Of a stretch of DNA of 64,000 nt, positions 1 to 64,000 are shown piece after piece. The stretch spans positions 1 through 64,000 of the forward strand of contig CAVPCT010000001.1 of the NCBI GenBank assembly GCA_963702475.1, in the 5' to 3' direction. The notes under the pieces are model-generated. The model saw nothing but the letters and a program-made list of their open reading frames with translations, was not told the origin of the DNA and searched no databases. The DNA comes from an uncultured Thermoleophilia bacterium. GTDB taxonomy: Bacteria > Actinomycetota > Thermoleophilia > UBA2241. The position numbers and the translations under genes were made by a program. How positions within the stretch are numbered: position 1 is the stretch's first letter; each line of letters begins with the position of its first letter.

Positions 1-219
1 CCGGTCGACCACGTCCTCGGGGTCGAAGTCCTTGACCTCGCCCGCTATGCGGGTCTCGACGCGCGAAGCGTCGAAGCGCGTGATCGCCTCGATGCCGCTC
101 TGGCCGGCGATCAACCGGCCCCAGGCGGTATCCACGTCGTTGCCCAGGGGGCAGACGATGCCCATCCCGGTGACCACGACGCGGCGCGGTCCGTCATCCC
201 TATCCTGTCTCTCCGTCAC
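1..219 (-). CDS. fabF: beta-ketoacyl-ACP synthase II, N-terminal part (runs off window)
   Basis: Reverse strand reads [67 protein letters not shown], the classic KAS-II N-terminus; GTG start overlaps upstream TGA (GTGA). Confidence 0.9.
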
Positions 220-1286
220 GGCTTCGCCGCTCTCTCCCCGGCGCCGCTCGCCCGCTCGGACCTCGGGGCCAGCAGGTAGTGTGACACCCCCCAGTCCCGC
301 CCCTCGCCGAACGCGAACGTCTCGGCGCAGGCCAGCAGGAAGAGCCGCCAGTCGGACCACCACCGGGCCTCCGCGTCGGGGCCGTACGTCCGGGCCAGGA
401 TCGGCCGGATCGCCTCCGTACGCGCGTCGTAGCTGCGCAGCCAGTGCTCGAGCGTGCGGGCGTAGTGCTCGCCGCTCAGCCACCACCGTTCCTCTGTGAC
501 GAGGTCGTCGTCGAACTGGAGGAAGAGGTCGTGCGCGGGCATCTGCCCGCCGCTGAAGAACCGCGAGCCCATCCAGTCGCGAGGGTCCTCGGCGCTGAAC
601 GTGTAGGCGAAGCGTACGTGACTGAAGACGTGCACGAAGACGCGCCCGTCGGGTTGCAGCCAGCGCCGCAGCCGGGCAAAGAGCTCACCGTAGTCGCGCA
701 CATGCTCGAACATCTCCACTGAGAGGATGCGGTCGAAGCGCCGGCGCGGATCGAAGGTCGCGATGTCGGCCGTGAGCGGCGTCACGTCGCCGCTTCCGGC
801 GCGCGCGCTCGCCGCGGCGATGTGCTCGGCTTGGCTGCGCGAGTTGGACATCGCCGTCACCCGGCAGTGCGGGTATCGCTCGGCGATGAACAGCGCCAGC
901 GATCCCCAACCGCAGCCCAGGTCCAGCACGTCCATGCCGTCCTCGAGGCCGGCGCGCTCGCAGGTGAGCGCCAGCATCGCCTCCTCGGCGGCCGCCAGGT
1001 CATCGACCTCCGGCGGCCACAGGCAGCAGCTGTACTTGAGCCGCGGCCCCAGGAACTCGGTGAAGAAGGCCGTGGGCAGCTCGTAGTGTTGCCGGTTCGC
1101 CGCCTCCTGGTGGATCACCAGGGGACCGGCGGACAGCTCGGCGGCGTAGCTGCGTAGCGCCGCCGTGTCATCGCCGTCCGCCGCGGCCTCGAGCCGCTGC
1201 AGGAGCTCCCGCAGGCGCCGGCGTATCATCCGGCGCAGCAGCGCGTCCGGCACGCGGCCCGTCGCAAGGGCTCCCTGGTCCTTCAT
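216..1286 (-). CDS. cyclopropane-fatty-acyl-phospholipid synthase-like SAM methyltransferase (COG2230)
   Basis: [36 protein letters not shown] motifs; ATG 1286 with GGAGAGG RBS. Confidence 0.85.
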
Positions 1287-1519
1287 CGCCGCCTCTCCTT
1301 CGGATGACGGCGCGAGTGTACCCCGTGCGCCCGGTCCGCGCTCGGCGGACCGACCACCGGACGGGCGCTCCCGAGCCTCTGCGCCCACCCGCGGGCCAGA
1401 GACAAGGAGCACCTTGCGAAGTCGACGCGTGACCTCCCCTTGGCTCGGCCTTCGCCACTTGCTCATCGGGCTGGGGACCGTGGAGCGGCGTCATCGCGGA
1501 GCGACGGAGGCCCTTCGTT

Positions 1520-1608
1520 CCTGCGGGCGCCGCCCCTTCGTCGAGCGTCACGTGCGGCAGCCACTCGAGCCACCGCGGCAGGTACCAGTTCCAGTCGCCG
1601 AGCAAGGC
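1520..1608 (-). pseudogene. C-terminal scrap of MMPL/RND-family membrane protein
   Basis: LLGDWNWYLPRWLEWLPHV is the typical actinobacterial MMPL C-terminal signature; rest of gene absent. Confidence 0.55.
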
Positions 1609-1995
1609 CTCAGGGAGCTCGTGGAGGCTGAGGGCATCGACTGCACCCGGGTCGCCTACGACCAGCCTTCGCAGCACTCCGCGGTCGTCGTCGCGCGCGA
1701 GGACGCGACGCGGACGATCAGCTGGCTGCCGCAGCCGAAGGCGGACGCGCGCATGCGCGCGCGGCTCCCGGGATTCCTCGAGGGCGTCGACGTCGTGCGC
1801 CTGGACTTCACAGATCGGAGGCTGGCCGTGGCGGCGCTCGACGAAAGCGAGCGGAGGGGCATCACCACGGTCATCGACACAGGGTCCGGACGGCCGTGGA
1901 CGTCGAGCCTGCTGGACCGGGTCCATCACATGCTCGCCCCCGAGAAGTACGTGCTGAACGCAACGGGGCACCGAGCGGAGGAGGCGGTCGTCGAG
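1609..1995 (+). pseudogene. internal fragment of PfkB-family carbohydrate kinase
   Basis: ELVEAEGIDC...SAVVVAREDATRTI...GITTVIDTGS; no start and no C-terminal DTxGAGD motif. Confidence 0.55.
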
Positions 1996-2329
1996 CGCCG
2001 AGTGCTTCGACCTCGCTGTATGGTCCGCGGCGCTGAAGGTCACCCGGCGCGGCAACACCGGCATCCCGACGTTGGACCAGCTGGAGGACGCGCGCTCGCT
2101 GGGTCGTGTAGGCGGGTGCTTGTGACGCCGGAGGCCGGCGACTGACGGCAGGCGGTGCGCGATCCGGCGGCCGAGGCCGAGGCGGGGAGCAGGCCGTCGA
2201 GCGGGCGGGCCTGCTCAGGGTGACCGGGCCTCCACGCCGACGGTGACGTGGTGCCGCGCGTCACGTGGTCCGGCGGTTGACACTCGCTGCTCAGGGGAAA
2301 CCTCCGGGAACCCAATCAGGAGGGTCATG

Positions 2330-2650
2330 ATGGCCAAGTTCCTTGTTCGCGCCACGTACAGCGCCGAAGGCGTGCGCGGTCTGCTCAGAGACGGAGGCAC
2401 GGGACGCCGCGACGCGGTAGCCGCTCTCGTCGAGTCGCTCGGGGGTACGCTCGAGTCCTTCTACTTCGCGTTCGGCGACCGCGACGTCTACGCGGTCATC
2501 GACGCCGACGACAAGGTCACGGTCGCGGCGGCGAGCCTCGCGGTCAGCGCCAGTGGAGCCACGCGCTCCGAGGTCGTCGTCCTGTTGACGCCGGACGAGG
2601 TCGACGAGGCGACCAGGAAGACCGTCACCTACCGAGCACCGGGGGCATGA
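2330..2650 (+). CDS. GYD domain protein
   Basis: MAKFLVRATYSAEGVRGLL...VESLGGTLESFYFAFGDRDVY...YRAPG; AGGAGG RBS. Confidence 0.85.
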   Translation: MAKFLVRATYSAEGVRGLLRDGGTGRRDAVAALVESLGGTLESFYFAFGDRDVYAVIDADDKVTVAAASLAVSASGATRSEVVVLLTPDEVDEATRKTVTYRAPGA

Positions 2651-2996
2651 GCTCGAGCCACGGCATGCGGGTCGGCCAGGACGCCCCCCGAGCGGGCAAG
2701 GGGGGCGCGGGGCCGGACCCGTGAGGTGGATGGGGCGAAGCGCCTGACCTCCGCGGTGCGGGCAGGAGTCCGCGGCGATCCCGTGGCCGCGACAGAACGC
2801 TTCGCGTCAACCAAGGTGCTGGACGCCAACCCACACAGGCTTCGGGTGAAGCCCGGGGTGAGTCTCATCCTCGCGACCTGCGTGCGGCGTTTGCGCGTGA
2901 AGCGTGGCGGACGCAACACGATCCTGCAGTCGCACCTGCCTCCTCCGAGGTGCTCAGGGACCCTTCGCCCAGGGCCGCGACAGCCATGGACGAGTG

Positions 2997-3043
2997 CGAG
3001 ACGGGCCGACGCGCCTCGCCCCGGGGCGCGTCGGCCCGTCTCG
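2997..3043. terminator. GC-rich 19-bp perfect inverted repeat (terminator-like)
   Basis: CGAGACGGGCCGACGCGCC / GGCGCGTCGGCCCGTCTCG. Confidence 0.6.
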
Positions 3044-3100
3044 TGGTGCTACCGGAACGTGACGCAGCCACCGTGAGTCGTGCCCGTCCCCGTTCGTCCG

Positions 3101-3151
3101 AGAATCACCTGATTCCGGTGAAGACAACCCTCCGAGCGCCCTCCTATCATG
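3101..3151 (+). promoter_or_regulatory. operator (TCACC-N7-GGTGA) + promoter with TATCAT -10; copy 1
   Basis: 43/51 identity to 17762-17812; upstream of a secreted-protein gene. Confidence 0.65.
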
Positions 3152-3265
3152 CAATCGAGACGCGCGGCGTGCGTCATCAAGCCCGTCCACCGGCGAGCGA
3201 GGGGCCTATGACCGTGACCAGTACCCGGCGGGAACGACCGAATGATGGGTGAGGAGGGAGTTCTC

Positions 3266-3772
3266 ATGAAGGCGAGACTGATTTTCCTGGGTGTCGTCGT
3301 GGCAGTCGCCGTCACGATGGCGCCTGTGGCTTGGGCCGGTTCGCACCGCGCAACGACGCGGGTGTCGGGCGGCTGGTCGTGGGTCAACGTCAGTTCCACG
3401 GAGACGACGCTGACCGGCGGTAACAAGCTGTTCGCGGGTGACGAGATCGGCACCTGGACGGGCACCTTCAAGGGTACGTCGTACGACACCTTCGCGATGA
3501 CGCTGACGCCGCCGTTCGACTGGGACAACAACGACTACGGGCCTGCCTGGGGCACGCTGATGTCCTACTACACCGGCACGGTGGCCGGCAAGAAGGGCAG
3601 CATGGTGGTGTTCTTCACCATCGAGGAGCCCGCAGACGACCCGGTCATGGTCGGGCACTGGGTCATCATGTGCGGTACGGAGGGGCTGGCGAACCTTCGT
3701 GGGAGTGGCACGTGGGTCAGCTCCGGCGTGGACTCGAGCGCCACGTACAAGGGGAGGATCGCCTGGAAGTGA
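3266..3772 (+). CDS. secreted hypothetical protein (beta-rich, DUF3224/lipocalin-like barrel possible)
   Basis: Signal peptide MKARLIFLGVVVAVAVTMAPVAWA; GTEGLANLRGSGT motif; GAGGAGG RBS. Confidence 0.7.
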   Translation: MKARLIFLGVVVAVAVTMAPVAWAGSHRATTRVSGGWSWVNVSSTETTLTGGNKLFAGDEIGTWTGTFKGTSYDTFAMTLTPPFDWDNNDYGPAWGTLMSYYTGTVAGKKGSMVVFFTIEEPADDPVMVGHWVIMCGTEGLANLRGSGTWVSSGVDSSATYKGRIAWK

Positions 3773-3906
3773 GCCGGCACACCGACCCGGGGGGCTCGCC
3801 GCTGGAGGTGCTCATCCTGGAGCCGAATACTCGGCTGCGCGCGCGTCCCGCGACCCGGTCATGGCACGAGAATCGGATTCAGGTGAAGACGCCGGTCAAT
3901 CAGGAT

Positions 3907-4431
3907 TCACGGACTGACACCGTCGGACCGTCCGTCAGCAGGCGGGCGGTCCGTCGCGTAGGTCGCGACGACCGCCGCGACCGCATCCAGGTACCGGCCG
4001 ATGCGCCGCCGGTCCTCGGCAGTCAGCCCACGCGTAAGCTCCATCATGTCGTCCACCATCGGGCGCAGTTGAGCCATGGTCTCTGAGCGGGCCTCATCGG
4101 TGAGACGCACGAGGAGCCTGCGTCTGTCACTCGGATGAGGTTCGCGGACCACGTGACCGCGCTGCTCCAGCCTGTCGAGCAGCGCGGTCACCGCGCCGGT
4201 CCGCAGGTGCAGGCGGTGAGCGAGCTCGGTGGGCCCGAGGTCGCCGTCCATGGCGAGCCACGAGATGGCGAGAAGCTCGGCCTGAGTCATGCTCATGCGG
4301 CTCGAGATCTCGAGGTGCATGCCCGCCAGCGCCATATCGAGCCGACGCACGGCTTGAGCGAGATCGTCGGGCTCGTACTCGAAACTGGCGGCGTCCCTGC
4401 TCTCTGCCACGTCGTCTTCTGCCATTTTCAC
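3907..4431 (-). CDS. MarR family transcriptional regulator
   Basis: GPTELAHRLHLRTGAVTALLDRLEQRGHVVREPHPSDRRRLLVRLT; TAGTAT just upstream suggests leaderless start. Confidence 0.9.
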   Translation of the reverse strand: MKMAEDDVAESRDAASFEYEPDDLAQAVRRLDMALAGMHLEISSRMSMTQAELLAISWLAMDGDLGPTELAHRLHLRTGAVTALLDRLEQRGHVVREPHPSDRRRLLVRLTDEARSETMAQLRPMVDDMMELTRGLTAEDRRRIGRYLDAVAAVVATYATDRPPADGRSDGVSP

Positions 4432-4571
4432 TCCATACTAGAGTAACTTGATGATTGAGTTGAACAACCAAGGGGTAATTATACTGCGACCTGGTGAAGC
4501 AAGCCAGCATGAGCGCCGCCTCCTGAAGAACCCAAGGGTGGGAGTGCGGCAGAGCAGGAGGTAGCAGCAAC

Positions 4572-5105
4572 ATGAGACGCGTTTGGATCATCATCGCGGT
4601 GGTGGCGCTCCTGGCACTGCCCGCCGTCATCGCGGCGTGTGGCAACTCGGACGAGGCCTCCTCGCCGTCACCCACGCCGACGGCCGCGCAGAAGGACATC
4701 GTCGACACCGCCGTCGAAGCCGGCAGCTTCACGACGCTCGTCTCTTCCGTGCAGGCGGCCGGCCTCGAAGAGACCCTGAGAGGTGAGGGCCCGTTCACCG
4801 TCTTCGCCCCGACGGACGACGCGTTCGCTGCCGTGCCCAAGGAGACGCTCGATTCGCTGCTCGCCGACCCCACGGGTGCCCTCGCCGACGTGCTCACGTA
4901 TCACGTGGTCCCCGGCAAGGTCATGTCCACCGATCTCTCGGACGGCATGGAGGTCGAGACCGTGAACGGAGCGACCATCATGATCACGGTCAATGACGAC
5001 GGGACGGTGCAGATCAACGACGCTACCGTGACGACCGCCGACATCGAGACGTCCAACGGCGTCATCCATGTCATCGACGCGGTCCTCATCCCGCCCGCCA
5101 ACTGA
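4572..5105 (+). CDS. fasciclin (FAS1) domain lipoprotein
   Basis: Lipobox IAAC; [35 protein letters not shown]. Confidence 0.93.
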
Positions 5106-5120
5106 TCGAACCGCACGGCA

Positions 5121-5160
5121 GGCGGCCCGGCGGGTCTCTCGCGAGACCCGCCGGGCCGCC
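5121..5160. terminator. intrinsic terminator hairpin
   Basis: GGCGGCCCGGCGGGTCTC-TCGC-GAGACCCGCCGGGCCGCC perfect 18-bp stem after fasciclin stop. Confidence 0.8.
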
Positions 5161-5385
5161 GTCGTTTCGGCCACGGCGTCCCGTCGCATACCTGAGCTCG
5201 CATCCCGGCGGCCCGGTGCCTCCGTGGGTCAGGGCCTCTCCCTTGTGCGGGACGAGTCGACGGAGACGCAGCTCCTCCTGAACGTTGGCGAGGACTCTAC
5301 GGTCGTCGCAGGGAGGATCGCGATGCGCGGCGACCGTGTGCAACCGTCGGAATCCGAGGGGTGACCGCCGCGTGCCGGGTCGACG

Positions 5386-6507
5386 TCAGGCTCGTCCTAC
5401 AGGTCGCAGGTGCCCGTCCTTCGACCGCCGTTGGTGAGCCCCGGCGAAGCGGCGCACGCGTCTGGTCTCGTACATGCGCTGGTCGCAGCGCGCCAGGAGC
5501 TCCTCCATGCGGTCGAGGTCCGACCAGGTCGCGACCACGGTCCCGCAACTCAGTGAGAACTGGAACTCGTCGCCGAGGACGGCGCGCACTGAGGCCACGG
5601 CCCGCTCGAACCTTGCCGCGATCGACTGCTGCTCGAGGCGCTCGTCCCTGCCGAGGACCGCCATGGCCACGAACTCGTCGCCGCCGATGCGCGCCACCAC
5701 GTCGTCCTGACGGAAGGTGGCGCGCAGCGTGTCGGCGGCAGCCGCGAGGAGAGCGTCTCCCGCCTTGTGGCCGAGCGTGTCGTTGACCACCTTGAGCCCG
5801 TCGACGTCGACGTACATGACGAGGACGCGCGCGTTGAGCAGGCGCGCGCGCGAGGCGACGCTCTCGACCATGTCGAAGAAGCCGCGGCGGTTGAGCAGTC
5901 CCGTGAGCTTGTCCTCGTTGACCATGCCCAGCAGCCGCTCGGCCTCTTCCTTGCGTACGGCGATGTCGCGCGCGACCGCCAGGCAGAGTGCGCGGCCGCC
6001 GATCTCGACCCTGCGCATGCTGAGCTCCACAGGCAGTCGCGCGCCCCGGACCGTGAACTCCACCGTCTCGAACACGCGCTTGCCCCCGGTCATCATCGTC
6101 CGCACATCATCGGTGAACTGCCGCCACGCCTCGGGCGCCACGATGTCCACGAGGGTCAGCTCCAGAAGCCGCCTGCGCGGGTACCCGAGCGACGCGCAGG
6201 CGGCACCGTTGACCTCCACGAGCGCCCCGGGCTCGCCGATCTCGTCCAACGAGAAGACGAGGATGCTGTCGCTGCACGCATCGAAGAGCGCCCGGTAGCG
6301 GCGCTCGGTGGCGATCTGCTGGTCGTGCGCCGCCCTCAGGGCCGCGATCGTCGCCAGCAGTGCATGGCGCTGTGAGAGCGCCGTCAGCACCACGAGGGCG
6401 AAGAGCAGCACACCGAGCACGCCCTGGGTGGCGGGCGGGGCGAACCACACTGCCGCGGCGACGACGGCCGCGCAGGAGACCGTGACGAATGTCGGCCAGC
6501 GCTTCAC
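5386..6507 (-). CDS. membrane-anchored PAS-GGDEF diguanylate cyclase
   Basis: 2 TM helices, PAS (YRALFD...VNGAACASLGY), DKLTGLLNRRGF, ARIGGDEF with RQDD I-site. Confidence 0.9.
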   Translation of the reverse strand: MKRWPTFVTVSCAAVVAAAVWFAPPATQGVLGVLLFALVVLTALSQRHALLATIAALRAAHDQQIATERRYRALFDACSDSILVFSLDEIGEPGALVEVNGAACASLGYPRRRLLELTLVDIVAPEAWRQFTDDVRTMMTGGKRVFETVEFTVRGARLPVELSMRRVEIGGRALCLAVARDIAVRKEEAERLLGMVNEDKLTGLLNRRGFFDMVESVASRARLLNARVLVMYVDVDGLKVVNDTLGHKAGDALLAAAADTLRATFRQDDVVARIGGDEFVAMAVLGRDERLEQQSIAARFERAVASVRAVLGDEFQFSLSCGTVVATWSDLDRMEELLARCDQRMYETRRVRRFAGAHQRRSKDGHLRPVGRA

Positions 6508-6894
6508 CCGTCGCCTCGACTCGCGTTCCTTCTGCCCACCACGTGCGCCACCTGTGCTCCCGGTCGGTCGTGTGCAGCTCACCCTCTTCAGCAGCACCAT
6601 CGGATAGACCCGCCCTCGCTGCAAGGCCCCTTAGACGGATGTACGCAGGCCACGGCGCATCTGCAGTCGTCGCACGCCGGCTCGCTAGACGCATGTTCCA
6701 GCGAGTCGGCCGGCGCCGGCGGGCTCTGAGGCACTGCCTCAACCGCGCTGCCCTCAGGCCCCTGTCGCGTGCCCCGCCTACCCGACGGGACCTGATAGCC
6801 TGTCATCCGGAAGCCGAGCGCGATGCCGGAAGGCCACGCTCGGCTCATGGGACGAGAAGAACGGCACGAGCGCTACGGACGCACGAGGGGCGAC

Positions 6895-7845
6895 ATGCAC
6901 CCGCTCTCCGAAGGCTACGTCCTGCGAACGCTGACCATCGGCGATCTGGCCGCGGTCCAGGCACTCCTGGACGAGTGTGAGTCGGCCGACACCGGCGAGC
7001 CGTGCGTGCATGAGCTGGACATCGCGGTCGAGGTCCGCAGTCATTGGTTCGACCTTGAGCACGGAGCCTGGGTGGTCGTCGCTCCCGGTGGACGGCTCGC
7101 CGGAGCCGGCTGGGTCCACAGGCCGGAGCACGACGGCACCATCACTTCGGACCACTACGTGCGGCCGGACCTCAGGGACATCGGCCTGGACGACGTGTTT
7201 CTCGACCTCATCGAGGAGCGCGCCACATGGTATGGGCATCAAGGGCGAGTTGCCGGAGCCATGCGGCTGCTCTCCTTCTGTGAGCCGCTGTTGGAGAGCC
7301 GTCGCCGGCTGCTGGCCGCGCGCGGTTTCCACGTCGTGCGCGAGCTCTACCAGATGCGCCTCGATCTCACCGAGCCGCTGTCGCCGGCGAGGTTACCCGC
7401 AGGCGTTGCAGTGCGCATGGCGCGGCCTGGCGACGACGACCGCGCTCTCCACGCGGCATCAGAAGAGGCCTTCAAGGAGCACTTCCTGTACGAGCCGACT
7501 CCCATCGACGAGTGGCGCATGCGCACGGTGCTGCGCGACGCCACAGACCCCAGCTTGTGGCTCGTAGCCTGGCACGGGAGCCAGGTGGCCGGTCAGGTGT
7601 GGGTGCTGCCTCGGGGCGAGGAGGTCTACGTCGAGAGTCTGTCGGTGGCCAAGTCGTGGCGAGGACGCGGCCTCGGTCTGGCGCTGCTGCTCAACGCGTT
7701 CGCCCTGCTGGTGGAGCGGCGCTACCCCTTCGTGCGGTTGTTCGTCGACGCCCAGAACGCCACCGGGGCACTTGAGCTCTACCTGAGGGCCGGCATGACG
7801 GTCGAGCGCCGCTTCGAGGTCTTCGAGAAGGCTGTCGGGGGGTAG
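6895..7845 (+). CDS. tandem GNAT acetyltransferase (MshD-like architecture)
   Basis: Two GNAT lobes; VAKSWRGRGLGLALL, VDAQNATGALELYLRAGM. Confidence 0.85.
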   Translation: MHPLSEGYVLRTLTIGDLAAVQALLDECESADTGEPCVHELDIAVEVRSHWFDLEHGAWVVVAPGGRLAGAGWVHRPEHDGTITSDHYVRPDLRDIGLDDVFLDLIEERATWYGHQGRVAGAMRLLSFCEPLLESRRRLLAARGFHVVRELYQMRLDLTEPLSPARLPAGVAVRMARPGDDDRALHAASEEAFKEHFLYEPTPIDEWRMRTVLRDATDPSLWLVAWHGSQVAGQVWVLPRGEEVYVESLSVAKSWRGRGLGLALLLNAFALLVERRYPFVRLFVDAQNATGALELYLRAGMTVERRFEVFEKAVGG

Positions 7846-7961
7846 GCGGGAGTCAGCATCCTCGGGCACGGCTCTACACCCAGCCCGCAACCCGGACCCC
7901 CTGTTCCTGCTGGAGCAGGACGGGTGCGTCCGAGCTCCCGCGGCATACGTGTCCCCCTCGT

Positions 7962-7993
7962 GGGCCGCCAGCTCAGTCGGGAGAGCGCCGCCT
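7962..7993 (+). repeat. orphan 5' half of tRNA-Ala (att-like remnant)
   Basis: GGGCCGCCAGCTCAGTCGGGAGAGCGCCGCCT = 30/32 identical to tRNA nt 1-32 (18785-18816); similarity extends upstream through the promoter. Confidence 0.85.
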
Positions 7994-8028
7994 GAAGCCG
8001 CGGGACTCCGACCTCACGGGCGCGGTCG

Positions 8029-8967
8029 TCAGTCAATGATCGGCGGCAGGCAGAAGTCCTCAGCGGAACCCCGATCGCGACTGCCGCCGAGCACGCCGTA
8101 TGCCGCGAGCAGCGCGAGCGCCGCGATGATGAGGACCATGCCCGTGGCCTCCACCGCCGTGGGCTGCTCACCAAGCTGGAGCCACGAAGTCACGACCCCG
8201 ACGACGGGTACGGCGAGCGTGCCCAGGCCGGCCGCGCTGGCCGGCAGCGAGCGCAGAGCCACGATCCAGAGGCCTACGCACAGGGCCGTGGCGAGGACTG
8301 CCGAGTACGCCAGGCACAGCCAGAAGATGCCGGTCCACTCCGGCCGGCCGCTCTGCGCCAGCAAGGCGAGGGCGCTCAGAGCGACTGCTCCGACCGCCAG
8401 CTGCCAGGTGGTCAGCGAGAGTACGTCAGCTTGGGCCCGGCACTGCATCAGCTTGACCAGGAGTGCACCTCCCGCCCAAGCGAGTCCGGCGGCGACGGCG
8501 AGGATACCGCCGAGCGCGCCGCCGCTGTCCCACGGACGCACGACGAGGATGAGGCCGGCGAACGCGAGCGACACGGCTGGCCACTGGAGGCCGCGCAGTC
8601 GCTCGCCCAGGAACGGCCAGGCAAGAAGCAGCAGCCAGAACGGCATCGTGTACACCAGCACCGAGACCCTGCCGGCTCCGCCCACGCTGAGCGCGAGGGT
8701 GGCGAGGATGTTGAACAGCGCCGTCTGCAGCAGGCCGATCGGTACCGTCCATCGGAACGGCGGCGGGCGCAGCGGCCGCCCCGTCCCCATGAGCACCAGG
8801 AAGAGGCACCCGGTGCCCAGCGCCGTGATGAGGGCGATGAACGTGAGTGGCTCGGCGTAGTCGAGCGCGATCTTGCTGACCACCCAGCTGTAGCCCCAGA
8901 TCGGCGCGATCCCCGCGAGGGCGAGGACGCCCAGGTGACCCGTACGGTGCTGCTGGGCCTCGGCCAT
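8029..8967 (-). CDS. EamA/DMT family transporter
   Basis: IWGYSWVVSKIAL, ~10 TM helices, two EamA repeats. Confidence 0.9.
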   Translation of the reverse strand: MAEAQQHRTGHLGVLALAGIAPIWGYSWVVSKIALDYAEPLTFIALITALGTGCLFLVLMGTGRPLRPPPFRWTVPIGLLQTALFNILATLALSVGGAGRVSVLVYTMPFWLLLLAWPFLGERLRGLQWPAVSLAFAGLILVVRPWDSGGALGGILAVAAGLAWAGGALLVKLMQCRAQADVLSLTTWQLAVGAVALSALALLAQSGRPEWTGIFWLCLAYSAVLATALCVGLWIVALRSLPASAAGLGTLAVPVVGVVTSWLQLGEQPTAVEATGMVLIIAALALLAAYGVLGGSRDRGSAEDFCLPPIID

Positions 8968-9213
8968 GTCGCCATGCTATCCGACACTTCGCATCGTCGG
9001 TCGCCTCAGTCGTTGTCCGAGGTAAGCGATCCTGTCGATCCACGCGGAAACCCATGAAGGACGCAGTCCGGCTGTGCTCCTCGCACGCCTGCGCGACGTG
9101 TTCGCGCTCGGGTCTCAACGCCACTGGCATCGCCGGCGGGCCCGAAGGGAACACATGCCTACCGGCACCGGACGGCGCTTCGCCGGCCGCGGCCGCACAC
9201 GGTCATCTGGGAG

Positions 9214-12200
9214 GTGCCCTTGGACCCGAAGTGGACCTGCATCGACGGCAACGAGGCGGCTGCGCGGGTCGCCTACGCCCTCAGCGAGGTACTGGCCATC
9301 TACCCGATCACGCCGTCCTCGCCCATGGGTGAGGCGGCCGACGGCTGGGCGGCCGCCGGCAGGCCGAACCTCTGGGGCGTCGTGCCCGACGTCGTCGAGA
9401 TGCAGTCTGAGGCGGGCGCGGCCGGAGCGCTGCACGGAGCCCTGCAGAGAGGTGCGCTCTCAGGGAGCTTCACGGCCTCGCAAGGCCTCCTGCTGATGAT
9501 CCCCAACATGTTCAAGATCGCGGGCGAGCTGACGCCCGCCGTGATCCACGTGTCGGCGCGCACGGTGGCCACGCACGCCCTCTCGATCTTCGGCGACCAC
9601 AGCGACGTCATGCACGCGCGCACCACGGGGTGGGCGATGCTCGCCTCCGCCTCGGTGCAGGAGGCTCAGGACCTGGCGCTCGTCGCGCACGTCGCCACGC
9701 TGCGCGCCCGCGTCCCGTTCATCCACTTCTTCGACGGCTTCCGCACCTCGCACGAGATCGACAGCATCGCCCTCCTGAACGACGATGACCTGAGGGCCCT
9801 GGTGCCCGAGGAGGAGATCCTCGCCTTCCGCGCCCGGGCCCTGACCCCGGACGCTCCGCTCGTGCGCGGCACGTCCCAGAACCCCGACGCCTACTTCCAG
9901 GGCCGTGAAGCGTGCAACCCCTTCCACCTCGCCACACCCGGCATCGTCGCCGGGGCCATGGCGGCGTTCGGTGCGCGCACCGGGCGTCACTACGGGCTCG
10001 TGGAGTACGAGGGCGCGCCCGACGCGGAGCGGGTCGTCGTCCTCATGGGGTCCGGCATCGGCGCGACCGAGCAGACCGTGGACACGCTGATCGCGGCCGG
10101 CGAGAAGGTAGGCCTGGTGAAGGTCCGCCTGTACCGGCCGTTCCCGGCGGAGCAGTTCGTCGCCGCTCTGCCCGAGTCGGTGTGCGCGATCGCGGTCCTC
10201 GACAGGACCAAGGAGCCGGGTGCGACGGGCGAGCCGCTCTACCTCGACGTCGTGACCGCGCTGGCCGAGCATATGGACTCCACGGAGCCGCGCTTCGAGC
10301 GTATGCCGCGGGTCATCGGCGGCCGCTACGGCCTGTCGTCGAAGGAGTTCACCCCCGGCATGGCCAAGGTGGTCTTCGACGAGCTCTCGGCCGCGACCCC
10401 CAAGCGCCACTTCACCGTCGGCATCACCGACGACGTCACGCACCTGAGCCTCTCGCCCGACGCGGAGTTCCGCTACCCGCGCCCCGCCGGCGAAGTGCAG
10501 GCGATGTTCTTCGGCACCGGTTCGGACGGCACGGTCGGAGCCAACAAGAACACCGTCAAGATCATCGGCGAGGGCACCGACCTGTGGGCCCAGGGCTACT
10601 TCGTCTACGACTCGAAGAAGGCCGGCTCCGTCACGGTCTCCCACCTGCGCTTCGGCCCCAATCCGATCCGCTCCGGCTACCTGATCGAACGCGCCGACTT
10701 CATCGCCTGCCACCGCTTCGGCTTGCTCGGCAAGCTCAAGGTGCTCGGGCACGCCCGGGACGGCGCGACGTTCCTGCTCAACAGCCCGTATCCGGCCGAC
10801 GAGGTCTGGGACAACCTCCCCGAGTGCATCCAGGAGCAGCTCATCGAGAAGCACCTGCGCTTCTGGGTGATCGACGCCGACAGAGTCGCCGCAGAGACCG
10901 GCATGGGCAACCGCATCAACACCGTGATGCAGCCCTGCTTCTTCGCGCTCTCCGGCGTCCTGCCCGTCGACGACGCCGTGGCGCGCATCAAGGAGTCCGT
11001 CGAGAAGACCTACGGCAAACGCGGCCCCGTCATCGTGGAGCGGAACTTCGCCGCCATCGACCGATCGTTGCAGGAGCTCACCGAGGTCAAGGTGCCCGAG
11101 TCGGTGACCTGCAGCGGTTCGCCGCTGATCACCGTGCCCGACGACGCTCCGGAGTTCGTGAAGCGCGTCACCGTGCCCCTGCTGGCCGGCGAGGGCGACC
11201 TGCTGCCGGTGAGCGCCTTCCCGGTGGACGGCTCGTACATCACCGGCACCTCGAAGTACGAGAAGCGGGTCATCGCCCGGGAGATCCCGATCTGGGACCC
11301 GGAACTCTGCATCGACTGCGGCAAGTGCGCCCTGGTCTGCCCTCACGGCGTGATCCGCATGAAGGTCTACGAGCCTTCGCACCTCGAGGGCGCGCCCGAG
11401 GGGTTCCGCAGCAAGGAGTTCCGCTCCAAGGAGTTGCCTGGTCATAGGCTGACCATCCAGGTGTCGCCCGACGACTGCACCGGCTGCGTCGTCTGCGTCA
11501 ACGTCTGCCCCGCCAAGAGCAAGACCGAGGTGAAGCGCCGGGCCATCGGCATGGAGCCGGCGGCCGAGCACCGTGTCGCGGAGCGCGTCAATTGGCGGTT
11601 CTTCAACACCATCCCTCCGCTGGCCAGGGACCTGCTCCCACGCGACACCGTCAAGGGCTCGCAGGTGCTGGAACCGCTGTTCGAGTTCTCCGGGGCCTGC
11701 ACGGGCTGCGGTGAGACGCCCTACGTCAAACTGGTCTCGCAGCTCTTCGGCGACCGCATCGTGGTCGCCAACTCCACCGGCTGCTCGTCCATCTACGGCG
11801 GCAACCTGCCCACGACTCCGTGGACCGTGGACCGCGAGGGACGCGGGCCGGCGTGGAACAACTCCCTGTTCGAAGACACGGCGGAGTTCGGCATGGGGAT
11901 GCGCATGGGCTCCGAGGCGCGCCTGGCGCGGGCGCGGGTGCTCCTCGAGCGCCTCGCCCCGCGTCTTGACGGCGCCCTCGTCACGGGGATCCTCGAGGCA
12001 CGCCAGGACACCGAGCTGGAGCTGCGCGAACAGCGCCGGAGGGTGGCCGAGCTGGTGAGAGCCCTGGAGGGTCTGGACGACGAGGACCCCGAGGTCCGTC
12101 ACCTGCTGAGGCTCGCCGACGACCTCGTGCACAAGGGCGTCTGGATCATCGGCGGCGACGGCTGGGCCTACGATATCGGCTTTGGCGGCCTCGACCACGT

Positions 12201-12852
12201 GCTCGCCGGCACGCGGAACGTCAACATCCTCGTGCTGGACACCGAGGTCTACTCCAACACCGGCGGACAGGCATCCAAGGCGACGCCGCGTGGAGCGGTG
12301 GCCAAGTTCGCCGCCTCAGGAAAGTCGACGGCGAAGAAGGACCTCGGCGCCCTGGCCATGGCCTACGGCACCGCCTACGTCGCGCAGATCGCCATGGGGG
12401 CCAACGACGCCCAGACGGTCAAGGCGCTCCTCGAGGCCGACGCCTGGCCGGGACCGTCCCTCGTGATCGCCTACTGCACCTGCACGGCTCACGGGATCGA
12501 CATGGCGAAGTCGATGGACCACATGAAGGACGCGGTCCGCAGCGGCTACTGGCCCCTGTACCGCTTCCAGCCCACCCGGACCAGGGACGGCCAGCCGTTC
12601 AAGCTCGACTCTCGGGCGCCGTCGCTGCCGGTGCGCGAGTTCATCGCCGCAGAGGCGCGCTTCGGCATCCTCAGCCGCACGCACCCGGAGCGCTCCGAGC
12701 ACCTGATCGAGCAGATCCAGGCCGACATCGACGAGCGCTGGCGCTACTACGAACAGCTGTCCTCGATGTCGCGGACCACGCGCGCGTCCGCGGGCGGCGC
12801 TCGCGTCGACGACCGCGACGACGGCGTGCAGGACCAGGAGGACCCCTCATGA
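9214..12852 (+). CDS. nifJ: pyruvate:ferredoxin (flavodoxin) oxidoreductase, homodimeric type
   Basis: DGNEAAA, YPITPSS, MQSEAGAAG, two CxxCxxCxxxCP, GGDGWAYDIG, DTEVYSNTGGQ. Confidence 0.97.
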   Translation: MPLDPKWTCIDGNEAAARVAYALSEVLAIYPITPSSPMGEAADGWAAAGRPNLWGVVPDVVEMQSEAGAAGALHGALQRGALSGSFTASQGLLLMIPNMFKIAGELTPAVIHVSARTVATHALSIFGDHSDVMHARTTGWAMLASASVQEAQDLALVAHVATLRARVPFIHFFDGFRTSHEIDSIALLNDDDLRALVPEEEILAFRARALTPDAPLVRGTSQNPDAYFQGREACNPFHLATPGIVAGAMAAFGARTGRHYGLVEYEGAPDAERVVVLMGSGIGATEQTVDTLIAAGEKVGLVKVRLYRPFPAEQFVAALPESVCAIAVLDRTKEPGATGEPLYLDVVTALAEHMDSTEPRFERMPRVIGGRYGLSSKEFTPGMAKVVFDELSAATPKRHFTVGITDDVTHLSLSPDAEFRYPRPAGEVQAMFFGTGSDGTVGANKNTVKIIGEGTDLWAQGYFVYDSKKAGSVTVSHLRFGPNPIRSGYLIERADFIACHRFGLLGKLKVLGHARDGATFLLNSPYPADEVWDNLPECIQEQLIEKHLRFWVIDADRVAAETGMGNRINTVMQPCFFALSGVLPVDDAVARIKESVEKTYGKRGPVIVERNFAAIDRSLQELTEVKVPESVTCSGSPLITVPDDAPEFVKRVTVPLLAGEGDLLPVSAFPVDGSYITGTSKYEKRVIAREIPIWDPELCIDCGKCALVCPHGVIRMKVYEPSHLEGAPEGFRSKEFRSKELPGHRLTIQVSPDDCTGCVVCVNVCPAKSKTEVKRRAIGMEPAAEHRVAERVNWRFFNTIPPLARDLLPRDTVKGSQVLEPLFEFSGACTGCGETPYVKLVSQLFGDRIVVANSTGCSSIYGGNLPTTPWTVDREGRGPAWNNSLFEDTAEFGMGMRMGSEARLARARVLLERLAPRLDGALVTGILEARQDTELELREQRRRVAELVRALEGLDDEDPEVRHLLRLADDLVHKGVWIIGGDGWAYDIGFGGLDHVLAGTRNVNILVLDTEVYSNTGGQASKATPRGAVAKFAASGKSTAKKDLGALAMAYGTAYVAQIAMGANDAQTVKALLEADAWPGPSLVIAYCTCTAHGIDMAKSMDHMKDAVRSGYWPLYRFQPTRTRDGQPFKLDSRAPSLPVREFIAAEARFGILSRTHPERSEHLIEQIQADIDERWRYYEQLSSMSRTTRASAGGARVDDRDDGVQDQEDPS

Positions 12853-13853
12853 GCCGGTTGTCCACGAGCTACCTCGGCCTCGAGCTGCGCAGCCCGCTCG
12901 TCGCCTCCGCGAGCCCCTTCACGCGGCAGCCGGAGAGCGCCCTGCGGCTTCAGGAGGCCGGCGCTGCGGCCATCGTCCTGCCTTCGCTCTTCGAGGAGGA
13001 GGTCGTGAGCGAGGAGGTCGAGCTCAGCCGGGCGCTCGAGCAGGGCGCCGAGAACTTCGCCGAGGCGCTCGACTACTTCCCGGCGGTGGACACCTTCGAG
13101 AGCATCGCCGACCGCTACCTCGCGGCCATAGGCAAGGCGAAGGAGCAGCTGGACGTGCCCGTCATCGCCAGCCTCAATGCGACCTCGAGCGGCGGGTGGG
13201 TGCGCTACGCGAGGCTGATCGAGGAGGCGGGCGCCGACGCGCTCGAGCTGAATCTCTACCGGCTGGCGGCCGACCCTGCCCGCTCCGGGTCGGACATGGA
13301 GGCCGGCGACCTCGAGGTGATCCGTCGCGTCAGGGAGTCGACCGGACTGCCGCTGGCGGTGAAGATCTCGCCGTACTACTCGGCGCTGGCCAACTTCGCC
13401 CTCACCGTGGCCGGGACGGGCGCGAACGGCCTGGTGCTCTTCAACCGCTTCTACCAGCCGGACCTCGACGCCGATGCCCGCGAAGTCGTACCGCGGCTCG
13501 AGCTCAGCCAGCCGTGGGAGCTTCGGCTGCCGCTCCGCTGGATCGCGATCCTGCGCCCGCACCTCGTCGGACGCGCCTCGCTCGCCGCGTCGAGTGGGGT
13601 CAGCACCGGCATCGACGCGGCGAAGGCGCTGCTCGTGGGCGCGGACGTCGCCATGATGACGTCCGCGGTCCTCCGCCACGGCCGCGAGCACTTCGCGACG
13701 GTGGAACAGGAGTTGGTGCGGTGGATGGACGTCAACGAGTACGCCTCGGTCGAGGAGCTCCGGGGCAGTGTGAGCTACGCCGCCAGCGACGACCCGTCGG
13801 CGTTCGAGCGTGCCAACTACCTGAAGATCCTGCACTCCTGGAACCCAGCGTAG
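12849..13853 (+). CDS. dihydroorotate dehydrogenase-like FMN protein (PFOR-associated)
   Basis: YLGLELRSPLVASASP, LPSLFEE, LFNRFYQPD, AFERANY; ATGA overlap with nifJ. Confidence 0.9.
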   Translation: MSRLSTSYLGLELRSPLVASASPFTRQPESALRLQEAGAAAIVLPSLFEEEVVSEEVELSRALEQGAENFAEALDYFPAVDTFESIADRYLAAIGKAKEQLDVPVIASLNATSSGGWVRYARLIEEAGADALELNLYRLAADPARSGSDMEAGDLEVIRRVRESTGLPLAVKISPYYSALANFALTVAGTGANGLVLFNRFYQPDLDADAREVVPRLELSQPWELRLPLRWIAILRPHLVGRASLAASSGVSTGIDAAKALLVGADVAMMTSAVLRHGREHFATVEQELVRWMDVNEYASVEELRGSVSYAASDDPSAFERANYLKILHSWNPA

Positions 13854-14091
13854 GCCTGACGACCCGCCGGCGTCTCTCCTTGAGCCGCTGCCGGGCGAGC
13901 AGCGCGACGCCACGGCGGCTGCGGAGGGCGGTCGTGTCGTCGCGTCGTGACCGCGCAGGTCCTCGTCGTCGTAGCCGGCCGCGCGCTGCGCCGCGCAATC
14001 GACGTGGAGGAGAGAGCAGCGGCACGCGGCCGCAGTCCGGCGCTCGAAGGTCGGCGCTGCCGCTGCCGGGCGGTGCCGGGCAGTCGGGACT

Positions 14092-14526
14092 TCAGCCCTC
14101 AGCGGGCGCTGGAATCGCCCCGAGCTGCTGCATCATGGCCATGCTGTCCATCAGCCCCCAGTGCTCGACGAGCTTGCCCCCGGCGATTCGGATGATGTCT
14201 ATCACACCGACGGACACTCTCTTGCCGGTGGGCGGAACGCCCATGAAGTCGCTGCCCGTGTGGGTACCGGTCCAGGTCTGGCGGATCACCACCTTGTCGC
14301 CCTCGGCCACGATGTCCTCCACTGTGGCCTTGAGATCGGGGAATGCACGGCGCCACATCATGGTCAACTGCTTGACACCCTCACGACCATCCGCAAGTCC
14401 GGGTGGGACCTCCTCGCGTTCGGCGAAGTCGGGCGCCAGGAAGTCGTCCGCCCTATCGATGCTCCCCTGGTTGAAGATCTCCTCCACCATCTGACGCACC
14501 AGCGCCTTGTTCTGCTCAGTCGACAT
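14092..14526 (-). CDS. SnoaL-like ester cyclase (NTF2 fold)
   Basis: NKALVR, AFPDL, VAEGDKV, GTHTG..FMGVPPTGK, GKLVEHW. Confidence 0.92.
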   Translation of the reverse strand: MSTEQNKALVRQMVEEIFNQGSIDRADDFLAPDFAEREEVPPGLADGREGVKQLTMMWRRAFPDLKATVEDIVAEGDKVVIRQTWTGTHTGSDFMGVPPTGKRVSVGVIDIIRIAGGKLVEHWGLMDSMAMMQQLGAIPAPAEG

Positions 14527-14799
14527 CGCTCATGCTCCCTTGTCGGCGTGGAAAGCGCCGCGTCGTGCGCGCGGCAGTCGTCAGCGCATCGGTTCCCGGC
14601 CGCCGTCATTGCGCGGTCGCCCGGAGTAGTACCCACGAAGTGACGTCGCCTGGCTTCCGTCCGTTGAGTGTGCGGACAGACTGTGCGGCGAGTGACGCCT
14701 GACGCCTCCGTGAGCTCCGTTCCGCCATAGGCGCCGCCGACCTGGCGTGATAAGAGTGAGTCGCATGGCGACATCCCGTCGCGGCAGAAGGAGATCACG

Positions 14800-15288
14800 A
14801 TGCCACGCGTGTCCCTGAATCAGAACGCTCCTGAGTTCAGCCTGCCCGACTTCTCCGGCGTCCCCGTCAGCCTCTCGGACTACCGGGGCGAGAAGAACGT
14901 GCTGCTCGTCTTCAACCGCGGCTTCACCTGACCGTTCTGCCGCCGGCATATGGCGCAGTTGCGCCGTGACTATCCCCAGTTCGTGGCCCGCGACGTCGAG
15001 GTCGTGGTCGTCGGCCCCGAGAACGCGCGTGGGTTTGCCGACTACTGGCACAAGGAGTCCCTGCCCTTCGTCGGTCTGCCCGACGCGACACACAGCGTGC
15101 TCAAGCTCTACGGGCAGGAGGTGAACATCTTCAGGCTCGGACGGATGCCGGCCCAGGTGCTGATCGACAAGGCCGGGGTCGCGCGCTTCGTGCACTACGG
15201 ACACGACATGAGCGACATCCCGGAGAACGAGGAGATCCTGGCGCTGGCCGACGAGATCAACGCCTCGACCGGCGGCTCCGTCGCCTAA
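14800..15288 (+). CDS. AhpC/TSA peroxiredoxin-like selenoprotein (UxxC)
   Basis: ATG 14800 after AAGGAG; APEFSLPDFSGVPVSLSDYRGEKNVLLVFNRGFT-TGA(14929)-PFCRRHMAQLR continues in frame to 15288; hairpin directly after UGA. Confidence 0.88.
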
Positions 15289-15762
15289 GGGCGCATCGCA
15301 CCAGACTGATGAGACGCCCTTCGCGCTCGAGGGTGAAGCGGCTCTGGGGACTCGTGGTGACCGACTGGCCATCGCCTTCGTCCGTATCGTCTTCACGGTC
15401 TCCAGTGGCGCGAAGCGTGCGCCGCCGCCCGCAGCCCCGCTGCAACCCGCGGGCTTTGTCCGGTGTTGACGTGAAAGCGGAAGAGGTCCGGGCTCGAGTA
15501 GTGACCGACGCTGTCCAGCATTCGCCGGGCAACCCCGACCTGATCCAGGTCGACGTCTGCGTCGAGGTGCCCGAGGGCGCGCTGACTTGTGCTTCGTGAC
15601 GGCCGAATCCGGCATCGACAGGACTAGGCGCGATCACGGGTCCGCCGTACCATCGACACTGGGGAGGGGTCAAGCGCCTCGACGGGATGGCCACCGTCCG
15701 CCATGACAGGCGGTATCGAGTGAAGCCTCCGATGATGCAGGCTCCAGGGGGGAGTGAGCGCG

Positions 15763-17562
15763 ATGAGCACTGACACGACAAGGGCACCTCGCGGCGACGT
15801 CGTGGAGCTCCCGATCGGGCTGCCGTCCGGGTCCGAGCTCGTGGCGGTGGGGCGTCACCGGGGAGAGAGGATCGAGGTGACTCCCTCCGCGTTCACCGCG
15901 GTCCGCGGCGTGCGCAGCGAAGCTCACCTCAAGGCCGAACGGGCGAGGGCCGGGGAGCTGACCTGGTCGATGATCATGGGCCGGGCCACCATCGACGAGC
16001 AGGTCGATGCTCTCCGGTATCTGGACGCACGTGGTGCTGAGTCAGGTTTCGTCATCGATCGCGGCATGGTGATCCCCGACTGGACATCGGGCCTTCCGCC
16101 GGCGCTTCGGGGAGATGCTCTCAAGGGCACCAGCTTCCTGCTGAGTGGGGAGGAGGACCACAAGCGGATCGCCCAGGCGGCTCCGATCTCCCCCGCCTTC
16201 TGCGACTGGCACATCGGGTCGCCTTTCTGCGTGGACAACACTGCGGCAGCCATCGCTGCAGGCGCCTCGTCACACGGCGTACTCGCCCAGTTCGCGTGGG
16301 ACCTTCCCTTGGTCCACGACGACGTCCCCGGGATCGTGGAGAACGTCACTGCCATCGGCATGGTGGCGGCCCGGCGCGATGAGTGGCTGTTCGTCGATTC
16401 GTACATGGACGACGGCATGCCCAGTCACTTCGTCGACAACGCTTCGCTCGTGGGGTACGCGCTGCTCGAGAAGTACGTCGTGGACGACCTCTGTGGGGCG
16501 CGCTACGCCACCGGCTTCGGCGGCCTCATCAGCGACATCCCGACCAAGGTGGGCGTTTGGCTGGCGCTGCATGAGGTTCTTAACGCGGAGCACCCCGGCC
16601 TCTCCTATCTGTACGGCAATACCATCTCGCCCTCCGAGACCGAGGTGGAGCAGAACTACGGCGTCATCGGACCCGAGATGGCCGTCTTCGCGGCCGTGGA
16701 GTCCCGCATGCGCACAGGCGTCTCGCTCCTGCCGACGCCCATCACAGAGAGGATCGAGGTCCCGACGCCGCAGGCCATCTTCGACGCCCGTGTGGTCGCA
16801 GGAAAGGCCTCCGAGCGAGGCGCCGAACTTGCTCGACTCCTGGACTGGCCCGGCATCGAGCGCACGCGTGACGCGCTCGTTCGGCACGGCAGGGCCTTCT
16901 TTGCGAACGCGATCGACCTGCTGAGAGCGAACGGCGTGGACGTCCTCGATCCGCTCCAGGTGCTGCTCGCTCTTCGGCGCATCGGCGCCCACCGCCTGGA
17001 GTCGCTCTGTCACCCGAGTGTGGCCGATGACCCGACAGCCGACGTCGTGCCGGTGGTCCCGACCGAGCTCCTTTCGATGGCTCAGGAGATGGCGGCCGCA
17101 GAACTCGCGGCCATCAAGGCGAGGGGGCTGGATGGAAGCATGAGAGGGAAGCGCATCATCGTCGCCTCGGCCGACACCCACTGGTACGGCGCATTCGCGG
17201 TGAGGACCGTCCTAAGGGCGCTTGGGGCGGACGTGCTCGATGCGGGTTCGGAGTGCGGGCCTGAAGCGCTCGCGGGACTGGCTCGAAGAGAGGGGGTCGA
17301 GAACATCGCGGTGAGCGCTCACAACGGTCAGTGTCTCACCTTCGGCGTCAGGCTCGCCGAGCTCCTCAGGGATGACGGTCCGCGCTGCACCATCTACGTC
17401 GGGGGCAAGCTGAACGCCATTGTGGACGGCGACACGGAGCCCTCGGACATGACCGAAGACCTGCGCCGGGCGGGTCTCGTTCCGTGCCGCTCTGTCGTCG
17501 ATCTTGTGGCGTACGGTCGGACACCGCCGTGGTCGGCGAGCATGCTCCCGTCCGCTCGGTGA
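15763..17562 (+). CDS. cobalamin-dependent protein (large N-terminal domain + C-terminal B12-binding domain)
   Basis: C-terminal ASADTHWYG (DxHxxG), IAVSAHNG, IYVGGKLN base-off/His-on motifs. Confidence 0.8.
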   Translation: MSTDTTRAPRGDVVELPIGLPSGSELVAVGRHRGERIEVTPSAFTAVRGVRSEAHLKAERARAGELTWSMIMGRATIDEQVDALRYLDARGAESGFVIDRGMVIPDWTSGLPPALRGDALKGTSFLLSGEEDHKRIAQAAPISPAFCDWHIGSPFCVDNTAAAIAAGASSHGVLAQFAWDLPLVHDDVPGIVENVTAIGMVAARRDEWLFVDSYMDDGMPSHFVDNASLVGYALLEKYVVDDLCGARYATGFGGLISDIPTKVGVWLALHEVLNAEHPGLSYLYGNTISPSETEVEQNYGVIGPEMAVFAAVESRMRTGVSLLPTPITERIEVPTPQAIFDARVVAGKASERGAELARLLDWPGIERTRDALVRHGRAFFANAIDLLRANGVDVLDPLQVLLALRRIGAHRLESLCHPSVADDPTADVVPVVPTELLSMAQEMAAAELAAIKARGLDGSMRGKRIIVASADTHWYGAFAVRTVLRALGADVLDAGSECGPEALAGLARREGVENIAVSAHNGQCLTFGVRLAELLRDDGPRCTIYVGGKLNAIVDGDTEPSDMTEDLRRAGLVPCRSVVDLVAYGRTPPWSASMLPSAR

Positions 17563-17761
17563 GGGGGTCCTTCAGCGGCGTGCGGTAGCCTCGCTCACCC
17601 GACGGTCAGTGTGCCAGAGTCACAGGCGATCCGCGCAGGTATTTTGCCGCTTCTGTACAGAAGGCTCACTCGCCTCGGTCTCGTGCGTCGCTGGTCGCCC
17701 GCGGATCTGACGCCCTTGTGTCCGCCGTGCCCGCGTTGCCGTGGATGCTCGCGCCCAGCGC

Positions 17762-17812
17762 AGAATCACCGGATTCTGGTGAAAACAGCCCGCCGTGCGC
17801 CCTCCTACGATG
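17762..17812 (+). promoter_or_regulatory. operator + promoter with TACGAT -10; copy 2
   Basis: 43/51 identity to 3101-3151. Confidence 0.65.
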
Positions 17813-17845
17813 TGACTCACAGGGAACCCGTGGGGGGAGGGCGTC

Positions 17846-18726
17846 ATGAAGAAGCTCCTGTGTCCGCCGGGCTGCGCGCTGATCATCGCCGTGCTCTCCC
17901 TCGCCGCCTGCGGCGGCGCGAGCTCACCGCCGTCAGGGTCGCCAGAGGAGTCACCGTCGGCGCCCGGCTCGCCCACCCCGGCGGTCGTGGTCAGTGCCAC
18001 GCCGCCGCCGACGTACAGCTACACGCCGGGCGCCAAGCCGATCCCCGCCGCCACCTTCCCCGCGCAGGCGGGCTCCACTGACGTCGGGGAGGCGTCCACC
18101 GGCTGGTGGTTCGAACCGCAGACCGACATCCAGGTCACTCACCTGGGCTACTACGATGATGGCGGTGACGGCCTGCTCCACGAACACCCGGCCGGCATCT
18201 ATGACGACAGACGAAGAGGCTGCTCGCCCACGCCGTGGTGCGGCGGGCCGGTCCGCTGGAGTCGTCGTTCCGCTGGGTGAAGATCAAGCCGTTGACGCTG
18301 AAGGCGGGCAGGACCTACATCGTGGCAGCCTACGCCATGCCGCCCTTCGACCCGGAGGTCGCGGACCCCGACGGCCTCACCTGGGCGTCGGAGATCGAGG
18401 TAGGGACCAACATCTACGTCGACGCCACCAAGCTCCAGTACCCCACGACGCCCTACAACCGCCTGTATCTCACCCCGAACTTCAAGTTCCGCGTCGTCCC
18501 CGTCCCGGTCGCCGCTGCTACCTTCCCCGCCCAGGAGGGCACGAATGCGGGCTTCTCGCCGAGCACCAACGGCTGGGAGTTCAAGCCCACGGCCGACATC
18601 GTCGTCACCGACCTCGGCTACTTCGACGACGCGCAGGACGGGCTGCGTCACAGTCACCCGGTGGGCATCTTCGACGCGGTCTTCACGGCCGCATCTGCAA
18701 CCATTCTGCAACCGAGATGCTCGTGA
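17846..18726 (+). pseudogene. lipoprotein with tandem DUF4082-like beta domains; frameshifted (~18205) and 3'-truncated
   Basis: Lipobox LAAC; repeated unit AATFPAQxG..GWxFxPxxDIxVTxLGYxDDxxDGLxHxHPxGIxD; second repeat cut at ~18690. Confidence 0.65.
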
Positions 18727-18784
18727 CTGGATGACCTTGGGCGGGTCTCTCTGGCACCTTCACCGCTATACTTGACCCCTTCGT

Positions 18785-18860
18785 GGGCCGCTAGCTCAGT
18801 TGGGAGAGCGCCGCCTTTGCACGGCGGAGGTCAGGGGTTCGACTCCCCTGCGGTCCACCA
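18785..18860 (+). tRNA. tRNA-Ala (anticodon TGC)
   Basis: 76-nt cloverleaf, acceptor GGGCCGC/GCGGTCC with G3:U70, anticodon arm CCGCC-TTTGCAC-GGCGG, GGTTCGA T-loop, encoded CCA; TATACT -10 upstream. Confidence 0.97.
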
Positions 18861-18880
18861 CCTGGTTCACGCTCAGATAT

Positions 18881-19310
18881 TGTGCAGTTCCGGTACATCC
18901 TTTCCACCGTGGCTCCGGTAGGTGCGTTACACCTCAGGACGCGGTTCCGGTACCTGTGTTACACCCCTCGCTCCTGAAGATGGGGCCAGCCCGCCCTCGA
19001 ATAGACGACCAGCCGAGGTCGTCGACGGGGGAGGGCAGCTGCGGTGCTCACAGGGCTGGGAGTCGTGGAACAGCGCCACAAGGCCGTGCTGGAGGTGCTC
19101 GACGGCCTCGCCGTGAGCGAGGTCGCCCTCAGGTACGGGGTCACGCGCCAGACCGTGCACCGCTGGCTGCGCCGCTACGAGGCCTCAGGGCTCGCCGGCC
19201 TTGCCGACGCCTCCAGTCGACCCGCGAAGTGCCCCCACCAGCTGCCGCCCCACCTCGAGGAGCGCATCGTCGAGCTGCGGCGCGAGCACCCCGGCTGGGG
19301 GCCGACTGGA
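18881..19310 (+). mobile_element. IS481-family remnant (left end + transposase HTH fragment)
   Basis: TGT end, three 22-bp subterminal repeats (18887, 18912, 18944); VEQRHKAVLEVLDGLAVSEVALRYGVTRQTVHRWLRRY...SSRP..CPHQ...HPGWGP then truncated. Confidence 0.85.
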
Positions 19311-19454
19311 GTCCACTCAGAGGACGGAGGTCACCGATGCCGAGAAGCCTCGGCCTAGGGAAGGCAGGAGGCCGCTGCTCGAGTGGCTCGTCATGGGTGA
19401 AGACTAGGAGCCGTCGGTCGAACTTGGCAGCCGGACCTCCAGTGATGTGGAGCT

Positions 19455-19990
19455 TCAATCGACGAGGACCAACGCAAAGAAACGGTAGGCCTCTTCCTTG
19501 TCTGGACAGGCTCGATGTCGCGCCCAGCGTTGCGTGCCGTGGTGTACACATCAAGGCCACACGCCTCCATTGACGGTCGCGCGCGTTCCGGCGACGGACA
19601 GTCTTCGCCGGGAGTGCAGCCGCCGCAGGAATCGCAAGGGGCCGCGCCCATGACCCACGCCTTGTGAAAACCAGCCAGAAAGAGCTTCGCTCTAGTGCCA
19701 ACCCGACCTCATTGAGGCGCCGGGACTGTCGTCGCTCTTGTCAGCGCCAACGGTTGGCCCCACCTCGAGCAGGATGGCCTGTCGGAATTCACTTACCACG
19801 CGCCGGATCTGGTCCACTGGCGGCGCATTCGGCGGACACGTCTGTGTTTGCCGACATCTTCGCAGCCGAACAGGCACTTCATGCGTGCCCACTCCGCCAC
19901 TACAACATCCACTGTGCGCATTGGCGTCGCTGCATCTGCGCCGAGCGCCACGGCGCGATCACACCAATGCTCCAGGTCTTTGAGCGCCAT
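19455..19990 (-). pseudogene. DUF2284-type Cys-rich metal-binding protein, multiply frameshifted
   Basis: Pieces across frames: WARMKCLFGC, CPPNAP, PCDSCGGC..C..PERARPSMEACGLDVYTTARNAG, YRFFALVLVD*. Confidence 0.75.
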
Positions 19991-20034
19991 CGTCAGTTCC
20001 CCTTTCCGTGATGCATGGTGCCTATCTGCCTAGG

Positions 20035-20887
20035 TCAGACAAGCGACCGGTGGTGGTTGACGAGGTCGCGGCCGAGGCTATCTCGCTTTCCTGTATCACC
20101 GAGCCGCACCCCCCGGTCGGTATCCTTGTCGGCGCCCCACAGCAAATCGTCGAACCCTAGGGGCTCACCCGGTCTTGTCACGATGATGTCGGTCTCGTCC
20201 CAACTTCCCGCGAAGAGCCGGGCATACGCGTCCACGGTGCCTGGCACTACCTGGTGTTCGAGTTCCCATTCTGTTGCGCGAGACAGGCTGCGAGGCAGCC
20301 ATTCCGCAACATCATAGGCGCCAGTGTCTATGAGTGACATGCTCATAGCCGGCGAACATCAGCCTTAGCATCCTCTTCGCGTCTTCGCCGCTGTGCTGCC
20401 TCATCCAGTCGTCGACGTGGCTGATGAATCCGGGGTGGCAGAGCCAGCCCTTCGTCAAGTAGTACGAATGAGCATCACGGTCGATAGCCCCGGTCTCACA
20501 GTCGCGGCACAGCAGTGCTTCGATGCAGTCATGGGCTCTGAGGCAGGCCAGCCCACGTTCGGCGTGATGCCAGTCCTTCGAGTCCACCACCGCAGTAGCC
20601 AAAGCAGAGGATGAGATCACCGACTGGCCCCACCTCGACCAGGTCGTCAACCGGATGCTCGCCGGGCCCGATACTGTGGACGGCCACACACCGGCGCGTC
20701 TTCACTCCCTCATCGAGCTGGTCGACGGTCTCCTGAAGTGCCGCCTTCAGCTTCTGCGGGTGTTCGTGCAGGAGCTCTCGATCCATATCATCGGCGGTCG
20801 GTTCCCAGCCGGGTAGGCTAGCTCGAGCGCATGCAGGACCTCGTCGACGATCATGACGCAAGAGACGATAGCTGCGACTTTGGGCAT
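20035..20887 (-). pseudogene. DUF1638-type protein, frameshifted
   Basis: IVSCVMIVDEV, LHEHPQKLKAALQE, ILCFGYCGGGLEGL, AHDCIEALL, YYLTKGW, LIDTGAY, VPGT..YARLFAGSWD. Confidence 0.75.
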
Positions 20888-21343
20888 CGTTCTCTCCTCT
20901 TCTGGTCGGCCCATGACGAAGGTTCGGCTGCACGCAGGGTCGGGGTGGCTGTGGGCGGCGGACGGGGATGCCAGCGCCCAGGTGACTCCTCCCGCGCCAC
21001 AAAGCGCATCGACGGATGCTCTCATGAGGCCGTCGATGGTCTCTCGCTCCAAGCCATACACGAGGGATCGCGAGGTCGACATCGATGCGCCCCGATGACC
21101 GCTTGGAGGCCGAAGGGAGAGAGCTGCACTGGGCACCTATCCGCAAAGACGTCAGGCTGCAGTGAAAGCTGCCGACCGCAGTACTCGCATAGCACTTGAT
21201 ATGTCCTACGAGGGGGCCGCTAGCGTCTTCGCAGCGTTCGGCCACGTCTGTCAGCAAGGCGGCGACGATCCCTTCGGGTCGGGGACCTCACCTTCTATCG
21301 TCAGTCTCAGGGTGTACGGCTCGATGTCGTCGACGCGTCTCAT
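20888..21343 (-). pseudogene. small hypothetical protein accompanying CobW-like GTPases, frameshifted
   Basis: VAERCEDASGPLVGHIKC...HCSLTS...LVYGL; ATGA overlap with upstream GTPase. Confidence 0.55.
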
Positions 21344-21941
21344 CTGATGCTGTCAGTCAGGTGTGCCAGCAGCGGCCGCAGACGGTCTTCATCACTGACA
21401 TCGATTCTCCAGGTTGTGGCCCTCGAATCGACCTTCTGAACGATTGCCTCAGCGAAATCCACCTCTTCGATACTGGCCACAGCCAGCTTGGACAGCACTA
21501 TCTCATCGGCCTGTGTGATCTGCGCTTCGATCAGAGGTGTCATGACCTCCCACAGCAGCGGCAGCCGTGTCGGGTCCACGACGGTTACGAGACGCTGGTC
21601 CACGAACGGTCGCCCACGGTAGTGGGTCAAAGCGTCAAGGATGCCCGAGGGTGTAGCCACACCGGACGCCTCTACAATCACCATCGCGGGCCGATAGCGC
21701 TCGCTGATCTCCTGGAGCGTCGCGACGAGATCCACGCCCAACTGGCAACAGATGCATCCGGCGGTGATCTCCCAGACATCAAGGTCATTGTCGCGCATGA
21801 CCGCTTGATCGATCCCGATCTCACTGACCTCGTTGACGATGAAGCACGTCTTGTGACCGGCCATGGCCAGACGCTTGGCCAACGCGACGATAAGTGTCGT
21901 CTTTCCAGAGCCCAAGAAGCGGTGAAGACGAGGAGCCGCAT
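21340..21941 (-). pseudogene. CobW/HypB/UreG (G3E) GTPase, frameshift near start
   Basis: MRLLVFT/FLGSGKTT, IVNEVSEIGID, EITAGCICC, IVEASGVA, QITQAD, SKLA. Confidence 0.85.
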
Positions 21942-22050
21942 TCACTCCCTCGAGTGCAGACTGCCGGACTCTGTCTTCAGGAGTTCGCGGATGAGGCGCA
22001 CGCCTGCAGCTGCATCGGTACACCAACCGTCGGCGCCAGAGTACTCGCGG
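21942..22050 (-). pseudogene. C-terminal scrap of a corrinoid (methyltransferase cognate) protein
   Basis: AREYSGADGWCTDAAAGVRLIRELL resembles the GAD(G)yaxDAxxAV end of MtxC-type corrinoid proteins. Confidence 0.6.
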
Positions 22051-22089
22051 GCCGGCCGTGTCTCGTTGCTGATTCCAACCTGGGCCTTC

Positions 22090-23805
22090 ATGGTCAGGCG
22101 ATTGGCACGGCAGATGGAGATTCTGCCCGAGGACCTCCATGCCTTGGGAGGACGGGCCCTGACATCTGAATTGGTTGCCAGGGAAGTCCCTCCCAATTGC
22201 GACCCGCTCGGCCCTGAGAACAAGTTGGTCATCGCTCCAGGAATCCTTTCCGGCACGGTCGCCGTCAATTCAGGTCGTCTCTCCATCGGAGCCAAGAGCC
22301 CCCTCACCGGCGGGATCAAGGAGAGCAACGTCGGCGGCAACGTCTCGCAGCGGCTGGCGAGGCTGGGCGTGGCAGCGGTGATAGTCGAAGGATGCGCGCC
22401 CTCCGGAACCCACACGCTGTGATTCGACCTAGACGGAGCAGCACTTCAACCGGCCGACGACCTCCGGGGTCTTGGCAACTACGAGGTGGTCGAGCGTCTG
22501 CGCGCATCTGCCCCGGGACGGCTGAGCTGCTTGTCCATCGGTCCCGCGGGCGAGATGCTCATGCGCTCAGCGGGAATCGCGGCGACCAGCACCAACGGAT
22601 ATCCGTCCCGGCACGCCGGGCGCGGAGGCCTCGGCGCGGTAATGGCGTCCACGGGGCTCAAGGCCATCGTCTTCGGCGACCCCAAGGGAGCTCGGACCGG
22701 GGCCGCCGACTACGATGCCTTCCTCAACGCGAGCGAAGCCTGGCGGGACCTGGTCAGAGACCACGTCATCAGTGAAGCGCTGCGCGAGTTCGGCACACCG
22801 AACACGGCCGGCGCCATCGATGCTGTGGGCGCCTATCCCACGAGGAACTTCTCGGCTGGGACCTTCGAGGGTGTCGACAAGATCAATGGCCAGGCGGTGC
22901 ACGACATCATCAAGGAGCGCGGCGGGAAGGTCACCCACGCGGGGTGCAGCAACTGCGTCATCCAGTGCTCCAACGAGTTCGTGGACGAGAAGGGCGACTA
23001 CGTCACTTCGGCCTTCGAGTACGAGACCATCTGGGCCAACGGCGCAAATTGCGGCATCGACGACATCGACGCGCTTGCCCGCATTGACTGGATGCTCGAT
23101 GACTGCGGCCTGGACAGCATGGAGACCGGCTGTGCCATAGCCGTTGCGATGGAAGCCGGAGTCAAGGCGTTTGGCGACGCCGCCGGCGTGATGAAGTTGT
23201 TGCAGGAGGTGCGCGAGGGCACGCGGCTGGGCCGCATCATCGGCAATGGCGCGGCGATGGTCGGCAAGGAATTCGGCGTGAGAAGGGTACCCGTCGTGAA
23301 AAACCAGGCGATGGCCGGTTATGACCCGCGAGGCATCCTTGGCCAAGGCGTGGGCTACGCGACATCGCCCATGGGCGCTGACCACACCGCCTGCTTCGCC
23401 CCGGCGCAGAGTGTCTTCGGAGTGAGTGACTACGTCGATCCTCTTCAGCCAGAGGGACAGATCGAGTACGCTCGGGCGCTGCAGGTCGACGCCGCGATGT
23501 TGGACGCGCTCGGCTTCTGTCAGTTCGAAGCGTTCCCGCTTGCCGACAGCAGGCAGGAGGGTATGGCGTTGATTGCAGCGATGGTCAACGCAAAGCTCGG
23601 CACGACTCTGACGCCAGCGGACCTGGTCTCCACGGGCCGGAAGGTGCTCAGCGTGGAAAGGGAGTTCAACAGGGCGGCCGGATTCACCGCTGCCGACGAC
23701 AGACTCCCTGACTTCTTCCTCACCGAGCAACTGCCTCCGCACAACGTCGTGTTCCCCATCCCTGAGCAAGACCTCGACACCGTCCTCGACTTCGAATCAT
23801 CGTGA
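22090..23805 (+). pseudogene. aor: aldehyde:ferredoxin oxidoreductase (W/Mo-pterin), 5'-truncated with in-frame TGA at 22420
   Basis: CDPLGPENKL, SGRLSIGAKSPLTGGIKESNVGG, AGRGGLGAVM, CSNCVIQCSN, EYET, YDPR, GADHT, DDRLP. Confidence 0.85.
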
Positions 23806-23836
23806 GCAGAATGATCGCTGCGTGCGGAGTGCGGAC

Positions 23837-24838
23837 ATGAAGCGAGCAGCAATAGTCGGTGTGGGCACGATCGGCGCGGGGTGGGCCACCCTCTTCGCCG
23901 CAAACGGGTACCGGGTGACGCTGTTCGATGAGAACAGCGAGTACCTGCAACGATCACTGGCGCTGGTGCATTCGTCACTCTCCTTCCTGTTCGCTCATGG
24001 ACTCGGTCGCGGGTCGGTGGGACCAGAGGGCGCCGAGGAGGCCAAAGGCCGACTGGTGGCGTGCGAAAAGCTGGGAGATTCTCTCCTCGGGGTGGACTTC
24101 GTCCAGGAGTCCATCATTGAGGACTACGCCAGGAAGTCCGCGCTCTACGACCAGCTTGAGGCTTTCATCCCCGCATCGACCCCGGTGGCTTCCAGCAGTT
24201 CGGGGTTGCTCATCAGCAAGCTGCAGGAGGGCAGACGACACCCGGAGCGCTTTCTAATCGGTCACCCGTGGAACCCGCCCTACCTGGTTCCCCTCGTGGA
24301 GATCGTTCCCGGTCCTCATACGCCACCTCCGATGGTGGAGGCGGCACGCGGGGTGTACGAAGGCCTCGGGATGGATGCAATCCTCGTCAACAAGGAGATC
24401 CCGGGTCATGTCGGCAATCGCCTGGCGGCGGCGTTGTGGCGTGAGGCGATCGACCTCGTCGTCAGTGGGGTAGCCAGTGTGGAGGACGTGGACAAGGCGG
24501 TCCGGTCCGGACCCGGCCTGCGCTGGGCGCTGATGGGTGTGCATCTCACGTATCACCTGGGTGGTGGGCCAGACGGAATCGAGTACTTCATTGACCATTT
24601 GAAGCCTGCGTTCGAGTCCTGGTGGGCCGACATGGCGGGGTGGTGCGAACTCCCCGCTCAGGCGCGGGACGCTCTGACGGCAGGGGTTTGTGAGATGGTG
24701 GGTGACGAGCGCTACGAGGATATGGTGGCTCGAAGGGACGAGCTCCTCGCCGGTCTTCTGAAGCTGAACCAATCGAGGAGAGAGCGGAATCCCCTGGTTG
24801 TCATCTCCGAGGAGGACTCGCAGTTGTCCGTGGCCTGA
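23837..24838 (+). CDS. 3-hydroxyacyl-CoA dehydrogenase family (carnitine/L-gulonate dehydrogenase-like)
   Basis: GVGTIGAGW, VQES, ASSSSG, HPWNPPYLVPLVE, GNRL, GPGLRWALMG..YHLGGG. Confidence 0.88.
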   Translation: MKRAAIVGVGTIGAGWATLFAANGYRVTLFDENSEYLQRSLALVHSSLSFLFAHGLGRGSVGPEGAEEAKGRLVACEKLGDSLLGVDFVQESIIEDYARKSALYDQLEAFIPASTPVASSSSGLLISKLQEGRRHPERFLIGHPWNPPYLVPLVEIVPGPHTPPPMVEAARGVYEGLGMDAILVNKEIPGHVGNRLAAALWREAIDLVVSGVASVEDVDKAVRSGPGLRWALMGVHLTYHLGGGPDGIEYFIDHLKPAFESWWADMAGWCELPAQARDALTAGVCEMVGDERYEDMVARRDELLAGLLKLNQSRRERNPLVVISEEDSQLSVA

Positions 24839-25056
24839 TGTGACCACAAGGCGTTCTTCGCGCGGCCTTCGCCGTGTGCCTTGAGACCGAGGGCTGAGCC
24901 CGTCCTCAAGGCTCTGAGTTGAGTCACCGCTGTCGAAGGTCCTGCCGCGCAGCCGAAGCAGCATACGGCGTATTCACATGCATACATCTCATGACTTGAA
25001 GTCACTCAAAGGGCGAGTTGCTCTCTTGTCACTGGGTCGAGGGGAAGGCGAGGTAT

Positions 25057-25275
25057 ATGCAGGTCGAGATCAAGATTCTTTCCGGCTTGATACGGGCATC
25101 GGAAGGTCCCATGGAAGTTGGTGATGGTTCAAATGGGCTGGACGTGCTTTGCGCGATGGGAGTGGGGACGACTGAGGGCATCATCATGATTGTCAATGGC
25201 CGCAGGCGAGACCTCACGACCCAGGTCATGGAGGGGGACAGGATCCATTTCATGACCCCGTTGGCCGGCGGATGA
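25057..25275 (+). CDS. MoaD/ThiS sulfur-carrier protein
   Basis: 72 aa beta-grasp, IVNG...EGDRI..PLAGG C-terminal di-glycine. Confidence 0.85.
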   Translation: MQVEIKILSGLIRASEGPMEVGDGSNGLDVLCAMGVGTTEGIIMIVNGRRRDLTTQVMEGDRIHFMTPLAGG

Positions 25276-25439
25276 TGCGCAGAAGGCACCAAGCCTCCGC
25301 GAGACGAGAGGCTCCTCGCGGGGCTCGAGTCCAGTTCTCCCATGCCTGACCGGGAGCCTCCCAAGGAGACATTGGAGGCGGCTCGACTTGTCGGCCTCAA
25401 GGAGAGGCCAGAGTAGACCACGGGAATCAAGGTGCGTAC

Positions 25440-26620
25440 TTGTCGGAGTTGAACGGGAGGACGATTGTGAGGGCACGTGAACTCGGCATCGAGATTGGTT
25501 TTGGGATCCCTGGAGCCCACAACGCCATTACGGACGTTGCCGGAATCAGGGTCGGTCACTCCACAATAATCGAGGGCGAAGGCCCACTTGTTGTCGGGGA
25601 GGGCCCGATCCGCACGGGCGTGACTGTCATCAGGCCTCACGAAGGCCATCTGGCGGAGGAACCCCTCTTCGCCGGGTGTCACAGTCTGAACGGTAACGGC
25701 GAGGTCACAGGCCTGCTCTGGCTCAAGCAGTCAGGGCAGCTGACCTCTGCTATTGGCCTCACCAACAGCCACAGCGTCGGAGTGGTCCGGGACACTCTGG
25801 CGGTGATCGATACTCAAGGGCGACAGCCCGAGCACCTCTTCTGGAGCTTGCCCGTGACCGGCGAGACCTGGGACGGGATGTTGAACGACATCAACGGCTT
25901 CCACGTGAAGCCAGAACACGTTCTCCGCGCATACGAGAACGCCACCGACGGCCCGGTGGAGGAGGGCAGTGTTGGTGGCGGCACAGGGATGATCTGCTAC
26001 ATGTTCAAAGGCGGCATAGGGACTTCCTCGCGCGTCCTTCCACGGGAGTTCGGCGGCTACACCGTAGGCGTCCTCGTTCAGGCCAATTTCGGAACTCGCA
26101 GGGACTTCATTGTCAACGGCGCGCCCGTTGGGCAGCATCTGGGCGAGGAGGAGATCCTGCGCCCATGCCGCCGGAGTATGAGCAGCATCCTCCCGCCGGC
26201 TCGTTCACGCCTCGCGGCGGTGGCTCGATTGTCGGCATCGCGGCCACTGACGCTCCGCTACTTCCCCATCAGTGCGACAGCCTGGCGCAGCGCGTGGGCC
26301 TGGGCGTATCCCGTACCGGGAACTCTGGAGATCACTGGAGTGGAGACATCTTCGTGGCCTTCTCCACGGCAAACCGCCTGCCCGGGTCCAATATGACATG
26401 GCGGGCTCCCCTGACCACTCAGATCCAAGTCTTGGCGAACAACTTCGTGGACCCTCTCTACGATGCTGTGGTGGAGGCGACGCAGGAGGCGATCCTCAAC
26501 GCCCAATTGGCGGCCCAAACCATGGTCGGACGTGACGGTGTCACGGCGCATGCTCTAGACCCCGAGCGACTTGTCAGCGTCCTGACGAAGTACGAGCGAC
26601 TGAGGTTCGAGGTGAACGCC

Positions 26621-26623
<3 letters not shown>
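25440..26623 (+). pseudogene. DmpA/P1 family (S58) aminopeptidase, frameshift ~26160
   Basis: NAITDVAGIRVGH, RTGVT, LNGNGE, PVTGETWDG.LNDI, EGSVGGGTGM, VQANFG; then GGSIV..ATDAPL, SGDIFVAFST. Confidence 0.85.
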
Positions 26624-27513
<890 letters not shown>

Positions 27514-27575
27514 TCAGGGCTGACGCGGTCCACTTGCAGACCCCGTGTGTGCAATTCAGAGGGGAGGTGAGTGAG

Positions 27576-27878
27576 ATGAAGGCGAACTTCCGGAGATTCG
27601 TGGCGAGGCTGGCCATGTCGGTCGCCTCGCTCCTTGTCCTTGGGGCGCTCGGGGCGTCTGCCGCGCTTGCGGCACCGATGCCAGTATCCCCTGGCGATGG
27701 GACTGCAGGTTCCCCATGGTGGGGACTAGCGGTTTTCGGCGTGCTGGCGGCCGCTTCATTGGCGTACGCGTTGACTGCCGAACGGCCCATGAGGGCAATA
27801 GAGGGCGAGCCATCAGTCGTGAGTCTGACCCGCGACTCGTCATCCGATACTGAAGAGCAAGATCGGAAGGCGGCCTGA
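27576..27878 (+). CDS. small signal-peptide + single-TM protein
   Basis: GGAGG RBS; signal peptide ending AALA, short Pro/Gly linker, TM, charged tail. Confidence 0.6.
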   Translation: MKANFRRFVARLAMSVASLLVLGALGASAALAAPMPVSPGDGTAGSPWWGLAVFGVLAAASLAYALTAERPMRAIEGEPSVVSLTRDSSSDTEEQDRKAA

Positions 27879-28263
27879 CACGAAGAGCCAGGGCGGCCTC
27901 CCCCCCACCACGCCGCGGGTGTGAGGCCGCCCACTCTTACGTCTTCTGACCCAGTACAGGGTGGATCATCAACCTGGCCCAAAGAGCGGGGTAGCGCGGC
28001 TTCCACAGGGGATGAACCCTCCGTCGGCGTCCTCCACGCCGACATCAACCGCCTCAGGTGCATGGGTCTACAGCTTCGCGGAAACCGACCGTTGCGGCCC
28101 CTGACTCCCATCCTCCCCTCAGACAGGAGCTAACGGACGGCAAACGAACGCAGGTCAGTCGACGTTGAGAGGCGTCACTCTGTGGCTATGGGGTCGGGGA
28201 CTTCACGAATAGCGCGACCCTGTCCAGCATTCAGTGGCTGTTACTAGCATTATCGCAGCTGCG

Positions 28264-28308
28264 TTTGCACGGCGGAGGTCAGCGGTTCGAACCCGCTGCG
28301 GTCCACCA
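28264..28308 (+). repeat. 3' half of tRNA-Ala (attR-like direct repeat)
   Basis: TTTGCACGGCGGAGGTCAGCGGTTCGAACCCGCTGCGGTCCACCA vs 18816-18860; starts exactly at the anticodon loop. Confidence 0.9.
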
Positions 28309-28511
28309 GCCCACCGCCCGGCACGTCTGTGCACGGTTCTGCTTCCTGCGCGCCGATGACTCGCAGGCACACCGTGTCCTGCGAGCCCTCGGCGAGACCC
28401 GCGACGCTAACCCCGCGACACGCCCCTCTGCAGTGCTACTGGCCCTCCGTGCCCCCCATCGTCTCTGCGATGGCAGGCACACTCGGGTGCGGACCCCGGG
28501 GACCGAAGGGT

Positions 28512-28580
28512 GGGGAATCGTCTGACGCGGGGGGTGGGGTATTACCTGACGCTACCCCTTGGGAATCACTTGACGCTACC
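28512..28580 (+). repeat. three 17-bp repeats at 24-bp period (IS21-like end remnant)
   Basis: GGGGAATCGTCTGACGC / GGGGTATTACCTGACGC / TGGGAATCACTTGACGC at 28512, 28536, 28560. Confidence 0.6.
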
Positions 28581-28792
28581 GCGCCTCAGCGGCGGCCTGT
28601 CGAGTTCCGTCTGCGACTGAGCGAGCGCACCGACGGCGAGAGGGCGATCCTGCGGGTCTTCCGTCACGCCACCGGCGATCGACGGCGTCGTAGCGGGCGA
28701 GTCTCCGCGAAGCAGGCGGCAGCCACTCGGACGTGTAGATTGCAACTGAGGGTTGCAATTGACGCAGGTCCGTGAGTGTGCAGAATGGTCTC

Positions 28793-30011
28793 ATGGCCGC
28801 ACTGATCGAGCGCACGCTCACCACCCGGTTGCTGGCGTCCGCCGGCTCCTACCCTGTCGTCTTCCTCACCGGCCCTCGACAGTCGGGCAAGACGACGCTG
28901 GCGCGCGCCACGTTCCCCGAGTTCGCGTACAGTCTCTCTGGAGGTTCTCCAGAATCGCGAGGAAGCCCAGGAAGACCCGCGCGGGTTCCTCGCCCGCCTA
29001 CGCGGCCGGCCGGGCGCGATCCTCGACGAGGTGCAGCGCGTGCCCGACTTGTTCTCGTATCTGCAGGGCGCCGCCGACGAGGGGACTCACGGGCCGTTCG
29101 TGCTCACCGGTTCTCAGCAGTTCCTGCTGAACCAGCACATCGGGCAGACGTTGGCCGGGAGGGTGGCGGTGCTCGAGCTCCTGCCGTTCTCTGTGGCCGA
29201 GCTGACACGCCGGCCGGCGCTCGATCCGACCGCCTGGGAGGCGGGTCTGCGCGGCCGGGACGCGGCCGGCGTCCTCGTCCCGCCGGCGTCCAGTCTCGAC
29301 GAGGCGCTGTTCGCGGGCTTCTACCCGCGAATCCACGACCGCGGGCTCGACCCCGCGCAGTGGCTCGACGGCTACGTGCGCACCTACGTAGAGCGCGATG
29401 CACGCCAGGTCGGGTCCATAGGCGACCTGGCGGCGTTCACACGCTTCGTCGCGCTCTGTGCGGGACGCAGCGGGCAGCTGCTGAACCTGTCGGCGCTGGG
29501 CGCCGACGCGGGCGTCAGCCACACGACGGCGCGTTCGTGGATTTCAGTGCTCGAAGCGAGCTACCTGGTGACGCTGCTCAGGCCGCATCACGCCAACTTC
29601 AACAAGCGCATCGTCAGAACGCCCAAGCTCGTCTTCCTCGATACCGGACTGCTCTGCCGGCTCCTTGGATTGCGCCGGGCGTCGGACCTTGCTGTGCATC
29701 CCCTCCGCGGCGCCGTCTTCGAGAGCTTTGTCGTGGCCGAGCTGGTCAAGGTGTTCCTGCACCACGGTGAGCCGGCGCCGCTCTTCTTCTGGCGCGCCAG
29801 CCACGGCCGCGAGATCGACGCTCTTCTCGACTTCGCCGTGAGCAAAGTGGCGGTGGAGGCGAAGTCGGGGCTGACGGTCGCCGCCGACGCGTTCCGAGGG
29901 CTCGACGCCTACTGCTCGCTCTCAGGCGCGGCCGGCGTGCTGGTCTACGGCGGTGACGAGTCCTACGAGCGCCGGGGGCATCAAGTGCGTGCCTGGTGGA
30001 TGCTCACCTGA
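28793..30011 (+). CDS. AAA_14 ATPase + DUF4143 (COG1373), frameshifted ~28930-28990
   Basis: LTGPRQSGKTT, ILDEVQRVPDL, LTGSQ, TYVERD, RTPKL.FLDTGL, GAVFESFV, REID...VEAK. Confidence 0.85.
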
Positions 30012-30042
30012 GCGACGCGATGAGCTTCGGCGCCGGCTGAGC

Positions 30043-31014
30043 TCACCCCGGCCCCACCGCCTCCCCCACGACCTCCTCCGGGGTCCCCGCGAGGCCCTCC
30101 TCCGCTCCGCTGAGCAGCACGACGAGCACCGCGCCGGCCACGATGAGCGCGCCGCCGAGGAGGGTCCAGACGGACGGCCGCTGGGCGAGGAACACGAAGG
30201 CGAACAGCGGCGCGCACGCCGGCTCGAGCAGGCCCACGATGGACGTGTGCTGGATCGGGATGTGGCGCATGCCGTGCAGGAAGACGGTGCCGGCGAGGGC
30301 GGTGCTGAACAGCGAGAGCCCCAGCACCACCCACAGGTCGGTCCGCGTGAAGACCCACCCCTGGGCGGACCACTGGACCAGGGCCGGCGGCAGCATGACC
30401 ACGGTGACGAGGACCCCGTCCGAGACGAGCATGGCGGTACCGTCGACCTTGGCGGAGAGCGTCTTGGCGAGCAGAAAGAAGGCGGCGAGCAACAAGCCCG
30501 AGGCCAGCGCCAGCGCCAGGCCGAGGGCCGACACCCGCAGCCCCGGGTCGAGCAGGCCGGGGGCCAGCATGACGGCGATGCCCGCCACGGCGAGCACGAG
30601 GGCCCACACCACGACCCGCTCGGTGCGCTGCCGGAGCAGCCGGGGCGCCACGAGCGCGACGTAGATGGGCGACAGGTACGAGAGGAAGACGGCCAGCGCG
30701 ACGTCGAGCTCCCGCAGGGCGAGCATGAACGTGTAGATCTGCGCGGCGTCGATGAGGCCGAGCACGATGAGGCGCCGCAGCACGCCCGTCCCCAGCGCCT
30801 GCCGCCTCCAGCGCCGCCCGCCGCCGAGGAGGACCAGGACGACGGCGGCTAGGCCCATGCGCATGCAGAGCACGGTGCTGGTGGGCAGACCCGTGAGCCC
30901 CAGCCACGCCCCGATGGAGGCGAACATCACCGCGCCGCTGCCCACCATCACGTAGCCTCGGGCGCGGCGCGACTGCGCGCCCGGGGTCGCCTGCGTGGTC
31001 CCGGTCGTGCTCAT
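30043..31014 (-). CDS. EamA/DMT family transporter
   Basis: 10 TM helices; YLSPIYV, LLEPACA. Confidence 0.88.
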   Translation of the reverse strand: MSTTGTTQATPGAQSRRARGYVMVGSGAVMFASIGAWLGLTGLPTSTVLCMRMGLAAVVLVLLGGGRRWRRQALGTGVLRRLIVLGLIDAAQIYTFMLALRELDVALAVFLSYLSPIYVALVAPRLLRQRTERVVVWALVLAVAGIAVMLAPGLLDPGLRVSALGLALALASGLLLAAFFLLAKTLSAKVDGTAMLVSDGVLVTVVMLPPALVQWSAQGWVFTRTDLWVVLGLSLFSTALAGTVFLHGMRHIPIQHTSIVGLLEPACAPLFAFVFLAQRPSVWTLLGGALIVAGAVLVVLLSGAEEGLAGTPEEVVGEAVGPG

Positions 31015-31201
31015 CTGCCAGTCTCGGTCCGCATGGGCGTCCTCTGCTTCGGCGTGCGGAGGACCTCGTCCTGCCGGGTCGGCCTCGCCCTGTACCCGCG
31101 CTGCGCGCGTGTCTACAATCGCACCACTTCGACCACGAGAGGGACGCCGTCGGCGCTGGGCAGTGGCCCGGCGGGACGGCTGTCCGGCCTGGAGGTGCGC
31201 C

Positions 31202-31498
31202 ATGACTGCGATCGTGATCGTCGATCTGCCGGCGAAGCCGGAGAGCAAGGACGAGCTCGTCGCCACGCTGCGCACGGCGCTCACGGACACGCGCGCGTTC
31301 GCGGGCTGCCGCGGAGCCACTCTGTGCAGCGACCACGATGAGGCCGCGATGGTCTCGATCGTGGAGCGCTGGGAGACGCTCGAGCACTACCTCGTCTACG
31401 ACGCCTGGCGCACCGAGACCGGGTTCATGGACATGCTGGCCCCCATGCTGGGCGGCGAACCCGGGGAGCGGCACCTGGAAGAGATCGACCCCGGCTGA
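31202..31498 (+). CDS. antibiotic biosynthesis monooxygenase (ABM) domain protein
   Basis: LTDTRAFAGC...IVERWET.EHY..Y.AWR..TG; GGAGG RBS. Confidence 0.85.
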   Translation: MTAIVIVDLPAKPESKDELVATLRTALTDTRAFAGCRGATLCSDHDEAAMVSIVERWETLEHYLVYDAWRTETGFMDMLAPMLGGEPGERHLEEIDPG

Positions 31499-31506
31499 GC
31501 CGCGTC

Positions 31507-32016
31507 TTACCAGCGCTCGTAGCGCACGAGCTGCTCGAGGGGCCGGCGGCGCTTGCGCGGAGCCTCGCGGGCAGGGTGACCGAGCGGGGTGAAGGCGATG
31601 GGCTCCACGTCGTCCGGCAGCCCGAGCACCTCGCGCGCGGCGACCGGGTCGAAGTCGGCCACCCAGCACGTGCCCAGTCCCAGGCTGGTGGCCGCCAGGA
31701 TGATGTGATCCATCGCGATCGTCGCGTCGACCTCGTCGTAGGGCTTGTCGTCGACCCTTCGCCACGCGGCGCCGGGGATGGAGACCACCGCCAGCACGAG
31801 GGGAGGCCGCGAGAACCAGCGCCGCGAGTAGATCCGGGCGAGGTCCGCCTTGCGGCCTTCAGTGTGCATCACGATCACCTGGAACGGCTGCTTGTTGTCG
31901 GCGGTGGGCGCCAGGCGCGCCGCCTCGAGCACGCTGTGCAGCGTCTCGTCGTCGACCGGATCGGGACTGTAGGCGCGCACGCTGAAGCGCGCGGCGATGG
32001 TCTCGAGAACGTCCAA
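31507..32016 (-). CDS. nitroreductase family protein
   Basis: RFSVRAY, ARLAPTADNKQP, LAATSLGLGTCWV; TTG start with AAGGAGG. Confidence 0.9.
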   Translation of the reverse strand: MDVLETIAARFSVRAYSPDPVDDETLHSVLEAARLAPTADNKQPFQVIVMHTEGRKADLARIYSRRWFSRPPLVLAVVSIPGAAWRRVDDKPYDEVDATIAMDHIILAATSLGLGTCWVADFDPVAAREVLGLPDDVEPIAFTPLGHPAREAPRKRRRPLEQLVRYERW

Positions 32017-32577
32017 GATGCTCCTCCTTGCTGGCGTGCCGGCCACGCCGTCATGGTACACGAGCGCGGTGCGTGGCAGACCGGCTTGGGCAGGCACGCC
32101 GTGGGCGGGGAGGTTTGTGTACTCCTGCCCAGGTCTGTCTCGACCACATTCAAGAGGCAGCGAGAGGCCGGATGATTGATGCATATGACCCGCTCCGCCG
32201 GCCCAGGTATGCGTTCCCGCTCCCCGCTTGGTCGAGGGCGACCAGCATGAAGCCGTAGAGCACGGCCGTCAGGAGCGCGAGCCCAGCCGTGTGGCCCCGA
32301 CAGGTGCGTTGCACCTCAGGAAGCGGCTCCGGTAGCCGGGTCACACCCCTGACCGCCTGAAGCCGACGGCAGCCCGCCCGAACACGCGGTGCAGGGGCTT
32401 CCCCTGCTGGGGACTCGCCGGCAATGCGTCAGGCGAACACCCCATCTCCACCCTTGTCCCGTTGTCGCGCCCTGGACCCCGCAGTAGCATCGGGCGTGCA
32501 CGTCGTCAGGCCCCTCGGGCCGCCTTGGCTTGCCGCACGTCGCCGGAGGGGCGATGGATCGTGGTCGAGGAGGGCCC

Positions 32578-34113
32578 ATGCATCCGCGTCGTCTGTCGCC
32601 GTTCATCTGTGTACTGGCGATACTGCTCATCCTGGCGCCGGCCGCGGCCGCCGACCAGATCCTGGTGACCGGGATCAGTCCCAACTCCGGCGCGCCCGGC
32701 ACCACCGTCTCGTGCACGGTGTATGGGTTCTTCTTCTGCCCCACGAACCCGGCCGTCTACGAGTTCGAGCCCTACTTCAACCTCGTGGGCCCGGGCGGGT
32801 ACGACATCTCCGGCACGCCTCTGTCATTCGACGAACAGCAGGGCGCCTGGGCGCGTGTGAGCTTCGCCATCCCCTCTGCGGCTCCCAGCGGTGCCTACGA
32901 TGTCGTTGCCAACCAGTGGTGGGACCTGTACGCGTACGGCGCCTCACGGCCCGGCGCCTTCAGCGTCACCGCCGTCACACCGGCCGTGACCGGCATCAAC
33001 CCTGCGTCCGTCACGGCCGGGAGTCCCGCATTCACCCTGAGCGTCTCCGGGACGAACTTCGCCACCGGCTCCGACGGGGCGGTGGTGCGCTGGAACTCCA
33101 GCGACCTGAGCACGACCCGCATCTCATCGACGACGCTGACCGCCGCGGTGCCTGCGTCGCTGGTGGCGACCTCCGGAACGGCGACCGTCTCCGTGCGTAA
33201 CGGCTCTGGGCTCTGGGCGCCGGTGTCGAACTCGGTCACCTTCTCCGTGGTCGCCGCTGCGCCGGTCGTGTCATCCCTCAGCCCCACGTTCGTGTGGGGT
33301 GGTTGCGTGCGCACCGACCTCGTCCTCACGGTGACGGGCAGCAACTTCGTCTCCGGATCGCGCATCGTGATCAACGGCGGGGAGAAGACCAACACAGCCT
33401 TCGTCACTGCGACGCAACTCTCGGTCCCGCTGACAGCGGCAGACATGGCGTTGCCGGTCACGAGCTTGACGATCAGCGTGAAGAACCCGCCGTTCCCGGG
33501 GGGGGCGGCGAGCGCCGGCAGCCTTCCGCTCACGATCCAGCCGGAGACCACCTACCCGACGGTGACCATCGCCGGGGCGGACAGTGCCTGGCACAACACG
33601 TCGGTGACGCTGACGTTCGCGGCGTCCGACACGCAGTCGGGCGTGCAGAGGGTGGTGTACATGTCCGCTCCGACGGTGCCCTCGTGGACCGACGGGACGT
33701 CGTACACGGTGCCGACCAGCGCCCAAGGTGCCGTCACCGTGAACGTGCAGGCGCTGGACTGGTGCAACAGGGCTGGCACCGCGACCGCCACCGTGTACAT
33801 CGACACTACCGAGCCGGGCACCGAGACGCTCGGCAACGTGACGGTGAAGAAGGGCAAGACGGCGCGGCTCCGGTACCGCGTCACCGAACCGGCCGGGCTC
33901 AGCCCCAAGGCCGACGTGTCCATCAAGATCGAGCGGAGCAGCGGCTCGACGGTCAAGAGCTTCACCGTGGATGCCGTGTCCGTGAACACCGATCTGACGA
34001 AGAGCTTCACGTGCTCGCTCGCCAAGGGCAGGTACACCTGGTACGTCTACGCTACCGACCTGGCCGGCAACACCCAGAAGAACGTGGCGCGCGCGAAGCT
34101 CGTGGTGAAGTGA
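32578..34113 (+). CDS. secreted IPT/TIG-repeat protein with C-terminal Ig-like domain
   Basis: Signal peptide; repeated P.VT.I.P.S...G..F modules; ends ATDLAGNTQ...KLVVK. Confidence 0.8.
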   Translation: MHPRRLSPFICVLAILLILAPAAAADQILVTGISPNSGAPGTTVSCTVYGFFFCPTNPAVYEFEPYFNLVGPGGYDISGTPLSFDEQQGAWARVSFAIPSAAPSGAYDVVANQWWDLYAYGASRPGAFSVTAVTPAVTGINPASVTAGSPAFTLSVSGTNFATGSDGAVVRWNSSDLSTTRISSTTLTAAVPASLVATSGTATVSVRNGSGLWAPVSNSVTFSVVAAAPVVSSLSPTFVWGGCVRTDLVLTVTGSNFVSGSRIVINGGEKTNTAFVTATQLSVPLTAADMALPVTSLTISVKNPPFPGGAASAGSLPLTIQPETTYPTVTIAGADSAWHNTSVTLTFAASDTQSGVQRVVYMSAPTVPSWTDGTSYTVPTSAQGAVTVNVQALDWCNRAGTATATVYIDTTEPGTETLGNVTVKKGKTARLRYRVTEPAGLSPKADVSIKIERSSGSTVKSFTVDAVSVNTDLTKSFTCSLAKGRYTWYVYATDLAGNTQKNVARAKLVVK

Positions 34114-34115
34114 CA

Positions 34116-34191
34116 CGCGCCGGCTCGCGGCCGTCGCGAGCCGGCGCGAGCGGCCGGGGCGGGCCGGCGGTTCCGCGACCCGCCCCGGCCG
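34116..34191. terminator. tandem hairpins after IPT gene
   Basis: CGCGCCGGCTCGCG-GCCGT-CGCGAGCCGGCGCG then CGGCCGGGGCGGG...CCCGCCCCGGCCG. Confidence 0.65.
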
Positions 34192-34288
34192 GCCATGCGT
34201 CTCGGAGGCCGTCGGCGTACGTGCGGTCGTATGATGTGGGTGGTGGAACGGCCGGTCACATGGAGCCCACGAGGATCCGGGAGCGGAC

Positions 34289-35221
34289 ATGGTCGCAGGC
34301 GGGGACGAGCTGACCATCGGGGCAGGGGGCACGGCTGAGCCGGGACTCCGGACCGACGGTGACGGCGTCGGCACCGGGGACCTCGCCATCGAGGTCCAGG
34401 ACCTCAGCAAGCACTACGGCGAAGTGCGCGCCGTCGACGGCATCTCCTTCACGGCGCGGGCCGGCGAGGTCCTGGGCTTGCTGGGCCACAACGGCGCCGG
34501 CAAGACCACGACCATCAGGATGCTGACCGGTCGCGCGCGCCCGACCGGCGGCCGCGCGCGCGTCGCCGGCTACGACGTGGTCGAGCAGCGCGAGCACATG
34601 AAGCCACTCATCAACCTCGTGTTCGAGGAGCAGAACCTCTACGAACGGCTCACGGGGCGCGAGAACCTGCAGCTGTTCGCCGAGCTCTACGACGTGCCTC
34701 GCGCGCGCGTCGACGAGCTCCTCACGGCCGTGCGCCTCAGCGAAGCCGCCAGGCGCAAGGTCAAGACCTACTCCAGCGGCATGAAGCAGCGCCTGCTGGT
34801 GGCGCGTGCTCTGCTCAACGAGCCGCGCGTCCTCTTCCTCGACGAGCCTACGCGCGGCCTCGACCCGACCTCGGCGCGTGAGGTCCGCGAGATGGTCCGC
34901 GAGCAGGCCGCACGCGGCACCACCGTGTTCCTCACCACGCACTACATGGAGGAGGCCGACGAGCTCTGCGACCGCGTCGCCTTTCTCTCGGCCGGCAGGA
35001 TCGTCGCCCTCGACACGCCGCGCGAGCTCAAGCTGCGCTACGGCGAGCGCACGGCGCTGGTGCTGCTCGACACGCGTGAGGAGGTCCGTCTGCGCCTCGA
35101 CGACCCCGCGGACGGCGCCCGCCTCGAGGCGTGGATGGCCGAGGGCAAGGTCCTCACTGTGCACTCCCAGGAGGGCACGCTCGAGGACGTGTTCGTCAAT
35201 CTCGCCGGGAGGCCGCTGTGA
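34289..35221 (+). CDS. ABC transporter ATP-binding protein (exporter type)
   Basis: GHNGAGKTT, YSSGMKQR, LFLDEPT, TTHYMEEA. Confidence 0.95.
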   Translation: MVAGGDELTIGAGGTAEPGLRTDGDGVGTGDLAIEVQDLSKHYGEVRAVDGISFTARAGEVLGLLGHNGAGKTTTIRMLTGRARPTGGRARVAGYDVVEQREHMKPLINLVFEEQNLYERLTGRENLQLFAELYDVPRARVDELLTAVRLSEAARRKVKTYSSGMKQRLLVARALLNEPRVLFLDEPTRGLDPTSAREVREMVREQAARGTTVFLTTHYMEEADELCDRVAFLSAGRIVALDTPRELKLRYGERTALVLLDTREEVRLRLDDPADGARLEAWMAEGKVLTVHSQEGTLEDVFVNLAGRPL

Positions 35222-36327
35222 TGGCGGGTCTCACCTGGCGCCGCCTGCGCGCCATCTACCGCAAGGACATGCGTGACGCGATCCGTGACAGCCGGGTGCT
35301 CACGGCGCTCCTCATGCCCCTGGCCCTGGGTCTGCTGTACTCCTTCATGTTCTCCGACGAGAGCGTGCAGGTGCAGAAGGGCACGGTCGGCATCGTCGCC
35401 GCGGGTCCGACGCAGCTCCAGCAGGCCATCTCGCAGCAGGTGAAGGGGAGTCTGCTGCGCTTGAGCTTCGTCAGGTTCTCCGACGTCGCCGCTCTGCAGC
35501 GGCAGGTGCGGCAGGAGGAGATCGACGTCGGCCTCATCGTACCCGAAGGGTTCGACGAGGCGGTCGCGATGGGTGAGGCGCCGACGCTCACCATCGTCCT
35601 TCCGACTTCGCCCAGGTACGACACCGGCTACGTGCGGGCGGTCATCGACCGCAGCGTCGCCGCCATGGCGGGGCGCGCGCCGCCGGCGACGATCGTCGTG
35701 CGCACGCTGCCGCCGGAGGCGGGTGGCAGCACAGCGGCGATCGACGTGCTCGGGGCGCGCAAGGACTTCATCATCATCTCCATCGTCCTGCTGTTGTGCA
35801 TGGTCGCCGTCTACGCCGTGCCTGCGGTGCTCGTCGAGGAGTTCGAGAAGAAGACGATGGAGGCGCTCAGCCTCATCGCCTCGGCCGCCGAGGTGATCGG
35901 CGCGAAGGCCCTGTTCGGCATCACCCTGAGTGTGGTCTCGGTGCCGATCCTGCTGGCGATCACGCGCGGCCGGCCCGCCGACCTCGTGGCCCTGGCCGCC
36001 GCGGTCGTCGTGTCGGCCGTCGTGCTCGTCGGCATCGGGCTGCTCTTCGCCGGCCTGATGAAGAACCAGCAGCAGATCAACACGTGGAGCGGCGCCCTGC
36101 TGCTGCCGCTCCTGGCCCCGGCGATCGTGGTCGGTATGCCGGCGCCCGACGCCGTGAACCAGGCCCTGGCCTTCATCCCCACCGCCCAGAGCTTCCGCCT
36201 GATGGCCAACGCCTTCGCCGGCCGCACGCTGTACCCGGACGAGGTGCTGTCGTACGCCGTGCTCGTAGCGTGGGGGGTGGGAGTCTACGCCCTGCTGTGG
36301 TGGCGGCTGTCGCGGCAGGAGGCGTAG
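35221..36327 (+). CDS. ABC-2 type transporter permease
   Basis: IYRKDMRDAIRD, extracellular loop, VEEFEKKTMEAL, 6 TM. Confidence 0.9.
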   Translation: MAGLTWRRLRAIYRKDMRDAIRDSRVLTALLMPLALGLLYSFMFSDESVQVQKGTVGIVAAGPTQLQQAISQQVKGSLLRLSFVRFSDVAALQRQVRQEEIDVGLIVPEGFDEAVAMGEAPTLTIVLPTSPRYDTGYVRAVIDRSVAAMAGRAPPATIVVRTLPPEAGGSTAAIDVLGARKDFIIISIVLLLCMVAVYAVPAVLVEEFEKKTMEALSLIASAAEVIGAKALFGITLSVVSVPILLAITRGRPADLVALAAAVVVSAVVLVGIGLLFAGLMKNQQQINTWSGALLLPLLAPAIVVGMPAPDAVNQALAFIPTAQSFRLMANAFAGRTLYPDEVLSYAVLVAWGVGVYALLWWRLSRQEA

Positions 36328-36389
36328 CGCGGAGGTCCGGCCGGGCGCGTTCGCGACCCGTGGCGATCTGCCTCCGGGGCGCGGCGCCT

Positions 36390-36779
36390 CTACCCGGAGA
36401 GGCTCTTGACCATGCGCACCGTCGTGCCGCGGCGGCCGGACTCGACGCTGACCGAGTCCATCATGGTCTCGATGAGGAACACCCCGCGGCCGTGCACCCG
36501 GCGCAGGTCGGGCATCGGCCGCCGGCCCGTCCCGGGCAGGGTGAAGCCGGTGCCGCCATCGCGCACCTCCACGGCGGCCGCGCTCTCCGACACGCACGCC
36601 GAGACGCGGATCCGGCCGTCGCTGCCGGCGTGCGTGACGGCGTTGCTGAACGCCTCGTCTGCTGCGAGCACCACCTGATAAGCGACGGCCGCGTCGACGG
36701 CCTGTCGCGCAAGGTACGCGCGAAGCGCCGCGCGCATCCGGGCGGCGGCCGCGCGGCGCGATGGGTAGACCTCCGCCAT
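36390..36779 (-). CDS. RsbW-like anti-sigma factor / HATPase_c_2 protein
   Basis: LAADEAFSNAVTH, VRDGGTGF, HGRGVFLI..MMD. Confidence 0.85.
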   Translation of the reverse strand: MAEVYPSRRAAAARMRAALRAYLARQAVDAAVAYQVVLAADEAFSNAVTHAGSDGRIRVSACVSESAAAVEVRDGGTGFTLPGTGRRPMPDLRRVHGRGVFLIETMMDSVSVESGRRGTTVRMVKSLSG

Positions 36780-37004
36780 CTGCTCGTTTCGGCACCGCGC
36801 GACTCGCGGACCCCCTTCACGCACTGTCGGCATCTCCCGCACGCCTGCCCCTTCCACTCGCGCCTTTCGGCGCCGTAGCCGGGCTTCCATCATGTTTATC
36901 GGCACACGGGCGAGGCTGATTCTGGGACGAACGTCTAGTGTCCTGGATCGGAACTTCCCGCCGACGCCCTTGGCGTCGCCTACGAGCCGGGCGCGGTCAG
37001 CCAC

Positions 37005-37295
37005 ATCGTGACCTGCACGCAGGGTTACCCGTACTTCCTCCAGGAGTACGGACACATCGTGTGGGACGAATCCTCGGACTCGCCCATCTCCGAGGACGAC
37101 ACGAGGCCGGTGCAGCCCATCGTGGAGGAGCGCCTCGACGAGTGCTTTTTCAGGGTCGGGGCCGAGCGCACGATGGAGCTGGAGCTGCGCTACCTGTTCG
37201 CGATGGCCGAGCTCGGACCGGAACCGCATCGGGCCACAGTGGTGGCGCGACGCAATGGGCGCACCGTTGAGCTGGCGGGCCCCCTGCGGTCTCAG
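37005..37295 (+). pseudogene. C-terminal scrap of AAA-ATPase with winged helix
   Basis: TQGYPYFLQEYG..VWD...LDECFF...ELRYL.AMAELG; no Walker A present. Confidence 0.6.
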
Positions 37296-37693
37296 CAGCC
37301 CGGCAGCCACCGGGATGACCACCTGGACGGCGAGGACCGCGGAGACGACGCTCATCGTGCCGATGGCGAGCAGGGCCGCGAGCATGCGTCAGGTCTTCGG
37401 GCGCAGGCGGGTCGGGCTCCGATGCCGAAGCGCACCGCCGTCGGCCTGCTCCATCGGAGCGACACTGCTCGCCCACGGCGCCTCTCGGCCTTGGTCCATG
37501 ACCCCATCTCCACCCAGCGCACCCCGGTCTCGCCGCCTCAGGCAACGGACCCGATGGGACGAAACGTGCTATGCTCTCGGAGCGCGGGCCATCCCGGCTC
37601 GTGGGACTGCGACGTGACGCACCGCATTCTGGCGGTGAGGCTCACGTCGCTTTTTCGGTTTGTGGCCCCGTGGGGCGAGAGGATGAGACTGAA

Positions 37694-37897
37694 ATGGCAG
37701 AGGGCAAAGTCAAGTGGTTCAACGCAGACAAGGGGTACGGGTTCATCGAGCGCGAGGGCGGCGACGACCTGTTCGTGCACATCTCCGAGATCCAGGGCGA
37801 CGGCGTGAAGAACCTCGTCGAGGGTCAGGCCGTGTCCTTCACGGAAGCCACCGGCCAGAAGGGCAAGCCTGAGGCGACGCAGGTGACCCCGCTCTAA
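37694..37897 (+). CDS. cspA: cold-shock protein
   Basis: [18 protein letters not shown]...DLFVHISEI...GQKGK. Confidence 0.95.
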
Positions 37898-37920
37898 GAG
37901 CGCTCACGCAGACGCAAGGC

Positions 37921-37950
37921 GCCGGGCGGCTGTCGATGCCGCCCGGCCCG
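37921..37950. terminator. hairpin after csp gene
   Basis: GCCGGGCGGC-TGTCGAT-GCCGCCCGGC. Confidence 0.6.
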
Positions 37951-38012
37951 CTTGCTCACACGACGCGCACCCTCCCGGTCGCCAGACGGGCCGGCCGACC
38001 AGATTGGCGGAC

Positions 38013-38753
38013 ATGGAGCTGCTCCTGCTCTCGAACTCCACCAACTACGGCGGCACCATGTTCTCCCATGCCGCGCAGGCATTCTCCGCCGTCTCGGCCG
38101 GTAGCGTCGTGACGTTCATCCCGTACACGCTCGCGGACTGGGACGACTACGCAGACAGAGCCATTTCGGCGCTCGGATCCTTCGGCATCGATGCCGTGTC
38201 GGCTCACCGTTCCGGCGCTCCGGACCGGGCGATCCTCGAGGCCGAGGTCGTGATGATGGGCGGCGGCAACACGTTCCGGCTGCTCGACTCGCTGTATCGC
38301 CTCGGCGTGGTCGAGGGGCTCGGCGCCCGGGTGCGCGCCGGCGCCACCCGCTACGTGGGCGCCTCCGCCGGCACCAACGTCGCCTGCCCGACGATCCGCA
38401 CCACCAACGACATGCCGATCTGCCGGCCCCCCAGCTTCGCGGCGCTCGGGCTGGTGCCGTTCCAGATCAACCTGCACTACATCGACGCCGACCCGGCCTC
38501 GACCTTCATGGGCGAGACACGGGAGGAGCGTATCGCGGAGTTTCTCGAGGAGAACGACTGCGCCGTGCTGGCGCTGTACGAGGGCTCCTGGCTGCGTGTC
38601 AGTGGCGAGTCCGCGGTGGTCACCGGCCGCGGGCGGCTGTTCGAGCGCCAGGACGTCGGCACGTTCCACCAGGGCCTCGACGTCTCCGGGCTCCTCGGGC
38701 ACACGCCGCGCTTCGACGGCGGCAGACGACCAGAGCCGGGAGGTTCATCATGA
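38013..38753 (+). CDS. pepE: dipeptidase E (peptidase S51)
   Basis: LLLSNST, GGGNTFRLL, GASAGTNVACPTIRTTNDMPI, PFQINLHY, GETREERI. Confidence 0.93.
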   Translation: MELLLLSNSTNYGGTMFSHAAQAFSAVSAGSVVTFIPYTLADWDDYADRAISALGSFGIDAVSAHRSGAPDRAILEAEVVMMGGGNTFRLLDSLYRLGVVEGLGARVRAGATRYVGASAGTNVACPTIRTTNDMPICRPPSFAALGLVPFQINLHYIDADPASTFMGETREERIAEFLEENDCAVLALYEGSWLRVSGESAVVTGRGRLFERQDVGTFHQGLDVSGLLGHTPRFDGGRRPEPGGSS

Positions 38754-39838
38754 TGGGCAAGTCCGCGGTCGTGTACTCCGAGGCGTTCTTCGGCACCCCC
38801 GACGGCAAGACCGCCAACGGCCTGGTGCGGCACTCGGAGAAGTACGAGGTGCTCTCGGTGATCGACAGCACGAAGACGGGAGTCGACGCCGGCGCCTATC
38901 TGGACGACGTCCCCAACGGCATCCCGATCTGCGCCGACCTCGCGGACGCCATCGCTCTCGCGGGCCGCGTGCCCGACGTCTTCATCATCGGCGTGGCGCC
39001 CCTCAGCGGCCTGCTCTCTCCGCACCAGCGCGGCGTGGTGCTCGACGCGATGCGCCGCGGCATGTCCATCGTCAACGGCCTGCACGAGTTCCTGAACGAG
39101 GACCCGGAGTTCACGGTGGCCGCGGCGAAGTACGGCGTCCTGATCGACGACGTGCGCCGTCCGCGCGCCAAGAAGGACCTGCGTATGTTCACGGGCGGCA
39201 TCGATGAGGTGACCTGCCCTCGCATCGCCGTTCTGGGCACAGACGGTGCCATCGGCAAGCGGACGACCGCGGTCATCCTCACTCGCGCGCTTGTCGAGAG
39301 AGGCATCAAGGCGGTGATGGTCGGCACCGGACAGACCGGTCTCATCCAGGGCGCGCGCTACGGCATCGCGCTCGACGCCATCCCCTGCCAGTTCTGCTCG
39401 GGCGAGATGGAGGCAGCCGTCATGGAGGCGTTCGAGGGCGAGCATCCGGACGTCATCGTCATCGAGGGGCAGGGCGCGCTGAGCCATCCCGCCTACTTGT
39501 CGTCGACCTTCATCCTCAGAGGCGCGCGGCCCGACGCCGTCATCCTGCAGCACGCGCCCGCACGCCGCATGCTGGGCGACTTTCCGGACGTGCGCACTCC
39601 GACGCCCGCCAGTGAGATCGCCCTGCTGCGGGCGTTCGCCGGCACGCCGGTCATCGGCCTGGCCATCAACCACGAGGACATGACCGACGCCGAGGTCAGC
39701 GCGGCGATCATCCTGTACGAGCTCGAGCTCGGCATCCCGGCCACGGACGCGCTCACGCGGCCGGCCGGCCGCCTGGTCGACATGGTGCTGGCGGCGTTCC
39801 CGGCGCTGGAGGCGAGGCTCACGCTCGGCGTCGCCTGA
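38750..39838 (+). CDS. DUF1611 domain protein
   Basis: GKTANGLVRH, IVNGLHEFL, GTDGAIGKRTT, GTGQTG, IEGQGALSHPAY; ATGA overlap with pepE. Confidence 0.88.
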   Translation: MMGKSAVVYSEAFFGTPDGKTANGLVRHSEKYEVLSVIDSTKTGVDAGAYLDDVPNGIPICADLADAIALAGRVPDVFIIGVAPLSGLLSPHQRGVVLDAMRRGMSIVNGLHEFLNEDPEFTVAAAKYGVLIDDVRRPRAKKDLRMFTGGIDEVTCPRIAVLGTDGAIGKRTTAVILTRALVERGIKAVMVGTGQTGLIQGARYGIALDAIPCQFCSGEMEAAVMEAFEGEHPDVIVIEGQGALSHPAYLSSTFILRGARPDAVILQHAPARRMLGDFPDVRTPTPASEIALLRAFAGTPVIGLAINHEDMTDAEVSAAIILYELELGIPATDALTRPAGRLVDMVLAAFPALEARLTLGVA

Positions 39839-39878
39839 CCTCGTTCTGACGACGCGCGGCGGCGCGCGGCGCTACGCC

Positions 39879-40892
39879 TCAGGCGCCCTCTCGCACCAGC
39901 CGGGCCAGCGCCTGGCCCTGCTCCTCCGGATCGTCGCTCTCTTCCGGGCGGGCGATCCGGTGCACCTCGACGCCCTCGAGCTCGAGCCCGCCGAGGGCGT
40001 CGATGTGCTCGGCGGGCAGAAAGCTGTAGACAGCCGCCACCCCGCTGCCGGACACGTAGGAACGAAGCACATCGCCGAGGCCGTGCTCGCGCCACCAGCG
40101 GCTGACCGGCTGCCCGTCGGGCAGCCGGGTCTGCATGGTCACGCCGTGCTCGCGGACCGGCTCCGTGGCCGTCAGCAGCCCGTAGAGCCCCGAGACGACG
40201 AGGCAGCACCGGCGCATCGTCTCGCGGTCGGCCGCGCTCCAGGAGCCCACCTCGGCGGCCGCGTAGAGCGAGCCTGTGTAGCGCTCGAGCGCCGGCAGGT
40301 AGGCGCGCCGGTTGCCGTCGCCGCCCAGATCGGGGCCGGCCGCCTCACCCACGAGCTCGGCGAGGGTCCTGCGGGCCTCGCCGAGCCGCGCTCCGGCATC
40401 GCCCAGCAGCGCGAGCGCCGTCGACTGCCGCCGCCACGTGGGGTCGCCACCTTGTCTCATCTGAGCGGAGTCCGGGATGAGGATGAGACCAGACACGAGG
40501 CCTCTCCCGGGGCCGCGGCCCGGGGTCTTCGCCGGCGTCTTCCGCGCGGCAGCCGGCTTCGCGGCGGCCGCGCGCGGCTTCGTCTTCACACCGCCGCGGG
40601 CGCTCTTGGCGGGCGTGTCCCTGCGAAAGGTCACGGTCTGCGCCCGCCGGTCGGTCCTGACGAACGACCAGCCGGCGTCGCGCCAGCCGCGGGCTTGAGG
40701 ATGGCCGCTTGCCTCCCGCCACCATTCGGCGTGGTTCGACGCCGCGGCCGGCAGCCGGAATCCGAGGATGTCTGCGAGCTGGTCGAACGTCAGCGTCACA
40801 CTGCTCGCATCCTGGCCCTTGAGATAGGCCGTCAGGGGTCCGTACCTGCCGGGCCCCGGCGGGTCCTTCGTCGGCTTCGCGCCTGGCGTCAT
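39879..40892 (-). CDS. fusion: small N-terminal domain + Lys/Ala linker + YaaA (DUF328)-like domain
   Basis: YGPLTAYL...VTLTFDQLADILG..LP..A....WW...QARGWRDAGW; C-part LPALERYTGSLY, VVSGLYGLL. Confidence 0.7.
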   Translation of the reverse strand: MTPGAKPTKDPPGPGRYGPLTAYLKGQDASSVTLTFDQLADILGFRLPAAASNHAEWWREASGHPQARGWRDAGWSFVRTDRRAQTVTFRRDTPAKSARGGVKTKPRAAAAKPAAARKTPAKTPGRGPGRGLVSGLILIPDSAQMRQGGDPTWRRQSTALALLGDAGARLGEARRTLAELVGEAAGPDLGGDGNRRAYLPALERYTGSLYAAAEVGSWSAADRETMRRCCLVVSGLYGLLTATEPVREHGVTMQTRLPDGQPVSRWWREHGLGDVLRSYVSGSGVAAVYSFLPAEHIDALGGLELEGVEVHRIARPEESDDPEEQGQALARLVREGA

Positions 40893-41034
40893 GGCGATCT
40901 CCTCTGTCAACGGGGGCGCGACGGAATGCGCTCCCACAGGTCCCAGCGATTGAGACGCGTTCCGTCGCCCTGCTTCACACTGGCGGCGCGTCATGCCGGC
41001 CGAACCCTATCTGACCGATCCTCATGCGATCACC

Positions 41035-41961
41035 TTAGTCCAGGTCGAGGACGCTGCCGGCGCCGGCTGTCACGAAGGCATCGCCGAAACGGTCGCGCAG
41101 CCGGTCCTTGCCGCGTTTGCCCGTGCAGTGGACGGGAGCGACGAGACCGACGCCGGCGCGTTCGAGGGCGTCGCAGGTGGCGTCGAGCCTGGCAGGACCG
41201 GCGTGCAGCAGGTGCATGCCGCCGATGACGGCGCGCACGCGCGGCAGACCGTCGACGGCGAGCGGCAAGCGTCGTCCGGCCGCCGCTGCGGCAGCATTCG
41301 CGGCCACGTCCGCGGCGGCCTCCCGCACCGCAGCCAGCGTGTTCACCACGCCGGCGTGGGCGCAGCCGAGCACGATCACCAGGCCGGACGCAGTGCTCGT
41401 CCACAGCGCCTGGTCGTCCACGACGTGGTCGCGGACGGTGCAGTCGCGGTCCAGGAAGAAGTTGCGCTCCGGCTCCTCGAGGTGCTCGCGGCGTGCGACC
41501 GGCCCGCTCGCCCACACGCCGGGAGCGACCTCAACGGGGCCGACCGCCCACGTGGCCCGCGCGGCCGCGGCGCGCAGCGCCGCGAGCGCCGGCCCGGGCA
41601 GGCCGATGGGATCGACCTTGCCGGTCCGCCCGAGCCAGTAGCGCGGCACGAGGGCGCCGGGGTGGAGCACCAGCCTGGCGTCCGGCGCGGCGGCGGTGAC
41701 CTGCGGCAGACCGCCGCCGTGGTCGCCGTGCCCGTGGCTCAGCACGACGGCGTTCGCGGCGGCGAGCGGCACGCCCAGCGCCGCCGCATTGCGCGCCACC
41801 AGCGTGTTCGCCCCACTGTCGAGCAGCACCCGGGCACCCGCCTTCTCGACCCACGCGGCGAAGCCCCACTGCGCGCGGACCCCGGGCACGGCCCGCTCGT
41901 TGTCGACCAGCAGGGTGACGCGCACCCGGCCGGGCTCCACACTCCGCCGCTCCGTCGTCAC
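41035..41961 (-). CDS. MBL-fold metallohydrolase (COG1237)
   Basis: LLVDN, VLLDSG, LSHGHGDHGGG, DDQAL, GCAHAG, IGGMHL, HCTG. Confidence 0.9.
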   Translation of the reverse strand: MTTERRSVEPGRVRVTLLVDNERAVPGVRAQWGFAAWVEKAGARVLLDSGANTLVARNAAALGVPLAAANAVVLSHGHGDHGGGLPQVTAAAPDARLVLHPGALVPRYWLGRTGKVDPIGLPGPALAALRAAAARATWAVGPVEVAPGVWASGPVARREHLEEPERNFFLDRDCTVRDHVVDDQALWTSTASGLVIVLGCAHAGVVNTLAAVREAAADVAANAAAAAAGRRLPLAVDGLPRVRAVIGGMHLLHAGPARLDATCDALERAGVGLVAPVHCTGKRGKDRLRDRFGDAFVTAGAGSVLDLD

Positions 41962-42129
41962 GTCTGCGTCTCCCTTCGCGATGAGCCGGCATCGTCAGTG
42001 TACCGGTGCGCTCACCGGAGGCGGACCTTCTTCGGACCCCGTCGCGGGAACTCCGCCTCCATCGGCCGCTCCGGCTCGCCGGGGAGACCGCTCGGAAAAG
42101 GCATCACGGCCCGGGTGCGCCCCCCGAGC

Positions 42130-42507
42130 GCCGCCCTGTTCAGCGGCGGCGGCATCGTCATCCAGGACTTCGCGACGCTCTCCGGCAGGGTCTCGATCTA
42201 CTCCACGTCCGACGACTGCGGCGGCGCGGTCACGGCCAATCCCACGGTGCCCGAGGACTACACGGGTGTGGTGCGCGAGCGGGTCGTCGTGGGTCACCAC
42301 GTCGTTATCGGCGCCGGGACCGTGCTGCTGCCGGGGGTCACCATCGGGGAGGGCGCGGCCGTCGCCGCTCTGAGCCTCGTGACGGAGAGCCTGCAGTCGT
42401 GGACGACCTGCGCCGGAGCTCCCGTGCGCCGGCTTTTTCGCCGGTCCCGCGATCTGCTGGCGCTCGAGTCGGCCCTACGTTCGCGGGAGGACGAGGCGCG
42501 TCCGTGA
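42130..42507 (+). pseudogene. hexapeptide acyltransferase, C-terminal fragment
   Basis: GGGGIVIQDFATLSGRVSIYSTSDD, HVVIGAGTVLLPGVTIGEGAAV; N-terminus missing. Confidence 0.65.
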
Positions 42508-42526
42508 GGGGCGAGGTCATGCCGAG

Positions 42527-42616
42527 GTGACCATGCACGGCGACCCCGGCAAGCTGGCCGAGCTCGAGGGCCTGCTCGGCCACTTCGGGTTCTGGTTTGA
42601 CCTCGTGACGCTCTAG
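42527..42616 (+). pseudogene. C-terminal scrap of alkyl sulfatase (SdsA-type)
   Basis: GDPGKLAELEGLLGHFGFWFDLVTL* resembles the F..wF.iVtP end of SdsA-like proteins. Confidence 0.5.
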
Positions 42617-42963
42617 GCCGGGCGGCGGGTGCCGTCAGCTCGCGCCCGGCTCCCGGGTTCGACCGCGGGGCCGGGCGCCGGCCTATCGGACGTCCGCGCG
42701 GGCCACGAGGTCGTCGCGGCTGCGCGCGAGATCGCGAAGCCTCAGGCCGCCGCGCCGGACCACGGCTTGATACGCGCGAGCTCGTCCGCCAGCGCCTCCT
42801 GGGCGACCTCGGTGTCATAGGCGGCCGGGATCAAGCCGTCATAGCGGACAGCGTGCGCGCAGCCGGGGGCGAAGACCGGAGCGGGGCGGCTCTGGTCTTG
42901 CCAGGACGGGCACACTGTGAGCATGTGTCGCGTGTCGAAACGGTCCGAGACAGGAGGGTGTGT

Positions 42964-43176
42964 ATGCCGGATGTGCTCATTGCGGCGACGTTCTGGACGT
43001 TCCTTTGGTGGATCATCGCAGTCGTCGTCTGGGTGCTCTTCATCTACTTCACGTTCCTGCTCGCCGCGAGCAAGGGGCGCAGTCCGTTCCTCTGGGTGAT
43101 CCTGGCGATCTTCTTCCCGCTGATCACCATCATCGTGCTGCTGATCATCCCGTCCAAAGCCAGGCCACCGGTCTGA
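42964..43176 (+). CDS. small membrane protein
   Basis: AGGAGG RBS; hydrophobic 70 aa with A.SKGRS..LW.IL..FFP. Confidence 0.75.
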   Translation: MPDVLIAATFWTFLWWIIAVVVWVLFIYFTFLLAASKGRSPFLWVILAIFFPLITIIVLLIIPSKARPPV

Positions 43177-43192
43177 CCGAGGCGCAACGGTT

Positions 43193-43235
43193 GCGAAGAG
43201 GCCCGCCGCCCGGAAGGGGTGGCGGGCCTCTTCGC
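43193..43235. terminator. intrinsic terminator hairpin
   Basis: GCGAAGAGGCCCGCCGCCC...GGGTGGCGGGCCTCTTCGC. Confidence 0.75.
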
Positions 43236-43285
43236 GTCGCCGGTCCGGCGCTCCTCCTCGCGTCGCCGGCTCACCTCCCTCTCAC

Positions 43286-43327
43286 TTGACAGTGCCGCTG
43301 GTGTGCGGTAGTTATCGTGAGATAACT
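43286..43327 (+). promoter_or_regulatory. promoter (-35 TTGACA) overlapped by palindromic MarR-type operator
   Basis: TTGACA at 43286; AGTTATC-GTGA-GATAACT at 43310-43327. Confidence 0.7.
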
Positions 43328-43349
43328 GTTTGCGAGTGAGAGACACCTT

Positions 43350-43853
43350 GTGTCGCAGCGTACCGAGGATCTCAGCCGCCTGATGCCGCTGCTGCGGCAC
43401 GCCATCGCGCATCTCGGCGTCGAGCAGACGACGACCGGCAGGGCGCTCGGTCTGACCAACGCGCGGGTCATCGCCATGGATGCTCTCGACGCCGAGGACG
43501 GCTGCTCGATGGGCGAGCTCGCCCGCCGGCTCGAGCTGCCGTCCCCGCTGGCGACCCGGGTCGCGGACGAACTCGTTGATCGAGGGCTGGCGCTTCGCGG
43601 CGGAGACCCCCGCGACCGGCGCCGGGTCGTCGTGCGCCTTACCCCTGAGGGCCGGGGGGCGCTCAGGGCCATCCATCGCGAGGCCGAGGAGCTCGTCTCC
43701 ACCGTGCTCCTTCGCATGTCCGAGGAGGAGACGGCCTCGTTGCTCGTCGGCCTCAGGGCGTTCCTCCGCGCGCTGCACGCACCCAGCGAGGACGGGACTC
43801 CCGCGGCGCTTCCCGACCACGACCACACCTTCGCCACCGGGCGAGACCGATGA
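43350..43853 (+). CDS. MarR family regulator with His-containing tail
   Basis: SMGELARRL...ATRVADELVDRGL...DPRDRRRVVVRLTPEG; DHDH tail. Confidence 0.88.
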   Translation: MSQRTEDLSRLMPLLRHAIAHLGVEQTTTGRALGLTNARVIAMDALDAEDGCSMGELARRLELPSPLATRVADELVDRGLALRGGDPRDRRRVVVRLTPEGRGALRAIHREAEELVSTVLLRMSEEETASLLVGLRAFLRALHAPSEDGTPAALPDHDHTFATGRDR

Positions 43854-44743
43854 ACCAGGCGAGCTCCCCCGTGTGGGAGCACGACCACTCCTTCGGGCAG
43901 GAGCTGCGGCGGCCCGGCGAGCGGCGGACGCTCGTCGTCATAGCGATCACCGCCGCCATGATGGTCGTGGAGGTCGTCGCCGGCCTGGCGTTCTCGTCGA
44001 TGGCCCTTCTGGCGGACGGCCTGCACATGGCCTCGCACACCGTCGCGCTGAGCATCGCGGCCTTCGCCTACATCTACGCGCGCCGTCACGCCCACGACCG
44101 CAGGTTCAGCTTCGGGAGCGGCAAGGTGAACGCGCTCGGCGGGTTCACCGGGGCCGTACTGCTGGCGTCGTTCGCCGCGTTCATGGCCGCGGGAAGCGTC
44201 GAGCGCTTCGTGCATCCGGCCGCGATCCGCTACGACTCCGCTATCCTGGTCGCCGTGGTCGGACTGGTCGTCAACGGCGCCTGCGCCGTGATCCTCAACG
44301 TGAAGGACCCCCACCACGACCATCACGACCACAACCTCCGCTCGGCCCACCTGCACGTGCTCGCGGACGCGCTCACCTCCCTGCTGGCGATCGTGGCATT
44401 GCTCACGGCCAAGTACGTCGGCCTCACCTGGATGGACCCGCTCATGGGCATCGTCGGCGCCGTGCTGGTCGGGCGCTGGTCGTTCGGCCTGATGCGCGCA
44501 TCTGGCCGTGTGCTGCTCGACAGGGAGGCGCCGGAGGAGCTGCGACGCCGTCTCGTGCGCTGCATCGAGGAGGGTGACGTCGCCGACGTCGCCGACCTTC
44601 ACCTGTGGTCGATCGCGCCGGGCATCTACGCCGCGGAGCTGGTCGTCGTGTCGCCCGAGCCGCTCGCGCCCGACGCCTACAAGGCGATGCTTCCCGCCGC
44701 CCTCGGTCTCGGGCACGTCGCGGTGGAGGTCCACCGCCGCTGA
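43850..44743 (+). CDS. dmeF: CDF family Co/Ni efflux transporter (DmeF-like)
   Basis: WEHDHSFGQ, SMALLADGLHMASH, HHDHHDHNLRSAHLHVLADALTS, DLHLW. Confidence 0.88.
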   Translation: MNQASSPVWEHDHSFGQELRRPGERRTLVVIAITAAMMVVEVVAGLAFSSMALLADGLHMASHTVALSIAAFAYIYARRHAHDRRFSFGSGKVNALGGFTGAVLLASFAAFMAAGSVERFVHPAAIRYDSAILVAVVGLVVNGACAVILNVKDPHHDHHDHNLRSAHLHVLADALTSLLAIVALLTAKYVGLTWMDPLMGIVGAVLVGRWSFGLMRASGRVLLDREAPEELRRRLVRCIEEGDVADVADLHLWSIAPGIYAAELVVVSPEPLAPDAYKAMLPAALGLGHVAVEVHRR

Positions 44744-44939
44744 AGACGGCGCCGCGTCGGTCCGGCGCGCCCGGCGGTTGCTGGCGGCGCGGCCGTCTGT
44801 CGACGGCACGTTTGGTCCGGACTGCCCCTGAGGCCGGGTCGAGGGTACGATGGCAGCGTCGGCCGGGTCCCGGCGGGGCGTGCCGGGGCCGGGATCCTCG
44901 CGACGCCCGGCGTCGCGTCCGCGTCTGTGGAGGTGTTCC

Positions 44940-46178
44940 GTGCGCAAGGCTGCAAGCGTGTCGGTTCTCGTGGGACTTCTCGTCGTGCTGTGCTCACTCG
45001 TGCCGGCGGTCGCCGCCGCGGGGGGCTGGGAGAGTCAGGCCTCGGGTACGACGCGGTCGCTGAAGGCTGTCGCCTTCGCGGATGCGACGCACGGCTGGGT
45101 CGTGGGAGAGGTGGGGGCCATCCGTGCGACCGGTGATGGCGGTTCGACCTGGAAGGCACAGGCCTCCGGGACCGATCAGGAGCTCTACGGCGTAGCGTTC
45201 GGCGACGCGAAGCACGGGTGGGCGGTCGGCGAGGGTGGCATCCTCGTCGCCACAGCGGACGGCGGCGCGTCGTGGGCGCCGCAGATGTCTGCGGCGCAGA
45301 ACGCGCTGTTCGGTGCGGCGGCGACCGACGCGGCCCACGCCTGGGCCGTCGGACTCGGCGGCACGATCGTCGCGACGACCGACGGCGGAGACCACTGGGC
45401 GGCCCAGACGTCGGGCACGAACGTGCCCCTGAGCGCCGTCGCCTTCGTCGACACGTCTCGCGGGTGGGCCGTGGGCTCCGGAGGTGCGATCCTCGCTACC
45501 TCCGACGGCGGAGTCCGCTGGACCCCGCAGGCCTCGGGGAGCACGGCGGACCTGCGGGCGGTCGCGTTCGCAGACGCGTCGCACGGCTGGGCCGTCGGCA
45601 ACGACGGGGTCGGCGGCGTCATCCTCGCCACGAAGGACGGCGGAGCCACCTGGGCGCCCCAGAGTCTGGGCGCCTCGTACAAGGTCGCGTGGCTCACCGG
45701 CATCGCCACCGCGGGCGCCTCGCGCGCCTGGGCGGTGGGCAACTGGGGCTCCATCCTCGCCACCGGCAACGCCGGCGATACCTGGTCGGCGCAGAGCTCG
45801 GGGAGCAGCGACAACCTCACCGGCGTGTGCGTCGCCGACGCGTCGCGCGGCTGGGTCTGCGGCTGGAACGGCACTGTTCTCGCTACCGCGAGCGGGGGTC
45901 AGGAGCCGCAGCCGTCAGCCGCGCCGGTCATCACCGGCCTCAGCCCGTCCTCGGCCAGGCGCGGCGCCGTGGTCACCGTGAAGGGCCGGGACTTCGGCGC
46001 CGCGCGCGGCGCCGGCACGGTGCGCTTCGGCGCCGCCGTGTGCACGGCGTACGTCTCGTGGAGCGTCTCGGCGATCCGCTGCAAGGTGCCTGGCAAGGCT
46101 GCCATCGGCGCCGTCAAGGTCACGGTGACCACTGCCTCCGGCACGAGCAACGCCAAGAGCCTGCGGGTGAAGAGGTAG
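44940..46178 (+). CDS. secreted YCF48-like beta-propeller + IPT/TIG protein
   Basis: Seven repeats of W..Q.SG....L..VAF.D..HGWAVG..G.I.AT.DGG; C-terminal IPT. Confidence 0.88.
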   Translation: MRKAASVSVLVGLLVVLCSLVPAVAAAGGWESQASGTTRSLKAVAFADATHGWVVGEVGAIRATGDGGSTWKAQASGTDQELYGVAFGDAKHGWAVGEGGILVATADGGASWAPQMSAAQNALFGAAATDAAHAWAVGLGGTIVATTDGGDHWAAQTSGTNVPLSAVAFVDTSRGWAVGSGGAILATSDGGVRWTPQASGSTADLRAVAFADASHGWAVGNDGVGGVILATKDGGATWAPQSLGASYKVAWLTGIATAGASRAWAVGNWGSILATGNAGDTWSAQSSGSSDNLTGVCVADASRGWVCGWNGTVLATASGGQEPQPSAAPVITGLSPSSARRGAVVTVKGRDFGAARGAGTVRFGAAVCTAYVSWSVSAIRCKVPGKAAIGAVKVTVTTASGTSNAKSLRVKR

Positions 46179-46223
46179 CGGCGGACTCGCCGGCGCAGGC
46201 GTTCGTCGGAGGAGGGCCGCTCT

Positions 46224-47216
46224 GTGTCGCTCGTCGTCGTGACCGGTGCTTCCGGGCTCGTGGGGGCCAATCTGGTGCGGGACCTCGTGCGTGAGGGGAG
46301 GCAGGTCCGCGTGCTGGTGCGCGCCGACACGCGCGCCGTGGATGGGCTCCCGGTCGAGCTGGCGCGAGGCGACCTGCGTGACGCGGCGGCCGTGTCGAAG
46401 GCGGTGGCCGGAGCCGACGCGGTGTACCACATGGCCGGTTCCATCAGCGTCGGGCAGCTCCCGCCGGCGTACGTGCACGCCGTCAACGTCGGCGGCACGG
46501 AGAACGTCGTCCGGGCTTGCACGGCGTGGGGCGTGGGGCGGCTGGTCTACTGCAGCTCCGTCCACGCTCTCGACCACCGGCCGGACGAGGTGCCTGTCGA
46601 CGAGCAGCGCCCGCTGTGGACCGACGACCGGCACTGCTCGACCTACGACTTCTCCAAGGCCACCGCGGAGCGCGTCGTGCTCGGCGCCGTCCGGCAGGGA
46701 CTGCACGCGGTCATCGTCAACCCGACTGCCATCGTCGGCCCCTGCGATTTCAAGCCCTCGTGGATCGGCCGGTTCCTCCTCCGGCTGGCTCACGGCCGCC
46801 AGCCGGTGCTGATGGACGCGGGCTTCGACTGGGTGGACGCGCGCGACGTGGCCGCAGGGGCGCGGGCCGCCGAGCGGCTCGGCCGGGCCGGGGAGCGCTA
46901 TCTGCTCTCCGGCCACTGGTGCTCACTGCCCGACATGGCGGCCCTGGTCGCTCGGGCTACGGGCCGGACCCTGCGCAACATCACGCTCCCGGTGGGGTGG
47001 GCGCAGGCGCTGGCCCGCCCGTACGCGTCCGCGAACCGGCTGGTCGGGAGGGTCACGCCGATCACGCCCGAGGCCGTGGAGGCCACACGTCACTGCCGCC
47101 TCGTGAGCCGCGCCAAGGCGGGCGCCGAGCTCGGCTACGCGCCGCGGCCGCTGCCCGAGACGCTGGCCGACACCGTCGCCTGGCTGGACGGCCGCGCGCG
47201 ATACACTCCGTCCTGA
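46224..47216 (+). CDS. NAD-dependent epimerase/dehydratase (dihydroflavonol reductase-like)
   Basis: VTGASGLVG, YDFSK, VNPTAIVGP, VDARDVA. Confidence 0.9.
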   Translation: MSLVVVTGASGLVGANLVRDLVREGRQVRVLVRADTRAVDGLPVELARGDLRDAAAVSKAVAGADAVYHMAGSISVGQLPPAYVHAVNVGGTENVVRACTAWGVGRLVYCSSVHALDHRPDEVPVDEQRPLWTDDRHCSTYDFSKATAERVVLGAVRQGLHAVIVNPTAIVGPCDFKPSWIGRFLLRLAHGRQPVLMDAGFDWVDARDVAAGARAAERLGRAGERYLLSGHWCSLPDMAALVARATGRTLRNITLPVGWAQALARPYASANRLVGRVTPITPEAVEATRHCRLVSRAKAGAELGYAPRPLPETLADTVAWLDGRARYTPS

Positions 47217-47218
47217 CG

Positions 47219-49222
47219 ATGGACGCGAGCGACTTCAAGACATCGGCCTCGGGGCGCGTGGTCACCTGCCCGGAGGGCTACGCAGCCTTCGTACCGGCGC
47301 CGCTGCCTCCGCGGCTGGCGTTCACGCGCGAGCTGGCCGTCGCCCTCTCGCGCGCCGACGCCGCCCTCGGCGTGCTCTCCGGCCTCGGCGGCGAGCTGCC
47401 CGACCCGGCGGCGCTGGCGGCGCCGTTCCTCCGGCAGGAGGCGCTCTGCTCGTCGCGCATCGAGGGCGCGGACGTGAGCCTCACGGAGGTGCTGCTCGAT
47501 GAGATCGCCGCGGCGCCGCCGGGCTCCCGCGCCGACCAGCTCGCCGAGGTGCGCAACGCCCTGGCGACGCTCACCTACGGTGTCGAGGCCGTCGTGCGGT
47601 GGCCGCTGGACCTCGCGCTGGTCCGCAGCCTGCACGCTCGCCTGCTCCGCGGCGAACCCGCCACGGCGCGGGCGCCCGGTGAGTTCCGGACCACCCAGAA
47701 CTGGATCGGACCGCCCGGTGTGACGCCTGCGGAGGCCACGTACGTCCCGCCGCCGGTGCCGGAGATGCTCGGCCTGCTCGAGCAGCTCGAGGCCTTCGTG
47801 GCGGAGCGCGACCGGCTGCCCGACCTCGTGCAGTGTGCCATCGCCCACGCGCAGTTCGAATCCCTGCACCCGTTCGTCGGCGGCAACGGGCGCCTCGGCC
47901 GCATCCTCATCTTGCTGTTCCTCGTCGGGCGCGGCCGGCTCTCCCGGCCGCTGCTGTATCTCTCCGCGTACCTCGAGGCGCACCGCCGCGAGTACTACAC
48001 GCTGCTGCAGCGCGTGCGTACCCGCGGTGAGTGGCGGCCGTGGCTCCTCTTCTTCGCAGAGGGCGTGCGCGAGACGGCGGAGCACGCCCACGTGCAGGCG
48101 CGCGAGCTGCTGCGCCAGCGCGCCCTGTACCGCGGACAGGCGGAGGGCACTGGCCTGCGGCTGGTGGATGAGCTCTTCATCTCGCCGTTCGTGGCCGTGC
48201 GCGAGGTGCGGCGCACGCTGGCGGTGAGCGACGGGACCGCGCGCCGCGCCGTGCTCGACCTCGAGAGGCGCGGGCTCCTCGTGCCCCGGGAGGGCACGAC
48301 CCGCCCGCGCGTCTGGGTGGCACAGCCCATCCTCGACGCCGTCGAGGAGCCCATCGACGCCCTTGTGGGTGAAGCGGGTGAGGCTCCGGAGGGCGAGCCG
48401 CTCAAGTCGCTGCTCGGCTGGGACAGGCGCCCGCGGCGCCTGGCCGACCGCCTCATGACCGAGGCCATGGCCATGGTCGACGTGGCGCGCAGCGCCGGGG
48501 TGGACGTGCGGCTGGTCGGCGGCCTCGCGGTGCGCCGCCACTGCATCGACCTGCGGTTCGCGGACCGCGAGTACTCCGACGTCGACCTCGTCGGCCTCTC
48601 GTCCCAGGGCGAGGCGCTGCGCGAGGTCTTCGCCGGCCTCGGCTACGCCGAGAACCTCTACGTGAGCCAGGCCACCGGCGGGCGGCAGCTCCAGTTCGTC
48701 AAGAAGGAGGGCGTCCACGCCCGCCCTCTCGTCGACCACGTCGACGTCTTTCTCGACGTGATGCGCATGGATCACGACGTCGACGTCCGCGACCGCCTCA
48801 CGCTCGACGACTACGCCATCTCGCCCGTCGACACGCTCATCGCCAAGGCCCAGATCGGGACGATCAACCAGAAGGACGTGCACGACATCATCGCCCTGTG
48901 CAAGGATCTGCCGCTGCGCGAGACCGACGACGACCTCTCGATCTGCGTCCCGTACCTCGCCGAGACGTGCGCGTGGGACTGGGGCCTCTACACCGACCTC
49001 ACGGCCAACCTCAGGATCGTGCTCGACTGGCTGGACGATTTCGGCCTCACCGAACGGGAGAAGGCGCGCGTGTACGGCCGTGTCACCGCGGCCCTCGAGG
49101 CCATCGAGGACGAGGACAAGCCGCTCGGCTGGCGGCTGCGGGCGCGCGTCGGCAGGCGCGTGGCGTGGCGGCGCGAGGTGGAGTGTCAGGACGAGACTCC
49201 CGTCGTTACTCCGCTGGAGTAG
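47219..49222 (+). CDS. Fic family protein fused to a Pol-beta-like nucleotidyltransferase domain
   Basis: AFVPAPLPP, EALCSSRIEG, PGEFRTTQNWIG, HPFVGGNGRLGR, PLLYLS, HTH; from aa ~413 RLVGGLAV...REYSDVDLV...HVDVF...K...NQKD. Confidence 0.85.
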   Translation: MDASDFKTSASGRVVTCPEGYAAFVPAPLPPRLAFTRELAVALSRADAALGVLSGLGGELPDPAALAAPFLRQEALCSSRIEGADVSLTEVLLDEIAAAPPGSRADQLAEVRNALATLTYGVEAVVRWPLDLALVRSLHARLLRGEPATARAPGEFRTTQNWIGPPGVTPAEATYVPPPVPEMLGLLEQLEAFVAERDRLPDLVQCAIAHAQFESLHPFVGGNGRLGRILILLFLVGRGRLSRPLLYLSAYLEAHRREYYTLLQRVRTRGEWRPWLLFFAEGVRETAEHAHVQARELLRQRALYRGQAEGTGLRLVDELFISPFVAVREVRRTLAVSDGTARRAVLDLERRGLLVPREGTTRPRVWVAQPILDAVEEPIDALVGEAGEAPEGEPLKSLLGWDRRPRRLADRLMTEAMAMVDVARSAGVDVRLVGGLAVRRHCIDLRFADREYSDVDLVGLSSQGEALREVFAGLGYAENLYVSQATGGRQLQFVKKEGVHARPLVDHVDVFLDVMRMDHDVDVRDRLTLDDYAISPVDTLIAKAQIGTINQKDVHDIIALCKDLPLRETDDDLSICVPYLAETCAWDWGLYTDLTANLRIVLDWLDDFGLTEREKARVYGRVTAALEAIEDEDKPLGWRLRARVGRRVAWRREVECQDETPVVTPLE

Positions 49223-49277
49223 GGGGGCCGGCCGGGGTCGCGCCTGCCCCGTCGCGGGCCCCTCGCCGTTCGCGACC

Positions 49278-50279
49278 TCAGAGCGGCTTGACCGGTACGC
49301 AGATGTCCACCACGGACTTGTGCTCGGGGTGCTGCGCCGGGTCGTTCAGATACTGCTCGTAGCACACGCCGTCCGCCGGCTGGTAGCCGCTGTCGGGCAG
49401 CCAGCCGCAGAACACGGCGTCCCACGCCGCCGCGTAGTCGTCGTCCGTCAGCTCGAACCCGGCGACCGCCCAGGTCCCTCCGGGGATCACCATCGTGCCG
49501 ATCTCGCCGTCCACCTGCGTGTCGTCCGGAACGCTTACCCCGACGCTCACGCGCAACTTGTCGGGTTCCGTGAGCCCGGGGTCGTCGTGGTACACCGCCA
49601 CGACCCTGGACTGGGGTCCCAGGAGTCCGCGCGCTCCCGCCCACAGCATGATCTTGCCAAAGAGCCTTCCGAAGAGTTCGGCGTCGCCCGCGTACGGGCC
49701 GGTGTGCCGGACGTAAGCCAGCGTGAACGCCGGCATCTCCCTGACCTCCACCCGCGCCTCGATGTCGCCTTTGCCTGGGCCGCCTGCCTGCTCCTCGCGT
49801 GCGTGCTGCTCCGTCATCGTCACCCTCCACGTGGACCGTTGCCGTGCGGCTTCACTGTGGATCGGTGTGACCTGCCAGTCTTTGCGCAGCTTGCCGAGTG
49901 CTTGACGATCCTTGCGGTCTTGCGCGCCGGCCCGGCCCATCGTGCGCCGCCACTCGCTTGCGCTCACGCCGAAGGTCTCCTTGAAGGCGCGGGCGAAAGG
50001 AGCCGAGCCCGAGAACCCGCAGTCCAGGGCCACGGCCGTGATCGGCCTGCGTGGCGAGGCCACGAGCTGCCGGGCCGCCCGCTCCACGCGCAGTCTGCGC
50101 ACGTACTGTGCGGGCGTCTCGCCGACCATGGCGGCGAAGATGCGGTGGAAGTAGAACGGCGAGAAGGCCGCCACCCGGGCCAGTTCCTCCAGCGTCAACT
50201 GGTCGCCGAGGTGCTCGTCGACATGGTCCATCACCCGGTTGATGCGGGCGACGTACTCCGCGCGCGCCGGCCGCGGCAT
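49278..50279 (-). CDS. AraC family regulator with GyrI-like effector domain
   Basis: LEELARVAAFSPFYFHRIF, ALDCGFSGSAPFARAFK; YVRHTGPY, YHDDP, WLPDSGY. Confidence 0.93.
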   Translation of the reverse strand: MPRPARAEYVARINRVMDHVDEHLGDQLTLEELARVAAFSPFYFHRIFAAMVGETPAQYVRRLRVERAARQLVASPRRPITAVALDCGFSGSAPFARAFKETFGVSASEWRRTMGRAGAQDRKDRQALGKLRKDWQVTPIHSEAARQRSTWRVTMTEQHAREEQAGGPGKGDIEARVEVREMPAFTLAYVRHTGPYAGDAELFGRLFGKIMLWAGARGLLGPQSRVVAVYHDDPGLTEPDKLRVSVGVSVPDDTQVDGEIGTMVIPGGTWAVAGFELTDDDYAAAWDAVFCGWLPDSGYQPADGVCYEQYLNDPAQHPEHKSVVDICVPVKPL

Positions 50280-50303
50280 GAGTCCTCCCTTCGCGCCCAG
50301 TCG

Positions 50304-50855
50304 TTACTGGTACATGCGCTCCAGGAGGGCGTTCGCCAGCCGCGCGCCGAGATCGGCCGGGTCGTCCGGGTACACCGCAGGGTCCCAATCCACGCGGATC
50401 ACGGCGTCGCCCTTGCGCACGATGATGCCTGCGCGCCCGTCCGAGAACTTGACTATCGCGGCCTGGTCGCCGACGCCGCTCACCTCCTGGACGGAGCCGG
50501 CCTCTGCGTAGGAGAGCATGTCGTCGTAGCCGGCCTGCCCGCCGGCCACGTTCACGCCGAAGTAGATCTTCGAGCCGTCGACGCCCGAGGCGATGAAGCC
50601 GCCGGCCGGTTTGCCGTCCTGGGCCGCCGAGGACGCCTCGGGAAAGGCCTCCATGGTCTTGCCGGTGACGGCGCCGACGTCCGCCGGTGTGAGAGCGTCC
50701 TCGAGCGTCCAGCCGTCCGCAAGCGTGATGACCGCAGAGGACTCTGCGTCGGCCGCCGCCGCCGACGTGTCGCTGCTCTCCTCGGACGAGCCGCAGCCGA
50801 CGGCCGCTAGCGCTCCGACGATGACCACCACGCCAAGGACGATGACCCGTAGCAT
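50304..50855 (-). CDS. hypothetical lipoprotein
   Basis: Lipobox AVGC after hydrophobic leader; VSGVGDQA motif; AGAGGGG RBS. Confidence 0.75.
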   Translation of the reverse strand: MLRVIVLGVVVIVGALAAVGCGSSEESSDTSAAAADAESSAVITLADGWTLEDALTPADVGAVTGKTMEAFPEASSAAQDGKPAGGFIASGVDGSKIYFGVNVAGGQAGYDDMLSYAEAGSVQEVSGVGDQAAIVKFSDGRAGIIVRKGDAVIRVDWDPAVYPDDPADLGARLANALLERMYQ

Positions 50856-51116
50856 GTGTGCCCCCCTCTGGTTCGACCCCGTTGACCGCCGTGCGGAGCC
50901 TACCACGGGGACAGCCCGTCGCCGGCGACACGGCATCTCGCCGCCGCGCCGCCACGCGACGCGCAACGCGCAACGGTGCTCTCCAGCGCTCTCCGCGGGC
51001 AAGGTCATGGTGTGCATCCATCGGCGGGGAGGCGGGACTGCTCCTCGTCTGTCGAGGGCGCCGGGACGGTGCCGGCACGAGCGTCCGCCGGCCACGCCGC
51101 GCCCAGAGGTGAGACG

Positions 51117-51461
51117 ATGAAGACCACGGTAGTGAAATGGCTCGCGCATCTCGCGAGTCTCGCCGGCGTAGCACTGCTCGTGCTCGCCGCCGGTGTCCAG
51201 ACGGCGTTTGCAGCCGTCCTCGAGGGGGCCGGCGGCTCGGTCGGCCCCGTGACCGCGGTGCCGGCGGCGGGCTCGTCGAGCGCGCTGTCGGTCACCGGGT
51301 GGATCGTCGTGGCCGCGATCGCCGCCGCTGCGGCGCTCGTTGGTGCCTGGGCGGTCCTCCGCGGCCGGCGGCGGCGTGCGCCGGCGGCCGCCGCGAGCGA
51401 CGTCCCGTCGCTCGACACCTTCTGCGCGTACAATCCGACGAGCGCGCTCTGCGGACCATGA
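51117..51461 (+). CDS. small signal-peptide + single-TM protein with C-terminal Cys pair
   Basis: Signal ending AFA, Ala/Gly/Ser linker, TM, RGRRRR, FCAYNPTSALC. Confidence 0.65.
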   Translation: MKTTVVKWLAHLASLAGVALLVLAAGVQTAFAAVLEGAGGSVGPVTAVPAAGSSSALSVTGWIVVAAIAAAAALVGAWAVLRGRRRRAPAAAASDVPSLDTFCAYNPTSALCGP

Positions 51462-51612
51462 ACGCCGCTTGAGGCGTCATGAGCACGGGCGGCGGCGTGG
51501 TCCACACCGCCGCCCGTGCAGCAGCGCCCGACCGCGGCGGTGCGGTCGTGACGACCGCGGCCCCATGGTAGTGTCGGGGACCGGCGGAGACAGCGGCGGT
51601 GACGGAGCGTAG

Positions 51613-52912
51613 GTGATGCGTACAGTGACTCCCGGCGACACCGGGTCGAAGCTCCCGGCCGGCCGGGGTGCCATTCTCGTCTTCACCATCGCCTGTGCCT
51701 TCCTCGCGCTGCACATCGTGGTGGACGGCTTTGTCGCTCCGCGGCCGGGGACCGGGCCGCTCGACCACCTCGTGCCGGTGCTCGTCCCGCTCGCCCTCCT
51801 GGCTGCGTCCGCGCTCGTGTTCCCGCGCCTGCGCCCGGGGTGGCGGGCCGCCCTGTCGCTGGTCCTCGGCGCGGTGACGCTCGTGGGAGGCGCGGTCACC
51901 CTGCAGAGCCTGCTCGGCGGCCTGAGCGGCAACGCCGTGACGGGCGTCCTGCTGGTGCCGGCGGGGCTCGTGCTGGTCGGCCTCGGGGTCTGGCTGCTCT
52001 GGACGGCCAGGCGCCGCGGCGGCCGCCGGCTTCTCCGCGGCGCGCTGCTGGTCGTGGCGGTGGTCCTCGGCGCCTACATCGTCGTGCTGCCGATCGCCAT
52101 GGCCATCGTGGCCACGCAGCGCCCGGCCAGGGCGGTGCCCGACATCGCCGCCGTCGACCTGGGCAGGCCGGCGCGGGCAGTCGCGGTGCACACCGCCGAC
52201 GGCCTCACGCTGCGCGGCTGGTACGTGCCCTCGCAGAACGGCGCAGCGGTGCTGACGTTCCCTCGCGAGTGGACGGCGGACCAGGCCCGCGTGCTCGTCG
52301 AGCACGGCTACGGTGTGCTGCTGCTCGACCCACGCGGGTACGGCGACAGCGAGGGCGACCCCAACGCCTACGGGTGGGGGTCGGTCGCGGACGTGCGCGC
52401 CGGCCTCGACTTCCTGGAGCGGCAGCCCGACGTGCACGAAGGTCGCCTCGGCGGGCTGGGCCTCTCTGTTGGCGGCGAGCAGCTCATCGAGGCCGCCGCC
52501 GCCGACCCGCGCCTCAAAGCGGTCGTGTCCGAGGGCGCGGGCGAGCGCTCGGTGCGCGAGGCGCTCGTGCGCGGCGTGCGGGGATGGCCGGCGCTCCCGA
52601 GCATGGCCGTCCAGACCGCCGCCGTGGCGGTGCTCAGCGGGCACGCGCCACCGCCGTCGCTGCGCGACCTGGTGGCGCGCATCGCGCCGCGCCCGGTCTT
52701 CCTCATCCACGCGGAGAACGGCGGCGGCGGCGAGGAGCTCACCCCCGAGTACTACGCCGCCGCAGGTCAGCCCAAACAGCTCTGGAGGGTGCGCGGCGCA
52801 GGGCACACCGGCGGGCTCGCCGCGCAGCCGGACGAGTACCGTGACCGCGTCCTTCGGGTTCTTCGACGAGGCCCTGCTCGGCGAGCCGGCCTCCCAGCAG
52901 GCGGGGGAGTGA
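51613..52912 (+). CDS. membrane-anchored alpha/beta hydrolase (likely frameshift ~52855)
   Basis: N-terminal TMs; LRGWYVPSQNGA, DPRGYGDSEG, GLSVGG, GAGHTGG; natural end FFDEALL in another frame. Confidence 0.8.
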
Positions 52913-53370
52913 GCGCGAAGCCGAGGCGGCGGGACGTGCGCTCTCCGGTGGGCGTCGTCGAGAAGACCCGGCTGACCGTCAACGGCACGCAGCAGGGCAT
53001 GCTCGTGGCCGGAGGGGACGCGCGCAAGCCGGTGCTCCTGGAGGACGCGGGAGTACAGGTTGCGCGAGAGGGCCGACATGTGGCGCGGCAAGGCGCGCTC
53101 TCGTCGCCTGCTCTGGAACAGCTTCCTCACTACCGACCTGACGGCCCGGGTCACGGAGCTCGACCTGCCGGTGTACATCTGCCAGGGCAGGTACGATCTC
53201 ACCGCCTCCTACAGCGAGGCGAGGTCCTACTTCCAGAAGATCGCGGCGCCGGTCAAGGGCTTCTACACGTTCGCGGGGTCGGCCCACAGCCCCCTGTTCG
53301 AGGAGCCGCAGAAGATGCGCCGCATCCTGGCGGAGGACGTGCTCGCGGGCGCCGTGGCGCTGGCCGACCG
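52909..53370 (+). pseudogene. alpha/beta hydrolase with internal deletion
   Basis: N-part VEKTRLTVNGTQQGMLVAG...KPVLL joined to C-part LPVYICQGRYD...KGFYTFAGSAHSPLFEEP; nucleophile region missing. Confidence 0.65.
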
Positions 53371-53446
53371 CCGAACCGGAGGGGCGGACATCGTCGCACG
53401 TAGGCCCGGGTTCCAGGAGCGGCGGACCGCGCGAAAGGAGCGCAAG

Positions 53447-54283
53447 ATGACGGGGACCGGCAAGGACTGGAACGCGGAGTGGATGCGACTGAGCGACGAG
53501 CGCGAGACGCCGCACGACGCCGCGTTCTGGGACCGCCGCGCCGCGGACTTCCGCGGCGGGGACGAGTCCTCGCCGTACGTCGCCGGCTTCATCGCGCGCA
53601 TGCGCCTGCTGCCCGGCGAGAGCGTGCTCGATGCCGGCAGCGGCTCCGGCACGCTCGCGCTGCCGCTGGCGCGCGCCGGCCACCCCGTCTGCGCCCTCGA
53701 CTTCTCGCAGGGCATGCTGGCCGTGCTGCGCGAGCGGGCCGCGGCGGAGGGCCTGAGCGGCGTGTGCACGGTGCTGGCGAGCTGGGACGACGACTGGTCC
53801 GCCTGCGGCGTCGCGCCGGCGGACGTGGTGGTCGCGTCGCGCTCCCTGGACGTGCGCGACCTGCGCGCCGCGTTCGCCAAGCTCGACGCCCTCGCGCGCC
53901 GCCGCGTGTGCGTGACGGTCCCGGCGGACGGACTGCTGTACCCGGGACTGCTGGCGCACGCGGCGGTCGGACGCCCGTACCGCAGGCGGGGCGACGGCAC
54001 TCTCGCGGCGCGCGTGCTGGCGGACATGGGGATCCGCGCCGAGGTCGACTGCCTCGCGCACGCCAGCGTGAGTCACTTCGAGAGCCCCGAGGCCGCGCTG
54101 GAGTCCCTGCGCCGCGTGATCGCCCCGCTCGAGGGGGAGGAGGAGCGGGCGCTCGAGCGCTACGTCGCCGGGCAGCTCGTGCAGACGATCGCGGGCGACG
54201 GCCGGCGTGTGTGGACGCTGGAGCCGGCCATCGCCGTGCGCTGGGCCTTCCTCTCGTGGGACAAGGGCGGCAGATCCGGTTGA
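53447..54283 (+). CDS. class I SAM-dependent methyltransferase
   Basis: FWDRRAADF, VLDAGSGSGTLALPLA, ALDFSQGML, DVVVASRS; AAGGAG RBS. Confidence 0.88.
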   Translation: MTGTGKDWNAEWMRLSDERETPHDAAFWDRRAADFRGGDESSPYVAGFIARMRLLPGESVLDAGSGSGTLALPLARAGHPVCALDFSQGMLAVLRERAAAEGLSGVCTVLASWDDDWSACGVAPADVVVASRSLDVRDLRAAFAKLDALARRRVCVTVPADGLLYPGLLAHAAVGRPYRRRGDGTLAARVLADMGIRAEVDCLAHASVSHFESPEAALESLRRVIAPLEGEEERALERYVAGQLVQTIAGDGRRVWTLEPAIAVRWAFLSWDKGGRSG

Positions 54284-54350
54284 CACTGTCCGGCGCCCAT
54301 GGACAATGACCGCAGGCTGGAGAGCAGCGCCTGATGGCCGAAGGGGGCGC

Positions 54351-56312
54351 GTGACGGGCACATCGCCGGGAGTCGAGACCGTGACGGCGGGCGCGACCCT
54401 GCCGCGGCTCTTCGCGGGCTGGGTCGCGGAGTACCGCGACGAGCTCGCCCTCAGTGCCCGCGCCGGCGGGGCGTTCAGCGCCATCACGTACGAGGAGCTC
54501 GACCGGCGCGCGAGCCTGCTGGCGCTGGCGCTCGCGCGCACCCTCGGCGTGCGTCACGGAGAGCTCGTCGCCCTCGTCTGCGACAACCGGCCGGAGTGGA
54601 TGGTCTGCAGCCTGGCGATCCACTTTCTCGGCGCCGCGGACGTGCCGCGGGCCGCAGACACGCCGCACGACATCCTTGAGGCGATCCTGCGGCACGCCGA
54701 GCCGGCGGTGGTGATCGTGGAGCGCGCCGGGCTGCTTCCGCTGGTGCGTGAGGCGCTGCCCGGCCTGCGCGCGGCGGTCGTCATCGAGCCGCCGCGGAAC
54801 GGCGGCGGGCCGGCGGCCGCGGGCGCCGCCGCCGGCGCGCAAGCGGACGGCGTGTGCGACGTGTACCGGCTGGACGAGCTCCTGGCGCTCGGCGAGGAGG
54901 CCTGGCCACAGGCCGGCGCAGACGTCGCGCGCCGCCGTGAGGCGGTCGCCCCCGACGATCTCGCGACCATCATCTACACGTCGGGCACCACCGGCGCGCC
55001 CAAGGGCGTGGCTCTGACGCACGGCAACTACGAGCTCAACCTGCGGGAGCTGCCGCGTCTGCTCAAGGTCGAGCGCGTGCCGGTGCTCAGCGTCCTGCAG
55101 CCCTGGCACGCCTACGAGCGTCAGATGCAGCTCATGTACTTGAGCAAGGGATGCTGCATCCACTACAGCACCGTCCTGCACCTGCGCGGCGACCTGCCGG
55201 AGGTGCGGCCCGTCGTCATGGCCACGGTGCCGGAGCTCTGGGTGAAGCTGTACAAGGGGGTCATGCTGCGCATCGACGGCCAGAAGCCGGCCCGGCGCAG
55301 TCTGGTGCGCTGGCTGGTGGCGCGCGCTCTGACGTCGGCGCGCGCGCGACGCGTGCTCGACGGCCGCGAGCCGGAGCTGCGCCCGCGCGGCCCTGTGCGT
55401 CGTGCCGCCTCGCGAGTGTGGGCGCGCACCGTGGCCGCCGTCCTCGCGCCGTTCCACGCCCTGGCCGACCGCCTCGTCTTCCGCGAGGTGCGCGCAGGGC
55501 TGGGAGGGCGGCTGCGCTTTCCCTGTGTCGGCGGCGGCCCCCTGCCCGATGCCGTGGACGAGTTCTTCGACGCCGCCGGCCTGCCGCTGCTCGAGGGCTA
55601 CGGGATGACCGAGGCCATCGTGGTGATGGCCATGCGCGACCCGTTCCGGCGCCGGCTGCGCACGGCCGGCCACATCATCGGGGGGATGGAGTATCGCCTG
55701 ACGAACGAGGCCGGGCGGCCGTGCGGGCCCGGCGACGTGGGCCGCCTGCGGGTGCGGGGGCCCAACATCATGCGCGGCTACCACAAGGATCCGGAGCTCA
55801 CCTCCCGCGTGATCGACGACGAGGGCTGGCTCGACACCCACGACCTCGCGCTCGTCCACGCCGACGGCAGCCTGCGCGTGCTCGGCCGCCTGGACGACAC
55901 CCTGGTCCTCACCAACGGCGAGAACGTCAACGCGCCGTACCTGGAGAACGAGCTCTGCGCCAGCGAGTGGATCGACAGGGCCGTGGTGGTGGGTGAGGGA
56001 CGGCCCTACGTGGCCGCCTTCGTAGTGCCCAGCCGGTCCCATCTGGAGAACCTGGCGCGCAGTCTGGGGCTCCCGGTGGACCAGCCGGCAGCGCTGATCG
56101 CCGACGACCGCATCGTCAAGCACTACCGTCACCTCGCGAGCATGATCAGCGGCGACCTGCGCCGCTTCGCGCCGTACGAGCGCGTGCACAGGGTGCGCCT
56201 GTGGCTGGAGGAGTTCCGCATCGGCCGCGAGCTCTCGCAGACGCTCAAGTTGCGGCGGCAGGAGTTCCTGCGCCGCTACTCCTGCGAGATCGACGAGCTG
56301 TACGCGCCCTGA
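54351..56312 (+). CDS. long-chain fatty acid-CoA ligase (AMP-binding, FadD15/Aas-like)
   Basis: IIYTSGTTGAPKGV, EGYGMTE, RGPNIMRGY, NGENV. Confidence 0.9.
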   Translation: MTGTSPGVETVTAGATLPRLFAGWVAEYRDELALSARAGGAFSAITYEELDRRASLLALALARTLGVRHGELVALVCDNRPEWMVCSLAIHFLGAADVPRAADTPHDILEAILRHAEPAVVIVERAGLLPLVREALPGLRAAVVIEPPRNGGGPAAAGAAAGAQADGVCDVYRLDELLALGEEAWPQAGADVARRREAVAPDDLATIIYTSGTTGAPKGVALTHGNYELNLRELPRLLKVERVPVLSVLQPWHAYERQMQLMYLSKGCCIHYSTVLHLRGDLPEVRPVVMATVPELWVKLYKGVMLRIDGQKPARRSLVRWLVARALTSARARRVLDGREPELRPRGPVRRAASRVWARTVAAVLAPFHALADRLVFREVRAGLGGRLRFPCVGGGPLPDAVDEFFDAAGLPLLEGYGMTEAIVVMAMRDPFRRRLRTAGHIIGGMEYRLTNEAGRPCGPGDVGRLRVRGPNIMRGYHKDPELTSRVIDDEGWLDTHDLALVHADGSLRVLGRLDDTLVLTNGENVNAPYLENELCASEWIDRAVVVGEGRPYVAAFVVPSRSHLENLARSLGLPVDQPAALIADDRIVKHYRHLASMISGDLRRFAPYERVHRVRLWLEEFRIGRELSQTLKLRRQEFLRRYSCEIDELYAP

Positions 56313-56533
56313 CGGCCGGCGCCGGCACGCCCGCGGCGGAGGCCGGCGCACGCCCCGCACGCCGGCCCGGCCCGCGCCAGGCGGTTTGCCGCCGTCCGGC
56401 CACCGCGCTACTCTCATTCGAAGCAGTCACCCCAGCCCGGCCGCCGGGCGTGCAGTACACGGCGTGTCCCTTCCCGCGACCGCGGTCCCCCAGGGCCGCG
56501 GAACCCACAGCCCCCGAGCAGCGCGAGGAGCAG

Positions 56534-57514
56534 ATGCAGACAGGCACCCCTGACCCCGCATCCCAGGACGGCGAGATGAGGGAGGTGGCCGAGCGCGCGC
56601 GCCGCATCGCCGCCAACGTCTCCTCGGTCATCGTCGGCAAGGACGAGAGCGTGGAGGCGTGCGTCGTGGCGCTTCTCGCTGCCGGGCACGTCATCATCGA
56701 GGACTACCCCGGCGTGGGTAAGACGCTTCTCGCCAAGGCCCTCGCGCGCTCTGTCAACTGTCGTTTCGCACGCATCCAGTTCACGCCCGACCTGCTGCCC
56801 AGCGACGTCACCGGGGTGAGCGTGTTCGACCAGAAGGCGGCGCGGTTCGAGTTCCGCCCCGGCCCCGTGTTCGCCAACATCGTGCTCGCCGACGAGATCA
56901 ACCGCTCGTCGCCCAAGACCCAGGCCAGCCTGCTGGAGTGCATGGAGGAGCGGCAGGTGACGATCGACAACGTCACCCACACGATCGTCGCCCCGTTCAT
57001 GGTCGTCGCCACGCAGAACCCCATCGAGTACGAGGGCACGTACCCGCTGCCCGAGGCCCAGCTGGATCGCTTCATGATGCGGCTCAGTCTGGGCTATCCC
57101 GATCGCGCGGCCGAGGACGCGCTGCTGGAGGCCCAGACCTCGCGCGACCCGCTCGCCGACCTCGTCCCGGTCGTAGATGCGGCTGAGGTGCTGGCCATGC
57201 AGGACGCGGTCACTCGCGTCGTCGTGACCGCTTCGCTGCGGGGGTATGTCCTCGACCTGCTCGCGGCGACGCGCACGAGCAGGGAGATCTACCTTGGCGC
57301 CAGCCCGCGCGCCGGCATCGCCCTGGTGCGCGCGGCCAAGGCCCTGGCCGTGCTCCGCGGGCGGGACTATGTGGTCCCGCAGGACGTCAAGGACCTTGCC
57401 GCCCGCGTGCTCGGGCACCGCATCATCCTGTCGCCCGACGCCCCTCTGGGCGGCGACGCCGAGCAGGCGGCCGTCACCCGGATCCTCGCGACCCTGCCGG
57501 TGCCGTCCTCGTGA
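56534..57514 (+). CDS. MoxR-family AAA+ ATPase
   Basis: DYPGVGKT, RIQFTPDLLPSD, LADEINR, ATQNPIEYEGTYPLPEAQLDRF, GASPR. Confidence 0.95.
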   Translation: MQTGTPDPASQDGEMREVAERARRIAANVSSVIVGKDESVEACVVALLAAGHVIIEDYPGVGKTLLAKALARSVNCRFARIQFTPDLLPSDVTGVSVFDQKAARFEFRPGPVFANIVLADEINRSSPKTQASLLECMEERQVTIDNVTHTIVAPFMVVATQNPIEYEGTYPLPEAQLDRFMMRLSLGYPDRAAEDALLEAQTSRDPLADLVPVVDAAEVLAMQDAVTRVVVTASLRGYVLDLLAATRTSREIYLGASPRAGIALVRAAKALAVLRGRDYVVPQDVKDLAARVLGHRIILSPDAPLGGDAEQAAVTRILATLPVPSS

Positions 57515-58755
57515 GCGCGGCGCGCCCCACGGCCCGCGGTGTGTCGCTGCTCTGCGTCGCCGTGCTCACGTACGTGGCGGCGCGGACCCTGGGTACGTGG
57601 GAGCTGTACTTCCTGGCGGTGGCCTTCGCCGCCGCTCTGGGCGTGTGCTGGGTGCTGGTGGCGGCGTCGGCCGGGCGCGTGGAGGTGAGCCGTACCGTGG
57701 ATCCCGGCACGCCCGTCGGCGGAGACCCGCTGACGCTCACCCTGCACGTGAAGAACGGCTCCCTGCTGCCCGGGCTGCAGGTCTCGCTGGACGGCGCCGT
57801 CGGCACGCTCGCGGCGCCCGAGGGGCTCCTGGACGTGGAGACCCTGGGGCCGCGAGGCGAGCGCCGGGTCGTCTCGGGGCCGTGGCCCGCACGGCGCGGC
57901 GTGCACCACCTGCCGGCCATGACCGTGGTGGCGGAGGACCCGCTCGGCCTCGTGCGTGCGCGGCGCACCGCCGGCGAGCCTCTCACGCTCACCGTCCCGC
58001 CGCGCCTGGCGCACCTGGCGACGTGGGAGGTCACGGCCGGCGCGGGCACGCGCGGCGCCGGCCGCAGGCGCCGTCCCCCGACGGTCGATGCCACCGAGCT
58101 CCGCGGCATCCGGCCGCACAGCCCGGGCGAGCCGCTCAACCGCGTGGACTGGAAGGCCACGGCCAAGACCGGCAGCCTGATGTTGCGCGAGCTCGAGGAC
58201 GCCAGCGACGGCGACGTGGCCGTGCTGTTCAACGGGCCGGTCCGCGGCGCTGCGGACGGACGGTCCGGCGACGTCTTCGAACTCGGCGTGGAGGTCGCCG
58301 GGTCCATCGCCGACTGCGCCCTGCGTGGCGGGCGCGGCGTGACGCTGCTGGTAGCCGCCGAGGGCTGGCGGCCGCTCCGCCTGTCGCCGGCGGCCGCCGA
58401 CCGGCGTCGTCTTCTTGCGCTGCTGGCCGGGCTGCAGCCCGGCGGGCTGCTGCAGCTCGGACCGTCGCTGCGGACGCTCGTCGCCGGTCCGCGCACGCGT
58501 GCCCGCTTCCGCAGCCTCACGCTGGTGGTGCTCTCCCTGGACGCCGCCCTCGCGCGCGCCGTCGCGGCCCTGCGCGACGAAGGGCTGCCGGTGTGCGTGG
58601 TGCACGTCTGCGGACCCGTCGAGACCGAAGACGACGGCGATCGCAGGCGCGCGCTCGCCGCGGCCGGCGTGCGCGTGGTCGCCGTGCGCGCGGGCGAGGA
58701 CCTCGGCCGGGCGCTCGCCTCGCCGTCCGCGCCGCGGAGGGCGCTGGCGCGGTGA
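57511..58755 (+). CDS. DUF58 domain protein
   Basis: RRGVHHL, DPLGL, LRGIRPHSPGEPLNRVDWKATAKTGSLMLRE. Confidence 0.9.
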   Translation: MSAARPTARGVSLLCVAVLTYVAARTLGTWELYFLAVAFAAALGVCWVLVAASAGRVEVSRTVDPGTPVGGDPLTLTLHVKNGSLLPGLQVSLDGAVGTLAAPEGLLDVETLGPRGERRVVSGPWPARRGVHHLPAMTVVAEDPLGLVRARRTAGEPLTLTVPPRLAHLATWEVTAGAGTRGAGRRRRPPTVDATELRGIRPHSPGEPLNRVDWKATAKTGSLMLRELEDASDGDVAVLFNGPVRGAADGRSGDVFELGVEVAGSIADCALRGGRGVTLLVAAEGWRPLRLSPAAADRRRLLALLAGLQPGGLLQLGPSLRTLVAGPRTRARFRSLTLVVLSLDAALARAVAALRDEGLPVCVVHVCGPVETEDDGDRRRALAAAGVRVVAVRAGEDLGRALASPSAPRRALAR

Positions 58756-61115
58756 GTACCGCGGTGGACACCGCGGGCGGAGCGGCCGCCGGGACCGCCG
58801 GCGAAACGCGCGCGGGCGTGCCGGGCGGCGCGCGCGCAGGCCGGGCGTGCGGCGCGCGCACCGCCCTGTACTTCACCGGCTTCACCGCGCTGGCGGCCGC
58901 GGTCGCCCTGGCGCTCTCGCGCATCGCGCAGCCGGGCCTCGCCGGCGTTTTTCTGCTCGCCGCCCTGATGGCCTGCTTCGCCGGCGCCCCCGGGCTCGTC
59001 CGCCGGCGCGCGTGGCCCCTGGCGCTCGTCCTGCTGCCGCTCGGCGCCTACCTGCTCGTGCGCGTCCAGATCGACGTGCCGGGGGACGCGCACGGCGTGG
59101 GCGGCCACCTCGCCGCGCTGCTCGACGAGTTGCGCGAGGGCGCACGCACGTACGCCCACGAGCGCTTTCCCCTCGACCACCGCCCCGGAGACGGCCTCGC
59201 CGTCCTGCTCTCGCTGGCCGTGTACGCGCTCACGGGCCTGGCGGCCTTCCTTGCGCTGAGCCTGCGCCTTGCGGTCCCGGCGATCGCCGTCCTGCTCGTC
59301 GCCCTGGGTTTCGCCCTCACCACCGACAACATCGACCGCCTGGTCTGGGCGCCGCTGGCCTTCCTCGTGCTCGCGGGGTGCACGCTCGTCCTCTCACGCT
59401 CCCTGCGCCGTGAACGGTGGCGCGCCACCGACGCGCTCGCCGGAGCCGTCACCGGGACGGTGGCCGCCGTGCTGGCCCTCTCACTGCTGGGGGCGACCTC
59501 GGTCGCGGCCGGAGCGCCGCTCTGGGACTGGACGAAGTGGGGGATCGCCGGCCCGGGCGACGCTCACGTCGGCTTCGACTGGATGCAGAGCTACCTGCGG
59601 CTGCTCGACGAGCCCTCCGACGCCGAGGTGCTGCGCGTGCGCTCGCCGCTCGCCTCGTACTGGCGGGCCAACGCTCTGACGGCGTTCGATGGGGACACCT
59701 GGTTCAACGGGTCGTCCTACATGGAGCTCACGCCGGCCACGGAGCCCGGGTCCGTGGCCTTCGTGGTACCGTCGCGGCCGCCGGAACCCAGTGGCCGGCT
59801 CGTCACCCAGTCCTTCGAGATCGTCTCCACCTACACCGACCACCTCTTCACCGGGGGCGCGCCGCGCACCGTGCTGCTGGAGGCATCGGAGACGTATCTC
59901 TGGGTCACGGACGCGCAGGCACTGCAGCTGAGCCGCCCGCTGGGGCCCACGCTGCGCTACGCTGTGACTGCCGTCGTGCCGCAGGTCAAGCCCGCCGACC
60001 TCGTCGGCCGCGGCCGCGAGTACCCCGCGGACGTGGCCCTCGGCTCGACCGGCCTTCCCTTCCCCGCTGTGTCGCAGCCCGCCGGACGCATGGCGGAGGC
60101 TGACTGGGAGCGATGGGTGGCCGGGAGCGCCCAGAACAGGCAGTGGCTCGGTCTGTACCGGCTGAACGAGGAGATCGTGGACGGCGCCGACGATCCCTAC
60201 CGGATCGCCCTGCGCATCGAGGACTTCCTGCGTACGCGGTACACGTACTCGCTGGACCCGCCGGCCAGCTTCATGGAGTCGCCCTACGCCGCCTTCCTCT
60301 TCGACACGCGGACGGGGTTCTGCCAGCACTTCGCCGGCGCCATGGCCGCGCTGCTGCGCTTCAACGGGGTCCCCTCCCGGGTGGCCCTGGGTTTCACGGC
60401 CGGCGACAAGGGTGCCGACGGGAGATTCGTGGTTACCAGAAAAGACGCGCACGCCTGGGTGGAGGCGTACTTCCCCGGCGTGGGCTGGGTACCGTTCGAC
60501 CCCACGCCGGGGAGGACGCTCCCACAGCCCGGCGGGTCGTCGGCGAGCGCCGGCTTCGTCGACCCCGAGGAGACGACGAGCACCGCCGACGGCGCCGTGG
60601 CGAGCCCGGGCCCCACGGCGCGCGGCGCCGACCCGGGTGGGGCGTCTCCGGGCGCCCGGCGCGAGCCGCTCCCGGGGGCGGGGCCGGCGGCCGTCCCGTC
60701 CGGGACCGTCCCCTGGCTGCCGCTCGCCGTCACGCTCACGCTCGCGCTGGTCGCATGGCCGGTCGCTCGCCTCGTCCGCCGCGCCGTGGCCGTGCGGCGC
60801 GGAACGTGCGGCCGGCAGCTGCGCACGTCCCTCGAGCTCCTTCGCGCAGAGCTCCACGACCGCGGCGTGGCGGTGCCGGCGTCGCTGACCCTCGACGAGA
60901 CGGCCCGGCTCCTGCACGGCTGCTACGGCGTGGACGCCGCGGCCGTGCTCGGCCGGGCTCAGGCCGTGCTCTTCGGCGGGCGCGACGCCACACCTCACGA
61001 CGTCGCCGCCGTGAACGCCCTGCGCCGCGAGGTCCGGCGCGCCGCGCGCGCCGGCCGCGGCCGCGTGCGCGCCTGCCTGGCGCTGTACGGCGTACGGGCC
61101 GACGCGAGAGCCTGA
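58752..61115 (+). CDS. membrane transglutaminase-like protein (TgpA/DUF3488 type)
   Basis: N-terminal TMs; YWR..AL..FDG..W, GFCQHFA, RVALGF, AHAWVEAYFPG.GWVPFDPTP. Confidence 0.92.
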   Translation: MSTAVDTAGGAAAGTAGETRAGVPGGARAGRACGARTALYFTGFTALAAAVALALSRIAQPGLAGVFLLAALMACFAGAPGLVRRRAWPLALVLLPLGAYLLVRVQIDVPGDAHGVGGHLAALLDELREGARTYAHERFPLDHRPGDGLAVLLSLAVYALTGLAAFLALSLRLAVPAIAVLLVALGFALTTDNIDRLVWAPLAFLVLAGCTLVLSRSLRRERWRATDALAGAVTGTVAAVLALSLLGATSVAAGAPLWDWTKWGIAGPGDAHVGFDWMQSYLRLLDEPSDAEVLRVRSPLASYWRANALTAFDGDTWFNGSSYMELTPATEPGSVAFVVPSRPPEPSGRLVTQSFEIVSTYTDHLFTGGAPRTVLLEASETYLWVTDAQALQLSRPLGPTLRYAVTAVVPQVKPADLVGRGREYPADVALGSTGLPFPAVSQPAGRMAEADWERWVAGSAQNRQWLGLYRLNEEIVDGADDPYRIALRIEDFLRTRYTYSLDPPASFMESPYAAFLFDTRTGFCQHFAGAMAALLRFNGVPSRVALGFTAGDKGADGRFVVTRKDAHAWVEAYFPGVGWVPFDPTPGRTLPQPGGSSASAGFVDPEETTSTADGAVASPGPTARGADPGGASPGARREPLPGAGPAAVPSGTVPWLPLAVTLTLALVAWPVARLVRRAVAVRRGTCGRQLRTSLELLRAELHDRGVAVPASLTLDETARLLHGCYGVDAAAVLGRAQAVLFGGRDATPHDVAAVNALRREVRRAARAGRGRVRACLALYGVRADARA

Positions 61116-61218
61116 GGCCGGGCGGCCGGCGGCCCGGCCCGGCGTCGGAGACCGGCGCCCGTCGCTCGCGATTCGGCACGCCCGTGTCGATAACCACCCG
61201 AGCCGGCCCGGATCCCAC

Positions 61219-61787
61219 ATGTCCGCACACGCCCCGAAGACACCGCTGAAGCTTCTCGTCATCGTCGCCCTCGTGGCGGCGAGAGCGATCGCGCGCGCGA
61301 TCGCTCTGGGGCCGGCCATGGGTTCGCTGCACCAGAAGACGCTGCGCGCGGACATCTCCGAGGTCAGCGATCCGACTCGGGCCGGCGACTATCACCTGAA
61401 CGTCCTCCTGAAGACGGTCAGCGTGGACCTCGACCAGGGTCCGTGCGGCTGCAGCTCGGGTGCATCCTCGTCGGCGAGGACCTGCTCGACCACTCAGTCT
61501 GGCCCGCCGAGGTGAAGTACCCCATCACGCTCAGTCTCGGGATCTCGAAGCACGGGACGCAGCAGACCGAGGTCTTCGCCGACAGGCGCGTGGGCGGCAT
61601 CACGTACGTGGACCTCGACCTGGACGGCAACGTGGAGGACCACCCCCGCGACCGGCACTCCACGACGCTGTGGCTGAGCGCGTACAGGGAGGCGTTCTTC
61701 GGCACGCTGCTGTTCGCCATCGTGGCCATCGGGGTCGTGGCCGCCGACTACCTGTGGCGGCGGGCAAGGGACGCGCGGGTCGAGTGA
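61219..61787 (+). CDS. hypothetical membrane protein, probable frameshift ~61440
   Basis: Signal-like N-part (61219) and C-terminal TM part (61443-61787) in different frames with high-GC codon style. Confidence 0.5.
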
Positions 61788-61799
61788 CGGGGGGCGGCC

Positions 61800-62432
61800 C
61801 TACGAGCGCCGCTCGAGTGCCAGCTTCACGCCGAGGCCGATGAGCACGATGCCGCCGCAACGCTGGATCCAGCGCTGCACTGCCGGCCGGGCGCGCAGCC
61901 ATGTGGAGAGCAGGCCGGCGCCGAGGCCGACCGGCCCTTTGACCATGAACGTGAGCGCGGCGAACGTCAGTCCCAGCACCAGGACGATGAGTCCCGGCCG
62001 CCCGGCTGCGGGGTCGATGAACTGGGGCAGGAAGGCGAAGTAGAAGATGGTGATCTTGGGATTCGAGATGTTGGACAGCGCGCCGTCGACGAACAGCCTG
62101 CCCAGCGAGCGCTCCGGCCGGCGGCCTGTGGGCAGCGTCACCCCGCGCGCGCGGAGCATGGTGATGCCGAGGTAGACGAGGTAGGCGGCACCGGCGAGCT
62201 TGACGGCGAGGAACAGCGGCTCGGAGGCGCGGAGGAGCGCGCCGAGGCCGAGGGCCGAGAGGAACGTGTGGCCCACGAGGCCGGTGCTGACGCCGGCGGC
62301 CGTCGCCACGCCGGCCCGCGCGCCGTGCGCGATGGACCGCGACATCACGAGCAGCATGTCCTGTCCCGGCGTGATGATGAGCACCAGCGAGGCCGCCACG
62401 AACAGCGGCCACTGCACCTGCGACACCGGCAC
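61800..62432 (-). CDS. LysE/RhtB family translocator
   Basis: ITPGQD, GARAG, KLAGAAYLVYLG, NISNPK..FY.AFLPQFI. Confidence 0.93.
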   Translation of the reverse strand: MPVSQVQWPLFVAASLVLIITPGQDMLLVMSRSIAHGARAGVATAAGVSTGLVGHTFLSALGLGALLRASEPLFLAVKLAGAAYLVYLGITMLRARGVTLPTGRRPERSLGRLFVDGALSNISNPKITIFYFAFLPQFIDPAAGRPGLIVLVLGLTFAALTFMVKGPVGLGAGLLSTWLRARPAVQRWIQRCGGIVLIGLGVKLALERRS

Positions 62433-62536
62433 CCCCTTTCCCGGCCGACGACCTCAGGCCCGTGCGCGCAAGGATATGCCACGGTCGCGGCGTAGCACAC
62501 AGCGTCGTACGGCCCGGCTCGGGCGCCGGCCGCGTG

Positions 62537-63826
62537 TCACGCGGCGTTCGCCTTACCGCGGGACTCGGCCGGGTCGCGGGGGCCGGCCGACGTCTCGGCG
62601 GGCGCCGCGGGCTTCGCCCGTTCCGCCCGCCGCGCCGCCCCGTACAGCGGCACCTGGACGATCTGCGCCGCGCCGCCGACCAGCCAGGCGAGTGGGATCG
62701 AGAAGGTCTGCGACAGCCAGCCGAGCCCGACCTGCCCCACCGTCGAGCCGGCGTCGCCGAACAGCGCGTCCAGGGAGATGATGGTCGCGCGCTGCTGGGA
62801 CGGGATGCGCGCGTTCAGCCAGCCCTGCTTGACGGGGAAGGAGACGCCGAAGGCCAGCGCGGAGACGAGGTACAGCGGCACGGCGATCCAGAAGTCCTGC
62901 ACCAGCGCGGCGCCCACGATCGCCGCGGTCGAGACGCCGGCGCTGACCATCAGGATGCGGCCGCGGTCGGGCCACCGCGCCGTGATGCGCCCCACCAGCG
63001 CGTTCCCGAGGATCTGGGTGAGCCCCACGAGGGCGGCGATGACACCGGTCACCCACACCAGGTCCTGCCCGAGCAGGTCGAGGAAGTACTTCTGCCACGA
63101 GTAGAAGCCGTACATGAAGAACACGCCCTGCACGAGCGAGGCGAACATGATGAAACGCACCGTGCGGTCCCCCAGGCCGAAGATGACGCCCGCCCGGGCG
63201 ATGCGCCTGGTCTCGTGCGCGAAGCTGGAGGCCGTCAGCGGCCGTCCTTTGAAGCCGAGGTCACGCATCACCAGCAGGCCGAGCAGGAACGCCGGCACCA
63301 GGATCGCGGCGCGCAGGGCGTAGGGGATCCACAGGTCCACCTGTCCGAGGAATCCGCCGGCCGTGGTGCCGATCAGCATGAAGATCCCGAACACCATGCC
63401 GTACCGGGCGAAGACCGGCTCAAGCTTGCCCCGGTAGTCCACCGAGTGCAGGGCGTCGACCATCCAGGCGTCCACGGCGCCGGTGTAGAAGGTGTAGCCG
63501 AGACCGAGCAGCGCCGAGGCCAGCGCGAACGGCCACACTCCCAGCCCCGCCAGCCCGAACCACAGGTACAGCAGCGTCGACACCATGATGATGCCGACGG
63601 CGAGCAGGTACGAGACGCGCCGGCCGACCGTGTCGGCCACGACCCCGGTCGGCACCTCGAAAAAGGCCTGCGAGACCGTGTACGCGGCGTTCACCAGCAT
63701 CACCTGGTAGATGTCGAGCCCGACGGACAGCAGGAACAGGGTGTTGACGCCCCAGATGAGTGACTGCGCCAGCGTCGTGCTCGCCGCGATGCCGAGGTAG
63801 GTCCGGATGATGCCTCGCGAGGTCAT
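62537..63826 (-). CDS. MFS transporter
   Basis: FEVPTGVVADTVGRRVS, 12 TM, IPSQQRATIIS. Confidence 0.92.
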   Translation of the reverse strand: MTSRGIIRTYLGIAASTTLAQSLIWGVNTLFLLSVGLDIYQVMLVNAAYTVSQAFFEVPTGVVADTVGRRVSYLLAVGIIMVSTLLYLWFGLAGLGVWPFALASALLGLGYTFYTGAVDAWMVDALHSVDYRGKLEPVFARYGMVFGIFMLIGTTAGGFLGQVDLWIPYALRAAILVPAFLLGLLVMRDLGFKGRPLTASSFAHETRRIARAGVIFGLGDRTVRFIMFASLVQGVFFMYGFYSWQKYFLDLLGQDLVWVTGVIAALVGLTQILGNALVGRITARWPDRGRILMVSAGVSTAAIVGAALVQDFWIAVPLYLVSALAFGVSFPVKQGWLNARIPSQQRATIISLDALFGDAGSTVGQVGLGWLSQTFSIPLAWLVGGAAQIVQVPLYGAARRAERAKPAAPAETSAGPRDPAESRGKANAA

Positions 63827-63938
63827 GGTTCGATGTTCCCACGCGCGTTGAATCAGTACCGTGGTAGTCCTGTTTATGTGGCCATGCGCGCGGCCGCCGG
63901 ACGGTAGAATCGGGCGGCCGACGAACGGAGGGACCGAC

Positions 63939-64000
63939 GTGGACGACGAGCAGGGCCCGGTGCCGGAGCCGCTGGCGCCGGGCGCAGCGGGGGAGGAGAC
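63939..64000 (+). CDS. start of a CDS running off the window
   Basis: TAGAAT -10 at ~63905, GGAGG RBS, GTG start, open to end. Confidence 0.45.
   Translation, partial: MDDEQGPVPEPLAPGAAGEE

Follow-up and report, generated by a model that had tools for sequence, protein, structure and literature searches.

Fic enzymes and minimal nucleotidyltransferases (NTases) are the two main routes by which bacteria attach nucleotides to proteins and to RNA ends. The closest studied Fic relative of the protein analyzed here is SoFic, which, as stated in a bioRxiv preprint (10.64898/2026.07.09.737422), AMPylates and also deAMPylates EF-Tu. According to the same preprint, both activities depend on H198 and deAMPylation on E73 as well, D202 holds an Mg2+ described as "essential for catalysis", and the winged helix-turn-helix (wHTH) domain binds the promoter of its own gene. 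The Bartonella Fic effector BepC (HxFxKGNGRxxR) has a conserved Fic motif without the acidic metal ligand, a Lys taking the place of Mg2+; it is a secreted FIC-OB-BID effector. Among nucleotidyltransferases, the MenT toxins are reported to add nucleotides to tRNA 3' ends (PMC7450476; PMC10435456), and ANT(2'')-Ia and LnuA/LinB act on small-molecule substrates. The gene described below lies in a 64,000-nt stretch of DNA from an uncultured Thermoleophilia bacterium, hereafter the window:

47219..49222, + strand: whole gene, encoding a Fic_N-Fic-wHTH-linker-NTase fusion of 667 aa; TAG stop at 49220-49222

This pairing of a SoFic-type Fic enzyme with an unrelated, unnamed NTase in one conserved chain is uncharacterised. 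The sequence-only reading knew of no characterised protein with this architecture, and none was found in the literature, subscription journals being outside the coverage; publications on Fic-AbiEii or Fic-nucleotidyltransferase fusions and on NTP_transf_5, within the same coverage, do not describe it. The single unbroken 667-aa ORF noted earlier was recovered at full length with every motif quoted for it in its place. Its ATG at 47219, which follows the stop codon of the preceding SDR gene by 2 nt, agrees with the N-terminus of 108 fused and 62 stand-alone relatives, and the product could be aligned end to end with 108 full-length relatives. A longer ORF starting at 46517 was rejected as a high-GC artefact (GC3 0.57 upstream of 47219 vs 0.94 within the gene). 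The full-length structure model has a pLDDT of 83.9 and a pTM of 0.82, and residues 384-405 (pLDDT <50) are its only long low-confidence stretch. Two predicted "terminators" fall within the coding sequence and were discarded, the promoter/terminator scan having otherwise given nothing useful. No RNA run carrying the gene was found among the sequencing runs listed.

A chain of this kind could also arise from two adjacent genes through loss of a stop codon, a frameshift or a chimeric assembly, and some observations point that way: the halves lie in different frames at 9 of 74 related loci, with the break inside the linker at three of these, and one low-depth contig of run X1 joins 48265 to 48580. 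However, full-length single-frame copies are present at 57 of the 74 loci and the same frame in 108 database proteins, and codon usage is host-like and equal in both halves of the gene (GC3 0.94 and 0.95). The three linker breaks are indels, since the conserved peptide carries on in another frame. A lost stop near 48340-48455, which the earlier reading had suggested looking for, was sought in contigs from four public runs of four studies; these cross the linker with no indel listed, although the support is not fully independent because the best-matching run possibly stems from the very sample that was assembled. A 1,928-nt contig of run X1 is gap-free over 47447-49222, the linker is also covered by contigs of runs X2 and X3, and the sole variant within the linker, 48343 C>T, falls on the third position of the Val375 codon and is synonymous. 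Nor do the relatives encode the two halves as separate adjacent genes, the arrangement that the sequence-only reading had named as speaking against a fusion. We therefore regard the chance of such an artefact as next to nil.

The fusion is thus genuine and conserved. It was detected in at least 268 protein clusters (E <= 1e-3), and nearly all of the 120 fusion clusters listed have 600-760 aa with Fic_N and Fic domains. The 74 related loci were collected with a single-domain query and represent close relatives only. The fused loci belong almost throughout to Thermoleophilia/Actinomycetota MAGs, from soil and sediment actinobacteria, and several MAGs contain two to three copies of the gene, with two in this genome. 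No close relative was seen in viral contigs. ORFs of about 95 aa that clustered with the family were found to be unrelated small proteins, linked to it only through one mis-merged ORF in locus L043. In FastTree phylogenies, for which only local support is available, fused rows form one clade with support 99 both in the Fic tree (109 fused and 20 stand-alone rows) and in the NTase tree (28 fused and 36 stand-alone rows). On the rows sampled, these topologies are consistent with a single origin of the fusion. The family is large, old and vertically inherited, and both active sites are conserved in it across Thermoleophilia/Actinomycetota.

The following features were assigned to the N-terminal half and the linker:

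47342..47587, + strand: Fic_N region with dimerisation and inhibitory helices, residues 42-123 (Pfam PF13784, E 7.5e-16, 58.4 bits, cut-off 26.7)
47450..47467, + strand: inhibitory motif SSRIEG, S78..E82-G83, of the form (S/T)xxxE(G/N), residues 78-83
47603..47923, + strand: Fic core domain, residues 129-235 (Pfam PF02661, E 2.3e-15, 57.6 bits, cut-off 24)
47867..47902, + strand: Fic motif HPFVGGNGRLGR, H217..R228, with Gly221 (codon GGC at 47879-47881) where the motif normally has the Mg2+-binding D/E
48149..48319, + strand: winged helix-turn-helix, SoFic-type C-terminal domain, residues ~311-367, from the predicted helix/strand pattern
48344..48433, + strand: acidic disordered linker, residues 376-405 (8 D/E vs 3 K/R)

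That this half is a Fic enzyme with an inhibitory helix and a helix-turn-helix, as first read from the letters, was borne out by Pfam, NCBIfam, PADLOC and PDB matches. Both Pfam domains score above gathering, which places the protein in the Fic/Fido family, and residues 20-376 correspond to a complete SoFic-type class II Fic enzyme including the winged helix (PADLOC SoFic model, E 2.8e-94, in an HMM library without a curated cut-off for this match). Class II, the label for Fic proteins with an intramolecular N-terminal inhibitory helix, is indicated by S78-S-R-I-E82-G83 lying N-terminal of the Fic core; this SSRIEG is the counterpart of SSEIE(inh)N, containing E73, in SoFic, and the Fic_N region was aligned to the N-terminal helices of SoFic. 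Against the PDB, phmmer matched residues 19-377 to the SoFic-like Fic-wHTH protein 7cb8 (E 5e-40) and to SoFic entries (E about 1e-36, up to 2e-36). SoFic (3eqx, 3zcn, 9tc4) and 7cb8 have the same domain order, namely N-terminal helices, SxxxE[GN], Fic core and wHTH, and our protein retains every catalytic His, Asn and Arg of SoFic as well as its inhibitory Glu. Unlike SoFic, it has Gly for D202 and carries an appended linker plus NTase of ~290 residues, and it reaches only 123.4 bits against the cut-off of 550 for the NCBIfam SoFic equivalog (NF046030). In the full-length model, the wHTH consists of H311-319, E324-326, H327-334, H338-350, E355-361 and E364-367; GntR and SpxR-type matches to it were both sub-threshold, and the PADLOC SoFic model and the 7cb8 alignment extend through it. 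The acidic character claimed for the linker also held, and this segment differs in length and sequence from relative to relative.

Every position of the canonical AMPylating motif HxFx(D/E)GNGRxxR fits except the D/E, which is G221. The loss of this acidic residue, already pointed out in the sequence-only reading, proved to be a family trait: position 221 is D in 62 of the 62 closest stand-alone relatives (the closest stand-alone Fic-wHTH proteins being 52-56% identical), and in 109 fused proteins it is G in 80, E in 16, D in 10, R in two and A in one. No read variant is listed at the G221 codon in the public-run contigs. The Fic half is not in decay: fused and stand-alone Fic sisters differ systematically at 13 positions only, and D221G is the sole core catalytic residue among them. 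In the Fic tree, E (16 rows) or R (2 rows) occupies the position in the basal fused clade; the remaining 91 fused rows have G apart from a single return to D (10 rows) and a single A. On this topology, the Asp-to-Gly change is later than the fusion, having occurred in the main clade that includes this gene. The family offers a natural experiment, a Fic active site without its metal ligand, with the change now fixed across a large clade and reversed once.

The earlier suggestion that the Fic half has changed role is plausible. H217, N223, G224, R225, G227 and R228 of the motif and E82 and G83 of the inhibitory helix are invariant in 109/109 fused proteins. One alternative is that the Fic half is a non-enzymatic scaffold for nucleotide binding, target docking or DNA binding, as proposed for BepC, which localises or switches an NTase that is the sole catalyst. 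The Gly in 80 of the 109 fused proteins fits this idea, as do the two proteins with Arg at the position of the BepC Lys, although BepC has Lys rather than Gly at this site and an unrelated architecture, and a DNA-binding wHTH is reported for SoFic in its preprint (bioRxiv 10.64898/2026.07.09.737422). Yet the set of invariant residues seems to go beyond what docking would need, even if the BepC motif is also kept, and catalysis was present in the fused ancestor, because one subclade went back to Asp and Glu is kept in the basal clade. We consider a purely scaffolding Fic half unlikely.

In the C-terminal half, the following features were assigned:

48434..49168, + strand: minimal Pol-beta-fold nucleotidyltransferase with helical C-lobe, residues ~406-650, of an unnamed family (AF2 pLDDT 91.8, pTM 0.88)
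48518..48523, + strand: NTase motif I, G434-G435 (hG[GS]), invariant in 109/109 fused proteins
48578..48586, + strand: NTase motif II, catalytic DxD, D454-V-D456, in 112/112 family members (D68 and D70 in domain numbering) and 109/109 fused proteins
48743..48745, + strand: third carboxylate D509, in VDVFLD (D123 in domain numbering, kept by 90% or more of 112 family members; no exception among the fused proteins)
48845..48847, + strand: Lys543 of the helical lobe, invariant column K157 in alignment A1 of 112 family members

The assignment of the C-terminal ~255 aa to the Pol-beta superfamily, proposed from GGLAV (residues 434-438), YSDVD (452-456), VDVF (508-511) and NQKD (550-553), was upheld by structure prediction, fold search and the invariant GG, DxD and D residues, sequence searches alone being insufficient. 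Pfam, PADLOC and NCBIfam gave no match for this domain. The Pol-beta motif set comprises hG[GS], [DE]x[DE] and a third carboxylate on an alpha/beta core, and G434-G435, D454-x-D456 and D509 supply all three motifs; 90% or more of 112 family members keep the first motif-I Gly (G48 in domain numbering). Nearly all Foldseek matches listed, with E up to 0.03, are nucleotidyltransferases. VIA Z scores over eight NTases range from 8.6 to 12.7: 12.7 for MenT1 (Rv0078A; rmsd 3.4 A, 172/195 residues aligned), 12.3 for ANT(2'')-Ia, 11.3 for 5uvd, 10.6 for JHP933, 10.6 for LnuA, 10.0 for MenT3 and 9.0 for MenT4. Like the MenT/AbiEii (DUF1814) toxins, the domain has two lobes and combines Pol-beta motifs I and II with conserved helical-lobe residues. 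An invariant Lys (K543) and Arg in this lobe would be candidates for motif IV of those toxins. Beside K157, the invariant columns of alignment A1 are R140, W202, R255 and G259 (R526, W588, R641 and G645 of the protein); their conservation suggests that these five residues may have a role in the helical lobe. The likeness to MenT is known from the fold: identity in the structural alignment is only 14%, no antitoxin gene is adjacent, and Pfam PF08843 (DUF1814/AbiEii/MenT) has no match at E <= 10 for the domain or at E <= 1 for 16 stand-alone relatives. The only Pfam family that these relatives approach is PF14907 (NTP_transf_5, gathering 31.2 bits), with sub-threshold matches in 11 of 16 (best 20.8 bits) and no match for the domain in the window; it occurs in 3 of the 30 nearest ESM-Atlas clusters, and in 15% of members in one cluster shown. 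The domain has 1,403 representative relatives, and the fusion thus opens a way into an unnamed NTase family of about 1,400 clusters whose members are still listed as "hypothetical" in databases. A predicted complex of the Fic-wHTH half (residues 1-385) with the NTase half (405-667) gave scores of 0.00, 0.33 and 0.00, which speak neither for nor against contact between the halves.

Gene neighbourhoods were examined at 28 stand-alone NTase loci in other genomes of the phylum, and a calcineurin-like phosphoesterase adjoins the NTase at 22 of them (20 of 26 if the unpublished genomes G120 and G018 are left out); it also adjoins both stand-alone NTase copies of this genome and an extra copy in locus L038. 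It was found beside the fused gene at none of the 74 loci. In the NTase tree, the fused NTases and their seven nearest stand-alone relatives form one clade that is entirely without the phosphoesterase. Stand-alone members thus have a phosphoesterase partner and no resistance context, which argues against another reading of the fold, in which the NTase is a small-molecule enzyme of the ANT(2'')/Lnu type acting on an antibiotic or metabolite, with the Fic-wHTH half as its fused transcriptional regulator. ANT(2'')-Ia and LnuA, which have the minimal Pol-beta fold in common with the domain, do rank among its best structural matches and head the PDB profile matches over the GG..DxD region; all NTase matches in that search were non-significant (best E 0.026 and 0.12, respectively). 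Sub-threshold Aminoglyc_resit matches were also seen in 3 of 16 stand-alone relatives. However, the domain exceeds ANT/Lnu enzymes by about 70-80 residues, has a conserved C-terminal helical lobe that they lack and that aligns with MenT1, JHP933, 5uvd and MenT3 instead, has no resistance context in the fused gene either, and this reading would leave the conservation of the whole Fic active site unexplained. We consider it very unlikely.

The reading that we prefer, tentatively and at somewhat less than even chances, is a single-chain transferase in which the NTase carries a built-in Fic antagonist or regulator replacing the phosphoesterase partner. Under it, the NTase would be a working transferase that places a nucleotide on a macromolecule hydroxyl, with the 3' end of an RNA or tRNA, or else a protein, as the likeliest acceptor, given that MenT1 and MenT3, among the closest folds, act on tRNA; the fold leaves the substrate class unfixed, because ANT(2'')-Ia and LnuA match as strongly as MenT1. 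The Fic-wHTH half would sit in the slot that the phosphoesterase has beside stand-alone NTases and would either remove NMP or gate the NTase in dependence on nucleotide or target, and the wHTH would provide autoregulation as in SoFic. The metal ligand that is described as essential to catalysis is gone from this half, so that weak or altered AMP transfer is to be expected of it; it keeps the Glu that SoFic needs for deAMPylation together with the catalytic His, Asn and Arg. Gly221 may, on the other hand, cripple deAMPylation as well as AMPylation, which would favour the non-catalytic scaffold considered above. That Fic took the place of the phosphoesterase is something we infer rather than observe, because the fused NTases and their seven nearest stand-alone relatives alike are without it, and the analogy between the two partners is one of gene neighbourhood only. 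The sequence-only reading had thought of a writer/eraser or a toxin/regulator unit; the pairing of stand-alone NTases with a phosphoesterase favours such a unit.

The preferred single-chain transferase can be extended to a more specific scheme, which we regard as a long shot. In this scheme, the NTase family as a whole would be the "writer" of a reversible nucleotidylylation switch, and the "eraser" would be either the adjoining phosphoesterase or, in the same chain, the Mg2+-ligand-free Fic domain, acting by NMP removal or gating. In the fused form, the Fic half would dock on switch I of EF-Tu, as SoFic does, and would bring the NTase to the 3' end of the aminoacyl-tRNA or to EF-Tu within the ternary complex. 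SoFic and the MenT toxins, the nearest relatives of the two halves to have been studied, target the two partners of a single complex: EF-Tu in the case of SoFic and the tRNA 3' end in that of the MenT toxins. If true, the fused protein would be a self-resetting translation brake in slow-growing soil actinobacteria.

A related possibility is a single-chain abortive-infection or defence toxin, derived from a SoFic-type defence protein by gain of a second effector against translation; under attack by a phage, EF-Tu would be AMPylated by the Fic half and tRNA 3' ends would be blocked by the NTase. The strong PADLOC SoFic match and the presence of several copies per genome are compatible with it; SoFic is described as an anti-phage, toxic AMPylase (PMC12249575), and MenT toxins, which belong to the AbiEii/DUF1814 family (PMC7450476), are among the nearest structural matches of the NTase. 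Against it, the Mg2+ ligand for AMP transfer has been lost, the SoFic equivalog score falls far below its cut-off, and no close relative was seen in viral contigs. In addition, no small adjacent ORF resembling an antitoxin of the AS1 type was seen beside the gene in the window, where the stop is followed after 55 nt by a convergent AraC/GyrI gene, and PADLOC had no match within about 12 kb in the window but a generic methyltransferase-domain match. The conserved synteny round the fused loci consists of housekeeping genes, i.e., nitroreductase, S9 peptidase, CMD, CbiZ, MTHFR-like and transketolase genes, and no integrase, phage or defence gene was seen among the 25 neighbour-gene representatives scanned. 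Gene context does not support a defence role, and we think such a toxin unlikely. Annotation of defence systems calls for caution here, as PADLOC-type tools will label these genes "SoFic" despite their housekeeping context. The neighbours in the window (MarR, CDF, BNR/TIG, SDR, AraC-GyrI, hydrolase, methyltransferase and others) are absent from the 74 related loci, save a weak BNR repeat match, and the 2-nt coupling to the SDR gene thus carries no conserved functional signal. At many loci, the S9 peptidase, a conceivable functional partner, follows the fused gene, an arrangement inseparable from inherited synteny.

The fused gene (47219..49222, forward strand) is read as an uninterrupted translation of 667 residues, in which every motif quoted by the sequence-only reading was found at its expected residue. 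Its upstream neighbours encode MarR, a CDF transporter, a BNR/TIG protein and an NAD-dependent epimerase/SDR (46224..47216), the TGA of the last ending 2 nt before the fused-gene ATG; downstream, a convergent AraC-GyrI regulator lies 55 nt away. The N-terminus (MDASDFK..) is the consensus start of 108 fused and 62 stand-alone relatives. GC at codon positions 1/2/3 is 0.77/0.47/0.94 within the gene versus 0.93/0.74/0.57 upstream of 47219, and a longer frame that the mechanical ORF list starts at 46517 was therefore rejected as a high-GC artefact. This spurious 234-codon extension (46517..47218) overlaps the SDR gene's 3' portion in a different frame, in DNA of 72-75% GC. The two halves of the fused gene are alike in codon usage (GC3 of 0.94 and 0.95). 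The features of its N-terminal half, all on the forward strand, are:

Residues 42-123: Fic_N (Pfam, above gathering score)
Residues 78-83: class II inhibitory motif, S78-S-R-I-E82-G83 (sequence)
Residues 129-235: Fic core (Pfam, above gathering score)
Residues 217-228: Fic motif, H217-P-F-V-G221-G-N-G-R-L-G-R228 (sequence)
Residues ~311-367: winged helix (structure model)

The linker to the nucleotidyltransferase (NTase) half occupies residues 376-405. The earlier concern about a lost stop or an indel there was not borne out: contigs from four public runs of four studies were compared with the gene, and no insertion or deletion is listed in them. A single 1,928-nt contig of run X1 spans 47447..49222 without a gap, X2 and X3 each have contigs across the linker, and the sole linker variant (48343 C>T, third base of Val375) is synonymous; the best-matching run may be the source sample of the assembly, so this support is not fully independent. 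In one low-depth X1 contig (4.8x), 48265 is followed, after two other letters, by 48580 (net -312 nt, in frame). Such a change would take out the wHTH wing, the linker and NTase motif I; a deletion variant, an assembly error or a chimera of paralogues could each explain it.

A search with the C-terminal region only, among proteins of 366-1,168 aa, gave 268 clusters (E <= 1e-3). The 120 listed are, with few exceptions, 600-760 aa long and contain Fic_N and Fic, the source-named fused clusters among them are all 'Fic family protein', and the few shorter proteins are fragments starting within the Fic or wHTH part. Across GTDB (one genome per species), close relatives are encoded in 74 loci of 60 MAGs, which the record titles assign as 43 Thermoleophilia, 15 Actinomycetes, 12 Actinomycetota, three 'delta-proteobacterial' contigs and one Gemmatimonadales contig.

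State of the fused gene in the 74 loci
At least one full-length single-frame copy: 57 loci (59 copies in all)
Both halves, in different frames: 9 loci
NTase domain alone: 4 loci
Truncated or gapped: 3 loci
Gene cut by a contig end: 1 locus

The frame breaks within the linker, at three loci (L029, L058 and L071; in L029 the frame switches twice within 100 nt), are best read as indels, from sequencing error or decay, and not as designed two-gene forms, since the conserved peptide resumes in another frame. Nor was a Fic gene found upstream of the NTase-only genes in the four loci examined, so the arrangement that would have spoken against a fusion, separate adjacent genes in relatives, was not encountered. 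With full-length copies in 57 loci on one side and three broken linkers on the other, an artefactual fusion appears vanishingly improbable.

The window neighbours do not recur beside relatives in the 74 loci. Many more distant relatives (55-60% identity) are embedded in a conserved housekeeping block, in the order nitroreductase, Fic-NTase, S9 prolyl-oligopeptidase with PD40 repeats, often a second Fic-NTase, two ~95-aa proteins, CMD, CbiZ and MTHFR-like. Of the 74 loci, 35 contain the S9 gene cluster, an association that may be a functional link or inherited synteny. Some Thermoleophilia MAGs have two fused paralogues in tandem, usually with the PD40 + S9 gene between them, at loci L011, L031, L033, L038, L040, L043, L046 (L046:736-6894), L053, L057 and L058. 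This genome (4.3 Mb, nine contigs, 93.8% complete, 6.5% contamination) has a second fused copy, 60% identical and likewise with HPFVGGNGRLGR, within the same housekeeping block, and two stand-alone NTase paralogues. A search of viral contigs turned up no close relative, and PADLOC reported nothing but a generic methyltransferase domain within about 12 kb of the fused gene. The fused genes thus look like a vertically inherited chromosomal family with paralogues, not defence-island or mobile cargo. A role as a defence or abortive-infection toxin is unlikely in our estimate, with this setting on one side and the toxin-like folds described below on the other. The sole strong defence-library match among 24 window ORFs scanned is to the PADLOC candidate-defence model PDC-S01 (29031..30011, forward strand; E 2.7e-75), 17 kb upstream of the fused gene.

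The PADLOC SoFic model covers residues 20-376 end to end (E 2.8e-94), and the nearest solved structures are 7cb8, an unnamed Fic-wHTH protein (E 5e-40, residues 37-377), and Shewanella oneidensis SoFic (E about 1e-36). The Fic half is SoFic-like but no orthologue of SoFic: with the NCBIfam SoFic equivalog it reaches only 123 bits, where 550 are required. The Fic motif reads HPFIDGNGRTGR in SoFic and HPFTDGNGRIGR in 7cb8 at the same place, whereas this fused protein has G221 at the Mg2+-ligand site. Among 109 fused proteins this position is G in 80, E in 16, D in 10, R in two and A in one, and H217, N223, G224, R225, G227, R228, E82 and G83 are invariant. The nearest stand-alone Fic-wHTH proteins (~384 aa, 52-56% identity to the Fic half) carry Asp there in 62 of 62. 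Family-wide shifts relative to these sisters affect 13 positions only; D221G is the sole catalytic-core change, and R158T falls in the flap region.

In a Fic-half tree of the 109 fused proteins and 20 of the 62 stand-alones (every third row; FastTree, rooted on the stand-alones, local support only), the fused proteins form one clade (support 99). Its basal clade carries E (16 rows) or R (two rows), and G occupies the other 91 rows, apart from 10 (HPFVDSNGRLGR) that reverted to D in a single event and one with A. The second tree, of the NTase half, sampled 28 fused rows (every fourth of their alignment) with 25 phosphoesterase-paired and 11 unpaired stand-alones; long-branch joins are flagged among some stand-alone rows. 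It again gives one fused clade (support 99), whose closest neighbours are seven stand-alone genes without a phosphoesterase. On this sampling, both trees point to a single fusion, after which the metal ligand was lost while the remainder of the Fic site stayed constant. BepC has a conserved Fic motif that lacks the acidic residue, yet its known function is non-enzymatic; set beside this precedent and the invariant catalytic residues, a non-catalytic scaffold role for the Fic half seems improbable. Two fused relatives (P0063 and P0107) have Arg at the ligand position (HPFLRGNGRLGR), which recalls the BepC Lys that substitutes for Mg2+.

The NTase half has no match in Pfam (E <= 10) or PADLOC (E <= 1), and no NCBIfam match lies past residue 367. 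In an exhaustive HMMER search of 1.84 billion representatives, residues 387-667 drew 1,403 relatives at E <= 1e-3, of which 826 also passed 1e-10 and 77 passed 1e-30. The best 150 of the 1,403 are mostly stand-alone proteins of 240-290 aa with 30-45% identity. None of 16 relatives scanned exceeded a Pfam family threshold in the homologous region; NTP_transf_5 matched below threshold in 11 (best 20.8 bits, cut-off 31.2) and ANT(2'') in three. The ESM-Atlas look-alikes are actinobacterial 'hypothetical proteins' of ~260 aa, and NTP_transf_5 is present in three of the 30 nearest clusters (15% of members in one cluster shown). In an alignment with 111 stand-alone relatives, domain columns D68, D70, R140, K157, W202, R255 and G259 (D454, D456, R526, K543, W588, R641 and G645) are invariant, and R45, G48, R64, D123 (D509) and H133 are kept in at least 90%; the catalytic GG/DxD/D set is intact. 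The AlphaFold2 model built from this alignment (pLDDT 91.8, pTM 0.88) was compared with the PDB by Foldseek, whose listed matches are nearly all nucleotidyltransferases, such as MenT1 (8e-4), LnuA (1.5e-3), 5uvd, viral poly(A) synthases, MenT3, CCA-adding enzymes and CD-NTases, and independently by VIA.

VIA fold search of 48,161 chains (values of Z below 8 may arise by chance)
MenT1: Z 12.7 (rmsd 3.4 A, 172 aligned)
ANT(2'')-Ia: Z 12.3
5uvd: Z 11.3
JHP933: Z 10.6
LnuA: Z 10.6
MenT3/TglT: Z 10.0
MenT4: Z 9.0
TM1012: Z 8.6
AbiEi antitoxin: Z 7.7
Pol beta, TUTases and others: Z 4-5.6

The proposed Pol-beta identity of the C-terminal half is thus confirmed by structure, since the top eight VIA rows, all with Z above 8, are NTases. 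Both ANT(2'')-Ia and LnuA and the MenT toxins appear among them. The alternative of an NTase for small molecules joined to its regulator is very unlikely in our view.

The NTase family occurs in 26 of 201 sampled genomes of the phylum, the fused form in this genome only. A ~320-aa calcineurin-like metallophosphoesterase directly adjoins the stand-alone NTase in 22 of 28 loci of other genomes (20 of 26 without the unpublished genomes G120, locus L091, and G018, locus L094), mostly co-oriented and 0-10 nt apart. It also lies beside both stand-alone NTase copies in this genome and beside the extra NTase copy in L038.

Stand-alone NTase/phosphoesterase pairs
L078:425-2250 (this genome, G000:C3 near 618846)
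L077 (this genome, G000:C2 near 24816)
L079-L102 and L107

The pair looks like an undescribed two-gene module. No phosphoesterase was found beside the fused gene in any of the 74 loci; the family is thus normally accompanied by a phospho(di)esterase and, in the fused clade, by a Fic domain. The L077 NTase (G000:C2:24816-25607, reverse strand; 36% identical to the fused domain) contains one in-frame TGA, which could reflect a pseudogene, a sequencing error or recoding.

According to a preprint (bioRxiv 10.64898/2026.07.09.737422), SoFic AMPylates EF-Tu switch I, blocking translation, and constitutively deAMPylates EF-Tu; H198 is required in both reactions and E73 in deAMPylation, D202 is part of the Mg2+ site 'essential for catalysis', and the wHTH binds SoFic's own promoter. 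For the MenT toxins, two articles describe the addition of nucleotides to the 3' ends of tRNA (PMC7450476) and control via modification near the active site (PMC11375011). In the model that we tentatively prefer, the NTase half would act as the transferase and the Fic-wHTH half would antagonise or regulate it in cis, in parallel with the phosphoesterase partner of stand-alone NTases, and without its metal ligand the Fic half would be less disposed to AMP transfer. The analyses show the anatomy, the conservation, the single origin, the order in which the changes arose and the exchange of partner; which substrates are used, which way regulation runs and whether EF-Tu or tRNA is involved are inferred.

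Both domains belong to known superfamilies, and the proteins are already in databases as 'Fic family protein'. The fused architecture, the unnamed NTase family with its phosphoesterase pairing and the clade-wide Asp-to-Gly change appear to be absent from the literature searched. Such reshuffling of domains is no great surprise by itself; the protein is a well-founded, testable lead with a putative mechanism. The NTase domain is also found elsewhere fused to an N-terminal AhpC/TSA peroxiredoxin, an N-terminal MarR-type winged helix, in an AbiEi-like arrangement, or a C-terminal phosphoribosyltransferase (P0162, P0200 and P0207).
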